64,000 nucleotides of DNA from Candidatus Bathyarchaeota archaeon. GTDB taxonomy: Archaea; Thermoproteota; Bathyarchaeia; Bathyarchaeales; Bathycorpusculaceae. Location: positions 64,001 through 128,000 of the forward strand of contig CAVRFW010000013.1 in assembly GCA_963720565.1 (NCBI GenBank), written 5' to 3'. Below the pieces are notes generated by a model. That model worked only from the letters and a program-made list of their open reading frames with translations. It did no database searches and was not told the DNA's origin. The position numbers and the translations under genes were made by a program. Shown here in pieces: positions 1 to 64,000 of this stretch (position 1 is its first letter; each line of letters starts with the position of its first letter).

Positions 1-407
1 CCATCCTGAGCTGGCGCGCTCGGCTCTCCTGTTCCCTCAACCCAATCGTGGGTGATCCTACATGCCCTTAGAGTGTCGCCTGAAGGATAGCCTGATGACC
101 ATGGAGTAGGTCCCCAGAGCTTAAGCGTGGCCGCAGTGATTTGTTCTCCGGAGAGTGTCGGAGGCAGGTCAAACTGAACCAAGACGCGATGAACGACGTT
201 GCTGCCATTGTCAAACCCAAAATCTAGACGATAATAAGCGCCATAATTCACGTCCATCGAACCACCGCTACTGATTGAAGCATCTTTTGAAGGTGTGTCA
301 AGAGTCAATTCGGAAATTGCCTGAGCACTACCAAAAGAAAACGTACTGAAAGTTAAGACTGAGACAAATAGGAGAAGAACCAGAGCCAACCGCAATATCT
401 TATTCAT
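1..407 (-). CDS. Secreted DNRLRE-domain (CBM96-like) protein, 3'-partial (runs off window)
   Basis: Own translation from ATG 407: MNKILRLALVLLLFVSVLTF (signal peptide) ... SKDASISS..DVNYG...HRVLVQFDLPPTLSGEQITAATLKLW...RACRITHDWVEGTG; frame open to the window edge. Confidence 0.7.
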   Translation of the reverse strand, partial: MNKILRLALVLLLFVSVLTFSTFSFGSAQAISELTLDTPSKDASISSGGSMDVNYGAYYRLDFGFDNGSNVVHRVLVQFDLPPTLSGEQITAATLKLWGPTPWSSGYPSGDTLRACRITHDWVEGTGEPSAPAQD

Positions 408-476
408 TATTTCACAACCACGACACAAACCAATTCTTTGCGTGACATGTTATTACAGTTGTAACGCGTGCGCACG

Positions 477-674
477 CTAAATACATTGGAGATAGGCTTC
501 TCTTTCACTAAACTTGTACCCACATTTTGTACACCTGTATTCGCCGTTATGGTAAAGAATGTATTCGGTTTCCATTGTGGACGCAAGTTCCATATGTCCG
601 AACCCGCGCACTGATTCGGGTGCAGCAATGAGTCTGGGCTTTCCAAACTTGGCGTTGCATTTAGGGCATTTCAT
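477..674 (-). CDS. Small zinc-ribbon protein (65 aa)
   Basis: MKCPKCNAKFGKP...YRCTKCGYKFSE: two CxxC pairs. Confidence 0.6.
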   Translation of the reverse strand: MKCPKCNAKFGKPRLIAAPESVRGFGHMELASTMETEYILYHNGEYRCTKCGYKFSEREAYLQCI

Positions 675-1060
675 GTTAGGTAGCGATATTGATGCATAAC
701 ATAGATATAGTTTGTTATTTTGCGTGTGTGTTCCTAAATTCACTTTAGAGTGAGTCTGATACCTCTCCATGGGATGAGCGAGCGCAGGAGAAGAACAACA
801 ACACGTGTTTTTCCGAAACACACAACCGTTTTTCTTTCACACACTTCCGAGTTATTTTCAGAACAGACATGCGCGCGATCATGAGAAAAATCAAAGACTT
901 GTTGGGTAAAGACAGAATCAAGAATGCAAACAAAGAGGCTGCAACTTGAGCCTGTAATGTTTCTATTGAAAACACGTGCCAAGTTGGATGCCGAAAGCCC
1001 AACCCAGAGTATCGACCTTATAAAGACGAAATTCGTATTCGATTTTGCGAGGAAGACATT

Positions 1061-1810
1061 TTGAATACGGCAAGGCGAAAAACTGTTTGGCTTGATGAAC
1101 TAAGTACTTGCGAAGCGAAAGCTGCCGCAGACAAGGGAACAGTGGTAATCTTTCCCGTGGGAAGCGTCGAGGAGCACGGCAGGCACCTGCCGCTCTGCAC
1201 CGACAGCCTCCAAGCCGAGTATGTAGCTGTTGAAGTAGCCAAAAAGACCGGTTGCCTCGTAGCGCCACCCTTTCGCCAGGGCATCTGCAATGCAGGCCAC
1301 AACTTTCCCGGAACCATCTCAATCGGGTTCAACACGCTTTTCGCGGTAGCTCGGGATGTGCTTTCGGAGTTGGCACGAAATGGTTTTTGCCGCGTTATCG
1401 TGCTTACTGGTCACGCGGGCTCCACCCACATTACGGCTCTCAAACTTGCAGCTCAAGAAATCGTGAAACACCAGCCGAACGCCGGCAAGAGGAAAACTCG
1501 CATCATGGTTCTCTCCGACTGTGACTTCGCCTTCGAATTGAAAGACAAGCTTGGCTTCAACAAAAACGATGGTCATGCAGGCGCCATTGAAACAAGCCGG
1601 GTAATGGCCATTAGACCCGACTTGGTAAAAGCTAAGGGTGAGGCAAGTTTTCCGAAGATGCCTAGGTTCGAGATTGTTGCTGACCCAGAAAAGTATTTTC
1701 CGAGTGGCGTGAATGGTGACCCAACCCAAGCCACCCCGAAAAAAGGACAGGAACTAAACGAGTATGTTATCGAGCAGCTCACAAAGCTGGTGGATGAACT
1801 AAAAGGTTAG
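1061..1810 (+). CDS. Creatininase/creatinine amidohydrolase family protein (ArfB/MftE-like)
   Basis: PVGSVEEHGRHLPLCTD, GHAG and DGHAGAIETS motifs. Confidence 0.9.
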   Translation: MNTARRKTVWLDELSTCEAKAAADKGTVVIFPVGSVEEHGRHLPLCTDSLQAEYVAVEVAKKTGCLVAPPFRQGICNAGHNFPGTISIGFNTLFAVARDVLSELARNGFCRVIVLTGHAGSTHITALKLAAQEIVKHQPNAGKRKTRIMVLSDCDFAFELKDKLGFNKNDGHAGAIETSRVMAIRPDLVKAKGEASFPKMPRFEIVADPEKYFPSGVNGDPTQATPKKGQELNEYVIEQLTKLVDELKG

Positions 1811-2010
1811 CTAATTCCAAGTTTGATTTTGCTGGCAAATTGGAGTCATAATCCCATTAGGATTCGAATTGCGCGCGTCGGTTTTTTTTGTGTATGCTTG
1901 TTCTCCAGGTGTGCGGTATAGTGTATTGAATCGTAAGATTTAAATCAGTATCTCTCTTAACTGTTAACATCACAGGCCCTTAACAAATTTATAGCAGGAG
2001 AAAAAATTTC

Positions 2011-3747
2011 ATGCCTGTTCACGCAAGAAAAGAACCCAAAAAAAGGTTTATGCTGCCCTTCGCCACTCCAGGCACGAGTAGATTCAAAGATTTCACAAAA
2101 AACATGGAAAGGGCCGCAGTCTTGTACCTGGCGGAATCCAACAGGAAAAAAGGCGAAAGCAGCCTCCTAAGGAAAACGGATGAAAAACTTGTTTTCATAA
2201 CCGAAGCCTGCTATCCCGTTTGGCTAGCTCCTTGCAACACGGCAACCTTGATGTTCGACGGGCTAGGCATATCTTCGCACACGTTCTCCATTGATGATAC
2301 ACCGGACGTTGAAGTCTTTAGCAAGGACATACGAAGAAACCAGAAGACAACCGAAGCCTACACTGCTGCCCTCACCAGAAACATAGATTACTTCAAAAAC
2401 GCGCAAGGCACACAAGAAACAAAGATCGAAGGCTTAATCACAGATCCCGACCTAAAAGAAGCCTTCAAAAACTACCTTCCACACATGAAGGAAATCAAAA
2501 AGCCACCCACAGCCAAGGTATTCTTAAAACCTGCAATTAAGGCCTGTGAAATCCAAGCCGGCATCACGCAGCTCTCAAATCTGAGAAAGAAAATTGACAG
2601 AGAAATCGAAAGCATTGACGCAAGCATGAAACTTCTCAACACTACTACCACGCGAAGGGTCAAAGCAATCAAGAATGAAATCAAAAAATCCCGGCAAAAA
2701 CATCATAGAAAAACCAAGGAAACCATGCTCAAGTCAACCCGAAAGCTGCTGCAGATCCAGAGCCAGTATAACCAGAAAATCACGAGAGCCTCCAGAAAAT
2801 TCAAGAAAAGACTTTTGCAGCTCAACAAAAATCAGATCAAACTCAAGAAAGCCCAAAGAAACCTGAGAAAGGAAGCCAAACGATGCGAAACAAAACTTCA
2901 GTCATGCAGACGCCACAGCAGGAAACGAAGCGAGCGCCACTGGTTCCTCAAGCTCGAAAGAACCAAAAAGAAGCTCTCAGCATTGCACAAAAGAATCGAA
3001 GAGAACGCCAAACAAATACGCCATGTTGAAAAAGCTCAGAAACTTGAATTAGCCAAGCAAAGAATCGAATGTTGCAAACGCATAGAGGCAGCCAACAAGA
3101 AATTCCTAGATCTTCAAGGCTCCAGAGAAGCCGAAACAATCATGAAACGCCAAGAAATAGCGACCCTCGAAGACATTACCCGCTACATCACCAAGTCAAT
3201 GCAGGAAATAACCCAGAACAAGAGACTCTTCAACGCAGAACTCGACACAATAGCCATGCCCGGAGGAAAAAGCTCTCTCAGATTGGTGTACATGCCCTTT
3301 TACCTTGTCCGCCTTGAGAAAGAAGACAAGAAAAGATACGCCCTATATCCACCCTCAGTAGTGGGAGACATGGGAGTCCTCATAAAGATGAAGGGAGCCC
3401 TCGGCGCCGCAAAAGTAAAAGCCCTACTTCAACCCAGATCAGAAGCCATGGCCACATTCCTGAATAGACTGCCAACGCTTTTCGAAAAGAAGCCCATGCT
3501 TGAAAAATACGTAACCGAAGCAGGCATACGAAGAAGCATCCTTTTAAGAAAACAGCTGCGAGCAAGCGTCACAAAAGGCCTTCGAGAACTAGAAAACGAA
3601 AACTGGATTTCAAAAAGTGAACATCAGACTTTCAGCAAAATCCTATACATATATGCCTCGGCAATAAAACGGCGGACAAATGTCAAGCTGATTCGAGAGA
3701 ACAACCATCTAAAGTTTTTACCCGCTCAAATAGCTCACGCTAACTAA
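2011..3747 (+). CDS. Hypothetical protein with long, very basic central coiled coil
   Basis: 578-aa ORF; Lys/Arg-rich heptad region flanked by YPVW and YMPFYL globular segments. Confidence 0.75.
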   Translation: MPVHARKEPKKRFMLPFATPGTSRFKDFTKNMERAAVLYLAESNRKKGESSLLRKTDEKLVFITEACYPVWLAPCNTATLMFDGLGISSHTFSIDDTPDVEVFSKDIRRNQKTTEAYTAALTRNIDYFKNAQGTQETKIEGLITDPDLKEAFKNYLPHMKEIKKPPTAKVFLKPAIKACEIQAGITQLSNLRKKIDREIESIDASMKLLNTTTTRRVKAIKNEIKKSRQKHHRKTKETMLKSTRKLLQIQSQYNQKITRASRKFKKRLLQLNKNQIKLKKAQRNLRKEAKRCETKLQSCRRHSRKRSERHWFLKLERTKKKLSALHKRIEENAKQIRHVEKAQKLELAKQRIECCKRIEAANKKFLDLQGSREAETIMKRQEIATLEDITRYITKSMQEITQNKRLFNAELDTIAMPGGKSSLRLVYMPFYLVRLEKEDKKRYALYPPSVVGDMGVLIKMKGALGAAKVKALLQPRSEAMATFLNRLPTLFEKKPMLEKYVTEAGIRRSILLRKQLRASVTKGLRELENENWISKSEHQTFSKILYIYASAIKRRTNVKLIRENNHLKFLPAQIAHAN

Positions 3748-3842
3748 TTTGCCAGTGCGCGCTCCCCAAAAAAAGGGGACGGTAAAGTACGTGTTCGCGA
3801 ACAAAGTACTGTTAATAAATACGATTCTTGTACTCTGTCTCT

Positions 3843-4961
3843 ATGCGCATTTCCCCTTTCAAACTGGAAAGATACCTGGAACTGTACGAGTTCACAGCCA
3901 AGTACATGCTTGGCGCTTCCGACTGCGAAAGCTTCGAAATAAAAGAAATCCTCTCCGAACAGGAACTCTCCGAAATGGCTTCTCTGAGGCTTGGCTATTC
4001 TATGGCTCAGGGAAATCTTCCTCTAAGACAAGAAATCTCCAACCTTTTCTGCGCTACAGGTCCCGAAGACATACTGATTTGCGTTCCCCAAGAAGGAATC
4101 TTCATCACCATGAACGCGTTGCTAGAACCGGGAGACAAGGTAATCGTTCAGGTTCCATGCTACCAATCACTGTGTGAACTGCCCAAAGCTTTGGGCTGCA
4201 AGGTTCTCCCCTGGGAGCCAGACGCCGAGAACAAACGTTGGGAATGGAACCTCGATTTCCTAAGAGAGAACGTTGACAACAAAACCAAGTTGGTAGTAAT
4301 CAATTCTCCACAGAACCCAACCGGGCAAACCTTCAGCAAACAAGAGTACCTCGAAATCCTCGACATAGCAAGAAGAAATCGGTGCTACGTGTTTTCAGAC
4401 GAAATGTACAGGCTGCTTGAACACGACTCCCAAGACAGGCTGGCGTCTGGTTCAGACACATACGAAAAATGCATCTCGCTATCCGGGATGTCAAAAACCT
4501 TCGGTCTAGGCGGCCTACGAGTAGGCTGGATAAGCACCAGAGATAAACACGCCCTCAAAAGAATAATCGAATTCAAAGACTATACAACCATATCCAACAA
4601 CGCGATAGGAGAATATGTTGCGATGGTTGCCCTCAAGAAGAAAGAAATCCTCCTAGCCAGAAACCGCAGCATAATCATGAACAATCTTGGACTTCTCGAT
4701 TCCTTCTTTGCCAGACACGAAAACCTCTTCGGCTGGTTGAAGCCGAAAGCAGCCTCAATAGCCTTCGTCCAGACCAAATTCAACATGAAAGCCGAGGCTT
4801 TCTGCGAAGATCTAGTCAAGAAAAAAGATGTCTTGCTAGTTCCCAGCACCAAGTTCGGCTACGGAAACCACCATTTCAGACTGGGATTCGGCAGAACAAA
4901 CATGCAAGACGGACTAAAACTCCTAGAACAATACGTTCAAGAGGAAATTCAGAAGTTCTAG
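3843..4961 (+). CDS. PLP-dependent aminotransferase class I/II
   Basis: NSPQNPTG, FSDEMY, SGMSKTFGLGGLRVGW (PLP lysine); start placed at MRISPF. Confidence 0.9.
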   Translation: MRISPFKLERYLELYEFTAKYMLGASDCESFEIKEILSEQELSEMASLRLGYSMAQGNLPLRQEISNLFCATGPEDILICVPQEGIFITMNALLEPGDKVIVQVPCYQSLCELPKALGCKVLPWEPDAENKRWEWNLDFLRENVDNKTKLVVINSPQNPTGQTFSKQEYLEILDIARRNRCYVFSDEMYRLLEHDSQDRLASGSDTYEKCISLSGMSKTFGLGGLRVGWISTRDKHALKRIIEFKDYTTISNNAIGEYVAMVALKKKEILLARNRSIIMNNLGLLDSFFARHENLFGWLKPKAASIAFVQTKFNMKAEAFCEDLVKKKDVLLVPSTKFGYGNHHFRLGFGRTNMQDGLKLLEQYVQEEIQKF

Positions 4962-5180
4962 TTGCCAAACAGTTCTCGCGCGCACACTAACTCTCTGAAT
5001 CCGCCAAGTCGAAAACCGCTGCGTGAGCCAAGCTTTCTCTTCTTTTTTTTCGGCGCGAGCTTTGACAGAACACCTCATCTTGAAATCGCCACAAACACCA
5101 GCTTCGCGCGCGTACACGAAAATCTTATCTCCTATCCAAGCCATAATTGGGTATTAGGCAAAGGAAAGGGAGATGCGAAA

Positions 5181-5885
5181 TTGAAAAAACAGAAGTTAGT
5201 GATGATGTTTCTCTTAGCAGGATTAATCCTGTCTTCGATGCCTTTAGCTATGGCTGCAGCAACGCTTGCTCCTCCAACTGTTAGCATGCCCAACAGCAAC
5301 TGGGAAGAGACTGACTCCACCTCGTACCCTAATACTGTGGCAGAACATGATCCAGATGGAGCGGGCATGCTAGAATATACTGACAACACCAACCACGACA
5401 TGATCACCATCTACTACGAAAAAGCTCAAGTATCCGGTTACTCCTCGCCACAACTGAAAACCGAAGCTGAAAACATTTTCGAGGAATATGACAGCAGTGA
5501 CACGCGCTCGCTAGATGCCAGTGGAACAGCAACTTTTGCCGGAGTAGAAGCGGGCTATGCAGAAGGATACGATGATACCGAAGAAACCTACATAACCGAG
5601 CTGGTGTTCATAAAAGGCGGCTACTACTTCAACGTCCAAGCATACTATGACGCCACCACGCAGAGCGAAGAAGACGTAGATGCCCTAATAAACAGCATAA
5701 GCGTCAGCGGACTACCCGGAGATTCAACTTCATCCTTTACGTGGCTCTACGCCATCATCGGAGTCGTTGCAGTCATCGCCGTCATCGTCATTGTCATCAT
5801 GTTTGCCAGAAAGAAGAAATCTGCTCAGCCTCAGCAGCAACCGCCATACGATTTTCCGCCTCCTCCGCCACCGCCAGGACAGTAG
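5181..5885 (+). CDS. Secreted protein with C-terminal membrane anchor and Pro-rich tail
   Basis: TTG start after GGGAG; signal peptide, acidic domain, TM helix, RKKK, PPPPPPPG. Confidence 0.7.
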   Translation: MKKQKLVMMFLLAGLILSSMPLAMAAATLAPPTVSMPNSNWEETDSTSYPNTVAEHDPDGAGMLEYTDNTNHDMITIYYEKAQVSGYSSPQLKTEAENIFEEYDSSDTRSLDASGTATFAGVEAGYAEGYDDTEETYITELVFIKGGYYFNVQAYYDATTQSEEDVDALINSISVSGLPGDSTSSFTWLYAIIGVVAVIAVIVIVIMFARKKKSAQPQQQPPYDFPPPPPPPGQ

Positions 5886-6044
5886 CCCACGAGCACACTA
5901 TAGGCAATCGAGTTTCCCTTTTTTCCTTTCAGCGCTCGACTCCTATCTTCAATCGAGCAAGGGGAAGTGAAGCGTGCGCTTCATGCACGCATAAGCCAAA
6001 CTAACTAGCAACAAATCATCTAAGAGAGATTAGTAGGAATATGC

Positions 6045-6377
6045 TTGAGGAGACTATACTGGGTTCTCTTTATTCTTCTTCTGCTTGCACCTTTAGTAGT
6101 TAATCTTGTTTTCATGTCAAGCATTCACAGCTTGGCCCAAAGATTCTTTATACGTTACAGGTTTACTCCATCGAACATTCTCTTGAAAGACATTCTATTC
6201 ATAGAGGGACTTTTTCTAATCATTTTTGGATGGCTATCCGGAGAGCACATTTGGAATTATTTTCGGAATAGGAAGAAAAACGGAAGATTAAGCGATCAGC
6301 CAACAGAATTTGGAGTTGGAATAGCATTTTTGGTTTTTGGAATCACCTATGTTTTAGCAGGATTATTGCTCCCTTAG
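6045..6377 (+). CDS. Small membrane protein (3 TM)
   Basis: Three hydrophobic segments in a 110-aa ORF. Confidence 0.6.
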   Translation: MRRLYWVLFILLLLAPLVVNLVFMSSIHSLAQRFFIRYRFTPSNILLKDILFIEGLFLIIFGWLSGEHIWNYFRNRKKNGRLSDQPTEFGVGIAFLVFGITYVLAGLLLP

Positions 6378-6549
6378 AAAAAACGAACCGCCGCATAAAA
6401 TGAAGCCAGTGCGAGAGGTTGAGACAGTCATCGCAGTTATCCTTGCACTTTTTACCCCGCGAGACAAGCAAAGGCAGCACGCCAATTCTGACATAACGCT
6501 TATGAGTCTGGAAGAATCATTTTCTCATTGACAGTTCTGGGTTTTAGAA

Positions 6550-7437
6550 ATGATGCTAAAAATAGTAGTGGCGTTATTGGGACTGAATCTGGCGTTTGCG
6601 ACTTGTGTCATCGGAGAAGTAAAAACTCAGACTGATTACTCTATCGATATTGCAGGGGCTACATGGGATCATTCAACCATCAGAATCCTGCTAATTCCCA
6701 GACATAACGAATCCTGGTGGGACCCTGCGTTCATTAACTTGACACTCCAGGCCGTTGACATGTGGAACAAGGCACTTGCGGCTTTCGCGTCCACACGCGA
6801 AGATTTCGCATATGTCTCGAATATCAGTCTGGACCCAACAGAATCCGCAGGAACGATCCAAGACTTTGATGTCAACATCTCATGGACAGAGAATCCAATC
6901 GGCAACAGTCTTGACAACGTGGGACTCACCGAGCTATACTCGCTTTCCGGAGTCATAGACAACTGCATTATTACTCTGGCGGCAAAGGACGGATTCGGCA
7001 TTCCACTAACCAACGTTGTTAGGCAAGGCGTCGCCGCCCACGAGATCGGTCATGCCCTAGGGCTGCTCCACACAAACTCCTCAGACGATATTATGTTCAA
7101 GCAAATTAGTCTTGACATAACAGTTCGCCCGCTCTCCACCCTCGACGCCTACGGCGTTGCCCAGGTCTTTCGATGGAGATCAGTTTCTTCGCAATACAAA
7201 CCTTCTAATCAAGAATTAAGACCTAACTCTGTGAGCCTCCCTTCAGGAATCGAATATGAATACTTGAATGCACCCCCACAAGATCCCTTGAGCAGAATCA
7301 TATCGTCCTTTCTGCAATACATTCAGACCCCACAAGGCCTAAAGGACCTAACCGTCATCTCAATCGTTATGATTGGGCTCATAACTATTTTCTCAGCGAT
7401 TTACAGATACATCAGACTCCGAAAAGAAGGCGGCTGA
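6550..7437 (+). CDS. Matrixin (M10-like) zinc metalloprotease, membrane anchored
   Basis: HEIGHALGLLH zinc motif, DDIM Met-turn, signal peptide, C-terminal TM. Confidence 0.85.
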   Translation: MMLKIVVALLGLNLAFATCVIGEVKTQTDYSIDIAGATWDHSTIRILLIPRHNESWWDPAFINLTLQAVDMWNKALAAFASTREDFAYVSNISLDPTESAGTIQDFDVNISWTENPIGNSLDNVGLTELYSLSGVIDNCIITLAAKDGFGIPLTNVVRQGVAAHEIGHALGLLHTNSSDDIMFKQISLDITVRPLSTLDAYGVAQVFRWRSVSSQYKPSNQELRPNSVSLPSGIEYEYLNAPPQDPLSRIISSFLQYIQTPQGLKDLTVISIVMIGLITIFSAIYRYIRLRKEGG

Positions 7438-7577
7438 AGCAAACATCGATTATGGGATGGATGGTCAGCAGGTGGAATAGCCAAGAAGGTAATTGTGTAC
7501 TATACTATTGAGAACCACTTCGCTTTTTGTGTGGAGCAGCTTTTTGATGCTTTGTTTGGTTTTGACCTAAACCTGAT

Positions 7578-9108
7578 TCAGCGTACGCTTAGGTCCTCTT
7601 CTTTGCCTCTTATTATCTTCTTGAATACTTCGGCGCTCTTCCTGCTTGTCCGCAGCTTCGTTTCCAGATCAACCGAACACAACCCAAACTTCAAACCGAA
7701 ACCCTTAGCCCACTCGTAGTTGTCTGTCAAGGCCCAATGGAAGTATCCGCGAACGTCAATTTTCTCTTCACCCACAGCCTTCTCCAAAACCTTCAGGTGC
7801 TCGACCAAATAGCTTGGTCTAAGCGCGTCTTTTGCATCTGCGACACCGTTTTCCATTACGTACAGTGGCTTCCCATATGTTTTCATCGATTTCAAGGCAT
7901 CAAGTAATCCTTGTGGATATATTTCCCATCCTGAATCCGAAGTCTGCTAACCCATCGGCGGATTTCGAATTAGGCTGGCAGCCGAAACCATAGCCGGGAA
8001 CTATCTCTGGAACTGCAGAGACTCCCATAAACAACTTGGCCAAGATAGAGGTTTTTCCTTTCACCACAAACCTTGTATAATAGTTCACGCCCAGCCAGTC
8101 GAGGCGCTGCCCAAGATAATTCTTCGTTTCTCCTTTCTCTCTTGCTCCATTGAGGTTTTCATCCAACCAGCCACTGCAAACAGAATTTATGAAGAAATGA
8201 TTATGCATGTTATCCATGAACTCCGCGGCTTTAACATCTAACCTGTTATCTGCAGAAAGAGGGACGGTCGGGATCACGTTATGTATCAATCCAACGTTGG
8301 CAGCGCTGCCGCTTCCCCTGTCGGCTTTGATAGTATCCATCTTCTTTATAACGTCAAAGGCGCGTGCATGAGCGACAACCAGGTGCCGAGCCACTTTTCT
8401 TGAAGCCCTAAAATTGTTGAGCCCCGGAGGAAAACCAGACTCTGCTATAACGTAACCCGTCTCAGGCAACACCGCAGGCTCATTGAAAGTCGCCCAATTA
8501 TCTACCACATCCCCAAACTTCCAAGAAATGTAAGCCGCATACTTTGTGAACTCAACAACGGTGTTTTCGTCAACCCACCCTTTCAAACCCCTACGCAATC
8601 GCGTATCACGAACGGTTATCGGATCATGAATCCATAAAGGCAAAGTGAAATGATTCAAACACACAAACACTTCAAGGCCGTTAGCCCGTAAATCTTCTAT
8701 CACACGTCGATAGTGGCTTACCGCGTCTTTGTGTGCGATTTTCTCCAGATCTTCGAGAGCAGACTCGTCAACGTCTATCTTAGCTATGTTTCCATCGGAT
8801 GCTCTTTCCACTCCGACTTCAACGGCGGATGTGCTCTTGGGAAAAATTCTGCTCCATTCAATCCCAGTCCTGTAAGCGTTTAAACCAAGCTTCTTGGCAA
8901 GGGCGTGGTCTTGCTTGTAGAGACTCCAGTAGTCTATACCCTTTTCAGGCAGATCACCGCTAACGATGCCCTTCTGCACGTTCAATGGGTCCAGAACCCA
9001 GACGTACCAATCCGAGTTACGATCAATATTCTCTGAAGCCAAATCCCCCATCTCAAACTGAAATCCGCTATTCGAAACCCCCCACAGAAAACTCCTTGGA
9101 AAGACCAT
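7578..9108 (-). CDS. Glycoside hydrolase family 1 beta-glycosidase (LacS/BgaS-like), one frameshift near 7900-7950
   Basis: FLWGVSNSGFQFEMG, TFNEP acid/base, LGVNYYTR in ORF 7900-9141; VMENG nucleophile and DNYEWAKGF in ORF 7578-7895. Confidence 0.9.
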
Positions 9109-9258
9109 AATCTTACCTATTCGATACCCACCGGACGCCATTATTAAATTTAGCTTCTTGAAAATAGCAGTTGCGCCCGCTTTTCTTCTAACATGCCATT
9201 ATACCCAAATACAGTCTTTCCGTGTACTAACGAGCTAAACCTTTCGCGATGTCATATA

Positions 9259-10887
9259 TCACTTCTTTCTGGAAAAGATATGAGGCAAAGAGGATAGTTC
9301 TCCCACATAGAAGCCTAATCGGGGCACAAACTGTTCTCCAATAACTATTGCTTTCTGAATCGGGGCGTCAACATAGAATCTCATGAAGCAATTTCTGCAA
9401 ATTACCTCAAAAACAAACAGGAGTTTGCTTCCGTCAGAATGCAAATTTTTGTATTCGATGAATTCATGGCAGAACGGGCATTTTACCCTTAAATCATAAT
9501 TATGAGGAGAGTTCATCTCATATTCAGAAGGCATGGTATGCCTACAATGTTTGATATTTAATCTCAGGATCCTTCTTTCTAATTTCTTTATGTCGTTGTC
9601 GCTCATCTTGTCTGTTATATTCAAGTATTCGTAGCTCTGGGCTCCTTCTTGTAATCGTTCTTTAACAAAAAGCACTTCATTCTTGATTAGGCCTTTTTGT
9701 AGGCAATGTTCGTATATTTTGCTACCAGGGTACGGCATCACAAAGGCCAAACGAACTTGACCTTCAGCATTTCCTATCCACCAATCTAATGTTTGCTTCG
9801 CGGTCTCATTGGTTTCTGCAACATCTCCAAAAATGAAAGTAGCGGCAACATTCATTTTTTGTCTGATTGTCTCATGAAAAGCAAAATCAATCTGTTCGGG
9901 TTTAATCGCCTTTCTCATGCTTCTGAGAACAACAGGACTAAAACTCTCAAACCCATAAGATACCGTTGTGCAACCCGCGTCTTTTAGCAGATGAAGTAGG
10001 TCCCGATCAACATGGCAAACCATCACTTGACAAAACCATTTTATGTCCTTCTCTTTCATTTTCATTAGGTTTTTAATTTCCGAGCAGAATTCTTTTGTTC
10101 TTTCCTTGTCAAGAGAGAAGCAGTCATCATATATTTGTAGGAAATTTACGTTATATTTGTCAACAGCCATTTCAATTTCAGACATTATGTTCTTTATGCT
10201 TCGTTTTCGGTAATGCCCGTAGTGGTAACAGAAAGTGCATTGAAAAGGACAGGATCTGCTTCCAAGCAGCGGGTATACTCTGGGGCTATCGAGAATAGTT
10301 GTCCATATCAGAAAGTTGCTGTGCGAGTTGTCTAGCTGTTTTTCGAATTCTAAGCCCTCATAGTCAGGGAATGGTATTGCATCTAAATTCTCTATCGGGT
10401 TCCGTTTTTCAGTTATTACAACCTGGTTTCCGTCCCTGAATACTATGCCTCTTACACTCTGTAGGTTTCTATTATTAGCAATAGAGTCAATCAATTCCAC
10501 AACAGTTTCTTCGCCATCACCTATTACGCCAAAATCAATCCCGAATTCCGCGAATACTAATTTAGGCATTGTTGTAAGTATCGGTCCTCCCAAGATTATC
10601 TTGGGTTTTGTGGTATGATTTTTTGCGGTATCGATAATCTTTTCTATCACAGAATAAGCAAGTGCATTGCCACCTGTGCACACAAAATCATATTTTTTCC
10701 GGTTTAGCTTGCTGTTCAAAATATCCTTAATATTTCCAGGGTAATGGTTTAGGTTCAGAGCATCAACATTATGGTTCGCTTTTTTTAGGACAACAGATAT
10801 GTAACTTAAACCTATGGGGAATAAGTAGTCAAAATTTTCCGTCAATTTGTCAGAGTATCTGGGTACTACTAGCAGTATTTCCATCAA
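9259..10887 (-). CDS. B12-binding domain radical SAM protein
   Basis: PIGLSYI and ILGGP B12-binding region, SRSCPFQCTFC, YGFES; C-terminal CxxC..CxxC. Confidence 0.9.
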   Translation of the reverse strand: MMEILLVVPRYSDKLTENFDYLFPIGLSYISVVLKKANHNVDALNLNHYPGNIKDILNSKLNRKKYDFVCTGGNALAYSVIEKIIDTAKNHTTKPKIILGGPILTTMPKLVFAEFGIDFGVIGDGEETVVELIDSIANNRNLQSVRGIVFRDGNQVVITEKRNPIENLDAIPFPDYEGLEFEKQLDNSHSNFLIWTTILDSPRVYPLLGSRSCPFQCTFCYHYGHYRKRSIKNIMSEIEMAVDKYNVNFLQIYDDCFSLDKERTKEFCSEIKNLMKMKEKDIKWFCQVMVCHVDRDLLHLLKDAGCTTVSYGFESFSPVVLRSMRKAIKPEQIDFAFHETIRQKMNVAATFIFGDVAETNETAKQTLDWWIGNAEGQVRLAFVMPYPGSKIYEHCLQKGLIKNEVLFVKERLQEGAQSYEYLNITDKMSDNDIKKLERRILRLNIKHCRHTMPSEYEMNSPHNYDLRVKCPFCHEFIEYKNLHSDGSKLLFVFEVICRNCFMRFYVDAPIQKAIVIGEQFVPRLGFYVGELSSLPHIFSRKK

Positions 10888-11126
10888 TCTTTACTCCAAC
10901 CCGCAAAACGGGAGATGTTAGATAGGTCAACAACGACATTCTTCGAAGCATTGAGTGATGCTTTAGGCATAAGAATTTTGAGAATCTTGAGTAAAGTTTA
11001 TCACTCTTCATTTTCAATTGGCTCTCTCCCGAATGTTAGGTAGTTGCGCGTGCTTATGACTGAGAACCCAAATCCGACTACCCTATGAACAGTATAAGTT
11101 TTTCGAAAGCGCACTTGACTACGTGT

Positions 11127-11642
11127 CTATTTTCTGTATGTTGCGTCTCCTTTGAAGATTACCTGCTTGAACTTCCAGCCCGAGTCTTCCACGATTTTTT
11201 TTATCGGGTTGCGCACCTTGCTCACGTCAAAAGAGTAATCGTAGATTTTGCCCCCAGATGTCGGCTCTTCGGTTTTCTTGACGCCCCATTCCTTCGCAAA
11301 CTGCTTTGACCCGATAACTTTTCCACGGAAAAACTTTTTTTCTCCTGAAAAGTCCGCCCCACCTATTGAAACGGCTGCCTCTCCCGAAGTCTCCGCCATT
11401 TCCTCGTTGTATCTCGCCTCGTGCGTCTTCTCGTCCAATAGGAGGAAAGCCTTGTAGCTCTTCTTCAATTTTTCAACTTTGTCTATTTCATATTCTGTTG
11501 CGTCCACTATCTTTCGTTCCACGACAAAATCAGTTTCAGGCGAAGCAACAAACCTGAACTGATCGCTTTTCTGTCCCAACTCGATCAGCTTCGCCGACAA
11601 ATCAATCTTAGACAAAACATTCTTTCTTCCAAACAAAGGCAT
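11127..11642 (-). CDS. Hypothetical protein
   Basis: 171-aa ORF with GGAGG upstream. Confidence 0.65.
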   Translation of the reverse strand: MPLFGRKNVLSKIDLSAKLIELGQKSDQFRFVASPETDFVVERKIVDATEYEIDKVEKLKKSYKAFLLLDEKTHEARYNEEMAETSGEAAVSIGGADFSGEKKFFRGKVIGSKQFAKEWGVKKTEEPTSGGKIYDYSFDVSKVRNPIKKIVEDSGWKFKQVIFKGDATYRK

Positions 11643-11973
11643 ATGTGAACCTCCAAAAACAAAAATAATTCACTTGCGATTTATCGTTTGCGGTTCCACC
11701 ATTGCAAGCCACGCGCGCTCTGTAATTTCTTGCCAAGATTAATGAAAGAATAACAAAAGCAAAGCAGAATTTTCTGTGATGATTATGAAAGCTCCATATG
11801 GCAAGAATTACCCTCACACCCTCTGACAATCATTATCGAGATAATCCCAAAATTCAGAAAAGGAAAAGTGCGTTCTTTCAATAATTTTATAAGCAATTCC
11901 AATGCACAGTAGCAAATGCGTTCTTGCGTGCCTTACTCGCGAGAACAGCAAAAGAAAGGAGAAAAGAAATTAC

Positions 11974-14646
11974 TTGAAAATACACAAAAACGCAGCAGCG
12001 ATAATTTTGCTTTCTACGTTACTAATGCTTTCGATGGAAGTTTCAGTACTAGGACAAGTCACTTTTCCACCAGGAACCAAAATACCAACATACGCCTTCA
12101 TCAACGTTGCACCTAACCCAATAGGCGTCGGTCAATCAGTAACCGTTAACTTCTTCCTTGCAACACCCATGGAAAACAACGAAAGACCCACAAACATGAA
12201 TGTTAAGATAACCAAGCCTGACGGAACAACCCAAACACTGGGACCATTCACAGGAGACACAACCGGAGGATCATTCACCACATTCGTTCCCAGCCAAACT
12301 GGCACCTACTCGTTCCAGTTCCTCTATGGCGGACAAACACTAGCGCCAGGCGGAGGCTACGGAGGCCTCGTTAACCAGCCTAAGCGAAAGTGCTGTAGTA
12401 ATGCTCACAGTGCAAGAAGAACCGATATACGAAAGCGCGTATCCAGCCTCTCCGCTTCCAAGCAACTATTGGCAAACACCGGTTTCATCAATGAACGTCG
12501 AGAACTGGTACAAGATCATGGGACCATGGCTTGGAACTGGCTCAGTCACCTTTGCGCAAACCGGAGGCTACAACGTCAGCTCCATGTGCAATCCATACAC
12601 TGAATCAGTATTGTCCGGTCACGTTCTCTGGACAAAAGTCTGGGGTACCGGAGGCGTAGTCGGCGGCGATGCGGGCGGAGGTCAAGAATCGGGTCACTAC
12701 TGGTCAACCAGACAGTACTGGCCTCAATACGCACCGGTCATAATAAACGGCATAATGTATTCTACCTACTACCCGGAAACCACGGGCTACTCAAATGGCA
12801 TTCTCGCAACAGACCTCTACACAGGCGAAACCCTCTGGACAATAAACACCACTAACGCGTTGCGATGCGGCATGACCATGGACGTTAAAACAGCCAACGC
12901 TTACGGCGCTGTCGGTCCATACATCTGGACCACCGGCACTCTCCCAGCAGCAGACACAGGCGGAAGGCAAATCGGAGGTGGACCCTCGTCGTATATGAAC
13001 ACGACAGGAACACAATGGAACATGTATTCCGGCTTAACTGGACAATACGTCCTCAGCGTAGTCAACGGCACAACCATGACGCTTAGGCCAGACGAAAACG
13101 GAAACTTGATAGGCTACTACATCAACAGCACCGCCGGCCCACAAAATGTCTATTCCTTTGGAGAGGGAGGCGGATTCTTCGGACCCTCACTAGTCCCACG
13201 ATGGTGAATATTACTGGTCCTCGCATGTGCGCTTTCAACATGACACAATTGATAGGCAGTTCTTGGGGATGGGGTCCCTCGGTTAACGGCGTCTATGACT
13301 TTGCGCTAGGTGTAATGTGGTCAAAGCCAGTACCTACCACCATTTCAGGTGTGCCTATAACTCCGGGTCTTGCTTTGAACTCGATAACCGGCGATGCACT
13401 AGTTCTAAGCGGCGGATATGTTCACGGACAAGGAGTCGGAGGAGAAACGGCAGGCTGGCTCGTCATAGCAAGCATGGATCAAAACACAGGCAACGTGTTG
13501 ATGGTAAAGAACCTAACATACCCATCAACAATCTCGTTGTTACCTTTCACAAGAACAACCAGCTCGTTCGGTGACGGCCTGATCGCTATCGCAAACGACG
13601 TCAACAAAAACGTAGTTGCCTACGATGTGCATACAGGCAACAAGGTATGGGAAACAGCTCTTCAAACCGACAGCACTGACGGAAACCAAACGATTACGAC
13701 CTATTCAGCCTAAAGTCATGGGTAGCAAACGGCGTGATGTACTGGTTTGGCTTAGGAGGAGACATCTGGGCTCTTGAAACCAGACAACGGAAACGTAAGA
13801 TGGTACACAAACACGACAAGACTCATCGGCGACCCAGGAATTGAGACTCCCTACGGAATTTGGCCACTATGGGTTTTCAACAGCATGGGCCTCACAAACG
13901 ATGTGGCTTACTTCACTATCGGCCACGAATACAACCCACCACTCTTCCACGGCGCACAGATGCTAGCCGTAAACGCAACTAACGGAGAATTGATATGGAG
14001 CGAACTGGGCACCTACATCAGATCCACAGCCATTGCCTACGGAGTCATGTTGTCTCTGAACGCCTACGATAACCAGATATACGCATTCGCCAAGGGACCA
14101 AGCGCAACCACCGTCACGGCTCCCAGCGTAGGAGTCGCAACCGACACCCCAATAACGATAACAGGCACGGTAATGGACGTTTCAGCTGGCACTCAACAAA
14201 GCGAAGTCGCAAAGAACTTCCCCAACGGCCTCCCATGCGTCTCTGACGAAAGCATGAGCAGCTGGATGGAATACGTCTACCAAAACCAGCCATGTCCAGC
14301 AGACTTTACAGGCGTCAAAGTTACCCTAAACGTCCTTGACTCAAACGGCAACTTCAGACCAATCGGCACCGCCACAACCGATGCTTCGGGCACATTCGGC
14401 TACACTTGGACCCCTGACATACCAGGCAACTACCGAGTCATCGCCAACTTTGAAGGAACAAACGGCTACTATCCATCCTCTGCCACAACATACTTCTACG
14501 CCAGCGAAGCTCAACAACCCACTCCTGAACCAACTCAGGCTCCCACATCTTTAGCTGACCAGTATCTGCTGCCTGCAACAGGCGGAATCATCGCTGCAAT
14601 CGCAATAGTCGGCGTCGCGCTAGCACTATTGCTCAGAAAACGGTAA
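11974..14646 (+). CDS. PQQ-binding-like beta-propeller surface protein, split by about 3 frameshifts
   Basis: Consecutive ORFs 11902-12603, 12401-13207, 13201-13713 and 13774-14646 form one protein: APNPIGVGQ N-terminus, propeller blades (DLYTGETLW, NATNGELIW), GKGPS-like AKGPSAT/PCVSDESMSSWMEYVY domain, C-terminal TM + RKR. Confidence 0.85.
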
Positions 14647-14653
14647 ACATCTT

Positions 14654-14680
14654 GAAGGCAAAGCCTTCACCCCCCTTTTT
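14654..14680 (+). terminator. Hairpin plus pyrimidine tract after the PQQ-propeller gene
   Basis: GAAGGC-AAA-GCCTTC followed by a C run and a T run. Confidence 0.45.
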
Positions 14681-14917
14681 AGTCAACAAAACAAATTAAC
14701 CAGTTGCTGCCACGCGTCGCACGCCTTTTTCAACAAAGGTTTGTTTCTAAAACACTCCTAAAGTTTATCTGTAGATATTGCAGACTTTTAGTGTCGAGAT
14801 GCGGAAAAATGGTTGGAACCGTAGCAAACGCGTTTGCGCAGGTAACGCTTCACGTGTGGGGGCATAACTATTAAGAATGTCCTTCTTAGGCAGAATCAAG
14901 AAGGCAAGAGGATAGTC

Positions 14918-15868
14918 ATGAGTGAAATTTCTAGGCTCTACGATAGTTGCGGGCGCCCAACAATCAATTTCCGGGTTTCTCTGACCCAGCGTTGCAATCT
15001 GAAATGTCCCTACTGCCACCGCGAAGGCCAGCTCAGAGGCTCCAGCCCCCGAGAAATGACCGCGGACGAAGTTGAACGCCTCGTCAAAATCGCTGTTTCT
15101 CTGGGCATAACGTATGTCAAGATTACTGGGGGCGAACCGCTCCTGCGCGAAGACATAGTCGACATCGTAGGCAGAATAGCAGAGATTGAGGGTTTGCAAG
15201 ACGTATCCTTAACCACAAACGGCACTCGTTTAGCCACTTTCGCCAAGCCTCTTCATGAGGCAGGCTTAAAACGTGTTAACATAAACATTGCATCTCTGAA
15301 CGCCAAAACCTACCACAAACTGAACGGAGGCAACTTGAACGATGCCCTAGAAGGTGTGCAGGCAGCTGTTAAGGCAGGTTTTAACCCCGTCAAGCTGAAC
15401 TATTTGCTTCTTAGAGGCGTCAACGAAAATGAAGTCAATGATATGATGGCGTTCGCTGAAAAAAACAACATAATCCTGCAGATGCTAGAACTTGAACCTG
15501 TTAATACGGAGGACTCATACTTCAAGAAGCACTACTACCCTCTAAATGAGATCGAAGAAACCCTCAAAGAGAAAGCCATTTCAGTAAATCAACGCAAAGA
15601 AATGCAGAACCGACGGATCTACACCCTGCCCAAACTGAAGGTTGAAGTCGTTAACTCGCTGGAAAACAGCGCGTTTTGCGCTCGATGCGCACGTTTGCGG
15701 TTAACCAGCAACGGCTTCCTCAAACCCTGCCTAATGGTGCTTGACAATCTCGTTGACGTGCTAACGCCGCTCAGAAACGGAGCCGATGACACCGAACTAA
15801 AAAAATGCTTCATGGAAGCAGTAAGGAGAAGAAAACCATTTTTTCAGCCCTCAAAAACTGAGTCCTGA
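14918..15868 (+). CDS. moaA: GTP 3',8-cyclase (molybdopterin biosynthesis)
   Basis: RVSLTQRCNLKCPYCHREG, TGGEPLLR, C-terminal FCARCARLRLTSNGFLKPCL. Confidence 0.95.
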   Translation: MSEISRLYDSCGRPTINFRVSLTQRCNLKCPYCHREGQLRGSSPREMTADEVERLVKIAVSLGITYVKITGGEPLLREDIVDIVGRIAEIEGLQDVSLTTNGTRLATFAKPLHEAGLKRVNINIASLNAKTYHKLNGGNLNDALEGVQAAVKAGFNPVKLNYLLLRGVNENEVNDMMAFAEKNNIILQMLELEPVNTEDSYFKKHYYPLNEIEETLKEKAISVNQRKEMQNRRIYTLPKLKVEVVNSLENSAFCARCARLRLTSNGFLKPCLMVLDNLVDVLTPLRNGADDTELKKCFMEAVRRRKPFFQPSKTES

Positions 15869-15878
15869 CTCTACCACT

Positions 15879-16826
15879 TCATGGTCTGTAGCCGTTTAGA
15901 ACGCATAAAGCCAGGGTTGCAGCGGTTATGTCGGCTGTTGTTCCGGGGTTATGTCGGCTTCCCGATTCTCTGAGTCTTTTATCAAACTCTAGAATGGCTA
16001 TTTTTCCCTCTGGAGTTTCCAGTCCGCCTTTCTCGAGCATCTTGAATGCGTCAAACGATATTTCGCGCGCCTTCTCGACGCCGGCTTTTCTGGCTATGAA
16101 AGTGTCTGGGTGCTTTGAGAGAATGTTAAGGAAAGTGTGGATGATTGACGTGTTCAAGTCTCTGCTTTTAAGCTGCTCCATAATGTAGGGATAAGCCAGG
16201 TCGAAGGTTATGGGGTAGTTGTTTACCCACTCCGAGCAGATGTCATCGTAACCCGCGGCTAACTTGAAAACCTCGTAAAGCGAAACCTTGTCTTGCAGAA
16301 TCCGCGATTTCGAAGCTGGGTTGCTTACGTCCAGATCTGGCGCTTCGCCAAGACCGCTGGGCTTCGCTATGTCAATGGCCTCGTAAAGGTGAACCGCGTC
16401 TTTGGGAGTCGTTGACTCAACAGCCAACCTCAGGTTTTCCCTCAACAGTCCAAAATCAAAAACAAAATTCCTCTCGGTTCGGGTCATTCCAGCCGCAACA
16501 GCAAGGGGAACAAACAACATCACGGTGCCAAGCAACGTGTTTCCACCTTTCTGCCAAACACTAATGTCGCTTGCGCATTCCTTCATGATTTTGCCCATTC
16601 CAACCTTGCCTACGCCAAGCCTGCCTTCTGACACGGCGACACCCCTCTCAGCTGCTTTTTCGAAAGACGGCCGTGCAGCCACTGCAGAGGCGAGAAAATG
16701 CTCAACTCGCGTACCGTGAAAACCAACCGAGAAATTCACGTTTCCGGGCTTGTTAGCGCTGACCTCAAGAAGAATCGCCAACTCCAAACACTTGGCAATA
16801 TGCTTTGCTTTTTCACTTTTAGGCAT
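15879..16826 (-). CDS. citG: Triphosphoribosyl-dephospho-CoA synthase (CitG/MdcB) family, archaeal/Orf7 type
   Basis: LEVSANKPGNV, GGNTLLG, PDTFIARKAG, NPGTTADITAA motifs. Confidence 0.85.
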   Translation of the reverse strand: MPKSEKAKHIAKCLELAILLEVSANKPGNVNFSVGFHGTRVEHFLASAVAARPSFEKAAERGVAVSEGRLGVGKVGMGKIMKECASDISVWQKGGNTLLGTVMLFVPLAVAAGMTRTERNFVFDFGLLRENLRLAVESTTPKDAVHLYEAIDIAKPSGLGEAPDLDVSNPASKSRILQDKVSLYEVFKLAAGYDDICSEWVNNYPITFDLAYPYIMEQLKSRDLNTSIIHTFLNILSKHPDTFIARKAGVEKAREISFDAFKMLEKGGLETPEGKIAILEFDKRLRESGSRHNPGTTADITAATLALCVLNGYRP

Positions 16827-16939
16827 CTGGGAAAACCCGCTTGAGTCTATACTGGCTCAAAAAAAGTTTATTAACGTTATGTAAAAAGGTACAACCAATT
16901 GAACCAATACAACACCGTGGAAAAAAGGGAGGTTTTTGG

Positions 16940-17959
16940 TTGCGCGCTCGCGAGGGTGATTTGATTGAAACGGGAAACAACGTGGTTTTTGACGTGAAGG
17001 GGCTGGTGCATCCTCCCGGCAAAGTCGTTGCTTTTCCTCGTTTCATACCGTCGCCGACAGGCACCCGCAAAACCCGAAAAGGCTTATACGGGAAAGTCTA
17101 CAACCTGGCTGAACGCTTCAAATACCTCCAGGAAAACATGCCAAACCTCATAGTTCATGACCCGGTCTTCGACGAAAATCTCTGCGAAGTCCCGGACACT
17201 TCAATAACGCAGCATTATAAGCCAGCTGAAGGCCTCAGAAAACTCCGCTTCTCCCGCAAGCTAACCGAGCTAGAAAGCAAGGCACTTCGCTTCGCTGGGT
17301 CGTTGAAAGATGCTGCAGGCATCCCCTGGAACGCTGTTGGAATCTCCGGTTCCGTCCTGGTTGGTCTCTCAACTTCAGGCTCTGACATTGACCCAGTAGT
17401 CTACGGCATCGACAACGCCCGCAAGGCCTACGAGGCACTTGAAAAACTGTTAAAAACTCGGGGTTCAGGCTTTAAACCCTACAGCAATGAGGAGCTGCAA
17501 ACGCTCTTCGAGTTCCGTTCGAAAGACACTGAAATGAGCTTCGAAGACTTCGCCCGGGTCGAATCCCGAAAAGCCTTCCAGGGAAAGTTTGACGGCGTCG
17601 ACTACTTCGTGCGTTTCATGAAAGACTGGCGCGAAATAAACGAGGAGTACGGAGATTTGTGCTACAAGAACAGCGGTCACTCAAAAATAACGGCAACAGT
17701 GAAAGATGATTCAGAAGCCCTCTTCACACCATGCACGTACACACTCGAGAACGTCGAGGTTGTTGACGGTTCAAGGCTGAAGCCAATATCCGAAATTGCC
17801 TCGTTCCGCGGAAGATTCTGCCAGCAAGCTCGAATTGGCGAAACTGTAGTGGCTCAAGGAAAAATAGAGCACGTAATCAACAAGAAACAAAACACTGAGC
17901 ACTACAGAATGATAATCGGCAACAAACCCTCAGACTACATGGCACTCTCATACGTCTAA
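16940..17959 (+). CDS. Predicted pol-beta-fold nucleotidyltransferase (COG1665-like), paralogue 1
   Basis: REGD..VKGLVHP N-terminus, GISGS...SDIDPVVYG, C-terminal OB-like SFRGRFCQQA; TTG start after GGGAGG. Confidence 0.8.
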   Translation: MRAREGDLIETGNNVVFDVKGLVHPPGKVVAFPRFIPSPTGTRKTRKGLYGKVYNLAERFKYLQENMPNLIVHDPVFDENLCEVPDTSITQHYKPAEGLRKLRFSRKLTELESKALRFAGSLKDAAGIPWNAVGISGSVLVGLSTSGSDIDPVVYGIDNARKAYEALEKLLKTRGSGFKPYSNEELQTLFEFRSKDTEMSFEDFARVESRKAFQGKFDGVDYFVRFMKDWREINEEYGDLCYKNSGHSKITATVKDDSEALFTPCTYTLENVEVVDGSRLKPISEIASFRGRFCQQARIGETVVAQGKIEHVINKKQNTEHYRMIIGNKPSDYMALSYV

Positions 17960-19027
17960 CGCCGAAACTTTCAAAACCTGCTCATAATAACGCGGACAAT
18001 AAGTCAAAGTGACCTGGCGAAAACTGCCCCCTGGCGAAACCACTTCTTCAAGATTGCCCTCCACGATAACGGTCTCGTCTTTCTGGACTTGCTGGCGAAA
18101 CTCCTCCATGTACGAGAACACACGCGCCGCCTCCAGGGATTCTCCATTTCCCTCAAGAACCTCCAAGGGCTCAATGCCATAGACTGAGGGTATAAACGGC
18201 GCATCGGAATCATCAACTACTCGGGCTTTGATTCTTGTCCACCCTTTCGGTATGATGCGGCTCTTCGGATTATACTCTGAGACAATTTCGCTCCAGGCCT
18301 TCACCGGCTCAAACTCTGCCTTCGTGATCCTGCCGCTTTTCTTGTCATCGAATAACCCGTAGATCATTTTCCGCTTCTGATGCCACACGAACTCTTTGAC
18401 ACTCAAATTTTTGAGTCGCCAACGTTTCCCCTCCATAGCCTCTTCCGACTCGAACTCGTTTCTGAACCCTGAATCAGACTCGTCATAAAGTGCCTCCAAC
18501 GTTTCGCGCACCGCAATGTTTTGTTTTCTCCCGTAGACTGTCAGGTCAATGTCTGAAAAGTCAGGGTTATGAAAACCTTGAAGCATTGAACCGAACACGC
18601 CAAAACACTTTGCTGGCACGCCTGAATTTTGGGTCACCTTGTTTAGGACACGCACGGTAGCGTCAACAAGCTTGTCTTTAGACTCAATTTTCAACAAAGC
18701 CTGTAACCGTTTTTCCGGCTTTCTCGCCTCCAGAATATCTTCATGTTTCACTCCCAAAACTTTCTGGTTGAGCATTTTGTGGAGAACGGTGTACTGCGGA
18801 TATTTGTCGAAGACGAGTTTCATGCCTTCGTCGTTGTAGAACTTGTAGAAGAGCTGTTTGCCTCCAGTTCTTGGGGCGCGGGGGTCGGTTGACGAGAAAA
18901 TGTTGGCTGAGGCATATTCAGCGTCGCAGATGTAGGCTTTCTTGGGATGGGAGTAGCCAAATACTCTGAAGATTAAGCCTTCCTTGGTGATTATTCCATC
19001 GCGGTCTCTTAGGTTTGCACGGGCCAA
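17948..19027 (-). CDS. Predicted pol-beta-fold nucleotidyltransferase (COG1665-like), paralogue 2
   Basis: RDRD..VFGYSHP, GVFGS...[19 protein letters not shown]. Confidence 0.8.
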
Positions 19028-20049
19028 ATGTTCTCTTCCTCTGAGGTAGCGGTTCCAACGACGACTTGATGATGGATTTCGCCAGTCTTGACACATTCAA
19101 CCTGCTCTAGCTGCCCCGAAACTTTGATTTCATTGCCTTCCCGAGCCACGTTTCTGTAGCATCCAATATTAGAAACCACGAGCTCAGGTATCTTATCCAA
19201 GGGCAGCTCCGATGCTGCGTCTAAGGGTTTGTACTTGGCGATTTTGTATGTTGCTGGGCGAAACATGGCTTCTGAGTCATCGCTGACTACGCAGTTGAAG
19301 CGAACTGGCTTGATGGGAGAAAACCGGAATTGACCGTACGTGGTGTTTATTTCTTCAGGTTTTCTTGTGGCGTTGTACATGAATATCTTCTTTTTGTATC
19401 GGCCTTGGAATTTCCGGGCGGCGTCCAACCGGTTGCCGATTATGTAGCTTAGCTTGCCAGCTTCCACGAGTCGAGAAATCGTTTTTTCCACGATTCGAAA
19501 GTTCTTTGAACCATAGACAACGAAGTCTATATCCGACTCCGGCGCATGCATATTTAGGGCAATGGAACCGTGAATCCCAAAATCCTTCAGGCTAACACCT
19601 GACTCTTCCGACAGGGATAGGACAAGATCCAACGCCATTCTCTGGAGTTTGTCCGGGTTTTTCAAACGGATTAAAGCTTCTAAACGATCCCTTGGCACAA
19701 AAACCAGCTCAATCCTGCCCAAGGGAGCGATAATCAGCTCCTTTTTGCGCAGATAACAATAGTAAATGTACTCAGGGAAGTGTGCACGTAGAGTCTCGAT
19801 GAAAGACTTGTAGTTCTTGGCCGTGTAGAGTTTTTCTGCACGGAAAAGCTTTCTGCCCTTGTAATTCCATGTCCGCTCCAGCATCTCAACATGAAAAAGC
19901 TCTCTAAAATCAGAGGGAATGTACTTGAGAAACGCAAAAACCCGGTCTATCGGGTGTTCATATCCAAAAGTGTTAAGGATGAAACCGTCTTTTGTTACGA
20001 ATGTATCTCCATCGGCTGGAATCCAATCAGTAACCTCCACTCTTCTCAC
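19009..20049 (-). CDS. Predicted pol-beta-fold nucleotidyltransferase (COG1665-like), paralogue 3
   Basis: ADGD..TFGYEHP, GIHGS...[19 protein letters not shown]. Confidence 0.8.
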
Positions 20050-20205
20050 ACCGCGAATATGGTTATGCCATTAACTAAAAAAGCTATTGCACCTCGCCGT
20101 TTCGGAACAATGATACAACGCGATTTGGCTAAACAATCTGACTCTGCGCAGTTGGCAATGAACCGCTTCGTTAGAATTAGCATTCTCTATAGAAAGTAAC
20201 TCTGA

Positions 20206-20553
20206 TCAGACGAGTTTGTTACAGTCTGTCTCGACCTTTTCTAGCCATTCGTTAAACTCGCTTATGTCGAGTCCTCCTCCAAGGTCCGCGTCAAGTCGTC
20301 TCTGCACCTTTCCCTCAACCAGAAAAATTGCTGTTGGCACAGCTTCAATATTGTAGTCTTCCCACAATGGATTACTGTAATCATCGATTCGCACCATCAG
20401 AAAAGCGGCGAACTTGGATTCTGAAGAGGCTCTTTTGAAAACCGGCAAAAATCGAGTGCAGAAAGGACACCAAGAAGCGTAGAATAGTGCCAGAACCTTT
20501 TTCTCCTTAAAAAGCTGGCTTTCCAGATCCTTCCTGCTGGTGACTTCAATCAT
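20206..20553 (-). CDS. Thioredoxin family protein
   Basis: FYASWCPFC and cis-Pro AVPT. Confidence 0.9.
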   Translation of the reverse strand: MIEVTSRKDLESQLFKEKKVLALFYASWCPFCTRFLPVFKRASSESKFAAFLMVRIDDYSNPLWEDYNIEAVPTAIFLVEGKVQRRLDADLGGGLDISEFNEWLEKVETDCNKLV

Positions 20554-20742
20554 AAGTTCAATCTGAACTTCTTACGTCATTCTTAAACATGTCGTCTGCT
20601 AAGGCAACATAAGAAGCCATTTTGTCAATGGCAAATCTGTAAATTTGCAGAGTAGAGAAGGCTCTCCGAAACAAGAAACAGGTTTAGGCAACATCCTATA
20701 TACATGATTTCACAGTCATTTACAAAAGCCAAAGTGAATTTT

Positions 20743-21469
20743 TTGAAACCAAAGACAAAGTACAAACGCGGATATGCTGTAGCAACACTGATAGGTATTG
20801 AAGAGACCAACGGGGTAGTGTGGAAGGTCTTTAGTCACGTCGCCAAACATGAGAGAACAATAACCCTGAACGAATCAAGAGACAGCCTGAAATCCTTATA
20901 CAATTTTCACGAAGCAATAATTAACACTCTCAGACCTATTCTAAGAGAGGGTGTTAGGAGCATAATCTTGGCGTCACCTCCCAGGACCAACTACTCGCAA
21001 GAATTCGTTAGGCATGTTCGCCAACACCACGCTTGGCTTAATCAAGGACCCAGCAAAGCAATGCTGTCTGAAATTACAGGGTCAGCAAGTACCCAGTCTC
21101 AAGTAGCTGCATTGACAAGAACCGCAGCGTTCCATGAACTTGTTGACAAAACCACTCTGGAAGAAACAGAAAACCTGCTCGATCTGCTGGAGAAACGACT
21201 CAACACCTCAGACAACAAATACGCTGTGCTGTTTTCGCTAGAAGAAGCAGAAGGCATAATACTAAAACATCAGACAACCGAGCGAACCTGAACCTGAGTA
21301 TCTTCTGCTCACGGACACGTACCTGGCAAACACCCGCCAGAAAAACCGTTTGCATCGACTAATGCAGATTGCCGCAAACAGAAACGTCAAAACCAGAATC
21401 GTGAACGCTGAATCTCAAGCCGGAAAACGCATCACACAGTTGGGCGGACTCGTATGCCTAGTGCATTAG
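20743..21469 (+). CDS. Pelota/eRF1-like protein containing only the M and C domains (frameshift near 21280)
   Basis: ORF 20704-21291 continues in another frame as EPEYLLLTDTYL...VKTRIVNAESQAGKRITQLGGLVCLVH* (TAG 21467-21469), matching the pelota end VVSTEHEAGSKLLALGGIAALL. Confidence 0.7.
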
Positions 21470-22192
21470 TCCAGAACGTTTCAGTTCTTCAATTGAAATC
21501 TTTCCAGAGTGCAGAGCCGTCGCAGCCAAAACACCATAAACGCCTATTTTCTTCATCTCAAGCAAATCTCCCAAGTCCCGAACTCCACCGCCTACAAACA
21601 ACTTTACCATGGAATTTGTAAGGGCTGTTTTCAGAATCTGGGAATTTATTCCTTCCCCGCTACCAACTCTTGCCAAGTCCAACACGATAAAACTCTCAAC
21701 ACCAACTCTCTGAAATTCACTAAGCAAAGCCAACGGTTCAGCGAACTCGCCCGACGGAAGTTGGCTGAGCAACTTGTTTCCCATCAAATCAATACTCACG
21801 ATGACCCTTTCGCTGCCGAAAGTCTCAACAGCTTTCGCGACGAAGTCCATGCTTCGCAGAGTTTCTGTTCCAATAACAACCTTCGACGCGTGACTTTCCA
21901 AGACTTTTTCTGCTTGTTCAATATTCGCCACGCCGGCATCCACCATCAACTCGAGCCCTGTTTTCTCAGCAATGCGTCTGTATATGGCGTAGTTTGCCTT
22001 GTTTCCAATAATAGCGTCCAGATCTGCGAGGTAAAGATCTTGAAAACCGCACTCTTTGAAGGCAGATGCAACCTCTAAGGGGTCAGCAGAAGAACACAGC
22101 ACGCTCTTGACTGGCTGATAATATTTTCTTCGACCCCTAACCGCGTGAACAACAATGCCGCCAAGAATGTCGATGACGGGTACTATCTTCAA
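21458..22192 (-). CDS. HisA/HisF-related TIM barrel, H4MPT/MFR-linked Orf17 type
   Basis: MKIVPVIDILGGIVVHAVRGRR..YQPV, YLADLDAI, LDLARVGSGEG, GGGVR. Confidence 0.85.
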   Translation of the reverse strand: MKIVPVIDILGGIVVHAVRGRRKYYQPVKSVLCSSADPLEVASAFKECGFQDLYLADLDAIIGNKANYAIYRRIAEKTGLELMVDAGVANIEQAEKVLESHASKVVIGTETLRSMDFVAKAVETFGSERVIVSIDLMGNKLLSQLPSGEFAEPLALLSEFQRVGVESFIVLDLARVGSGEGINSQILKTALTNSMVKLFVGGGVRDLGDLLEMKKIGVYGVLAATALHSGKISIEELKRSGLMH

Positions 22193-22333
22193 TCGTTTCT
22201 ACCCCTCTTGGAAAATAAAAGCGCTCATAGAAAAGAGTATTGCCGACAAGACTTGCATGGCTCAAAACGGAAAGACGAGTTGTCTAATCAAAAACTTTAA
22301 AGGCACTGGTAAACCGCATCATTATGACCTAGA

Positions 22334-23065
22334 TTGAAGCTACTCATAAGTCCCGTTAACGAAAGTGAAGCCATGGAAGCAATCGCTGGAAAAGCAGACA
22401 TCATAGACGTTAAAAACCCAAGAGAAGGCGCGTTAGGCGCGAACTACCCTTGGGTAATTTCGAGGATCAGGCAGCTCGCTCCAAAAGACATTGAAGTGAG
22501 CTGCACCATAGGCGAAGCGCCTAGCCTCCCAGCTACCATGTCGCTGGCTGCTTTAGGAGCGGCATCAACGGGTGTGAACTACATCAAAGCCGGTCTTTGG
22601 GGTTTAAAAACAACCAAAGAAGCCGTTAGCCTATTGCAGAATATTTCCAAGGCAGTCAAGGAATCACACCCGACGATCAACGTGGTTGCAACAGGGTACG
22701 CGGACGCCGAAAGAGTAGACACAGTAAACCCTATGTGCATCCCGGAGATAGCCTACAAGGCCAATGCGGACTTTGCCATGCTCGACACTGCAATCAAGGA
22801 CGGGAAAAGCCTCTTCACCTTCCTCGAGAAAGAGCAACTTAAAACTTTCATCTCCAAAGCTCGGGATTTCGGCCTCAAAACAGCATTAGCCGGCTCGCTC
22901 AGCAAAGAGGATTTAGTTACAATCAAAGAGTTAGGGCCGGATGTTGTGGGTTTAAGAGGTGCAGCTTGCGCCAACGGAGATAGGGCAAACGGTCAAATCA
23001 CAAGGGAAAAAGTGCAAGAACTCACTAGCATCCTCAAGCACGCAGCCAAAGAAAGCCCCACTTGA
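22334..23065 (+). CDS. mfnB: (5-formylfuran-3-yl)methyl phosphate synthase
   Basis: LLISP..EA.EA...ADIIDVKNPREGALGAN, MLDTAIKDG, ALAGSL, GLRGAAC. Confidence 0.95.
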   Translation: MKLLISPVNESEAMEAIAGKADIIDVKNPREGALGANYPWVISRIRQLAPKDIEVSCTIGEAPSLPATMSLAALGAASTGVNYIKAGLWGLKTTKEAVSLLQNISKAVKESHPTINVVATGYADAERVDTVNPMCIPEIAYKANADFAMLDTAIKDGKSLFTFLEKEQLKTFISKARDFGLKTALAGSLSKEDLVTIKELGPDVVGLRGAACANGDRANGQITREKVQELTSILKHAAKESPT

Positions 23066-23077
23066 ACTAGGTGAAAT

Positions 23078-24227
23078 ATGCCGTTGCGAACCAAAGGGCT
23101 AACAAAAAAAGCCGTCGTGGTCGAACTGAAGAAAGCCCTAGAGCAAGACTCGAAATACTCTGATGGAAAAATTTTGTGCTCAATGTGCACCCGACCCCAT
23201 CCCATCGCTAAGATTGCTAATCGCCTGTTTTTGGAGTCAAACCTGGGAGACCCCGGATTATTTCTTGGAAGCCTTAGGCTGGAAAGAGAAGCCATTAAGA
23301 AGTTGGCAACTTTTCTGAATGGAGAAGGCAGTGTCGGCTTCCTTGTTTCAGGAGGAACGGAGGCAAATCTGATGGCGCTGCTGGCAGCAAGAAACATGAA
23401 AAACATTGGCAACCCAGAAGTCGTATTGCCCAGAATCAGCGCATTTTTCCTTCACGAAAATCTGTGGTTTGCTTGGATTGAAACCAGTCTATGCGAGTCT
23501 AGACGACTCGTACAGGGTTGACGATGCGTCGGTGGAGAAGTGTTTGACATCCAAAACCGTGGCGATGGTTGGCACGGCTGGGACAGCTGAGCTGGGTGTG
23601 GTTGACCCGATTGCTAAGCTCTCAGAAATCGCGGTTAAAAACGAAATTTACCTTCATGTAGACGCCGCTCTAGGCGGCCTCATAATTCCGTTTCTAGAAC
23701 CCTCAGACCGTAGCAGTTTAGCCTTCGATTTTCGGTTGGAAGGGGTAAAATCAGTTACTGTTGACCCTCATAAGATGGGAATGACGACACTCCCGGCTGG
23801 CGGGATTCTGTTCCGAAACAACAATTACCTAGACTGCATTAAGACAGAGACGCCTTATTTAACAGAAAAACATCAGCACACGATAGTTGGAACAAGAACC
23901 GGAGCAGCCGCAGCAGCAACATGGGCCGTCTTTGAAACCTTAGGCCGCGAAGGATTCCAAAAGATTACTAGACAATGCATAAAGCTGACCCGGCTACTAG
24001 CAACGAAACTTGATGCGTTTGGCTATGGCCTTGTTGTCCAACCGACGTTGAACATAGTTGCTTTCCGCAGTTCAAATTCAAGTTTGCTTCACAAGAAGTT
24101 ATTGCAGCGTGGCTGGTTTGTCTCCTATGTTCCACGTCTAGACTGCGTGAGAATCGTGATAATGCCTCACACCAAGAAGAATCATATCCATGCTTTCCTG
24201 CGGGATCTGCGCAACGTTGATAGGTAA
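23078..24227 (+). CDS. mfnA: Tyrosine (aspartate) decarboxylase, one frameshift near 23430
   Basis: ILCSMCT.PHP, NLGDPGLF, SGGTEAN; SAHFSF, HVDAALGG, TVDPHKMG. Confidence 0.92.
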
Positions 24228-24281
24228 TTAGGAAAAAGCTTTTAGACTCAACCTTTTCTCTTCGACTTTGAGAGAACACCT

Positions 24282-25509
24282 TTGCGGATTCTGGTCTACG
24301 AGTACCTGTCAGGAGGAGGCGCAGCCAAAGAACCGATTCCTCCAGACATGTTAAGCGAAGGCTTCGGAATGCTGAGAACGCTAATCTCAGATTTCAAAGC
24401 AGCAGGAAACAACGTAACAACTTTCCTGGACAAGCGACTTACAGTTTTCAGTCCGCCCTTAAACGCCGACAACGTTATCCCGGCCTCTTCGTGGCAACAA
24501 GCAAAAAACACAATTGAAAATATCTCTGGTGCCTTCGATGCAGCATACATTATTGGACCAGAAACAAACCACATCACTCCAATCCATTGTCGAAACCATT
24601 GAACAAACATCCTTGACCTCGCTAAACTGCCCCGCCAGCGCGATTGAGCAAGCATCAAACAAAATGAACCTCTACAAACGCCTCAAACAAAGAGGAATAA
24701 GCACACCAAAAACGATAATGCTCGACGTTTCAAACAAGAAAGAAGAGAGTTTGCAGCTTACAGAATGCCAACTCGAGTTTCCATTGATGTTTAAACCTCT
24801 GGACGGAGTAAGCTGTAGTGGGTCAAGCATCGTTCATGACAAGACTCAAGTGGCCGCTGCTGTCTCCAAGATACGAAAGGAATCAACAGACAAACATTTT
24901 CTCATTCAAGAGTATTTGAAGGGAACTGCCGCCAGTGTTAGCTTGATTGTTTCAAATCAAGGAGTGCGGCCTATCAGTTTGAACAAGCAAGATTTGACCA
25001 TATCAAAGCCTGGAGGCACCTCTAGTTATGACGGAGGCTTGGTTCCGTTTGATGATCCGCTGAGGCAGGAAGCCTTTGCTGTTGCAGCGAAAGCGGTAGA
25101 ATCCTTCGAAAACCTGAAAGGCTACGTTGGAGTTGATTTAGTCTTAACGGAAAAGGAAGCTGTGGTAATAGAAGTTAATCCTCGCCTAACTACGTCGTAT
25201 GTGGGTTTGAAACAAACTGCAGATTTCAGCGTCGCCCAGGCCATTGCTCACTCTGTTTTGGAAAACCGCCTGCCCGACGATGTTCAACTTCGCGGTTATT
25301 CATGTTTTGGAAAAGTTAAAACACGCAAACCAGCAGCTAGTGTTCTTCAGAAAACCTACAAACTTGAGGATCTCGTGTCTCCTCCTTTTCCCACGAGCAC
25401 CGCCGGCGCATGTGCCCTCCTTCAGCACCATGGATCAACTATTGATGAAAGCGTGGCAGGACTAATTAAAGCGAGGAAGCATCTTCACAGAATATTGAGG
25501 GGAGGCTGA
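24282..25509 (+). CDS. mfnD: ATP-grasp tyramine-glutamate ligase, one frameshift near 24570
   Basis: MRILVYEYLSGGG..EGFGML; KPLDGVSC, SLNKQ, GYVGVD, IEVNPRLTTSYVGL; operon context. Confidence 0.85.
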
Positions 25510-25512
25510 ACA

Positions 25513-26595
25513 CTGGCGAACTATGTCGGCTTAGATATTGGAGGCGCAAATACAAAAGCCGTATTCATAAGCGTAGACCAGGGTCAGTTACGCGGAACTA
25601 AAGTCAAAATTGAATATTTTCCGATATGGAAAGACCCTGAAAAGCTTGTGTCGACGCTTCGTAAACTTCGAGAGTGGCTAGGCAAAGTCGAAATCACCGG
25701 TTTAGGTGTAACCATGACGGCTGAACTCTCTGATGCTTACCAAACAAAACGAGAGGGTGTTAATCACATATTGGCGTGTGTTGCCAAAGTCTTTCCCGAC
25801 ATTCCCGTTGTCGTCTTGAATGTGGACGTGGCTCTGCGGCCTTTGAGTAATGCGCTGTCGGAACCGTTGAAGGTTGCGTCGGCTAACTGGGCAGCAACTG
25901 GCTGGCTAATTTCTCGGCTGGTCAAGGACTGTGTCGTGGTTGATGTTGGAAGCACGAGCACCAGCATAATTCCCGTTGTCGGAGGGCGTGTATCATGCGA
26001 TGGAAAGACGGATTTAGAGAAACTGGCTAATGGAGAACTCGTGTACACGGGCGTCTTGCGTACGAATGTGGCAGCCATGGTCAATGATGTTCCAGTTGGG
26101 GAAACGTGCTCGAGGGTTTCTTCTGAACTGTTCGCTCTGTCCGGTGATGTGCATCTGATTCTGGGAAACATAAAGCCGGAAGAATACACGGTGGAAACTG
26201 CAGACGGTCGGGGAAAAACTCGTTATGAAGCCTTGGCTCGACTTGCCCGAGTTGTGTGCGCTGACACTGACATGCTCAGCGAACAAGAGCTTTTGCCCAT
26301 GGCACAATACATCTACAACAGTCAACTCGAACAAGTAGCCAATGCCTTAAAGCAAGTTCTTGAAAGAACGGAACTGGCTGCAAAAAAGAGAGTCACGGTT
26401 GTTGTTACGGGAATCGGAAAGGAATCTGTCGCTCGAAGAGCAGCAGAGAAATCTGGCTTCCGCGAGATCGTTGACTTGGAAGATCTGATACACAACGTCG
26501 AAGCAGCTAGGGCTTCGCCCGCCTTCGGCGTTGCTCTTTTAGCCGCAGAAAAGTTGGAAGAGAGGACATTTCAATGGACGCCGTTGTCAAAGTAG
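25513..26595 (+). CDS. mfnF: Hydantoinase A-like methanofuran coupling enzyme
   Basis: GLDIGGANTKA (upstream of the listed ORF start; CTG start at 25513), GVTMTAELSDAY, ASANWAATG, DVGSTSTSIIP, ETADGRGK. Confidence 0.9.
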   Translation: MANYVGLDIGGANTKAVFISVDQGQLRGTKVKIEYFPIWKDPEKLVSTLRKLREWLGKVEITGLGVTMTAELSDAYQTKREGVNHILACVAKVFPDIPVVVLNVDVALRPLSNALSEPLKVASANWAATGWLISRLVKDCVVVDVGSTSTSIIPVVGGRVSCDGKTDLEKLANGELVYTGVLRTNVAAMVNDVPVGETCSRVSSELFALSGDVHLILGNIKPEEYTVETADGRGKTRYEALARLARVVCADTDMLSEQELLPMAQYIYNSQLEQVANALKQVLERTELAAKKRVTVVVTGIGKESVARRAAEKSGFREIVDLEDLIHNVEAARASPAFGVALLAAEKLEERTFQWTPLSK

Positions 26596-27386
26596 GCGGT
26601 AGCTTAGCCCAAAACCCTGCAATACTTCGAGGCTTATGCAGCAGACTGAGTGAATACGCTAGGGATTACAAGATAGTCGTTGTGCCCGGAGGAGGAAGGT
26701 TCGCCGATGTTGTACGAGAATTTGACGAGAGCTTTAGCCTGTCTCAAACAACGTCCCACAAGATGGCTATTCTGGGCATGGACCAGTATGCTATAATGCT
26801 AGCAGAAATCACGCCCGGATCGCGTTTGGTTAGCACCGTCAAAGAGATTGGAGAGTTTTCCAAAATTGGGGCTGCACAGATTCTTCTGCCATCCCGCTTG
26901 ATGTTCGAGGAAAATCCTTTGGAAAATTCATGGGACGTTACGTCAGATTCGATCGCGGCCTACGTTGCAAACCGGTTAGGAGCCGCCAAACTCGTCTTAG
27001 TAACTAATGTTGATGGAGTTTTCACGAAGAATCCCCAAGAACATTCGGATGCCAAACTGATTAAAAAGATAACCGCCAAAGAATTGCTTGCGGGAAGCCA
27101 AAGAACAAGCGTCGATAAGTTTCTTCCAAAACTGCTCTTGAAATACCCTTTTCATTGTTACGTGGTCAATGGCAAGCATCCTGAAAGGGTCAGGTCTGTT
27201 TTGGCGGGAAAACTGACGATCTGCACGGAAATACTGCTTCTTCTTCGAAGTAACCTTTCCCTTCCGAAAAAAATATTCCACAGCATATTTCTATCTCACC
27301 ACACATTCAATTTAGTTGTTGAGATGCAAAACCGTGAAGATAATCGAGAAGAACTTGCAGCAGGGCTTTGTGAAGGTGGTTCCTGA
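26574..27386 (+). CDS. mfnE: Amino-acid-kinase-family F1-phosphate kinase; the real 3' end is probably near 27250
   Basis: VVKVGGSL, VPGGGRFAD.VR, SHKMAILGMDQ, SWDVTSDSIAA, NVDGVF; operon context. Confidence 0.85.
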   Translation: MDAVVKVGGSLAQNPAILRGLCSRLSEYARDYKIVVVPGGGRFADVVREFDESFSLSQTTSHKMAILGMDQYAIMLAEITPGSRLVSTVKEIGEFSKIGAAQILLPSRLMFEENPLENSWDVTSDSIAAYVANRLGAAKLVLVTNVDGVFTKNPQEHSDAKLIKKITAKELLAGSQRTSVDKFLPKLLLKYPFHCYVVNGKHPERVRSVLAGKLTICTEILLLLRSNLSLPKKIFHSIFLSHHTFNLVVEMQNREDNREELAAGLCEGGS

Positions 27387-28422
27387 TTCGGCAGATGATC
27401 TCTGGCACCTTTACAACGTCATCTACAAGGATGATGAAGTTTACGCTTTCTCTTCAAGAGCCATCAAGTCTGACGTAGAGTATTCAAGACCTAAGAGCGC
27501 CGAACGAGTTTCTGCGTTTATGGGAGTCACAGTCGAATCGGTTAGCTGGGACAAGTTTCTGGGAAGGCTTCGCGTTCACGGTCTCATCTGTCATGCTCCC
27601 GACATTATTCCAACAGGTGCTCATCACACGCTTAGCATAGCGTTGAATCAGCCCTTGACAATAGTGAAGAAATCATGGGCTAAGCACCTGCTGGACCGGA
27701 TTACGAGAGCCAGCCAAACCGAGAAGACAATGCTGATTCTTGCCATTGACGACGAAAGCTACGCCATAGCCGAAACCAAGCAGTACGGCGTGGAAGTTAA
27801 AGTGGAAGAACGCATGAAATTGCCAGGAAAACTGGAAGCTGAAAAAAGGTCTTTGGCCACGCGGGATTACTTTCGCCGAGTACTTAGCAGCCTAAACCAA
27901 CTCTGGACACCTGCTCACAATCCAATAATGATCGTGGGCGTGGGATTCATAAAAACCGACTTCACAAAGTTTTTGGCTGAAGAAGCACCTGAAGTATCCA
28001 AGTCTGTCGTTGACATAAAAAGCGTCAACAACGGTGGCGTAGCTGGAATTCACGAAGCACTGCGCTCAGGCGTGCTTTTGACGGCCGCCCACAAGCTGCG
28101 CATATTTGACGAAACCGAAATCATGGAGGAAATCTTGAAAAGACTCGGGAAAGGCGAAGGCACTGTGACTTACGGGCTTGGCCAGGTCGAAAGCGCAGTT
28201 AAGCTGGGAGCAGTTGAGAAAATTGTGTTAGCCGACACACTTTTGCGGGATGCAACTGAAGAGCAGCGGTTACATCTTGAAGAGACTATGCGCGAAGTAG
28301 AATATCGAAGAGGAAGCGTCACGGTCGTCAGCACAGAACACGAGGCAGGCTCCAAACTCCTCGCGCTGGGAGGAATTGCAGCACTCCTCAGATTTCCGAT
28401 TTTCATCAACAGCTCAAAATAG
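27334..28422 (+). CDS. pelA: mRNA surveillance protein pelota (Dom34)
   Basis: VVPDSADDLWHLYNVI, RLRVHG, GAHHTL, STEHEAG..LLALGGIAALLRF. Confidence 0.95.
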   Translation: MKIIEKNLQQGFVKVVPDSADDLWHLYNVIYKDDEVYAFSSRAIKSDVEYSRPKSAERVSAFMGVTVESVSWDKFLGRLRVHGLICHAPDIIPTGAHHTLSIALNQPLTIVKKSWAKHLLDRITRASQTEKTMLILAIDDESYAIAETKQYGVEVKVEERMKLPGKLEAEKRSLATRDYFRRVLSSLNQLWTPAHNPIMIVGVGFIKTDFTKFLAEEAPEVSKSVVDIKSVNNGGVAGIHEALRSGVLLTAAHKLRIFDETEIMEEILKRLGKGEGTVTYGLGQVESAVKLGAVEKIVLADTLLRDATEEQRLHLEETMREVEYRRGSVTVVSTEHEAGSKLLALGGIAALLRFPIFINSSK

Positions 28423-28533
28423 GGTAATTCGAGTTTCGATAGGAGTGCAGTTTCCTGCCCGAAGAGCACATTGCAGTTTGCTAGATTCCTTGTTTTCTAT
28501 CTTCTAGAAGTGCAAGATTCAACCTGTGTTTCC

Positions 28534-28575
28534 TTTATAAATAGATGATGTTATATACTCGTGCTCTTTTAAATA
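28534..28575 (+). promoter_or_regulatory. TATA-like boxes upstream of tbp
   Basis: TTTATAAA 28534-41, TTATATAC 28551-58, TTTAAATA 28568-75. Confidence 0.45.
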
Positions 28576-28594
28576 GACAAGAAACGTGAGTCGA

Positions 28595-29158
28595 ATGAGC
28601 AAACGAAAGCCAATAATTCACATTCAAAACATTGTAGCTTCAGTTTCCTTGAATCAAAAGATTGATTTACAGAAGATCGTTGAAAAGTTTCCGCAAACCG
28701 AATACAATCCCAGCGTGTTTCCAGGCTTGGTCTTTCGCTTGAAAAAGCCCAAGACTGCCACTTTGATTTTCGGAACAGGCAAGATGGTTTGTACAGGTGC
28801 AAAGTCGGAGAAAGAATCGCGGAGCGCGGTGGAAAAAGTTGTGAAGGAACTCAGAAGCGAGGGGATTCAGATAACAGAAAAGCCTGTTGTGATGATTCAG
28901 AACATTGTTGCTTCTGCGGAGTTGGGCGGAGAAATAGACTTGGAAAGCCTCGTTTACAAGCTTAGTAGGGTCATGTACGAGCCAGAACAGTTCCCAGGCG
29001 CTGTCTTCAGAATGGACGAGCCAAAGGTCGTGTTCCTCATCTTCTCAGCCGGAAAGCTTGTCTGCGTTGGCGCCAAGAAAGAAGAGCAAGTCTACGAAGC
29101 TGTTGACAAAATACAAAAACTGCTCGAAGAGAAAGAACTAATCTTCTATCCCGCATAA
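28595..29158 (+). CDS. tbp: TATA-box binding protein
   Basis: Two repeats: IQNIVAS...YNPSVFPGLVFR..LIFGTGKMVCTGAK and YEPEQFPGAVFR..LIFSAGKLVCVGAK. Confidence 0.98.
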   Translation: MSKRKPIIHIQNIVASVSLNQKIDLQKIVEKFPQTEYNPSVFPGLVFRLKKPKTATLIFGTGKMVCTGAKSEKESRSAVEKVVKELRSEGIQITEKPVVMIQNIVASAELGGEIDLESLVYKLSRVMYEPEQFPGAVFRMDEPKVVFLIFSAGKLVCVGAKKEEQVYEAVDKIQKLLEEKELIFYPA

Positions 29159-29875
29159 GCCATCTTTTTCATTTTTCTACGCAACGCCGGATTCTCATCA
29201 GACAATTTCTTAAGCGCCATCTCAAAAGTTTCTTCGCTGCTTACTTCTTTTTTGATGAACACGCCTGTTCTGCCAACATTGTCTCGCTTCGTAAGAGCCC
29301 GAACGCGGTCTCGAACCGTCTCTGTTGATATTCCCAGAATTCTCGCGGTCTGCTCTTCACAGCCCATGATGCTGCTTTCAACATGTCCCCTCTCTGTTGG
29401 TTCAATCAGCATCAAACGCTTGTTGACTCCTGCCACACGCTTGTCTGCCTCTAGTTGGCTTAGGGTTGCTTCGCCTCCGAACTTGTAGAATTCGGTTTCT
29501 ACCTTGCGCATGCGGGTCAGAGAAATAGAAACGCTGGTTTTGGGGTCTATTTCGATGTAAGCTTTCACCGCATAAGTTGGGGTCGCCTGAACCAGCAAGC
29601 GATTATTAACAGTAATTTGGGCTTTTTCCAGCGCTGTTTCTACGAGGAACGATGATGCCTGTTCGCGTCAAGTGAATATCCACGTCGCTGTTCTTGGTTA
29701 CGTCTCCGCGGGCAAGGCTCCCATGAACAAGCGTTCGCAGGCAACTGCTTTCCAGTGCCTTCATTATGTGTTTGGCTTTTTCCCGATGTTCTCGAAGGAG
29801 AGCCCAACGGGCATCGCTGTAGACTATTTCTCTGAAGTCTGCACGTCTCACTGGTTTAGCCGCCATCAACATCAA
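29146..29875 (-). CDS. Archaeal minimal nucleotidyltransferase (COG2413-like), one frameshift near 29660
   Basis: VHGSLARGDVTKNSDVDI; QATP..AVKAYI, EFYKFGG, RVAGVNKRL, RD.VGRTGVF. Confidence 0.8.
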
Positions 29876-30030
29876 TCCATCATAAGTTGTTAATGTTCAA
29901 TGCTTATTTAGTTAACACTACCCGAGAGAATCCACTGTTATGGTCCAAGTTCGCACTTTTTCTCCATTTGAGTTTGATTGCATAGCAATTCATATGGGAG
30001 GAAGTTTTATTCTGAAGTGGTAGCTGAAAA

Positions 30031-31122
30031 ATGAATAAGACCAAGTTAGTCGCAGTAGTAGCCGTTGTTGTATGTATCAGTTTGGCTGCGAGCCTCGTCT
30101 ATGCAAACAATCAGTACACTTTAGTGCTTGAGGGAAAAGACAGGGACATAGATGACCTGCACAAACTCGAAGCTGTCTTGATAGCGGAAAGGGATGAAGC
30201 GAGGAAACAGCGTGATGAGCTTTCATTCGATGTTCAGCGTTACATGAACTTGACTCAGGAATTGCAGGGAATAATTGACGAGCTGAACAAGACAAATGCG
30301 GACCTGAGAGACATCTTAGTCGGGGGCGATAGTGACCTCGAAACCATTATCTTTCACGTTTGCGAGAAAGGCGAAACCAGCGATTTTGGTCGCCTTCCAA
30401 ACGCAACCTACGTCCTCAATCAAATCAAGAACCTCACTGATTCATATGAGGTTCTGTTCCTTCCCGAATATGTGGGCAATCTTAACTGGACCGAAACTTA
30501 CGCTTGGCTCTTAGAGAACTTTGGCAACGAAGAAATTGTGTTGTCCACGTTTGAAGGTGGAGAAGATGAGATTCCAAACGTGATGCTTGAAATCACCCAG
30601 CTTAGCCAAGCAGTCCAAACACTCAACGTTAAGATGCTTAGGATTGCTGAAATCCAGAGTTTTTACATGAACATTAGTCAACCTTTGCCTTTAGAATGGA
30701 TTAGAGAAGTTCTGTATTTCGCCAGAGCAAACAATCTTAGAGTTGTCTGGAGCGAATGGAAACTTGGCGACGACGTTTACCCAAACATCACCAGAGCCAT
30801 CGAAGGCTTTGAGGATATTGTGACTTTCACATTCCAGACAAATGATGAATACCATGAACCTTTCGAGGGATACTTGGACGCGAGCAACACGTTTGTACAC
30901 TGGGGTGCCTCGGTGCAACCTTGGTACTATGTTGACCATGACCTTGGAGACTTGATGGATATGCCGCCTATGTTGATGGTTGAGCATTTGGTTCAGGCTC
31001 TTAACAGGGGCGCGGAGATTGTCCAGTTTGAGCCGTACTGGTACTTCTTTGACAATTACGGGGAACCCTATGAAGCTTTTAACTTGCTAAAAGAAGTTTT
31101 TAGCAACCACCGCTATTACTAA
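30031..31122 (+). CDS. Membrane-anchored hypothetical protein with coiled coil and acidic globular domain
   Basis: N-terminal TM, heptad segment, domain ending IVQFEPYWYFF. Confidence 0.7.
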   Translation: MNKTKLVAVVAVVVCISLAASLVYANNQYTLVLEGKDRDIDDLHKLEAVLIAERDEARKQRDELSFDVQRYMNLTQELQGIIDELNKTNADLRDILVGGDSDLETIIFHVCEKGETSDFGRLPNATYVLNQIKNLTDSYEVLFLPEYVGNLNWTETYAWLLENFGNEEIVLSTFEGGEDEIPNVMLEITQLSQAVQTLNVKMLRIAEIQSFYMNISQPLPLEWIREVLYFARANNLRVVWSEWKLGDDVYPNITRAIEGFEDIVTFTFQTNDEYHEPFEGYLDASNTFVHWGASVQPWYYVDHDLGDLMDMPPMLMVEHLVQALNRGAEIVQFEPYWYFFDNYGEPYEAFNLLKEVFSNHRYY

Positions 31123-31154
31123 CTGAGCGTGCTCACAAGACGGTAGCGCCAAAA

Positions 31155-32108
31155 GTGATTAAATTGAAGACTGACGCTGATTCCTGCAGGGCTTGCAAAC
31201 GAAGAGCAGCATTCTTTTTTAGGCCATACTCTGGAGAAAAGCTCTGTAAGAAATGTTTTGCCGAGTCAATCGAAGCGAAGGTCAGAGCAACAATCGCCAA
31301 ACATCACATGTTCAACTACAGCGACAAGATAGCCGTGGCCGTCTCCGGGGGTAAGGACAGCCTAAGCCTCCTGCACATTCTAGCGAAGATGGAGCGGCGT
31401 CATCCCAAGTCTTCTCTTGTGGCTATCACAGTGGATGAGGGAATAAGCGGCTACAGAGATGAAGCCCTAAAGCTCACAGTGGAAAGCTGTGAGAAGCTGG
31501 GGATAGCGCAGCACACTGTCTCTTTCAAGGAAATCTACGGTTTAACACTGGACGAGGTAGTGGCTCGATCGAGAAAGAAGAGCGATCACGAGTTAACTTC
31601 CTGCTCGTATTGCGGAGTTCTGCGGAGAAGAGCCCTCAACGTGGCAGCCCGTGAGGTTGGAGCAGACAAGATTGCTACAGCGCACACTCTGGATGATGAG
31701 GTCCAGACTGTTCTCATGAACATTTTCCGAGGCGACATCTCGCGTTTGGTGAAGGAAAAACCGGTGACGGATAATGTTCATCAGCGTTTAGTGCAGAAAG
31801 TTAAGCCGTTCTGCGAAATTCCAGAGAAAGAAAGTGCCTTGTACGCATACATCAAGAAAATCAGGTTCCAGGATACGCCGTGCCCTTACGCTTCTGAAGC
31901 GTTGAGGAACGATATCCGCTTCGTGCTTAATCATATGGAAGCGAAGCACGCGGGAACAAAATTCACGGTTTCAAAGGCTATGGAACGCATGCGCCCCGTC
32001 TTAGATGAATTAGGAAAGAAAGAGGGTTTTCGCGAATGCGCTGAATGCGGCGAGCCCGCCTCAGCACAACTATGCAAAGTATGTGAAATGTTAAAGAACT
32101 TGAGCTAG
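31155..32108 (+). CDS. tRNA 2-thiolation protein, TtuA/Ncs6 (TIGR00269) family
   Basis: PP-loop SGGKDS, CSYCGVLRRR, TAHTLDDE, CPY, terminal Zn fingers. Confidence 0.92.
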   Translation: MIKLKTDADSCRACKRRAAFFFRPYSGEKLCKKCFAESIEAKVRATIAKHHMFNYSDKIAVAVSGGKDSLSLLHILAKMERRHPKSSLVAITVDEGISGYRDEALKLTVESCEKLGIAQHTVSFKEIYGLTLDEVVARSRKKSDHELTSCSYCGVLRRRALNVAAREVGADKIATAHTLDDEVQTVLMNIFRGDISRLVKEKPVTDNVHQRLVQKVKPFCEIPEKESALYAYIKKIRFQDTPCPYASEALRNDIRFVLNHMEAKHAGTKFTVSKAMERMRPVLDELGKKEGFRECAECGEPASAQLCKVCEMLKNLS

Positions 32109-32323
32109 CAGGTTGATAGGCTATCGCGCCTGAATTTCTTCTGTTCTTTTAGTTCACGCAAGACTTTTGAAGCCGTGAAAGCATCCTCTGCAGCTGCCAA
32201 CACGAGCGCTCTTCTTGCTTCGACGCGAGTACCGCAGTAAGGGCAGGCTCGAGATTTCTGAGTGTCAGCAATTAGCATCAAGTTCCCGCATTTGGAGCAT
32301 TCTATTATTTTTGTTGGTGCCAT
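32105..32323 (-). CDS. DUF1922-like zinc-ribbon protein
   Basis: IIECSKCG...QKSRACPYCG. Confidence 0.7.
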   Translation of the reverse strand: MAPTKIIECSKCGNLMLIADTQKSRACPYCGTRVEARRALVLAAAEDAFTASKVLRELKEQKKFRRDSLSTC

Positions 32324-32395
32324 TTCATCCTGCCTTTCCGAAAGACTTTTCCACATACACTTAGATAACACTTGGGGAGGGAAAGGTGAGGTGCA

Positions 32396-32755
32396 ATGAC
32401 GGGAGAGGGCGATAGAGAATCGCCGAGCTTGATGGATTTGGCTGCCAGGTACTTCAAAAAGGAAGGTTACAAAATTAACCAAGAGAACACAGTCCTTGAA
32501 GGATACAGCGGCATATCAAGAACGTTCAATCTAATAGTCCAAAAAGGCCGGGTTGAGCAGGGTGTTTGGATACGTGATTGGAACAGGACAATAGGTGTCA
32601 ACATAATCATAGGATTAGACACTTCTTCAGACGATGTGGGCTTGTCGAGTCCGATTATGATAGGTGAAAAATTCAGCGACCACGCCAAATCCTACGCTAA
32701 CAGGCGAAAAGTAATGCTCTTGACAAGACACAAAATTGCACAGAGCCTCAGGTAA
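32396..32755 (+). CDS. Restriction-endonuclease-fold (Mrr-like) small protein, probably catalytically degenerate
   Basis: YFKKEGYKI..LEGYSGISRTFNLIV, FSDHAKSYA; the PD-(D/E)xK positions read N and RD. Confidence 0.6.
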   Translation: MTGEGDRESPSLMDLAARYFKKEGYKINQENTVLEGYSGISRTFNLIVQKGRVEQGVWIRDWNRTIGVNIIIGLDTSSDDVGLSSPIMIGEKFSDHAKSYANRRKVMLLTRHKIAQSLR

Positions 32756-32761
32756 ACCCCG

Positions 32762-33349
32762 CTAAATTCTCAAGTACTCGTCCGTTAAACCTTCTCTTTC
32801 AAGCGTGCCTAACCAGTCCACACAGCCAACGGTGCACTTCAAGTTTTCATTCAAGATAAGGCAGATTCGATCCACAACAGCCTCAACTGTTTTGCCCGTA
32901 ACGTCCAATTCACAAACCTTCTCGTTATCCTGCTCCTGCAAAGCTTCAACCAGGCAGACATCAAGAATCTCTGACGCAAGGTTCTCCCAAAGCTTAGAGC
33001 CCGTGTACCCGCAGGCTTCCATGAACCTGCGAAGCTCCACTGGATTTCTTCGCATCACAAAAACCCTAGTCACAAGGTTCCTCGGAACAACAGCCGCTGC
33101 ATAGTGCCCGTCAACAATAACAGTCTTTTCGTCCGTAGCGTCTATGGCTTTCCCAATTTCGCTAAGCATCATCTGCTCGTCCACTATCGTCGTCTTCCGT
33201 TCTTTGTCTTCGCGCAGTGACAGGTTGTGAGTTTTGGCGAACTCGGTTAGGTTTATGTAGCAAGCGTTAAGTCGCGCGGCAAGATGCTGCGCTGTTGCAG
33301 TTTTGCCAACGCAGGGTGTACCGGTAACGAGCAGGACGATTTTGTTCAT
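32762..33349 (-). CDS. AK6/Fap7-type adenylate kinase
   Basis: VTGTPCVGKT P-loop, IVDGH, K..EN..SEILD. Confidence 0.9.
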   Translation of the reverse strand: MNKIVLLVTGTPCVGKTATAQHLAARLNACYINLTEFAKTHNLSLREDKERKTTIVDEQMMLSEIGKAIDATDEKTVIVDGHYAAAVVPRNLVTRVFVMRRNPVELRRFMEACGYTGSKLWENLASEILDVCLVEALQEQDNEKVCELDVTGKTVEAVVDRICLILNENLKCTVGCVDWLGTLEREGLTDEYLRI

Positions 33350-33405
33350 CGCCGATAAATGGATCAGAGGAAATTCTTATTGCTTACGGCTAAGCATTGA
33401 ATAAG

Positions 33406-33727
33406 TGGGCTGGCGAGTTGGTGTGTGGCTTTCGGACCCTCAAAAACTGAAGGGTCTGAGGAAACTCCGCCCACGCGTAGAATTGCAGTCCCTCAGGGAC
33501 AGGGCGAGAGCCTTGGCTCCGGAGCAGAAACGAAACGTCCACTTGGCGCGTGACGATGACGCATACTAAGATGCCGACTTATGCCTTGTGGAAACGATGA
33601 AACGGCCGTCCTGCAAGTGGAAAGGGCAAACAGTCGCCGATGAGGAATCTACCTGAAAGGCGCGGGTAGCCCGATTAGCCGAATGCCACAACAACAGAAG
33701 GCGGGTTACGGCCAACACACCAGCCCA
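33406..33727 (+). ncRNA. rnpB: RNase P RNA (archaeal type)
   Basis: GAGGAAACTCCGCCC (CR-I/P4 5') pairs with AACAGAAGGCGGGTTA (CR-V); GCAGAAA and TGAAACGG conserved motifs; terminal helix TGGGCTGG/CCAGCCCA. Confidence 0.93.
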
Positions 33728-33729
33728 AT
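33698..33729 (+). repeat. attL-like repeat (3' end of rnpB)
   Basis: AAGGCGGGTTACGGCCAACACACCAGCCCAAT. Confidence 0.85.
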
Positions 33730-33770
33730 TCAACTGCACACCACCCATTTTCGAGAAAGGAGGGAAACGA

Positions 33771-34160
33771 GTGGATTTTAAGTGCAAACGCCCAGTGATA
33801 ACGCCGTGCCAAATAGACCAGAACCTAATACCTGACGAATCAAAGCAGATAAACGTACTAATCCAAATGAAGAACGACAACAAAAGCGAAGACACAATAA
33901 GATTCACTCGCAAAGCCCTGAGCCTACTCTCAAGACACTCAAGCCTTGCAGAACCAGAATCAGTCAAAGCCTTCTTAGCACAAATGCAGGGTTCAGACAG
34001 CTACAAGAGAAACTTGGCAATAGCCTACAACAAGTACTGCAAGTTCTACGGAATAGAATGGAAAATGCCAACAAAAGAGGAAGCTATGAGCTTGATCGAA
34101 GGAGGATTCCAGTACGTCACAACGATGGAAGGAGTACAACTCTTCAAAAAACGCAGATAA
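33771..34160 (+). pseudogene. Tyrosine integrase with in-frame deletion of the catalytic domain
   Basis: Core-binding region (SEDTI..KAL..L, PESVKAFLA, YKRNL..AY..YCKFYGIEWKMP) fused directly to the C-terminal tail TKEEAMSLIEGGFQYVTTMEGVQLFKKRR, which resembles the tail of the integrase at 56447. Confidence 0.75.
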
Positions 34161-34335
34161 GCCCACTTTCCCACTTTTCCGATAGAAAAGACAACGAAAA
34201 AGCGCCTTATCATGGTATGGAGAAGAAACTAGCGTGTGCTCAAGAAAATTTGACAAAGCATTTTCCAGAGTTAGTCAAGGTTTCTTGACGAAAATCGCTT
34301 TAAGGCTGCAGAGTCACTGCAGTATTCGATGAAAT

Positions 34336-35004
34336 ATGAAAGCATTTACCGCTTTAATTTTGGCAAGCATTATAGTCTGTGTTTCAGTTATAGTCTTACC
34401 CACGCTTACTTATGGCGAGACTTCGGTTGGTGTCAAGAAAGGAGATTGGATTGAATATACTATTACCATGACGGGACCACCTTTAGATCCAATACGCAAT
34501 CTTACTTGGTATAGGACAGAGATTTTAGAGGTTGATGGTGCATGGTTCCAAGCAAACAAGACTGCCCTATCGGTAAATGGCACCCTCTCGAGTTCTATTT
34601 GGAACTTTAACTTAGCTGAAGGTCAAGTTCGAGGGTGGGTAATAATTCCTGCAAACCTTGGCACGGGAGACACATTTTTTGATGCCGCAAAGTCGCTTAA
34701 CATAACTATTGAAGGGGAAGAGCAAAAAACACTGCTAGGCGCAAGCCGAACCGTAACGCATGCAAGCGACCCTGGAAAGGTCTATATGGAATGGGACAAA
34801 GCTACTGGCATTTACGTACACTCCATAGCCCACACCAGCAACTATACCGTTGTAATGAACGCTTTTGCTACAAACATGTGGAGTCCTCAGCGTGTGCCTT
34901 TCCCAACAGCATTAGTTGTAGTTTCTGTAAGCATAATGGCTATTGTTGGAATAGGTTTGTTTGTTTGCTTCAAGAAACGCGTGCTTAATACGTCAAATCA
35001 ATAG
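34336..35004 (+). CDS. Secreted, membrane-anchored hypothetical protein (island cargo)
   Basis: Signal peptide, VGVKKGDWIEY, WDKATGI, C-terminal TM + KKR. Confidence 0.75.
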   Translation: MKAFTALILASIIVCVSVIVLPTLTYGETSVGVKKGDWIEYTITMTGPPLDPIRNLTWYRTEILEVDGAWFQANKTALSVNGTLSSSIWNFNLAEGQVRGWVIIPANLGTGDTFFDAAKSLNITIEGEEQKTLLGASRTVTHASDPGKVYMEWDKATGIYVHSIAHTSNYTVVMNAFATNMWSPQRVPFPTALVVVSVSIMAIVGIGLFVCFKKRVLNTSNQ

Positions 35005-35036
35005 AAGGAATACAGCTCTTCAAAAAACGCAAATAA
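34989..35036 (+). repeat. Second copy of an integrase 3' end
   Basis: 41/48 nt identical to 34113-34160; encodes YVKSIEGIQLFKKRK*. Confidence 0.75.
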
Positions 35037-35261
35037 CACGCAAAAGGGGTGTGAGGTGGGGGTTCTTCGGACGAAGATCATTCCAGGCATATGGGTTAAG
35101 GCAAATAAAACGCCGTCTTTTCTTGCCCTCAACCCCTGCTTCGCCGGGGGGCTTCGGGCAAAGCAGTGAAGGGCAGCCATAAAAAAATCCGCCGCCTTTA
35201 TGTTCGTGTATTAAATTTTATTTTCTTTGTAATATTCCCGCGCGCGCCATAAGAGATATTA

Positions 35262-37412
35262 ATGTTTTGCATTAATACAAGCCATCAAATGATGGAGAGG
35301 GCAGGTTTGTTAAACAAAGTAGTGCTAACTGTAATGTTAGTATTTTCTTTGGTTTCAGTTTTATTGTTTAGTGCTCCCCAAGTCTTTGGCTTAATATCTG
35401 ACGGATCAATGGAATGGAACAAAACATACGGAGGGAGCTACTCTGACCTGGCTCAGTCGATGGTTTTGACTAGTGACGGTGGATATGCTCTTGCAGGTTA
35501 CACTGCGTCTTTTGGTGCTCGCTACAATGATTTTTGGTTGGTTAGGACTGATTCGTCTGGTAATGAATTGTGGAGCAAGATGTACGGAGGAACAGGCGAT
35601 GATCAAGCTTGGTCTTTGGTTCAGACTGGTGATGGTGGATATGCACTAGCAGGTTACACGAACTCTTCTGGTGCTGGTGACTATGATTTTTGGTTGGTTA
35701 GGACTGATTCGTCTGGTAATGAATTGTGGAGCAAAACCTACGGAGGGGCACGCTATGACGGGGCTGAGTCGATGGTTATAACTAGTGATGGTGGATTCGC
35801 TCTCGTAGGTTACACTATATCTATTGGTGCTGGCAACAATGATTTTTGGTTGGTTAGGACTGATTCGTCTGGTAATGAATTGTGGAGCAAAACCTACGGA
35901 GGAACAGGTTATGACTATGCTTTTTCTGTGGTTCAGACTAGTGATGGTGGATTCGCAATAGCAGGTTTCACAAACTCTTTTGGTAGTGTCACGCCTGATT
36001 TCTTGTTGGTTAAGACTGATTCGTCTGGGAACCAGTTGTGGAGCAAGACGTACGGAGGAACAGGCGATGATGAATGTGTTTCTGTGATTCAGACTAGTGA
36101 TGGCGGATATGCACTAGGCGGTTGCACAACCTCTTTTGGTGCTGGCGATAGAGACTTTTGGTTGGTTAAAACAGATTCTGCTGGCAACCAATTATGGAGC
36201 AAGACAATCGGAGGAGTATACTCTGACGGGATTGAATCGATGGTTCAGACTAGAGATGGTGGTTACGCTCTTGCATGTTACACTTTGTCTTATGGTGCTG
36301 GCAGATATGATGGTTGGTTGGTTAAGACTGATTCGTCTGGTAACGAATTGTGGAGCGAAACCTACGGAGGAACAATAAATGACTATGCCTCTTCTATTGT
36401 TTTGGCTAGCGATGGTGGATACGCCTTAGCAGGTTTCGCAAGCTCTTTTGGTGCTGGCATCTATGATTTTTGGTTGATTAAGGTTGCATCTGTTGTTGTT
36501 CAGCCTCCAACGTTTAGTCCTGTGGGTGGTAGTTATGGTTCGGTTCAGACTGTGACTATCGGTTGTTCTACTGGTGGCGCGACCGTGAGGTATACTACTG
36601 ATGGTTCTGAGCCTTCGGCGACGTCAACGTTGTATTCGGGTCCATTCGTGGTGAGTTCTTCGATGACGATTAAGGCTAAGGCTTTTAAGAGCGAGATGAT
36701 GGACAGTGACACGGCCACGGCAACATACGCCATCAATCTTCAGGAGAAAGTTGCTACTCCAACGTTTAGTCCTGTGGGTGGTAGTTATGGTTCGGTTCAG
36801 ACTGTGACTATCGGTTGTTCTACTGGTGGCGCGACCGTGAGGTATACTACTGATGGTTCTGAGCCTTCGGCGACGTCAACATCGTATTTGGGTTCTATCG
36901 CAATTAACGTTACGACTACGGTTAAGGCTAAGGCTTTTAAGGATGGGATGGTTGACAGTGAGACAGCTGCGGCAACATACACAATTAATCTTCCTGTGAA
37001 GATTCCAGCTCTAACATTTTTCCCTGTGGGTGGTAGTTATGGTTCGGTTCAGACTGTGACTATCGGTTGTTCTACTGGTGGCGCGACCGTGAGGTATACT
37101 ACTGATGGTTCTGAGCCTTCGGCGACGTCAACGTTGTATTCGGGTCCATTCGTGGTGAGTTCTTCGATGACGATTAAGGCTAAGGCTTTTAAGAGCGAGA
37201 TGATGGACAGTGACACGGCCACGGCAACATACACAATTAATATTGTAACGCCGTCTCCAAATGGAGGTGCTGTATCTTCAGCAGTAATTTATGCTGCCAT
37301 TATCATAGTGGTAGCAGCCATAGTGGGAGTAGTGATACTGTTGCTCAGAGAAATGAAACCCAAAATGTCATTGAAGCAGTACACAACGAAACCGAAACTG
37401 AAAAAAGATTGA
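35262..37412 (+). CDS. Surface protein: 7 beta-propeller repeats plus 3 chitobiase/FN3-associated (CHB_HEX_C-like) domains and a TM anchor
   Basis: WSKTYGG..D....QTSDGGYALAG...DFWLV(R/K)TDSSGN repeats; three near-identical PTFSPVGGSY...VRYTTDGSEPS domains. Confidence 0.88.
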   Translation: MFCINTSHQMMERAGLLNKVVLTVMLVFSLVSVLLFSAPQVFGLISDGSMEWNKTYGGSYSDLAQSMVLTSDGGYALAGYTASFGARYNDFWLVRTDSSGNELWSKMYGGTGDDQAWSLVQTGDGGYALAGYTNSSGAGDYDFWLVRTDSSGNELWSKTYGGARYDGAESMVITSDGGFALVGYTISIGAGNNDFWLVRTDSSGNELWSKTYGGTGYDYAFSVVQTSDGGFAIAGFTNSFGSVTPDFLLVKTDSSGNQLWSKTYGGTGDDECVSVIQTSDGGYALGGCTTSFGAGDRDFWLVKTDSAGNQLWSKTIGGVYSDGIESMVQTRDGGYALACYTLSYGAGRYDGWLVKTDSSGNELWSETYGGTINDYASSIVLASDGGYALAGFASSFGAGIYDFWLIKVASVVVQPPTFSPVGGSYGSVQTVTIGCSTGGATVRYTTDGSEPSATSTLYSGPFVVSSSMTIKAKAFKSEMMDSDTATATYAINLQEKVATPTFSPVGGSYGSVQTVTIGCSTGGATVRYTTDGSEPSATSTSYLGSIAINVTTTVKAKAFKDGMVDSETAAATYTINLPVKIPALTFFPVGGSYGSVQTVTIGCSTGGATVRYTTDGSEPSATSTLYSGPFVVSSSMTIKAKAFKSEMMDSDTATATYTINIVTPSPNGGAVSSAVIYAAIIIVVAAIVGVVILLLREMKPKMSLKQYTTKPKLKKD

Positions 37413-37490
37413 AAACAGGTCCAACAGCGTGCGCTATGGACGTTCGTATATCTGAGAATTCACAATTTGTGACAATAGTGTGCTTTACAG

Positions 37491-38820
37491 TCATCTCCAT
37501 ATGGTGTGGGGTCCCCTAATGCGAGCGATAGGCGTGCGTTCTGGTATTGGCTTTGGCTCCACTGTTGGCGTTAGCGTCGACGTTGGAGTGGGAGAATTTA
37601 TCCATACTTCAACGGGAGGTTTCAAGTAACCGCGTGACCCTATTATGTCCAAGTCTCCGTCGTTTGCGATGTCGCCCAGTACTCCCTTGTAGAGTCCAAA
37701 ATCAGAAACAGCCGTTTCGTTCCAGCTCAGGCTGTTACCATTATTATAGTAGACCTTTATCGGAAAGGGAGGTGGAAACAAACCGTCGGATCTTTCGAAT
37801 TTGGCTGCTACAACGTCCAAGTAGCCATCGAGATTCATGTCACCAACAAGAAGTGTATGGCAATAGTCCACATATCCTATGACGTGTTCAATCCAGGGTC
37901 CACTCCTCGGATTCGAGGTTTCATACCAAGAGATTGGATAACCAGGTTTTTCTGAGTGAGAGAGCAGGATGTTCTAGTAGGCCATCTTCGTTCAAATCAA
38001 CCACAACTGTTCTCGCGTTGTTATCTGCCCAGCAGTCTTCAACTTTTGCTGTATACTGATTATACCATTTGCTGTCGATGTTGTGCTCACTCCAAGTGCC
38101 AGAAATATCTGGGTAGGGGTTTTCCAGCCAAAACCCGTTAAGCACAATATCCGCATCTAGGTCTCCATCAAGATCGCCAACGTCTAATCCATCATGGCTG
38201 CGAGTGGGCACAGTCTTAACAGTGCTCCAAGAAGATTGATTCTGAACAAATATAGAGGTCTCTCCCTTGCCGAAATAGGCATCAGCACGTGCCACTACAT
38301 CCAACTTTCCGTCCTTGTTAAAATCCGCAACTCCAAAACCGATAACATCATAACTACAATTGCCAATGTAATGACTCGCCCATACGCCCTTCGGGCTTCC
38401 ATTCGGCCTCGGGTTCTCAAACCAGTACACTTTGTTGTTACTGTCCTGTGCTCCCACAACATCCAAGTCACCATCAGCGTCGATATCCACGCATTTAATG
38501 TCCTCAGACCGCCAATCAAACGACCCAATAGAGTATTCGTTCCAGTTGGGATATCTGAACCAACTCAACCCAGCCCCATTCTTTGCTGCAATCACGTCAG
38601 TAAAACCGTCACCATCAACATCACCAGCCGACACAACACTCGCATAATCAATGCTGTCAGCAATGACATTTTCGAAAATCCGAACCGACCCTGCCTGGAC
38701 TATTAAGTGTGCTGAATCTACACTTATGATTGCAAAATGCGAAACCAGTAAAAACACTATGAAAACGAAGGTAACCAGAGCCGTCTTGTTGGTTTTCAAT
38801 CCAGATTCACCCACGCCCAA
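37491..38820 (-). CDS. FG-GAP/VCBS repeat secreted protein, frameshifted near 37880-37980
   Basis: GDVDGDGFTDV, DIDADGDLDVV, DFNKDGKLDVV, GDMNLDGYLDVV repeats across two ORFs. Confidence 0.85.
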
Positions 38821-39368
38821 ACGATTGCGTTAGAAATATTGAATAGTTTGAATAGCTTTATCTTGATCCTGACCGACACGCCCTATTCATGATGCTGTAT
38901 CTAATACAGCTTTCTGAAACTTCGAGCATTTACAGAAATTTGATAGAGGAGTTTAAGTGTTCCCAATGATTCAAACGAAACCTAGAATAACGGTTGGTAC
39001 TGCGGGTAGATGTTCAGACAGCTCACAGCACGAGCAAACCCATTCCGAGGGGGCTCGCCGCTTTTGTTTGAAACTTGTTGCCCTTTGTAGCTGGAGGGCA
39101 ACGAGGTCAAGACCGCAAAACAAATCTTATTCTTTTTTGCAATGACCCCAAGAATGAACTGTTAACACAACCCTTCAAGCGTTTGAGCCTTCGTCCTGCG
39201 TGATTTTGCTTTTTTCAGCAAAGCAAAAGGTTTGTTGTTGCCAGCTCGCCAGAAGGGACAAGCATCATCCCCCAAATTTTAATGCACGAAGAAGGAATGA
39301 ATATGAACAAAGAAAACAAGACAGAAGATAAATCAAAACAGGAGGAGAGTGAGAAATTACTAAGGCCA

Positions 39369-39400
39369 AAGGCGGGTTACGGCCAGCACACCAGACCAAT
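39369..39400 (+). repeat. attR-like repeat (duplicate of the rnpB 3' end)
   Basis: AAGGCGGGTTACGGCCAGCACACCAGACCAAT. Confidence 0.85.
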
Positions 39401-39531
39401 CTATTAATCCCACTAGCTGTTTGCATTATCTCTTCACCTTCTTCGCTCGCTTAGTACACAGCCGCGCAGAGAGCGACTGGCAAAAATATATGTGGAAGTT
39501 CAAGGAATTAATACTCAGGTGAGATTCGACG

Positions 39532-39954
39532 TTGTTATTTGAGAAAATCTTGGTTCCCTTGGATGGCTCTGAACATTCGACGCGAGCTCTAGAAACAGCA
39601 GTTCAAATCGCAAAACAGATCGATGGAAGAATTACGCTAATCCATGTGTATTTAGTCAGCCAATCTGCAATCACTCCTATGCAGGTCTCCAGATACGTCC
39701 AGGCAATTCGCAAGCAGGGTGAGATCGTGTTGGCAGAAGGTGAAAAGAGGGCTAATGCTGAAGGAGTTCAAGTTGAAAAGCTATTGATTATGGGGCATGC
39801 AGTTGAAGAGATACTAAGAACCGCGAAAAAAGGCAATTTCAATTTAGTTGTTATTGGTGCTAGGGGCATGAGCAAGATAAAGGAACTCATCATGGGAAGC
39901 GTAAGCGATGGAGTGACAAAACATGCACCTTGCCCAGTCTTGGTGGTAAGATAG
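39532..39954 (+). CDS. Universal stress protein
   Basis: KILVPLDGSEHS, VIGARG, MGSVSDGVTKHAPCPVLVV. Confidence 0.95.
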   Translation: MLFEKILVPLDGSEHSTRALETAVQIAKQIDGRITLIHVYLVSQSAITPMQVSRYVQAIRKQGEIVLAEGEKRANAEGVQVEKLLIMGHAVEEILRTAKKGNFNLVVIGARGMSKIKELIMGSVSDGVTKHAPCPVLVVR

Positions 39955-40018
39955 CAAAACACGCGTTGCTCCTTAATCGTTACTCAACATGATTCAACGT
40001 GCGTTTACGCGGTACCCA

Positions 40019-40177
40019 TTACCTTTCAAACAGCAAGTAATGATTAGTGCCCATTGCCAAAGCAGCGTTTCCAGCGCAAACATATGTATGAAGCCTCCAG
40101 CCTAGCTTTTCAAACTCCTCGATTGTTTTACCGACATTGTCATGATGCCCCACAAGCACGCATTTCCATTCCGTCAA
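40019..40177 (-). CDS. Small 52-aa protein (DUF4177-like), copy 1
   Basis: TTG start after GGAGGTGA; EWKCVLVGHHDN...GWRLHTY...HYLLFE; paralogue at 61702-61866. Confidence 0.75.
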   Translation of the reverse strand: MTEWKCVLVGHHDNVGKTIEEFEKLGWRLHTYVCAGNAALAMGTNHYLLFER

Positions 40178-40301
40178 CCTTAGCCTCACCTCCTTTGTCC
40201 AATCGCATTTCCAATACGCTATTCTATCAGTGCGAATTAATATTTTCAAGATGAAGTATACCAAAGATGTAAAGAGATTTCAAGAGGAGAAGCTGTGAGA
40301 A

Positions 40302-40779
40302 ATGGATTCCCTAACTGATCAACAAGTTTGCGAGTATTTTCATCGTAGTTACAAAGCTGTGGATGGATTATGGTTTATGAAAGTGGAGGAAAAGCATGGT
40401 TTTAACGCTGCCTTGGACATTGATAAAGAAGTCTGGAAAGTTCTGCCCAAAATTCAGGCTCGCATGATTAAATCTATGTTAAGAAAAGGTGAAGCTCAAT
40501 CTGCTCTTTTGGAAAGCCTTAGTTTGAAGTTGTCCTGGAAGGCTTCAATTAAGATGGAACAAGAAGAGAGTGGCTTTCGAATACGAATAAGCGAATGCCC
40601 GGGCATAATTTGATGGTGAAAAGTGGCAGAGAGAAATTCTCGGGGCAGTAGGAACAAACATGTGCGCTGTTGAATATTCTGTTTGGATTTCTGAATTTAA
40701 TGAGAACATAGATTTCACGCTTGAAATGCAGAAATGCAAAGGTTCAGAATACTGCATACTGAACTTCAAAAAATGCTGA
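40302..40779 (+). CDS. DUF6125 / ATC-hydrolase-like protein, frameshifted
   Basis: SYKAVDGLWFMKVEEKHG..AALDID..VW; C-terminal MCAVEY...KCKGSEYC in another frame. Confidence 0.7.
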
Positions 40780-40800
40780 TTCAACCAGCGCACTAAGTTC

Positions 40801-42078
40801 TTAGCCTTGTGTTTTATATCGAAGCAAAGCAGCTATACCGCCAAACGCGTTTTTCAACATTTGGCCTTCTTCGGTTTCTGTTGAGATGACCTCAACATCA
40901 GTGTTTGAATACTCGGCTATTTGTGCAAGGTCATCCACGATGTCTTCCTTTTCAGCTACGGCTAGGCTTGGGGCTTGACACTTCGGACAGGGTTTCCCTA
41001 AAAGGCTTTGTTCAAAGCTAACCTTTTCCGGGTTTTTAACGGTGTGTTTTTCCTCATAGCCACAAGCGCTGCATTTTATGGTCATTCGTGAAAGGTCAAG
41101 CGCTTCGGAGAGCAATAGCATGCGGACAGCACCTGCTTCCGTGGCTCTGCGGACTTCGGCTTCACCATAAGTAATCATTCCTGTGTCATGGCCGACTTCG
41201 TAAAGAAATTTTTGCATGATTTGTTTTTCTTCAATATAGCGGACTTTCTTCATGATTTCTGGCGCTTTATCTACGACTTCTTTAACGCCCTGCTCCTCTA
41301 CATAGGCGCTGTCGATAACCTCAATAATCTTGTTTTTCAGCTGGTAATGAAGATAGTCGCCTTTTTGAAAATCAAATTTGGTTGGCCCTGGACCGCCAAG
41401 GATTATGCCTTTGAGGTTGTCTATTGGCAGAAATACATCATTGGCGTGTCCGCCCACACGATGGTAGTATTCATTTAATTGCGAGTCTCTTAGACGCTCG
41501 TATCGTCTGGCTGACTGGCCGCCTGCCCGAGTCTTGCCTGTTACGCCTGAATGCATTTGATGAACGATGTCGAGTTTTTTACCTTGCAGAGTGGCTATGG
41601 TGGCGTTTGAAGCGTCAACTAAGAGTATGCCAAAAGTTTCTTTTTCACGCAGCATTTCCTGTAAGTGTTCTGTATGAAAACGTGAATCACAGCGGTAGAG
41701 GAAAATTTTGATGGGTTCAGGTGGCACAATTACGTAGGCTTCCATGCGTTCTGTTCCTGGTCCACCCCCTTCCTGAGGGAGGGCTCCGGCGAAGATTACT
41801 ATGCCCTTTTCTCCAGGATCCTTGAAAAGTTTGAGCTTCTGCTGGACTTTGACTATGGCGTCCAGAACGTTTTTTCGAGTTACGTTGGATTTGATGTTGC
41901 TGGCGGTTCCGTATTCATTTCGCAGTAGGTTAACGGCATCGCTAATTTGCTTGTCTGGCGGAACGTATAGTGTAATGAGTTCAGTGTGGCTGCCTTCTTT
42001 GCTGCCTAGCAAAGTCAGTGTTCTTCGTAGCCTGAATAGTTCTAGGGATGTTTTTTTGTTAGTGCTCAATGTCTTCAC
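40801..42078 (-). CDS. prf1: Peptide chain release factor aRF1
   Basis: TASNIKS, YRCDSRF, AGGQSARR, Zn-ribbon minidomain, AFGGIAALLRY. Confidence 0.98.
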   Translation of the reverse strand: MKTLSTNKKTSLELFRLRRTLTLLGSKEGSHTELITLYVPPDKQISDAVNLLRNEYGTASNIKSNVTRKNVLDAIVKVQQKLKLFKDPGEKGIVIFAGALPQEGGGPGTERMEAYVIVPPEPIKIFLYRCDSRFHTEHLQEMLREKETFGILLVDASNATIATLQGKKLDIVHQMHSGVTGKTRAGGQSARRYERLRDSQLNEYYHRVGGHANDVFLPIDNLKGIILGGPGPTKFDFQKGDYLHYQLKNKIIEVIDSAYVEEQGVKEVVDKAPEIMKKVRYIEEKQIMQKFLYEVGHDTGMITYGEAEVRRATEAGAVRMLLLSEALDLSRMTIKCSACGYEEKHTVKNPEKVSFEQSLLGKPCPKCQAPSLAVAEKEDIVDDLAQIAEYSNTDVEVISTETEEGQMLKNAFGGIAALLRYKTQG

Positions 42079-42222
42079 AAATTACAGGTTTAAGCTACAA
42101 CTACGTGGCGGTTATTAAGATAAAAGTTTCGCAATGCAAACGGGAAATGGTTTGTCACACATCTAAACTCTATTGTGTCACTGTGAAATCTTTCTGACAT
42201 AATCGGCAGACGCTTCTATCTT

Positions 42223-43684
42223 TTACCGTTTGACGGTTGCCTGATATGGGTCCGGCCTTATCCCAAGAGGGTTGCTCTCATTCGTCTTTTGTTTCCTGCG
42301 CTCACTTGCTGTTTTCTGGGTGTCGTGGTCTGGTATGATGGTTTCGACGTCACGTACGGTGCGGATGGCGTAGACACTGAGGCTGAATGCTGCGCCGAGC
42401 AGTCCGGTTAAAATGAATATGAGAGCCATGCCTGAACCTTCTCCAGTTCCCACAAGCCATCCAAAAACCGGTGCCAGCGAGCCTCCGGGCTTCATAGCCG
42501 GCTCGAACACCGCATCGGCAAGCAGACCTGCGAGTACCATTGCCGGTGGAGCTGAGACTTGGGCTATCAGGCGTCTGGTGGCAAACACTCGGCCTTGCAG
42601 GTCTGGTACCACTTTGGACTGCCAGATAGCCTGATTTGAGGCGTTGATCACTGGGCTGACGAACATTCCTGCAAAGGACACTGGGATCCAGACCGTGGCG
42701 TCAGCACCAAGTCCCATTAGCACAGTACCTATAAGGTGGGACAGGGTCCAGCCGAGTAGGACTCCGTGGATACGGCGTTTGGGTCCACCCCAAATGGTGA
42801 GCACGATGCTTCCGACCATTCCGCCGATGGCGGCGGCTGACATGACGCTACCGTAGATTATTGAGTTGTCGCCGGTTCTAGAGGACCATAGGCGCCAGGA
42901 GCGTGAAGTACATGCTGCCGAGGAAGTTGTTTGCCAGAAACGTCAGCTGCAAGCCCAACAGGCTGGGGTATTTGATGATGTACCGGAAGCCGTACAGTGA
43001 TTCTTTCCAGAGGCTTCCCATGCTGCGACGTCCCTCCTCAGTAATCGGAGGCTTAGGCACGTATACCAGCAGTAGCATGGCTAAGGCCACCGAGAGCGTT
43101 GTGATGTCAATCATCATTATGCCCTCGATACCTATGATGGTCAGCAGCAGGGCAGCAGCTATAGGGGCGAAGAAACCTGATGCAAACTCAGCCGTGGCCA
43201 GCATGCTCTGCGCACGTGCGTAATGCTTCTTGTGCACCATCATGGTTACGGCGGCTGAGTAGGCTGGAAAGTGGAAGGACTGGAAAGTGCCCGATATGGC
43301 TCCGGTAATGTAGAGCATCCAGATCTGCAGGTTGCCTGAGGAGTACAGTAAGAGCAGCGCCACTGTGGGCAGACCCGCCGCCAGGTCAGCAAGCATCATT
43401 ATCTTCTTCCTGTCGTATCGATCCACGATTGCGCCAGCTACCGGGCTGAAAAGCACAACAGGCGCGAAACTTGCGAACCCCACGAACGCCAAGACGGTAG
43501 CTTGACCCGTGACCTGCCACGCCCAAATAGTCAAAGCAAAACCCGTCATAGTCGTGCCCAGCAGAGACAGCATCTGACCAATCCAGACGACCGTGAACCC
43601 GAGCATGCCTGACCGACCGTGCTCAGCAGGCGACTTCGCAGCTCCCTCTGCCTTCGACTGCATAAACAACCCCCCTGACTTCAA
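42223..43684 (-). CDS. MFS transporter (MefA/DHA3-like), one frameshift near 42880
   Basis: WIGQMLSLLG, GAIVDRYDRKKIM, QSKVVPDLQGRVFA. Confidence 0.88.
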
Positions 43685-43925
43685 CGCGATTCTCCCCTTC
43701 TTTTAGGTCACAACAAGTTGCGTCCCCAGTATCGTTTGAAACACTCTTATGCCTTGCGGGAGATTGCAGATGTGCCGTCTGTCAGTAGAGCGCGTCTGAT
43801 AGAACGATAGTTTCGTTCGATCTGAATTGTAAAAGAAAATGGATTGCGGAGTGGTTGTTGTTGCTGTGGTTTGTAGCGTCTGTTTTAAACTTGTTTCCGT
43901 TGTATTATTCTTTCAGACAGCATTC

Positions 43926-44078
43926 CTATTCAGAGTTAAGCCAAAGCACAGCGCCTGCAAGCGAAATAGCCATGCCAAACGGGTAGTTTAACTCGACATT
44001 ATAGGCAAAACCCTCAAACATTACCACAAGACCAATAATCACGAGGAAAAATCCAATCAATTTCCTGCTAATCCTCAT
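43926..44078 (-). CDS. Small 2-TM protein (50 aa)
   Basis: MRISRKLIGFFLVIIGLVVMFEGFAYNVELNYPFGMAISLAGAVLWLNSE. Confidence 0.45.
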   Translation of the reverse strand: MRISRKLIGFFLVIIGLVVMFEGFAYNVELNYPFGMAISLAGAVLWLNSE

Positions 44079-44210
44079 CCCAAACGAAACCAGCTACTTC
44101 AGTTCGCTTCAAGAGCTACTTAACATTTTCTGTAAAGGAAAATTGACTGGTTTTGCCAAGTACATTTCACTAACTCCTATCCTACCGATAGGGTTCCACT
44201 GCACTTTCAA

Positions 44211-45626
44211 CTAATGTTGCCGTGTCTTAAATTCTCTGAACTTGCGCGGTAGCTTAACTCTGGAAATCGCAGCTGAAAATAATTCTCTTACTGCTGGAAA
44301 CTCTGTAGCTTTTAGTATACTTACAATTTCGACTCTGCCAATTATCATGGCTATAATGAGAAGCCATTTGTATCCTAGCGGAAGCGCAATTGTGGTTGCG
44401 CCCATACTGATACCGTTCGTGGTCAGCGCAGATCCCACCTCGAACAATGAGTCAAGAAAGCTAATTCCTATCGTCATGAAAACCAGGCTGAGAATAATCA
44501 ACACAGCAACGAAACCAATTATAGATTCAATTATAGATTTTACCTCATCACGATTTGGCGCATCGTCGCTTTTGCATACTGCACTGATGAGCTTGTACAC
44601 GCGTTGAATTCTTATTCCACCGGCCATACTGAAAGTGCAGCCTCCCACCAATCCTATTATTATGAAAACAATTTTTGCTGCAAGAGGCGTCCCGGACACA
44701 CTCAGGTACTCGATGCCGCTTGATGACGACATTGTTATAACATGAAATAGGGCATCAAAAGGATTTATCCAAGCAAGGAGCGAGATGGCAACCGTGAAGA
44801 TGGCGATTGCTGCGAGGTAAATTTTAATTTCTGGAGTCAAGAGCTCTCGAAGTCTCAACCGGAAGAGGTTGTAGTGAAAGCGGAAGTTAAATGATCCAAT
44901 CAGCATGAGAACAATTATGCTTATTTGGAACACACCGATCCCTGCTGTCACGTTTGGCTGATATCCTCCGGTCAACACGTCTATTGCGGCGCAACTTGCA
45001 GTTACTAAGTTATTATCATATGTGACATAGAAGATTCCAGTGAACGTAACAACAAAAAGGGTGTAAACCAATAGTATCGAGGCGAAGACTTTCTTGAGGT
45101 TGTCGCCAAGTATTTCAATCCCGAAGGCTTCACCAAAGGCTCCAAGCTCATCTTTAGGATACAAGAAAGCCGCGAGAATGTAGATAAAACCTATTCCCCC
45201 TATAAATTCGATAAAACTGCGATAGAAAAACAATGAGACGGGTAAAAACTGAGGTTGCGCGATCATGCTGAAACCAGTTGTTGTGAAGCCGCTGACAACC
45301 TCGAAATAGGCATTCGTGAAAAGTTCAAACACGTTACTGCTGTTGAAAACATTGTTCCAAACATATGGAATCGCAAGCACAAGCGGAATGACCATGAAAG
45401 TCAAGAGCAGCAGCCAAAGAGATGTTTTTTCATCTAGGTCTTTGCGTTCACAAAATGAATTGAAGACAAAGCCAGCTCCGAACGCGAGGAAACATGTAGT
45501 TACTAAACTTGCGACAGCTGTTAATTCGCCGTGTTGGAAGCCTATACCGATTGGCAGGAACAATAACAAGCCTACTATTTGGAGAAGAAAACCGATATTC
45601 GCAACAATTCGGCGCATGCCTTCCAA
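44211..45626 (-). CDS. trkH: TrkH-family potassium uptake membrane protein
   Basis: FEVVSGFTTTGFS, GGCTFSMAGGIR, FEVGSALTTNGIS, MIIGRVEI. Confidence 0.88.
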   Translation of the reverse strand: MEGMRRIVANIGFLLQIVGLLLFLPIGIGFQHGELTAVASLVTTCFLAFGAGFVFNSFCERKDLDEKTSLWLLLLTFMVIPLVLAIPYVWNNVFNSSNVFELFTNAYFEVVSGFTTTGFSMIAQPQFLPVSLFFYRSFIEFIGGIGFIYILAAFLYPKDELGAFGEAFGIEILGDNLKKVFASILLVYTLFVVTFTGIFYVTYDNNLVTASCAAIDVLTGGYQPNVTAGIGVFQISIIVLMLIGSFNFRFHYNLFRLRLRELLTPEIKIYLAAIAIFTVAISLLAWINPFDALFHVITMSSSSGIEYLSVSGTPLAAKIVFIIIGLVGGCTFSMAGGIRIQRVYKLISAVCKSDDAPNRDEVKSIIESIIGFVAVLIILSLVFMTIGISFLDSLFEVGSALTTNGISMGATTIALPLGYKWLLIIAMIIGRVEIVSILKATEFPAVRELFSAAISRVKLPRKFREFKTRQH

Positions 45627-45667
45627 AATTTATGCCCCAGTCTGTCAATTCCTACTTTGTTACTTTC

Positions 45668-46981
45668 TTAGGTTTCGAAGTAATGTTGAATTGCATTATA
45701 ACCCTTTCTCAATGAAAGCGCGTGCTTTTTGGCTCTGTTTCTCAGCAGATACAAAACCGAACTGACGATAGTAACAACTGCGGCAACACCCCAAGATTCC
45801 GGCGGCAAAGAAAACATTAGAATTATGCAGCTGATAATACCGAGTGAAGGAATCAAAGGATGGTAAGGAACCTTGAATTTTGCAGGGGTCGGAATCTTCT
45901 TCCTCAATCGTATCGCAGAAAGGTTTACAATCAGATGGGTCGCAAGGATTGCGAAACTCGTTATTGCAACCGTCTGTCTTAAATCCAATGCAAAAGCTAA
46001 AACCGTTAATAGCGCACCCATTGCAAGAACAGAAATGTAGGGGGTCCCGAACTTTGATGAAACTCTCGCGATTGACTTCGGTAATTGACCATTCCTTGCC
46101 ATCGCAAACGCGACCCTCGACGAACCAATGAGATTTGTCAAAAGAACGCTTGCGGTGGCGATCAATGCCCCAACAGAAACGGCGGCAACTAATGGGAGGT
46201 TTCCTGTTGCTTCTGCTGCAGTTGCAAGTGGCGAACCAGACTGTGCAAGGATTCTATAGTCTTGGAGCCCCGTCGCCGTAAGACCAGTCAAAACATACAT
46301 TACGACAGACACTACCAGAGCAATTAAAACAGACAACGGCAAATTCCTTTCGGGATTCTTGACTTCTTCACCGAGCGTTGCTATTCTTCCAAAACCAAGG
46401 TAAGCAAAGAAGATGAATCCTGCCCCTTGAAGAATCCCAGACAAACCGTTTGGGCTAAACTGAGAGAGATTCTGCGGATGGAAATGGAAAATTCCGAATC
46501 CAATAAAGAGACCGAGAACCGCAATTTTCAACATGACCAAGACATTGTTGACTGTGGTAGATTGTTTTGTTCCGACGAGGTTCAAAAAGGTCAATGTTAA
46601 TGCAGCTACGACCGCAACAATCTTGAGAGAGAACATCGGAAAAATCGCCACAAAATAGCTTGCAAATCCCAAACTAATAGCTGCCCCCGCTACAATCTGA
46701 GCGAATAGCCACAAACATCCAACGACGAAAGCCGCAAATGGGGAAATCAACTCGTATGCGTAAGTGTAGGAGCCGCCTTCTTTTGGAATTGCTGAACCCA
46801 ATTCGGCAAAGCTGAAAGCAGTAAAAGAGGCAACTATACCAGCGACAATTATGGAAATGACGACGGCTGGTCCAGCATAACCAATAGCTAGACCTAGGAC
46901 GACAAAAATTCCAGCGCCGATTATTGCTCCAATGCCTACTGCTGTAGCATCCAGAAGATTAAGGGTTCTTTTGAGTCCCAC
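45668..46981 (-). CDS. APC-family amino acid permease
   Basis: GAIIGAGIF, AELGSAIPKEGGSY, FFAYLGF, EEVKNPERNLP. Confidence 0.92.
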   Translation of the reverse strand: MGLKRTLNLLDATAVGIGAIIGAGIFVVLGLAIGYAGPAVVISIIVAGIVASFTAFSFAELGSAIPKEGGSYTYAYELISPFAAFVVGCLWLFAQIVAGAAISLGFASYFVAIFPMFSLKIVAVVAALTLTFLNLVGTKQSTTVNNVLVMLKIAVLGLFIGFGIFHFHPQNLSQFSPNGLSGILQGAGFIFFAYLGFGRIATLGEEVKNPERNLPLSVLIALVVSVVMYVLTGLTATGLQDYRILAQSGSPLATAAEATGNLPLVAAVSVGALIATASVLLTNLIGSSRVAFAMARNGQLPKSIARVSSKFGTPYISVLAMGALLTVLAFALDLRQTVAITSFAILATHLIVNLSAIRLRKKIPTPAKFKVPYHPLIPSLGIISCIILMFSLPPESWGVAAVVTIVSSVLYLLRNRAKKHALSLRKGYNAIQHYFET

Positions 46982-47079
46982 GATTTATCACTTTTTGCAC
47001 CAAGATCGATCTGAAAGGAATCACAACAAGTTCGCTCCAAACGTTGAGTCAAAATGCAAATATTCTACTAGCTTAACCA

Positions 47080-47394
47080 TCAAGGCTGGGATTTTGCCAG
47101 CTCCTGTTTCTCGTTGAGCTGGTCCAGCAAAACTTCACGCATCATATCACAGGCCTGATTGATTTTGGGATTGGCAGTTCGGTAGAAAATGCTTGACCCC
47201 TGTTTCCTTGTCTTCACAATTCCTCTCTGTCTCAATAGAGCCAAGTGCTGAGAAAGGTTCGACTGGTGTGCACCAAATATTTCAGCAAGCTCGTTCACCG
47301 TTTTCTCCCCGTCTCTCAGAGAATGCAAAATGGCAAGCCGAAGAGGGTGAGCAAGAGTTTTAGAAATTTCAGCCTGCAACTCATAAATTGCCAT
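47080..47394 (-). CDS. ArsR/SmtB family transcription factor
   Basis: KTLAHPLRLAIL, SNLSQHLALLR..GIV. Confidence 0.92.
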   Translation of the reverse strand: MAIYELQAEISKTLAHPLRLAILHSLRDGEKTVNELAEIFGAHQSNLSQHLALLRQRGIVKTRKQGSSIFYRTANPKINQACDMMREVLLDQLNEKQELAKSQP

Positions 47395-47542
47395 ATCAAA
47401 CTTCCCTTTTTCCACAACAGCCACTCCATGCGAATATTCTAACATTATTGCACTCTCTTAAGCCTTATCGGCTTGAAAACAAAACAAGGCAAAAAACTTT
47501 GGATATTCATTATTCTTTTATCGCATCTCAAATTGCTGCCGA

Positions 47543-48349
47543 TTATTGTATAAACATACCATGCCAAGTGTGATACCAGACCTGACCGGTCAAGTCGTTA
47601 ACGCTTAGCATTCCGTAAGTCGTGCCGTTGCTGAGAACTTCGAATGTGTAGTATCCATAGAACGTTGTTGCGTCTCCGACTGTTGTGCCTTGCAGATAAC
47701 TGTTTAGGTATTGCTGTGCATTGGTTTCGGCTTGTTCAACGGTAATTGTCGGAGTTGTTGTTGCGGATCCTTTGTACCAGTTGCAGTATCCCGTTTTAAA
47801 GGTGTATTTGGTGTTCCACATCATGTTTGGACCCATTTCAGGTCTGACTACACCAGTGTTCTTGTTGATTAGCAGTTCAAAGGCACCGTATCCTGTGCTC
47901 TTCTCGCCGACTTGCACGTAGAAGTTTTCGGTGAACTCCTCGACTTCGTTAACAGTTAGATCAGGGTTGTTTAGCGAAGCGACGTAAGTGTTTGCTACTT
48001 CACTTGCTAGGCCTATCGTTAGAGGTGCTGTTGCCGTTCCGGTTGTCGGGTTGCCAAAGGGCCCATTGCCCCATCGTCCGAAGCATCCTCCCCATCCTCC
48101 GTTGAACCGATATCCGGGAGTAACGACTTGTGTGTTTGGCGCGTACAGTGTGGGTGTTTGTGTGTTTGTCTCCGTGACTGGGGGCAGGTATTTTGTTGGC
48201 GGCGTTGTCGGTGCAAACGTTGGTCTTGTGAAGGGGCTGTTTGTTGCTGGTCTAAATCCCCACCAGCAAAATGCGTAAGCTGAAGCTGCAGTCAGCACTA
48301 TTGCTGTCAATGCCAGAGCTGCGATTGTGCCTATTTTAAAAGTTTTCAT
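47543..48349 (-). CDS. Secreted protein with PepSY-like repeats
   Basis: Signal peptide; EVEEFTENFY, GAFELLI, PEMGPNMMWNTKY, GMLSVN..TGQVWYHTWHG. Confidence 0.7.
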   Translation of the reverse strand: MKTFKIGTIAALALTAIVLTAASAYAFCWWGFRPATNSPFTRPTFAPTTPPTKYLPPVTETNTQTPTLYAPNTQVVTPGYRFNGGWGGCFGRWGNGPFGNPTTGTATAPLTIGLASEVANTYVASLNNPDLTVNEVEEFTENFYVQVGEKSTGYGAFELLINKNTGVVRPEMGPNMMWNTKYTFKTGYCNWYKGSATTTPTITVEQAETNAQQYLNSYLQGTTVGDATTFYGYYTFEVLSNGTTYGMLSVNDLTGQVWYHTWHGMFIQ

Positions 48350-48885
48350 TCCATTTCACCATATTCTAATATAATAACATTGAAGTATAACGGGCTTATA
48401 AATCTGCCTACCCTACGACAGCAAATTACACATAACCATCCCAGAGCACGAAAAACTATCAATTAACTCCAAATCTGGTTAAATTAGACATGCTCTGCAA
48501 GGTAGTGGGCTTCTGAAACCCAAGCTCTCCGCAAGGAGGCATTAATACTCATTAGGACGCCCGCAGAAAAATAGTGGAAGGAAAATTGAGAATGCAAATC
48601 TCAACAACTAATACCCTATCAAGAATTTAGTTTAGAGACCTCTTTACCCCGAATCTCTTCCATCCAGCTTTCTCTGATTTATCCTTCACGTTCAATTTAA
48701 ACAGTAATAGCGCCTTAAAAAAGGGGGTATTTGAAAGTTTATTGCCTTCAAGCTGTTTAACGTTTTCTGAGCAGTAGCGCTAGTACAACACCGACTATTG
48801 CTATTACCACGAATAAGCCGATTAAAAAGGCTCGCGCGAAAATTATTAAAGGACTATTACACATACCATACTTATGGGAACATAA

Positions 48886-48978
48886 ATGCCAAAAAAAGAG
48901 AAACCGTTAACCAAGAAAGAGCGAGACGAGAAAAGAAAGAAACGCAAAGAAAAGCAAAGCAAAACGCAGACTTCTTAA
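48886..48978 (+). CDS. Putative very small basic protein (30 aa)
   Basis: MPKKEKPLTKKERDEKRKKRKEKQSKTQTS; AAAATTATTAAA upstream, T-tract downstream. Confidence 0.45.
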   Translation: MPKKEKPLTKKERDEKRKKRKEKQSKTQTS

Positions 48979-49149
48979 GCCCCAACCAAGAGCTTTGCTA
49001 TACCCTTTTTCTCTTTTATCCATAATGTTGGATTCTTTACTGAATTGAAGAAAAGGCTGCTAGTTTCGGATATTATGGTATTTCTCAATTACTGGGAAGG
49101 AAAAGCGTTTTTAGCTTGATTGTTTATTGAATATTTGTAGTTGATATTT

Positions 49150-49278
49150 ATGCCGAGTGTAGCGACACGTAAAGCAAAGAATACTCAGAAAGCACAACAG
49201 AAAAAAATGGAACGGGAAAAAGAAGCGAAAAAGAAACAGTTAAGACAGCAACTTCCTGCCAAGGGCAAGAAACGCTAA
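49150..49278 (+). CDS. Putative small basic protein (42 aa)
   Basis: MPSVATRKAKNTQKAQQKKMEREKEAKKKQLRQQLPAKGKKR. Confidence 0.5.
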   Translation: MPSVATRKAKNTQKAQQKKMEREKEAKKKQLRQQLPAKGKKR

Positions 49279-49437
49279 AGCTACAAACTGAGCTACGGTT
49301 ACCAATTAAAAGCTTAGTGCGCGCGCGAACGTCCCCCTACGGGAACCTTGCTGGCAGTTTTCTGCATAGCACCCATTCTAACCCGCCCGGTTTCTTTTAA
49401 TAGGATACTTTGCCAATTATTGATGGGAGTAATAACT

Positions 49438-49644
49438 ATGGTCACAAGAGGTGCACGTAGGATAGGTAGGACGATAAGGAAGCTGGGTAACAGTGTAGAG
49501 CTCAGCTCGAAAGAAAGCACGGCGAAGGAATCAGAGAAGAAATACCGAGAGAAAGCTCGAAAGCTCTCGGGATATGATGAGGACTCGCCGGTTCAAAGCA
49601 TTCGCGACCCGCTCATTGATAGCAGAGAATCAACAGTATCATAA
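49438..49644 (+). CDS. Putative small charged protein (68 aa)
   Basis: MVTRGARRIGRTIRKLG...; GGGAG upstream. Confidence 0.5.
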   Translation: MVTRGARRIGRTIRKLGNSVELSSKESTAKESEKKYREKARKLSGYDEDSPVQSIRDPLIDSRESTVS

Positions 49645-49793
49645 GCGTCTTGAAACCAATACGCCGGCTTCCTTGCATTCTCCATAGTTTTGAGGTATAT
49701 GGTTAATTTCGATTTGGAATTTTGACTTTTTTGTGCGTAACTTAAAATAGTGGCTGACTAAATTTATTGGACAAAATTTGACGTGGGAAACTA

Positions 49794-50468
49794 TTGCCGA
49801 AGACAGCCACAAAAAAAGAAAAAGCAATGGGACTCGGAGCTGTTGTATTGATTGGGTCTTTGGGTTTCATGATTCTGTTTGTCGGAAGCCTTAGACTTGG
49901 CACAGATATTATTCATGTGGCTTGCGTCGGTGATAGCATTACAGAGGGCTCAGGATATCCGTCAAACCTGCAGGCAATGCTTGGCAATGCCTATTTTGTT
50001 GGTAATTTCGGCGTTACTGGTTCCGCGGTGTCTTCAGATTCAGACACACCTTACATTAGTCAGTCTGCATTCCTTAGAGGGAAATCGTTCCAACCTTCGA
50101 TCGTAATCATTATGCTAGGCACCAATGATGCTGCAGAAAGCTTGAACAGTTCAATCGCAGATTTCACAACTGATTACAGGAACTTGGTCAAGGAGTATCA
50201 GAGCCTCGAAAGCAACCCTGAAATTTGGCTTGTGAATCCTCCTCCGCTTTTTGAGAACAATCTCAATCTCAGCAACACGAATCTGCTGCGGAACATTATC
50301 CCGAGCATTGAACAAGTTGCAGTCGAGCTTGATTTGCAGGTGATCGACGTTAACGCGGCCTTGGAGGATTGTCCGGAATATTTTGGGGATGGCGTTCATC
50401 CTAACACTGAAGGCGCAGCACTCATCGCCAGAACTGTATGTCAAACCGTGGGTTCTGCCAAGGTGTGA
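49794..50468 (+). CDS. SGNH/GDSL esterase
   Basis: CVGDSIT, NFGVTG, MLGTND, DGVHP. Confidence 0.92.
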   Translation: MPKTATKKEKAMGLGAVVLIGSLGFMILFVGSLRLGTDIIHVACVGDSITEGSGYPSNLQAMLGNAYFVGNFGVTGSAVSSDSDTPYISQSAFLRGKSFQPSIVIIMLGTNDAAESLNSSIADFTTDYRNLVKEYQSLESNPEIWLVNPPPLFENNLNLSNTNLLRNIIPSIEQVAVELDLQVIDVNAALEDCPEYFGDGVHPNTEGAALIARTVCQTVGSAKV

Positions 50469-50780
50469 AGAAACGACAATTAATGGTTAATCGCCATTTT
50501 TCGCCAGAAGTTTTGAGGTTCCCATAATTGCAGCCGTTACGCTGATCTGTCTAGCAGTCATAATCCCTCTCAAGAAGGCACCCGCAATCAAAAGGCTAAT
50601 TGGCTAACGATAAACGTGGGCACTTCAATCCTGTCTGACTCATATGGTCTTTCCGCTTTTTTCACTCGATCATGGAATCACATGTTTTATACATAGCGTC
50701 TAGTTTGTAGAACAAACCGTTCTGCAACATGGTATTTTATAGAAAGAGTTGCGAAACACAAACAGGTGGAGGTGAGACAA

Positions 50781-51563
50781 ATGAGTTTTGATAATAATCG
50801 CCTAGCCTTGACAAAAATTCAAGCAATCTTGTGCGTGATTGTTCTAGCGTCTTCAATTGTACTCGTCGCGTACGGTCTCAATGCTCTCAGCGCGGAGCCT
50901 GCACTTTTCTTCTTAACCATAAAAAACAGACCTGCATCCTTCGGTGAGGCTTTTTATGCAGTTCCAAACCAAAAATTCCTTCTGCTGGTGACTGTTGGAG
51001 AGGAGGACCAAAGCAACATCGAAGCCAAAACTGTTGCGATAACAGCTGCATCACCAGGCTGCGAGGTAACAGTCTATCCCCAAGCAATATCTCCCGGACA
51101 AGTTGGCGAGGTCACAGTTATACCCAACGAGGGTCAAGTGGGCAAGAATGTAACGGTAACGATTCAGGGAGAAAGAGGCGGAACCAGCCAGACAGAGACA
51201 ATCACTTTTGAAGTCATAGAAGAGGAAGACAGAGAGGCAACTTTGGGTCCCGAAGCTATTCTGATGCGTGACAAGTTCGTTCAGTGGTTTGCACTGGAAC
51301 ATCAAGAGTTTGCCATTACAAACGAGACTGTGTGGACTGGCACCGTAGTTAACCCCAGGGTCTTGGTGGTAATGCACTACATGTTTCTCTCCGAGGACTG
51401 GGAAATGTACGTCACATGGCACGTAATGATACCACCCTACGACTGGTCACGCGTTTACTTGAGACCGAGATACAACGCAACTGCGCCCACCTATGCTTTC
51501 GAGATATCTTCAATTCAGGGACAAGCTGAACCACAAGCAATCGAGATTCCCGACTGGGTATAA
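50781..51563 (+). CDS. Membrane-anchored hypothetical protein
   Basis: GGAGGTGA SD, N-terminal TM, Ig-like segment, WHVMIPPYDW. Confidence 0.7.
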   Translation: MSFDNNRLALTKIQAILCVIVLASSIVLVAYGLNALSAEPALFFLTIKNRPASFGEAFYAVPNQKFLLLVTVGEEDQSNIEAKTVAITAASPGCEVTVYPQAISPGQVGEVTVIPNEGQVGKNVTVTIQGERGGTSQTETITFEVIEEEDREATLGPEAILMRDKFVQWFALEHQEFAITNETVWTGTVVNPRVLVVMHYMFLSEDWEMYVTWHVMIPPYDWSRVYLRPRYNATAPTYAFEISSIQGQAEPQAIEIPDWV

Positions 51564-51686
51564 AACAGAAATCAGTTTACTAGGGCTGCAACACCGTTTG
51601 CTGCCCATCATGTTTTATTAGGCGTTGCCATAAGGCTTATCAGGTTGACCCTTGCTTCCTGCGGTAATTCGCAGGTTACGTGTCGT

Positions 51687-52652
51687 ATGGGAAATCTTAT
51701 AGTTGCTGTGATAGGCGCATCTGGTTACGCTGATAGTCTTGGCAAAAAAGGTACGGCCACGGACATAATTCTTTATGACTTGAAAAGAGGCACTGATTCC
51801 ATCACGTTTATCGAACCCACGAAATATCCGGAGAGAATTGCCCCGCTTTTCTATGCTGTAGCAATGGCCGATAAGGCAGTGGTTGTCGTGGACGAGTTGA
51901 ACGCAACTTTTGGCGAATGCTTGGTGATGCTCCAGTGCTCCAACATTAAAGGCGGCTGCTTCATTCTAAGAAACTATTTGACTCGAGACAAAATCGAACC
52001 TTTGATAAGGGGAACCTGCCTGGAAAAGTTTGAGTTTGCCGAGGACAACCCAGCGTTGTTGAGAGAGCGCTTCATAGCTGAAGCTGCCCAACAAGAGCCA
52101 GAAACCGAAGTCGAAAGCGGCGTTGGAACTGTGCCTGTGGATCACGCGTTTAACGTGAAGGGCGTCGGCCCCGTGATTCTCGGTACCGTAACAAGTGGCA
52201 GCGTCATGAAGCATGATGCAATGCAGGTTCTTCCTGGAGGAAAAACGGCGCAGGTCCGCTCGATTCAGAAGCAAGATGACGAGTTTGACTCGGCGTATGA
52301 AGGAGACCGGGTCGGTCTTGCATTGAGAAACGTTGAGGTTGCAGACCTGGACAGGGGAACAGTCTTAACGCGGGATCCCGCTGTTAAGTGTTCAAAGTTG
52401 TTGGATACGCATGCATTGCTGGTTAAGTATTGGCCGGCGAAAATCAAGACGGGTATGATTTTGCATGTGGGGCATTGGATGCAATTCATCAACGGCAGGG
52501 TTGAAGCCGTCAGCGACGAGGGAGACTGGCGCAAACCTATTCTAACAGTAGCCTTGGACAGGGAACTGATACATCGGCCAGGCGACCAAGCTGTGCTGAT
52601 GCATTTGGAAGGCGGAAAACTGCGCGTAGCCGGCACGATAGAGCTGCCCTAA
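51687..52652 (+). CDS. SelB-like protein with degenerate G domain (EF-Tu domain II)
   Basis: LGKKGTATDI; VDHAFNVKGVGPVILG, VRSIQ, GDRVGLALR, LDRG. Confidence 0.85.
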   Translation: MGNLIVAVIGASGYADSLGKKGTATDIILYDLKRGTDSITFIEPTKYPERIAPLFYAVAMADKAVVVVDELNATFGECLVMLQCSNIKGGCFILRNYLTRDKIEPLIRGTCLEKFEFAEDNPALLRERFIAEAAQQEPETEVESGVGTVPVDHAFNVKGVGPVILGTVTSGSVMKHDAMQVLPGGKTAQVRSIQKQDDEFDSAYEGDRVGLALRNVEVADLDRGTVLTRDPAVKCSKLLDTHALLVKYWPAKIKTGMILHVGHWMQFINGRVEAVSDEGDWRKPILTVALDRELIHRPGDQAVLMHLEGGKLRVAGTIELP

Positions 52653-52688
52653 CTGCTTGCTCAAATCCATCTTGCTTTTTTGGTTAGT

Positions 52689-53102
52689 TTATGTGCCTAT
52701 TTTTTCTCTGAGAGTCTGCAGGTAAGCTGCTAGGCTTTCGATGCATTGGATGTCTCTTCTCAGCAGGCCTTGAAGCTCCTTCCACAGTGTTATGTTCGGT
52801 GTTATGCCCGATCGTTCCAGACTCTGTTTTAGCTTCTTTGTTCCTTCTTTGCCTCGTCGGTCAAAATCAAGAAACAGTATGACCTCTCTTCTGCCCAATT
52901 GTTCAAGTTCTGTGACAACGTCCAAGAATGATTTGCCGCCTGTTTTGGCCGCAAGCAATACGCCTTCAACACCTAGCGTGAGCAGGGTTTCGACGTCTTT
53001 TTTTCCCTCAACGATTATGGGAGTGCCGTTTGCCGATTCTGCTTTTAATGCTTCCAGGATTTCTTGGATTCTTTCTTCTTTGTCCTTTAGGCGAGTTGAC
53101 AA
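52689..53102 (-). CDS. Small TOPRIM domain protein
   Basis: IIVEGKKD, FLDFDRRG. Confidence 0.88.
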   Translation of the reverse strand: MSTRLKDKEERIQEILEALKAESANGTPIIVEGKKDVETLLTLGVEGVLLAAKTGGKSFLDVVTELEQLGRREVILFLDFDRRGKEGTKKLKQSLERSGITPNITLWKELQGLLRRDIQCIESLAAYLQTLREKIGT

Positions 53103-53109
53103 TCGGGGT

Positions 53110-54186
53110 TTACCTTGTTATTTGGGCTTGCTTTACTATTTCCAGATGCTCCATGGCCTGCTTGTTGGTTTCAAAATATTCTCTGATTGGACGGATAATC
53201 TTGGAAATTTCATCTGCCACTGCATTTTTGAGGTCTTGCGGGTGCAGGCTGCCCTGGCAATAGGCTTTCGCCAGTTCGCTGTAGCTTTGGAATTCGATTG
53301 TCCCGCCGAATTTTGCGGGTCTCTCGATCTTGAATGTTTTGTTCTCATGGAAAACCACGTGTTCAACCAATTCTAGGACGGGGTTCATGTCTGCCTGCCT
53401 TTCTGGACACCAGGCTTTGCGTAGTTTTTCTTTTATCTGCTTTTCCGTGTCATGGATGAAAATGGCGGTCCATGGTTTTGACTTACTCATCTTGCTCGCG
53501 ATAACCTGCTCCAGCTTGTCTTGGGATTCAAGCTTGACTGGTTCAGCTATGCCCATTAGTACGTGGTGGTGAACGGCTATGGGTTTTTTCCATCCCATTT
53601 TCGGGTAAATCTCTCTAGCCAGCACGTGGGCTTTTCTTTGGTCCATTCCTCCGTGCGGCATTTCAGCCCCTATTTCTTTGACGTCAACAGCTTGCATTGA
53701 AGCGTAGAAGTACTGTGACAGGTCTAGTTTGTCGTTTTCGCATCTTCCCATGATGGTCATGCAGCGCAGCGTACGGTGGAGAGTCATGTGTTTTGCGAAG
53801 CGCAAAAGGTTCCGCCAGTAATCATCGTTGTTGTGGTAGAGGTCTGACCCCAAGACTATTTTGGCGCCTGGGCAGAAAAACTTGAAGGCTTCCTCGTAGT
53901 ATTTCGAGGCTGAAAGGATTTTGTCCCAGTCTCCTGCGAACTTGTTGTTGATGAAGCTGTGCCAGTCCGCGAGGAAAACTTGGCAGTTTATTCCTGCCTT
54001 GAGGAAATCGTTTATTTTGAATCCTGACACAATCAGGTTTCCCAGGTGCAGCAGACCGGATATTTCGAATCCTTGATAGTGTCCGGGGTGCTCGTTTGTC
54101 TGCAGTAGCTCACGTAGTTCTTCCTCTACCAGAATTTCTTCAGTCGGAGGCTTCTTGATTAAGTCAATCTTGGTTTCCAAGTCCAA
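53110..54186 (-). CDS. tyrS: Tyrosine--tRNA ligase
   Basis: YQGFEISGLLHLG, LADWH, YASMQAVD, GGMDQRKAH, KMSKS. Confidence 0.97.
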   Translation of the reverse strand: MDLETKIDLIKKPPTEEILVEEELRELLQTNEHPGHYQGFEISGLLHLGNLIVSGFKINDFLKAGINCQVFLADWHSFINNKFAGDWDKILSASKYYEEAFKFFCPGAKIVLGSDLYHNNDDYWRNLLRFAKHMTLHRTLRCMTIMGRCENDKLDLSQYFYASMQAVDVKEIGAEMPHGGMDQRKAHVLAREIYPKMGWKKPIAVHHHVLMGIAEPVKLESQDKLEQVIASKMSKSKPWTAIFIHDTEKQIKEKLRKAWCPERQADMNPVLELVEHVVFHENKTFKIERPAKFGGTIEFQSYSELAKAYCQGSLHPQDLKNAVADEISKIIRPIREYFETNKQAMEHLEIVKQAQITR

Positions 54187-54294
54187 TACAGGTCAACTTC
54201 TAAGCTTCTATATGGAGACGTGATTTAAAAGTTGCTTTTCTAAGCTACGACTATTTTTCGCGCAGTCCTGTGTTCAACTCGCTTTTGCAGTGAT

Positions 54295-55019
54295 CTATTT
54301 TTTTCTGGCGAGGTAAGCTAGCAGGCCGAAACCTGCACCTAAAACTATCACAATTAGGGATAGCGCTGGGATTATTCTCCAGAGGTCTGTTTGTGGATGT
54401 TCTCCACTTGGCGTTGGCGGTGGCGTGTTCCGGGTGAAGTAGTCGGGTTCGGGTTCTCACCCACAGTAAGGGTGTATGTTTCGCTCCAGCCGCTTGTTTC
54501 ACCGGTGAAATACTCCGTGCATTGACCCATGTCAACTATGTAGTATCCTATTCGCGCGTCAACTTGCATATCTAGTTTACCACCACTATGGACGTTACTC
54601 AGTATGGCAAGGTAGGCAGTGCGTCCAAAGGCGTAAGACTTCACTGTATACCCAGAGTCTGAAGGGTCGAAATGCCCAAGGTTTGTCCAATCATTCTCAT
54701 AGTGCCCCTTGACGCGTATGTTGAAGGTTAGGTTGACGTTATTGCCGTCTGTGTCGGTGTATGGAGTGAACGGTTGGTTCTTTATGGTGAAGACCAGGGA
54801 TTGGTTTTCTGCCCAGTAGCCAAAGGAGGCCGTCACATTTTCCCCTGTATAGGGGTCAATGAGGTAAGTCTCTGGCACATAATACGGATTAGACTCGATT
54901 TTCACGGTGAATTCCGGAACCGAAGGCTTGATGTAGGCTAACGCTGGCATAGCTTCAACGATTATTAAACTCGACACTGTTAGGAAGGCAATCAATAACA
55001 GAGTTGTTCGTTTGCTCAT
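54295..55019 (-). CDS. Secreted membrane-anchored protein (paralogue A), frameshift near 54425
   Basis: KPSVPEFTV..DPYTG..IKNQPF..SGWS; the TM tail PPPTPSG...IIPALSLIVIVLGAGFGLLAYLARKK* lies in a shifted frame. Confidence 0.75.
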
Positions 55020-55158
55020 GCTGCACCGCGCCCCGTTTACTCCTGATCGCGTGCATGCTTCATTCTATCGAATTTATAACCTTTGATATAAACCCCATAT
55101 CGATGGCAAGCGCATCTAGTTTCTGGTTTCATTCTATGCACCAGCGGCAATGCATGCG

Positions 55159-55905
55159 CTACTTTCTTTTGATGAGGTAGAACAGTAGACCTATACCTGC
55201 ACCGAAAACAAAAGCTATGATGGCAACAAAGACTATTTCGATTTGTCCTATTCCTGGCTGGATTCCTCCGCTAGGCGGCGGAGTTGCAGATTGGTAAGGC
55301 GTCGGCCATATTGTAGGTTGAGGTGTTGGCGTTGTATTCTCGCCAATAGTAAGGGTTAACGTCGGGCTCCACCCGCTTGTTTCACCAGTGAAAGTTTCAA
55401 AGCAGCCATTGTAGTTGTATGTGTAATATCCTACTCGAGCCTCGACTTGATAATCAACTTTGCCGCCATTAGGAACATAGCCAATATTGGGAATGCTGTT
55501 TCCCTCATAAGGGAAAGACTGCACTAAATATTCGGAGCCTGGGGAAACCTCGAAATGTCCAAATACTTTCCAGTCTGGTTCAAAATGCCCCTTACCCCGA
55601 ATACTGCAGGAAAGGCTAATCTCGTTTAAGCCATCTGTATCGATGTATGGCGTGAAATACTGGGTCTTTATTGTGAAAACCATTGATTCGTTCTTTACGG
55701 TGTAGCCCTGTCTGATTGTTATGTTCGCCCCCGTGTACGGGTCCGTTCCATATTCTGGCGGTACATAGTATGGGTAAGCTGCAAAATTCACAGTCAATTT
55801 CGGAATAGACGGTTTAATGTAGGCTGATGCTGGCGCGATTTCAGCCACTATCAGGCTCGACATTACCAAGAAGGCAAAAAGAAACAGAGCTGTATTCCTA
55901 ACCAT
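55159..55905 (-). CDS. Secreted membrane-anchored protein (paralogue B)
   Basis: KPSIPKLTV..DPYTG..FTGETSGWSPT, C-terminal TM + KRK; tandem paralogue of the preceding gene. Confidence 0.8.
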   Translation of the reverse strand: MVRNTALFLFAFLVMSSLIVAEIAPASAYIKPSIPKLTVNFAAYPYYVPPEYGTDPYTGANITIRQGYTVKNESMVFTIKTQYFTPYIDTDGLNEISLSCSIRGKGHFEPDWKVFGHFEVSPGSEYLVQSFPYEGNSIPNIGYVPNGGKVDYQVEARVGYYTYNYNGCFETFTGETSGWSPTLTLTIGENTTPTPQPTIWPTPYQSATPPPSGGIQPGIGQIEIVFVAIIAFVFGAGIGLLFYLIKRK

Positions 55906-56330
55906 ACCGTTCTAAAAAATAGGATATGTTTCCGCGATTAAAGCTTTTCATATGGTTGCTTGGTTGATGCCAGTTCCTATTGACACGAACTTGAAATGTC
56001 CATTTAAAACTGTCGGGCTTTTGTCTCCCATGTAACCTAACACTTAACTTCATTGCGGAGCCATTCGCTCTTCTAGGTTAAGCTCTCTCGGCATGGGAAT
56101 TTGTGCCCGGTCTCACCTGTTCCACGATTGGGTAACACTCGCATTCACAGGTGCAAGGTTTGTAGGTCTTGCTCCTCGTTTGAGTCCGTCGTCGTGGGTT
56201 TATCTGTGAGCAAATAAAAAGGGCTGGTCGTGGCTTATTTGCATTTCCCGCAATTGTATTAGTTGCTTACTGTAACATGAACCAACGCAAAGTCAAATCC
56301 ATAGGTCAGTAGCTGAATTTAATAAGGAGG

Positions 56331-56404
56331 GGCCGAGGCTGGGATTTGAACCCAGGCAAAAGGCTCCACAGGCCTCTAGGCTACCAAGCTACCTCACCTC
56401 GGCC
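56331..56404 (-). tRNA. tRNA-His (GTG), G-1 encoded, no CCA, no intron
   Basis: Acceptor GCCGAGG/CCTCGGC, anticodon arm GAGGC-CTGTGGA-GCCTT, T arm CTGGG-TTCAAAT-CCCAG, C73. Confidence 0.95.
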
Positions 56405-56446
56405 ACTTTTCGAGTGGCTTGGTACACTTTTCCACGTTTTCGGGGG

Positions 56447-57108
56447 TTATTTACGTTTTCGGTATAATCTAACTCCGTCAACAACGTCAAAAGACTCAAA
56501 ACCGTTTTCCCCCAGACTCAATCGCTTCTTGGCGTTCGCAGCGACTTTGATGATGAACTTGTCGTTGGTTCCGGGTCCAAAGATTGTGCGTGCTATAGTT
56601 ATGTAGCGTTCAGTATTCCGCAGTTCCTTATGTCCCAAGAAATCTCTAACGTATAGAGTGTCAGGTTTTTCGTGGTAGAGCATCGTAGCTTTCCAATGGC
56701 GGAAAGTGTGAAAGCTGATCTTTAGCAGACGCGGGTTTTGAAGTTTGATAGGCTAAGCCTTTGCGGGTTTTCGAGAAAGTTGATTTCATTGAGTCCAACG
56801 GGACCATCGCCGAAGACTCGCTCTTGGTGTATTGGGCAGAGCATTGATCATTCCAATGAGGGTTGGGGAAACTTGCCACATGCGAGGGTTAGAGCCTTTC
56901 TCAGGATTGTTCAGGCGTATAGTGTTGGCTTTTCGTCTATGTCGGTCCAAAGTAGTCGTTTTGCTTCGCCGCTTCGCATGGCTGTTTCTTTTAGCAGTTG
57001 CAGAAACGCTGATAGTTTTTTTCCGCATCCAGCAATTAGTGAATCAAGTTCTTGCTCGGTTGGGATGAAGGGTACGGGTCGTACTGGTCGGCATTTAGGT
57101 TTTTGCAC
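56447..57108 (-). pseudogene. Tyrosine integrase catalytic domain, 5'-truncated and frameshifted
   Basis: PFIPTEQELD, KETAMRSGEA, ISFHTFRHWKATMLYH, FLGHK..NTERY, tail GFE...DGVRLYRKRK. Confidence 0.88.
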
Positions 57109-57150
57109 TCTGGTATGCTAAGAATCTTATAGCCAAACCGAACAATAGAT

Positions 57151-57540
57151 TTGAGGGCAATTGAAAAGAGGAGGATAGAACAGTTGTTCAAGGGCATGGT
57201 GGTTTTGGGAGCTGTTCTTCTCGTGATAGGAATAGCCCTTTATTCTTTGTGGGCGCTGTTTGGACTCATGCCCTTTCCTGTCGGAGAGGGACGACTGCCT
57301 TTTTCCCAGTATTTTAGCATAGTCTTTGCTGCGTTCGGCATAATACTGGTGGCTTTCGGATTTTTGATTACGATACCGCGCTGTCCAAAGTGCAATACGC
57401 GTATGGAGTCGAAAAGAGGAGGGCTCACCGGTCGCGAGGGGGAGCGAGCCTATGTCTGCCCAAAATGTGGTTACGCTGAGCCGAGCGACACCTCCCCCTG
57501 GGACGACGCGTTGTTTTACGGCGGGCACGGCTATGGCTAG
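57151..57540 (+). CDS. 2-TM protein with C-terminal zinc ribbon
   Basis: Two TM helices, then RCPKC...VCPKCGY. Confidence 0.6.
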   Translation: MRAIEKRRIEQLFKGMVVLGAVLLVIGIALYSLWALFGLMPFPVGEGRLPFSQYFSIVFAAFGIILVAFGFLITIPRCPKCNTRMESKRGGLTGREGERAYVCPKCGYAEPSDTSPWDDALFYGGHGYG

Positions 57541-58079
57541 CTCCGCATGCGTTTTCTCGTTTGTCACTGCTCGTTCAAGATCGCCTTTAACTTGTTTATG
57601 AACTCTAATGCTAGCCAGGGGTTATACCAAACCATCTCGAAAGTCGGCGCGTTGTCAACTTGCTTCTTTATGCATGTACGTAGTAAATCATCATCACCTC
57701 ATCCTATCTTTGTCCCTCCCAAATTGTGCAAAATGGATTCTTTCCGGATCACCAGGCTGATCTTGTAGGGTGTCTTGAACGGTGAAGTTTTACTGCGCAT
57801 TGCCACTGTTGGAAGGCCATTAACAGTCTTATCCAAATCTAAAACTATGACTTGGTTGTGCTGCTCGAACTCTTTCTGCTTGCTCAGCTTCCGGACACGC
57901 AAACCTTATAGTCGAGGCACGAGACTAGACCGCAACGGGAAACCAAGTAGCCTTGTTCAAGCCCGAATTCCTCAAACCCATTATGGAAGGCAAGAAGACT
58001 CAGACGAGCGCGCGCTATGCTTCTGCCAGTATGACATAGGTTTTTAATTTGCCAAAACTAACCTCTATCCAAGATAAGA

Positions 58080-59366
58080 TTGACAATAAGTTATGTTTGC
58101 AGAAAATGTGGCAAAAGCCACTCGAACCAGGAATATGATGAGAGTAGATTCTGCCAAACTTGTGGCTCATTCCTCCTTTCGAAATATGATGTGGACCGCA
58201 GCCAGACTCTCTCTAAAAACAGAAGTTACGCAGAAGAAAACAAAATCTCGCAGGAAAGAACCGCAAAAACCAAAAAAGATGAGAAAAACGCTTCTGCATT
58301 AGTACGCGTAGCTCAGAGGTTAAGAGAGAGAGTTACAGGCTCAAGAGAGTACAAAGTAGTTTCGGATTCCGCAGCAAAACCCTCAGAACCAATAACCCCG
58401 CCAGTTGAGAGTTGGATATGGAACTCAGAATATGACGACGCGCTAAAACTTGAACGCGAACTCATCAGCAAGTTCAAAGAGAAAAGCCTTGAAGAAGCAA
58501 TACCCGGAAACACAATTTCAAACGAACAGGGCGAATGCTATTCAATCTCAACCACTTGCGTTGCCAGATTCAACCAGGCAAGCTACGAAAAAAGCAGACA
58601 ACTCCTAATCTCCGACCTCAAGATAATCCCGGCATCGGTCCAGCAAGAGAACACGCCCTCAAGCAGCAAGGCTACACGACCATAGAAGCACTCACAAATC
58701 ATCCGATTTGGAATAAACCAGCACAGAAATTCATGCAGCTAATAGACTCGAAAGAAATCGGATCAGCGCAAGACTGGTTGTGGCATCGCCTTCCAAAATC
58801 CCACCCATTAGCTCACTATTTGGCAGGCTTATGCAGCTGCGAAGATTTCGCCATAATTGACATCGAAACCCTCGGGCTCTCCGAAAGACCCATAATCCTA
58901 ATGGGAATAGCCAAACCAACAGGGAAGAGCATATGCACAAGTCAGTTTCTGCTTCGCGACATACCCGATGAGCCAAGCGCAATATGGGCTTTAATATCCA
59001 AGCTGGAGCCACATTCTTCTCTCATTACCTTTAACGGAAGAAGCTTTCGACATACCGTACATAAAACAAAGACTCGCCTACTACGGCATGGACGCATCCT
59101 TCAATAACCCACACTTCGACGTTCTCCATTTCACCAGAAGAGCACTGGGCAAGAAACTAACCGACTGCCGTCTCGAAACAGTCGAAAAATACCTAAACAT
59201 CGAAAGAGAAATAAACATACCTGGCGCAATGGTTCCCCACTTCTATGACACCTACCTAAAAACCAGAAACGTTGGACCTCTCGTCGCCATTGTCGAGCAC
59301 AACAAGCAAGATCTCATCACCCTCGGAAATTTGTTCTCACGACTCTACGAGGAATGGGACTTATGA
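58080..59366 (+). CDS. RNase H-like DEDDh exonuclease (YprB/MrfB-like), 2 frameshifts
   Basis: Zn ribbon, HhH-like PGIGPARE, IDIETLGL, TFNGRSF, HFDVLH, HNKQD. Confidence 0.85.
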
Positions 59367-61635
59367 TTGACGAATTCATCAGAAACATCAAGAGAAGTAG
59401 TTCCTACAAAAAGCAAATTGCACATTTAGAAGTAATCCCTCCCCAAGAAGCAAACTACGGCGAATTAGAAAAAGCCTTACCGGCAAATATTCAAAACTGC
59501 CTTATCGACAGAAAAATCCAGATTATACTCGCACCAAGCCGAAGCGATAAACAAAGCCCGACAAGGAAAAAACATCGCAATAGTCACCCCAACCGCTTCT
59601 GGAAAGACTTTAGCTTTCAACATTCCTGTCTTAGAAGCCATCAACAAAGACCCAAAAGCGACTGCGCTCTACCTCTATCCCACAAAAGCCCTCACAAACG
59701 ACCAGCTGAAAGTTCTCAAAGAAATGGAAGAAGAAACAGGTCTTGAAGTCTGCCCAAATGTCTACGACGGAGACACCCCGACAAGCCAGAGATCATAGCA
59801 TACGGGAAAACTCCAAAATCATCCTCACCAACCCATACGGTCTCCACCAATATCTCCCATGGCACTACAAATGGCGAACCTTCTTTCAAAACCTCAAATT
59901 CATAGTAATCGACGAAGCGCATGTTTACCGAGGAGTATTCGGCTCCAACGTAGCAATGCTCCTAAGACGCCTATTAAGAATCTGCAATCACTATGGCTCA
60001 GACCCGAAGAATCATACTGTCATCAGCAACCATAGCAAATCCAGAAGAACACGCCAAGAAACTCACGGGAAAAGACTTTGAAATCATCTCAACCGACGGT
60101 GCCCCACGAGGAAAAAAGACCTTCATGTTCTGGAATCCGCCCTTCATCGATGACGCCAACACCATTCGCCGCTCCACTCACCAAGAAACCAAAGACCTGC
60201 TGGAACTCAATATCCTAAACAACCTTCAGACTCTATGCTTCACCACTTCGAGGCAAATGGCAGAACTAATCACAAGATGGACAAAAGAAGATTTCCGCAA
60301 GAAATCGCCAAGACTGGCAGACTCGGTGACAGCTTATCGAGCAGGTTACCTGCCCCAAGAAAGAAGAGAAATCGAGAACAGACTGAAAAACAAAAACCTG
60401 ATCGGAGTCGTATCCACAAACGCCCTGGAACTAGGCATCGACATAGGCTCTTTAGACTCAGTCATTATCTCAGGATATCCAGGCACAGTCATCTCAACTT
60501 GGCAACAAGCTGGAAGAGCAGGCAGAGGCAAAACCGACTCCCTCGTTACCATGGTAGCCTTCCAAAACCCCCTTGACCAATACTTCATGAAAAACCCAAA
60601 AGACTTCTTCGGCAGACCACACGAACAGGCCATAATAGACTTGCATAATCGCTACATTTCCTTAGGGCACCTAATGTGCGCTGCATGCGAACTGCCAATC
60701 ACAGAAGACGACCGCAAATATTTCCCTGAACTCTTCCATGAAAGCCTCAAAGCACTCGAAGAGCAAACCCTCGTTCGCAAGACTCCCAGAGGCTGGGTCT
60801 ATTCCGGAACAGCAAGACCAGTTGAAATCGTAAATCTGGAAAGCATATCTGACAAAACCGTGACAGTCATCTGTGACGGAAACATACTTGAGACTTTAGC
60901 GCTAACCAAGGCCTACGAAGAAGTACATGAAGGCGCAGTCTTGCTCCACCAAGGCGAAACATACATCTCCGAAGAACTGAACCTGAAGAGCCTAACAGCA
61001 AGAGTCAGAAAAGAAGATGTCAACTACCACACCGAAGCCATGAAAACCGTGGACATATCAGTGAAAAAGGTTCTGGAAGAAAAGCAGAATGGAATCAGAG
61101 TGGGAATTGGGGAATTAGACATAACAGAGATCTACCACGAGTTCTTGGTCATGACATACGATGAAATCACAGGACGGCATCCTCTTGATTTGCCGCCGCT
61201 GAACTTTTCCAACCGTGGGCATGTGGTTCATAATTCCCGACGAAATCAGAGACGAAATAGACAGCAAAGGACTCGATTTCGAGGGAGGAATTACACGCCG
61301 TTGAGCATGCGATGATCGCGATGTCACCAATCTACGCAATGTGCGACAGATGGGATATTGGCGGTCTCTCAACACCAATGCATCCAGACACTGGGCACCC
61401 TACTATTTTCATTTACGATGGCTTTGAGGGTGGAATCGGAATTTCAGAAACCCTCTATGCCAAGATTGAAGAACTTTGGGAAAAAACACTGCAGCTAATC
61501 AGCAATTGTGAATGCAAAGACGGCTGCCCCTCTTGCATTTATTCACCAAAATGCGGAAACGAGAACGAACCATTAGACAAAAGAGCGGCGATTGACATAC
61601 TGCAAAAACTGCTAAAAATTATTGAGGAAAGATAG
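59363..61635 (+). CDS. DEAH helicase with DUF1998 Zn domain (YprA/MrfA/Hrq1-like), several frameshifts
   Basis: [59 protein letters not shown]. Confidence 0.92.
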
Positions 61636-61673
61636 CATAGGACACGCAGTTTTGCCTGGAACAACGCGCGCGC

Positions 61674-61695
61674 TTGGTTGGTTGGACTAAAATTT
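61674..61695 (+). repeat. 22-bp direct repeat, copy 1
   Basis: TTGGTTGGTTGGACTAAAATTT, identical to 62141-62162. Confidence 0.8.
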
Positions 61696-61701
61696 TACCT
61701 T

Positions 61702-61866
61702 TTACTCCCCTTTCTCAAATAGCAGATAATGATTAGTGCCCAAGGCTGGTGCCGCATTTCCAGCACAAGCATATGTATGCAGATGCCAACCTTCTTTTTC
61801 CCAATCCTTGATTACTTTGCCAATATTGTCATGATGCCCAACTAACACACACTTCCACTCTTTCAA
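61702..61866 (-). CDS. Small 54-aa protein (DUF4177-like), copy 2; absent from the ORF track
   Basis: MKEWKCVLVGHHDNIGKVIKDWEKEGWHLHTYACAGNAAPALGTNHYLLFEKGE; GAGGTGA SD. Confidence 0.8.
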   Translation of the reverse strand: MKEWKCVLVGHHDNIGKVIKDWEKEGWHLHTYACAGNAAPALGTNHYLLFEKGE

Positions 61867-62143
61867 AACAATCACCTCTCAAACAATCTTTGGAACGCAA
61901 AATTTTGTTATATTGTTCTTAGCTTAAATCACTTGTGATGAAACGTGAGCTTCAAAGAGCGTATACTCGATTCCGACTATACCTATACCCCATATTGATA
62001 TTGAATTGAACTTGTATCTACGGATAGCCTACATCTTGACAATACCATAGTTATCACCTGTATAGCCTGAATCCTGTATACACTCTAAATCAACGCTGTT
62101 TTCTGCAAACTCACACAATAGTTGTACGTTCAGTTGTTGGTTG

Positions 62144-62174
62144 GTTGGTTGGACTAAAATTTAATCCAACCAAC
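62144..62174. promoter_or_regulatory. 31-bp near-perfect palindrome upstream of the OsmC-cupin pair (operator or recombination site)
   Basis: GTTGGTTGGACTAAA-A-TTTAATCCAACCAAC, 14 of 15 pairs complementary. Confidence 0.55.
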
Positions 62175-62254
62175 GTGGTTTTATTTCAACGTATATCTTG
62201 TTACTGTGTGACGACAATCACATTGCTTTATAGTCTTGATTCAAAATAGTGTAA

Positions 62255-62833
62255 ATGGTGATTATTTTGGAAAAGAAAATTGTTAATGGGATATCAGTGG
62301 AACAGATTCAAGGAATGATTGACGCAGTCAAAAAGCAACCGCAGATGGCACAGGGTAAATTGTTCGCCAAAACCGTGTGGAAAAGTGGTTTCAATAACGA
62401 GGCTTCGATAAAGGACTTTATGCTTGGAGGAGCAATGAACACAACTAGTAGAACAAGCCCATTCATTGTTGCGGGAGACCATCCACCTGAGCTTCTGGGC
62501 ACTAATAAGGGAGCTGCTTCGGTGGAAGTGCTTTTAGCTGCTCTTGGACACTGCATATCTAACGGGTTCGCAATGTATGGAGCTGCTATGGGAATCACAG
62601 TAGAATCCGTCACTATTGATGTAGAGGGAGACATAGACTTGCAAGGACTGCTTATGTTGCCTGAACCTGGAAAAGTGCGACCTGGCTTCCAAGAGATTCG
62701 AGCTACATACTATGTTAAGAGTAACGCACCAAGAGACCAGCTTGAGAAGCTGGCAAAGATGTCAGAAGACTTTTCGCCAGTAAGAGACTCGTTGAGAGCA
62801 GTCAAGTTCTCCTCGAAACTAATAGTGCAGTAG
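62255..62833 (+). CDS. OsmC-like family protein
   Basis: DHPPELLGTNKG..VEVLLAALGHC, EGDIDLQG, RPGFQEI, SPV.DSL. Confidence 0.88.
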   Translation: MVIILEKKIVNGISVEQIQGMIDAVKKQPQMAQGKLFAKTVWKSGFNNEASIKDFMLGGAMNTTSRTSPFIVAGDHPPELLGTNKGAASVEVLLAALGHCISNGFAMYGAAMGITVESVTIDVEGDIDLQGLLMLPEPGKVRPGFQEIRATYYVKSNAPRDQLEKLAKMSEDFSPVRDSLRAVKFSSKLIVQ

Positions 62834-62843
62834 GGGAAGAAAA

Positions 62844-63188
62844 TTGGTTCTACAAAAAAAGAATTTTCAGAATCCTGATGAGACTCAGACTCCTCCAAAT
62901 GCAAAGGTAGAGAACATCAGAATAGGAGACATGACGGTATTGAAGGTAACTTATCAACCCGGATGGCAATGGTCAAAACACCAGAAAGCCCTTGCTGGAA
63001 CAAATTCCTGTCAAGTGCACCATTTCGGAGTCCTAGTCTCAGGTAGATTGCGTGTGAGAGCGGACGATGGCCAAGACATGGAATTCAGCCCTGGAGATGT
63101 AGCTGACATTCCACCAGGACATGACGGCTGGACCATCGGAAACGAACCTGCAATCTTCTATTGGTTCAGCAAAACAAACCCAAAGTAA
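62844..63188 (+). CDS. Cupin domain protein
   Basis: QPGWQWS, CQVHHFG, SGRL, IPPGHDGW. Confidence 0.88.
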   Translation: MVLQKKNFQNPDETQTPPNAKVENIRIGDMTVLKVTYQPGWQWSKHQKALAGTNSCQVHHFGVLVSGRLRVRADDGQDMEFSPGDVADIPPGHDGWTIGNEPAIFYWFSKTNPK

Positions 63189-63192
63189 ACTA

Positions 63193-63222
63193 CTCGCCCA
63201 GTAAGGGGCGAGCATCTTTTTC
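63193..63222 (+). terminator. Hairpin plus T-tract after the cupin gene
   Basis: CTCGCCC...GGGCGAG followed by TCTTTTTC. Confidence 0.5.
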
Positions 63223-63508
63223 TAAAATTTTAGAATATATTTTCTTGTTCATTTTATTTGCGTGTGTTTTTTGTTTGTGTGTTTTTTGTAGATAGAGGGT
63301 TAGTAGGAGAGTAGGAGATAGTTAGAGTTAGTTTGGGTTTGGAGCGCGCGCTGTCCATGCTACTAATGAAAGAATAGACCGCAACGCAGAGGATATAGCA
63401 GAGGGCTCCTCGAAGGCGCAACGGAGTACAAAGAAAACCAGCTTTTTGCGAACTATGGAAATGTTCTCCTCCGCGGGAATAATGTTCTCTACATTGTTTT
63501 AGACGTAA

Positions 63509-64000
63509 CTAAGCACTATACTCAAACCTGCGGGTTTTTCCGGTTACATAATCCAAAACTTCACTGCTCTCAGTCTTGATGCTGAACCTTCGAGCAAAGA
63601 ACTTTAACACACAATTCACGTCTCGCGCTAGCAACTCCTTAGCGTTCGGATGATCCGTACGCACAGCCTGAGGCCAGTCAATAATCAAGATTTTCATATT
63701 GGGTTCAACGATAATATTGTACTCGCTTAGGTCTGCATGAACCACCCCTGCTTTTATGTAAGCTTTGCGCACGTTCAACATCACCTGCCTCAAGACCCTC
63801 GCTGGCGTAACGAGTTTTTTCCAGCGCGTCAGCTCTCCGCCTTCGATCATGCCCATCACAACCACATGGCGATTCTGGCTTAAAGGCTCAGGTACTGCAA
63901 CTCCTACGCTATAGACGAGTCTCATGACGTCATACTCTTTCTCCGCAGCCACACGCGACTGAAAAAGCCAACTCGCGTGCTCAGCAACATAGCCGCGTTT
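63509..64000 (-). CDS. RIO2-type serine kinase, 5'-partial
   Basis: SWLFQSRVAAEKEY, VPEP, NRHVVVM, VHADLSEYNI, IIDWPQ. Confidence 0.9.
   Translation of the reverse strand, partial: KRGYVAEHASWLFQSRVAAEKEYDVMRLVYSVGVAVPEPLSQNRHVVVMGMIEGGELTRWKKLVTPARVLRQVMLNVRKAYIKAGVVHADLSEYNIIVEPNMKILIIDWPQAVRTDHPNAKELLARDVNCVLKFFARRFSIKTESSEVLDYVTGKTRRFEYSA

Follow-up and report, generated by a model that had tools for sequence, protein, structure and literature searches.

Methanopterin is a one-carbon carrier essential to methanogens, and it contains an α-riboside. The described systems closest to the locus analysed here are the enzyme pairs CitG+CitX and MdcB+MdcG, in which, as in this locus, a CitG-family enzyme is genetically linked to a nucleotidyltransferase of the pol-beta fold; the pol-beta small-molecule nucleotidyltransferases (e.g. 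kanamycin nucleotidyltransferase), where a hydroxyl attacks an α-phosphate; and Orf7, which is encoded in bacterial H4MPT clusters (mch-orf5-orf7-fae). For the MJ1086 family, which we take to be COG1665, no function was found in print. Likewise, the open-access literature yielded no enzyme assigned to the ribose-phosphate-hydroxyglutarate end of methanopterin; the late steps are not covered in the accessible parts of PMC6787355, PMC6193120, and PMC9258230. In the stretch of 64,000 nucleotides studied here (the window), a citG gene lies next to three members of the MJ1086 family, named N1, N2, and N3. This citG-NT module probably performs late steps in the synthesis of a methanopterin-type carrier.

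Gene layout and type of CitG

The citG gene (15879..16826, minus strand) encodes a 315-aa triphosphoribosyl transferase of the CitG family, archaeal/orf7 type (Pfam CitG, E 1.6e-68). N1 (class A; 16940..17959, plus strand) is divergent from it; its start is most likely TTG 16940, giving 339 aa as in close relatives, and with this start the gap is exactly 113 bp. N2 (class B; 17948..19027, minus strand, 359 aa) has a TTG start, as read from the sequence, and is overlapped by N3 (class C; 19009..20049, minus strand, 346 aa), which lies upstream of it. As N1 is convergent with N2 and N3, the three paralogues do not form one transcript. The motif is intact in all of them, with GxxGS-x9-SDID in N1 and N3 and GxxGS-x10-SDID in N2. 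Thus, the earlier note described correctly a citG gene divergent from the first of three neighbouring, diverged paralogues with intact motifs. It also had Orf17 and mfnBADFE following the paralogues, which holds in part: A HisA/HisF-related (Orf17-like) gene (21458..22192, minus strand; TIGR00734 156 bits versus a cut-off of 180) and mfnB, mfnA, mfnD, mfnF, and mfnE-like genes (22334..27386, plus strand) are present, but mfnA and mfnD each carry a frameshift that splits the gene, and a thioredoxin-like gene (20206..20553, minus strand) and a 195-aa ORF with no family match (20704..21291, plus strand) intervene between the paralogues and the HisA-like gene. Neither of the intervening genes is conserved beside the module in relative loci. 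The HisA-like gene goes with the mfn genes and not with the citG-NT module; orf17 is tied to methylofuran in the accessible part of PMC8141765. A promoter and terminator scan, designed for bacterial promoters and applied to this archaeal source, stayed at chance level.

The lyase-type CitG/MdcB equivalogs have cut-offs of 272-477 bits, and the CitG of the window scores only 31-49 with them. In agreement with the claim that a citrate lyase, malonate decarboxylase, or ACP context is missing, CitX, citrate/malonate ACP, and MdcG were absent from the 89%-complete genome (0 matches to PF03802, PF06857, and PF10620, with positive controls). The window CitG does match citG-annotated genes adjoining mch in bacterial H4MPT clusters, and it is 25-31% identical to the gene in the orf7 position on 29 plasmid records. 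The gene order of these clusters agrees with the orf7 island as given in the accessible part of PMC3615186.

Homology, predicted fold and paralogue classes

N1, N2, and N3 share 24-29% pairwise identity (BLAST E 1e-19 to 7e-27), and a fourth family copy was not found in the source genome. Each is homologous to MJ1086 over the full length (27-32% identity). A HHalign comparison of the MJ1086-class and N2-class profiles gave 100% (E 3e-49), and the family profile found the representative of the 90% cluster containing MJ1086. The catalytic GS and DxD residues (G134, G137, S138, D149, D151) are invariant in 146/146 aligned sequences; NTP_transf_2 scores above cut-off for N2 and N3. The predicted model consists of an SH3-like N-domain, a pol-beta core, and an OB fold. 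Model residues 107-231 superpose on pol X with Z 7.9 and an rmsd of 2.9 over 89 aligned residues; pol X, TUT7, and CutA are the nearest folds of the core (Z 7.5-8.9 in the core and OB searches). For the C-terminal OB fold, the best matches were SSB, editosome, and MCM domains (Z 8.3-8.9), and the N-domain is weakly SH3/KOW/Sm-like (Z<=4.5); as modelled, both are of kinds typical of nucleic-acid binders. Sequence searches of PDB gave no match at E<0.06, whether started from N1, from the 146-row profile, or from that of class E, Foldseek gave none at E<=0.001, and no PDB entry matched the SH3-like plus OB architecture over the whole protein. CitX and MdcG were not among the listed results of any fold search, which leaves room for a likeness. 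A weak search of 8000 candidates revealed no fused or longer forms, and the family was not found in phages and viral contigs.

The paralogues belong to ancient classes which differ in the column of MJ1086 D229, located on the strand following the core helices. This column, which would hold the third catalytic carboxylate, contains D in 26/26 members of class E and E in 23/23 members of class B; in classes A, C, and D it is F/Y, M/V, or S, and their activity is therefore not assured. In N1, F223 occupies the column, an invariant Arg follows two residues later, and the OB loop reads SFRGRFCQQ. The corresponding Glu of N2 is part of an E-x-E motif present in all 23 class B members, and its OB loop is SYMEEFRQQ. 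N3 has a Met, a core short of a segment of about 25 residues, and the OB loop SNIGCYRNV. Whereas MJ1086 is a single-copy class E protein with Asp229 and the loop SFTHTYAGQ, the three window proteins fall into classes A, B, and C and differ from it in their pocket residues. Besides GS and DxD, every class keeps invariant pocket motifs of its own. These acceptor-site differences suggest that the three copies may serve different acceptors or salvage.

Operon context, distribution and transposon data

The linkage to citG, whose conservation the earlier note named as a check, is conserved: in 17 of the 20 relative loci, citG and a family gene are 25-3223 bp apart. In the same set, fwdDBAC occurs in 11/20 and mch in 6/20 loci. 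Several independent operons contain family genes (NT) amid pterin genes, namely RFAP synthase-DUF447-MptE-MptH-like-MptA-MptD-NT-NT (L050), NT-NT-citG-DUF447-MptE-flavoprotein-DUF1464-PTPS-RFAP synthase-MptH-like (L059), NT-NT-ftr-NT-mtd-fwd-mch (L049), and, on a bacterial contig, NT-HAD-RFAP synthase-ATP-grasp-mch (L183); L096 and L097 have DUF1464-NT-citG-phosphoesterase. The family is thus located inside methanopterin-biosynthesis operons of several unrelated lineages, one of them bacterial. The source genome itself has fwd, ftr, mch, DUF447, RFAP synthase (frameshifted), MptH-like, and flavoprotein genes. Many Bathyarchaeia are without RFAP synthase but encode an ECF S component beside citG; as the profile of this component also matches two families without methanopterin markers (f20, f21), it is not specific.

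Among 201 Thermoproteota genomes, in which kin are not independent, the family and CitG occurred together in 92 and were both missing in 99, with 8 genomes having only the family and 2 only CitG. Against "Mch or RFAP synthase", a union picked, like the E cut-offs, after the data were seen, the corresponding numbers are 98, 97, 2, and 4. Mch as the only marker was rejected, as 55 family-positive genomes are without it. The family tracks CitG and the combined marker but not Mch alone, being widespread also where Mch is missing. Taken together, linkage and co-occurrence bear out the CitG partnership and the tie to methanopterin-type cofactor genes. One strong family locus was present in each of the 36 Methanococci-phylum genomes searched, in line with a single copy and with MJ1086 as the published member of ancestor type; named homologues belong to Methanocaldococcus, Methanobacterium, Methanobrevibacter, Hydrothermarchaeota, Altiarchaeota, and Helarchaeota. 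The genome counts cover Thermoproteota and the Methanococci phylum. According to the accessible part of PMC8141765, M. extorquens makes a pterin form without phosphate and hydroxyglutarate. The predicted absence from bacteria found support on 3/3 tested proteobacterial replicons that encode both a complete H4MPT cluster and an orf7-type citG, where the family had no match, but failed for the gammaproteobacterial methylotrophs Methylophaga and Methylosarcina, which have a clade of homologues. Of the best 80 such contigs, many of them near-kin, 78 have none of seven H4MPT genes within the flanks covered, at most 8 kb per side. Homologues on Streptomyces plasmids (27% identity, profile E 9e-53) form a cassette with a kinase and a phosphatase and no pterin genes. 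H. volcanii is positive for the CitG, Mch, and RFAP synthase profiles and is described as a tetrahydrofolate user in the accessible part of PMC8305020; these markers can accordingly mislead.

In M. maripaludis, 554/1772 genes (about one third) score as essential (PMC4418687), with cut-offs of EI<=6 and logFC<-3.72 in the published Tn-seq data (PMC4418687 table S1). The family member MMP1230, assigned by gene order and length and not by sequence, passes both (EI 2, logFC -8.3); mptG is listed with EI 0 and logFC -9.18. The citG-like MMP0213 (EI 7, logFC -5.85) meets one of the two, and the flanking genes MMP1229 (14/+0.48) and MMP1231 (8/-1.83) do not score as essential; for cbiE, two genes upstream of MMP1230, the two tests disagree (same table).

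Proposed function and related systems

From homology, fold, classes, linkage, and co-occurrence, together with the published Tn-seq depletion, we infer the following chemistry. The CitG-like enzyme would use ATP as donor and place its ribose-5-triphosphate on the terminal hydroxyl of the pterin-aminophenyl-ribitol arm, with adenine leaving; inversion at the β-N-glycoside of ATP would yield the α-riboside of methanopterin. The triphosphoribosyl product would then mimic an NTP with the pterin arm as "base", which the MJ1086-family enzyme would bind via its GS/DxD motif, and an acceptor hydroxyl would attack the α-phosphate with release of PPi. Where a methanogen has a single, class E copy, (S)-2-hydroxyglutarate would serve as acceptor. 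The three classes of the source genome (A, B, and C) keep the triphosphate site and differ at acceptor-facing positions; they most likely serve different acceptors, or trim and rebuild the tails of imported pterins.

It is unlikely, in our judgement, that the family instead nucleotidylates RNA, DNA, or protein (e.g. a tRNA or a C1 enzyme), with the OB and SH3-like domains gripping the macromolecule and the methanopterin link reflecting a shared lifestyle. The nearest folds of all three domains would fit such a role, although their Z values are only middling on the tool's scale, and the essential score suits information processing as well; the position of family genes within pterin operons, however, and their absence from about half of the 201 Thermoproteota, matching CitG/RFAP synthase, are unlike a core RNA enzyme. 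Even less credit is due to a CitG/CitX-like module that puts triphosphoribosyl-dephospho-CoA or a similar group on a carrier protein. Both folds are shared with the lyase systems, and L096 and L097 have a CoaBC gene close to the module, but the genome is without CitX, ACP, and MdcG, the CitG stays well below the lyase equivalog cut-offs, bacterial relatives of the module CitG reside in mch-orf5-citG-fae clusters, and no small conserved carrier gene was found across the 20 relative loci.

The earlier note took the methanofuran operon as a clue, and mfn genes adjoin the module in the window and in L047; moreover, class B is limited to Mch-type lineages (35/38), with MfnB in 29 of those 38 by hand count. 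Nevertheless, that some or all paralogues complete methanofuran is very improbable: mfn genes occur in 0/20 relative loci, MfnB is found in 34/201 genomes versus 100/201 for the family, and the known linkages of methanofuran are ether and amide bonds, not phosphodiesters. The mfn adjacency was therefore rejected as incidental. Somewhat less remote, if still improbable, is a correct pathway in which the three copies form one heteromer, N2 giving the third carboxylate and N1 and N3 acting as binding or structural subunits. Only B among A, B, and C has an acid at that position, and class C always accompanies class B (29/29 genomes), directly upstream of it in 27/29. On the other hand, 9 genomes have class B but no C, at least some Mch-positive genomes have A and D and no B (L050, L056, L059), N1 is transcribed in opposition to N2/N3, and GS, DxD, and the class-specific pocket motifs are kept throughout. 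The predicted N2+N3 complex scored 0.00, which is no answer and was counted neither for nor against.

If the citG-NT module does act in methanopterin-type carrier synthesis, a wider and, as a whole, rather speculative picture is conceivable: CitG and the MJ1086 family could be the last methanopterin enzymes, with ATP and not PRPP donating the ribose; the four-class radiation in Thermoproteota could represent modular tail-swapping; Bathyarchaeia could take up pterin carriers made by neighbours and refit these with a tail not yet described; and some gammaproteobacterial methylotrophs could make a phosphodiester-tailed, not dephospho, carrier. MMP1230 offers a single-copy, essential-scoring candidate with a CitG partner in a genetically tractable methanogen. 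Both enzymes would then be candidate targets for methane mitigation, and, from the paralogue classes, Bathyarchaeia are predicted to salvage cofactors and to have new C1-carrier structures.

Compared with CitG+CitX and MdcB+MdcG, whose two-step chemistry presumably equals the one proposed here, the module differs in a genome without lyase, ACP, CitX, and MdcG, in a partner that is a three-domain protein of 340 aa with an OB fold and up to four paralogous classes, and in its context of pterin and C1 genes. Relatives of the window CitG occupy the position of Orf7 in the bacterial clusters, which, unlike the module, have no MJ1086-family member on three tested replicons. With the pol-beta small-molecule nucleotidyltransferases the family shares the GS and DxD motifs (the KNTase profile match is weak, E 1.5), whereas its proposed donor would be a pterin-bearing NTP mimic.

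The module in its own genome

The gene order described in the earlier note is real, with small corrections. The citG gene (15879-16826, minus strand) diverges from N1 (16940-17959, plus strand), the first of three paralogous nucleotidyltransferases, across 113 bp; N2 (17948-19027, minus strand) is convergent with N1, and N3 (19009-20049, minus strand) lies upstream of N2 and overlaps it. The paralogues are diverged, as had been claimed, with pairwise identity of 24-29%, and GxxGS-x9/10-SDID is kept in all three. The HisA-like and methanofuran (mfn) genes said to follow are both present, but a thioredoxin gene and an unknown ORF intervene. The named close relatives are Candidatus Bathyarchaeota.

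The genome, which is 89% complete, also encodes fwd, ftr, mch, DUF447, an MptH-like gene, a flavoprotein and a frameshifted RFAP synthase (contig C9, 344653-345601); MptA, MptD, MptE, Mtd and DUF1464 queries found no match in it. Frameshifts likewise break mfnA (23078-24227), mfnD (24282-25509) and a second mch copy (contig C11, 40807-41771), and because several further window genes are split as well, the breaks may stem from the assembly and not from gene decay. A second small nucleotidyltransferase, unrelated to the family, is encoded at 29146-29875 by apparently one split gene (89 aa + 150 aa).

Family, fold and paralogue classes

N1, N2 and N3 belong to one family, whose profile matched 1431 representatives at E<=0.001 in a search of 50%-identity clusters; one matched cluster contains M. 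jannaschii MJ1086, and named homologues include Methanobacterium, Methanobrevibacter, Hydrothermarchaeota, Altiarchaeota, Helarchaeota and Baldrarchaeia. The confident N1 structure model (pLDDT 96.7) comprises a small barrel (residues 1-95) with weak SH3/KOW/Sm likeness (Z<=4.5), a pol-beta core (107-231; Z 7.9 to pol X) and an OB fold (242-339; Z 8.3-8.9); no whole-protein match was found among solved structures.

Trees (IQ-TREE quick, 46 chosen rows; FastTree, 132 rows) place N1 in class A, N2 in class B and N3 in class C, beside a class D that this genome lacks and the single-copy class E (MJ1086), with support of 95-100 for B, C, D and E, 99 for A plus divergent relatives and 89 for C with D. 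Since A, B and C separate with such support, the three copies are, on phylogenetic grounds, older than the order and did not arise by local duplication. The classes differ at the column of MJ1086 D229 and at the second residue after it, where class E has D-L (D in 26/26), B has E-E (23/23), A has F/Y-R (R in 33/33), C has M-N and D has S-H (S in 21/21). An OB loop is also class-specific (E, SFTHTYAGQ; B, SYxEEFRxQ; A, SFRGRFCEQ; C, SxIGxYRNV; D, SYEGLY). We tentatively consider that the acceptors of A, B and C might differ.

Distribution and gene neighbourhood

Among 201 Thermoproteota genomes the family profile matched 106, of which six weak matches (E about 1e-4; G036, G050, G068, G082, G136, G197) were dropped, leaving 100. 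Family and CitG occur together in 92 genomes (8 family only, 2 CitG only, 99 neither), family and Mch in 45 (55, 3 and 98), and family and RFAP synthase in 75 (25, 1 and 100). RFAP synthase was scored as present at E<=1e-15, which gives 76 genomes, 59 of them also above the curated cut-off. For 'Mch or RFAP synthase', a union chosen after the fact in a set whose kin are not independent, the values are 98 both, 2 family only, 4 marker only and 97 neither. The pattern recurs in many families. Class B occurs in 38/201 genomes, 35 of which have Mch. In the phylum of Methanocaldococcus, all 36 genomes searched have one strong family locus, in two pieces in one genome.

The family is present in 27 of 31 relatives, mostly as 3-4 clustered copies. 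In 20 loci from these relatives, citG lies 25-3223 bp from a family gene in 17, so that the linkage is conserved; 11 of the loci continue with fwdDBAC and 6 with mch, and 14 contain an ECF S component. A conserved winged-helix gene of about 160 aa, possibly a regulator, flanks the module in 11 of the 20 relatives (for example L031, 7737-8231), and mobB and the cdv cell-division genes often come next; this genome has a copy on C9 (457299-457781).

In 20 hand-chosen loci from more distant genomes, citG occurs in 4. Family genes lie within a full pterin-biosynthesis run in L050 and L059 and amid ftr/mtd/fwd/mch in L049, L056 and L060; several loci have unrelated neighbours. In six loci of Mch-lacking lineages (L041-L046), a pair of class A and class D genes lies directly beside PmbA and an APH/Kdo-like kinase of 530-570 aa, without a pterin gene; a 32% homologue of this kinase lies elsewhere in the genome studied here (C11, 7876-9351). 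Among citG-centred loci of Mch-lacking genomes, a family gene abuts citG in 3/9 (L096, L097, L101). DUF1464 recurs with citG, family and pterin genes (L059, 12587-13750; L096, L097), which makes it another candidate enzyme for a methanopterin step that has none assigned.

RFAP synthase occurs in only 3/31 relatives, and the ECF-S family, whose profile is not specific, in 26/26 Mch-positive genomes without RFAP synthase vs 10/22 with it; together these values suggest that imported pterin is salvaged. In many genomes a single ECF S-component family adjoins citG, mch, the paralogues or clusters with RFAP synthase (L185, 8286-12251; L026, L034, L056); it is a candidate importer of pterin precursors.

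The predicted absence from dephospho-H4MPT bacteria held in part: three mch/CitG-type plasmid replicons had no match to the family profile, but Methylophaga and Methylosarcina proteins fall in a 23-member family clade. A Natrinema replicon was also negative. The plasmid records with mch (36) or window-type CitG (29) are not among the family matches listed, which are Streptomyces only (four-query tblastn, three queries against plasmids). Of the best 80 bacterial contigs, 64 carry gnd and 78 have no H4MPT genes in the flanks; in the other 2, the nucleotidyltransferase heads an operon with HAD phosphatase, RFAP synthase, ATP-grasp and mch (L183, 8001-12698), whose phosphatase is a candidate for dephosphorylating the pterin arm. 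In Streptomyces plasmids (up to 21 records), a full-length family member stands immediately downstream of an APH-like phosphotransferase (L061, 7207-12638; L062, 6353-11020), near a histidine phosphatase, a 370-380-aa hypothetical protein and, in one case, methyltransferases; the group is a candidate undescribed small-molecule cassette.

In 11 Methanococci loci, no recognised citG or pterin neighbour was found beside the single family gene, which in five comes after cbiE-hypothetical-FUN14. MMP1230 of M. maripaludis, assigned to the family by gene order and length, scores 2 (EI) and -8.3 (logFC) in rich-medium Tn-seq data, resembling mptG (0, -9.18); the genes on either side of MMP1230 count as non-essential, cbiE (1, -2.96) passes one test, and the CitG-like MMP0213 (7, -5.85) passes one of two cut-offs (PMC4418687). 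An essential score is common there (554/1772 genes; PMC4418687) and does not name a pathway.

Proposed role and rival readings

The module is real and conserved, and most likely it supplies late steps that have been missing from the synthesis of methanopterin-type tails; its assignment to this pathway we regard as probable. CitG converts ATP to an alpha-riboside triphosphate, and the ribose of methanopterin is alpha-linked; the older scheme has PRPP as donor, on which simple displacement would give the beta product. On this chemistry, CitG would supply the ribosyl group, and members of the MJ1086 family would form the phosphodiester. Transfer of hydroxyglutarate by class E has about an even chance of being correct. 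Modified folates with related arms are made by Sulfolobus and Thermococcales.

Several rivals were weighed. If methanofuran, not methanopterin, were the target, the operon beside the module would be the clue; mfn genes adjoin the family in one distant locus (L047) and occur in 0/20 relative loci, so that this clue failed. A CitX-like carrier system would share the presence of CitG; CitX, lyase ACP and MdcG found no match in the 89%-complete genome. A family that modifies nucleic acid or protein would fit the pol X likeness and the OB fold; the co-occurrence with pterin markers speaks against it. A heteromer of the three paralogues would fit class C being always accompanied by B (29 genomes, counted at E<1e-100 after five weaker cross-matches were dropped).

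No function assigned to the MJ1086 family or to archaeal CitG was found in the open-access literature searched, where older methanopterin biochemistry is sparse. Compared with the known scheme of CitG plus a nucleotidyltransferase, the module would represent a new form of it.
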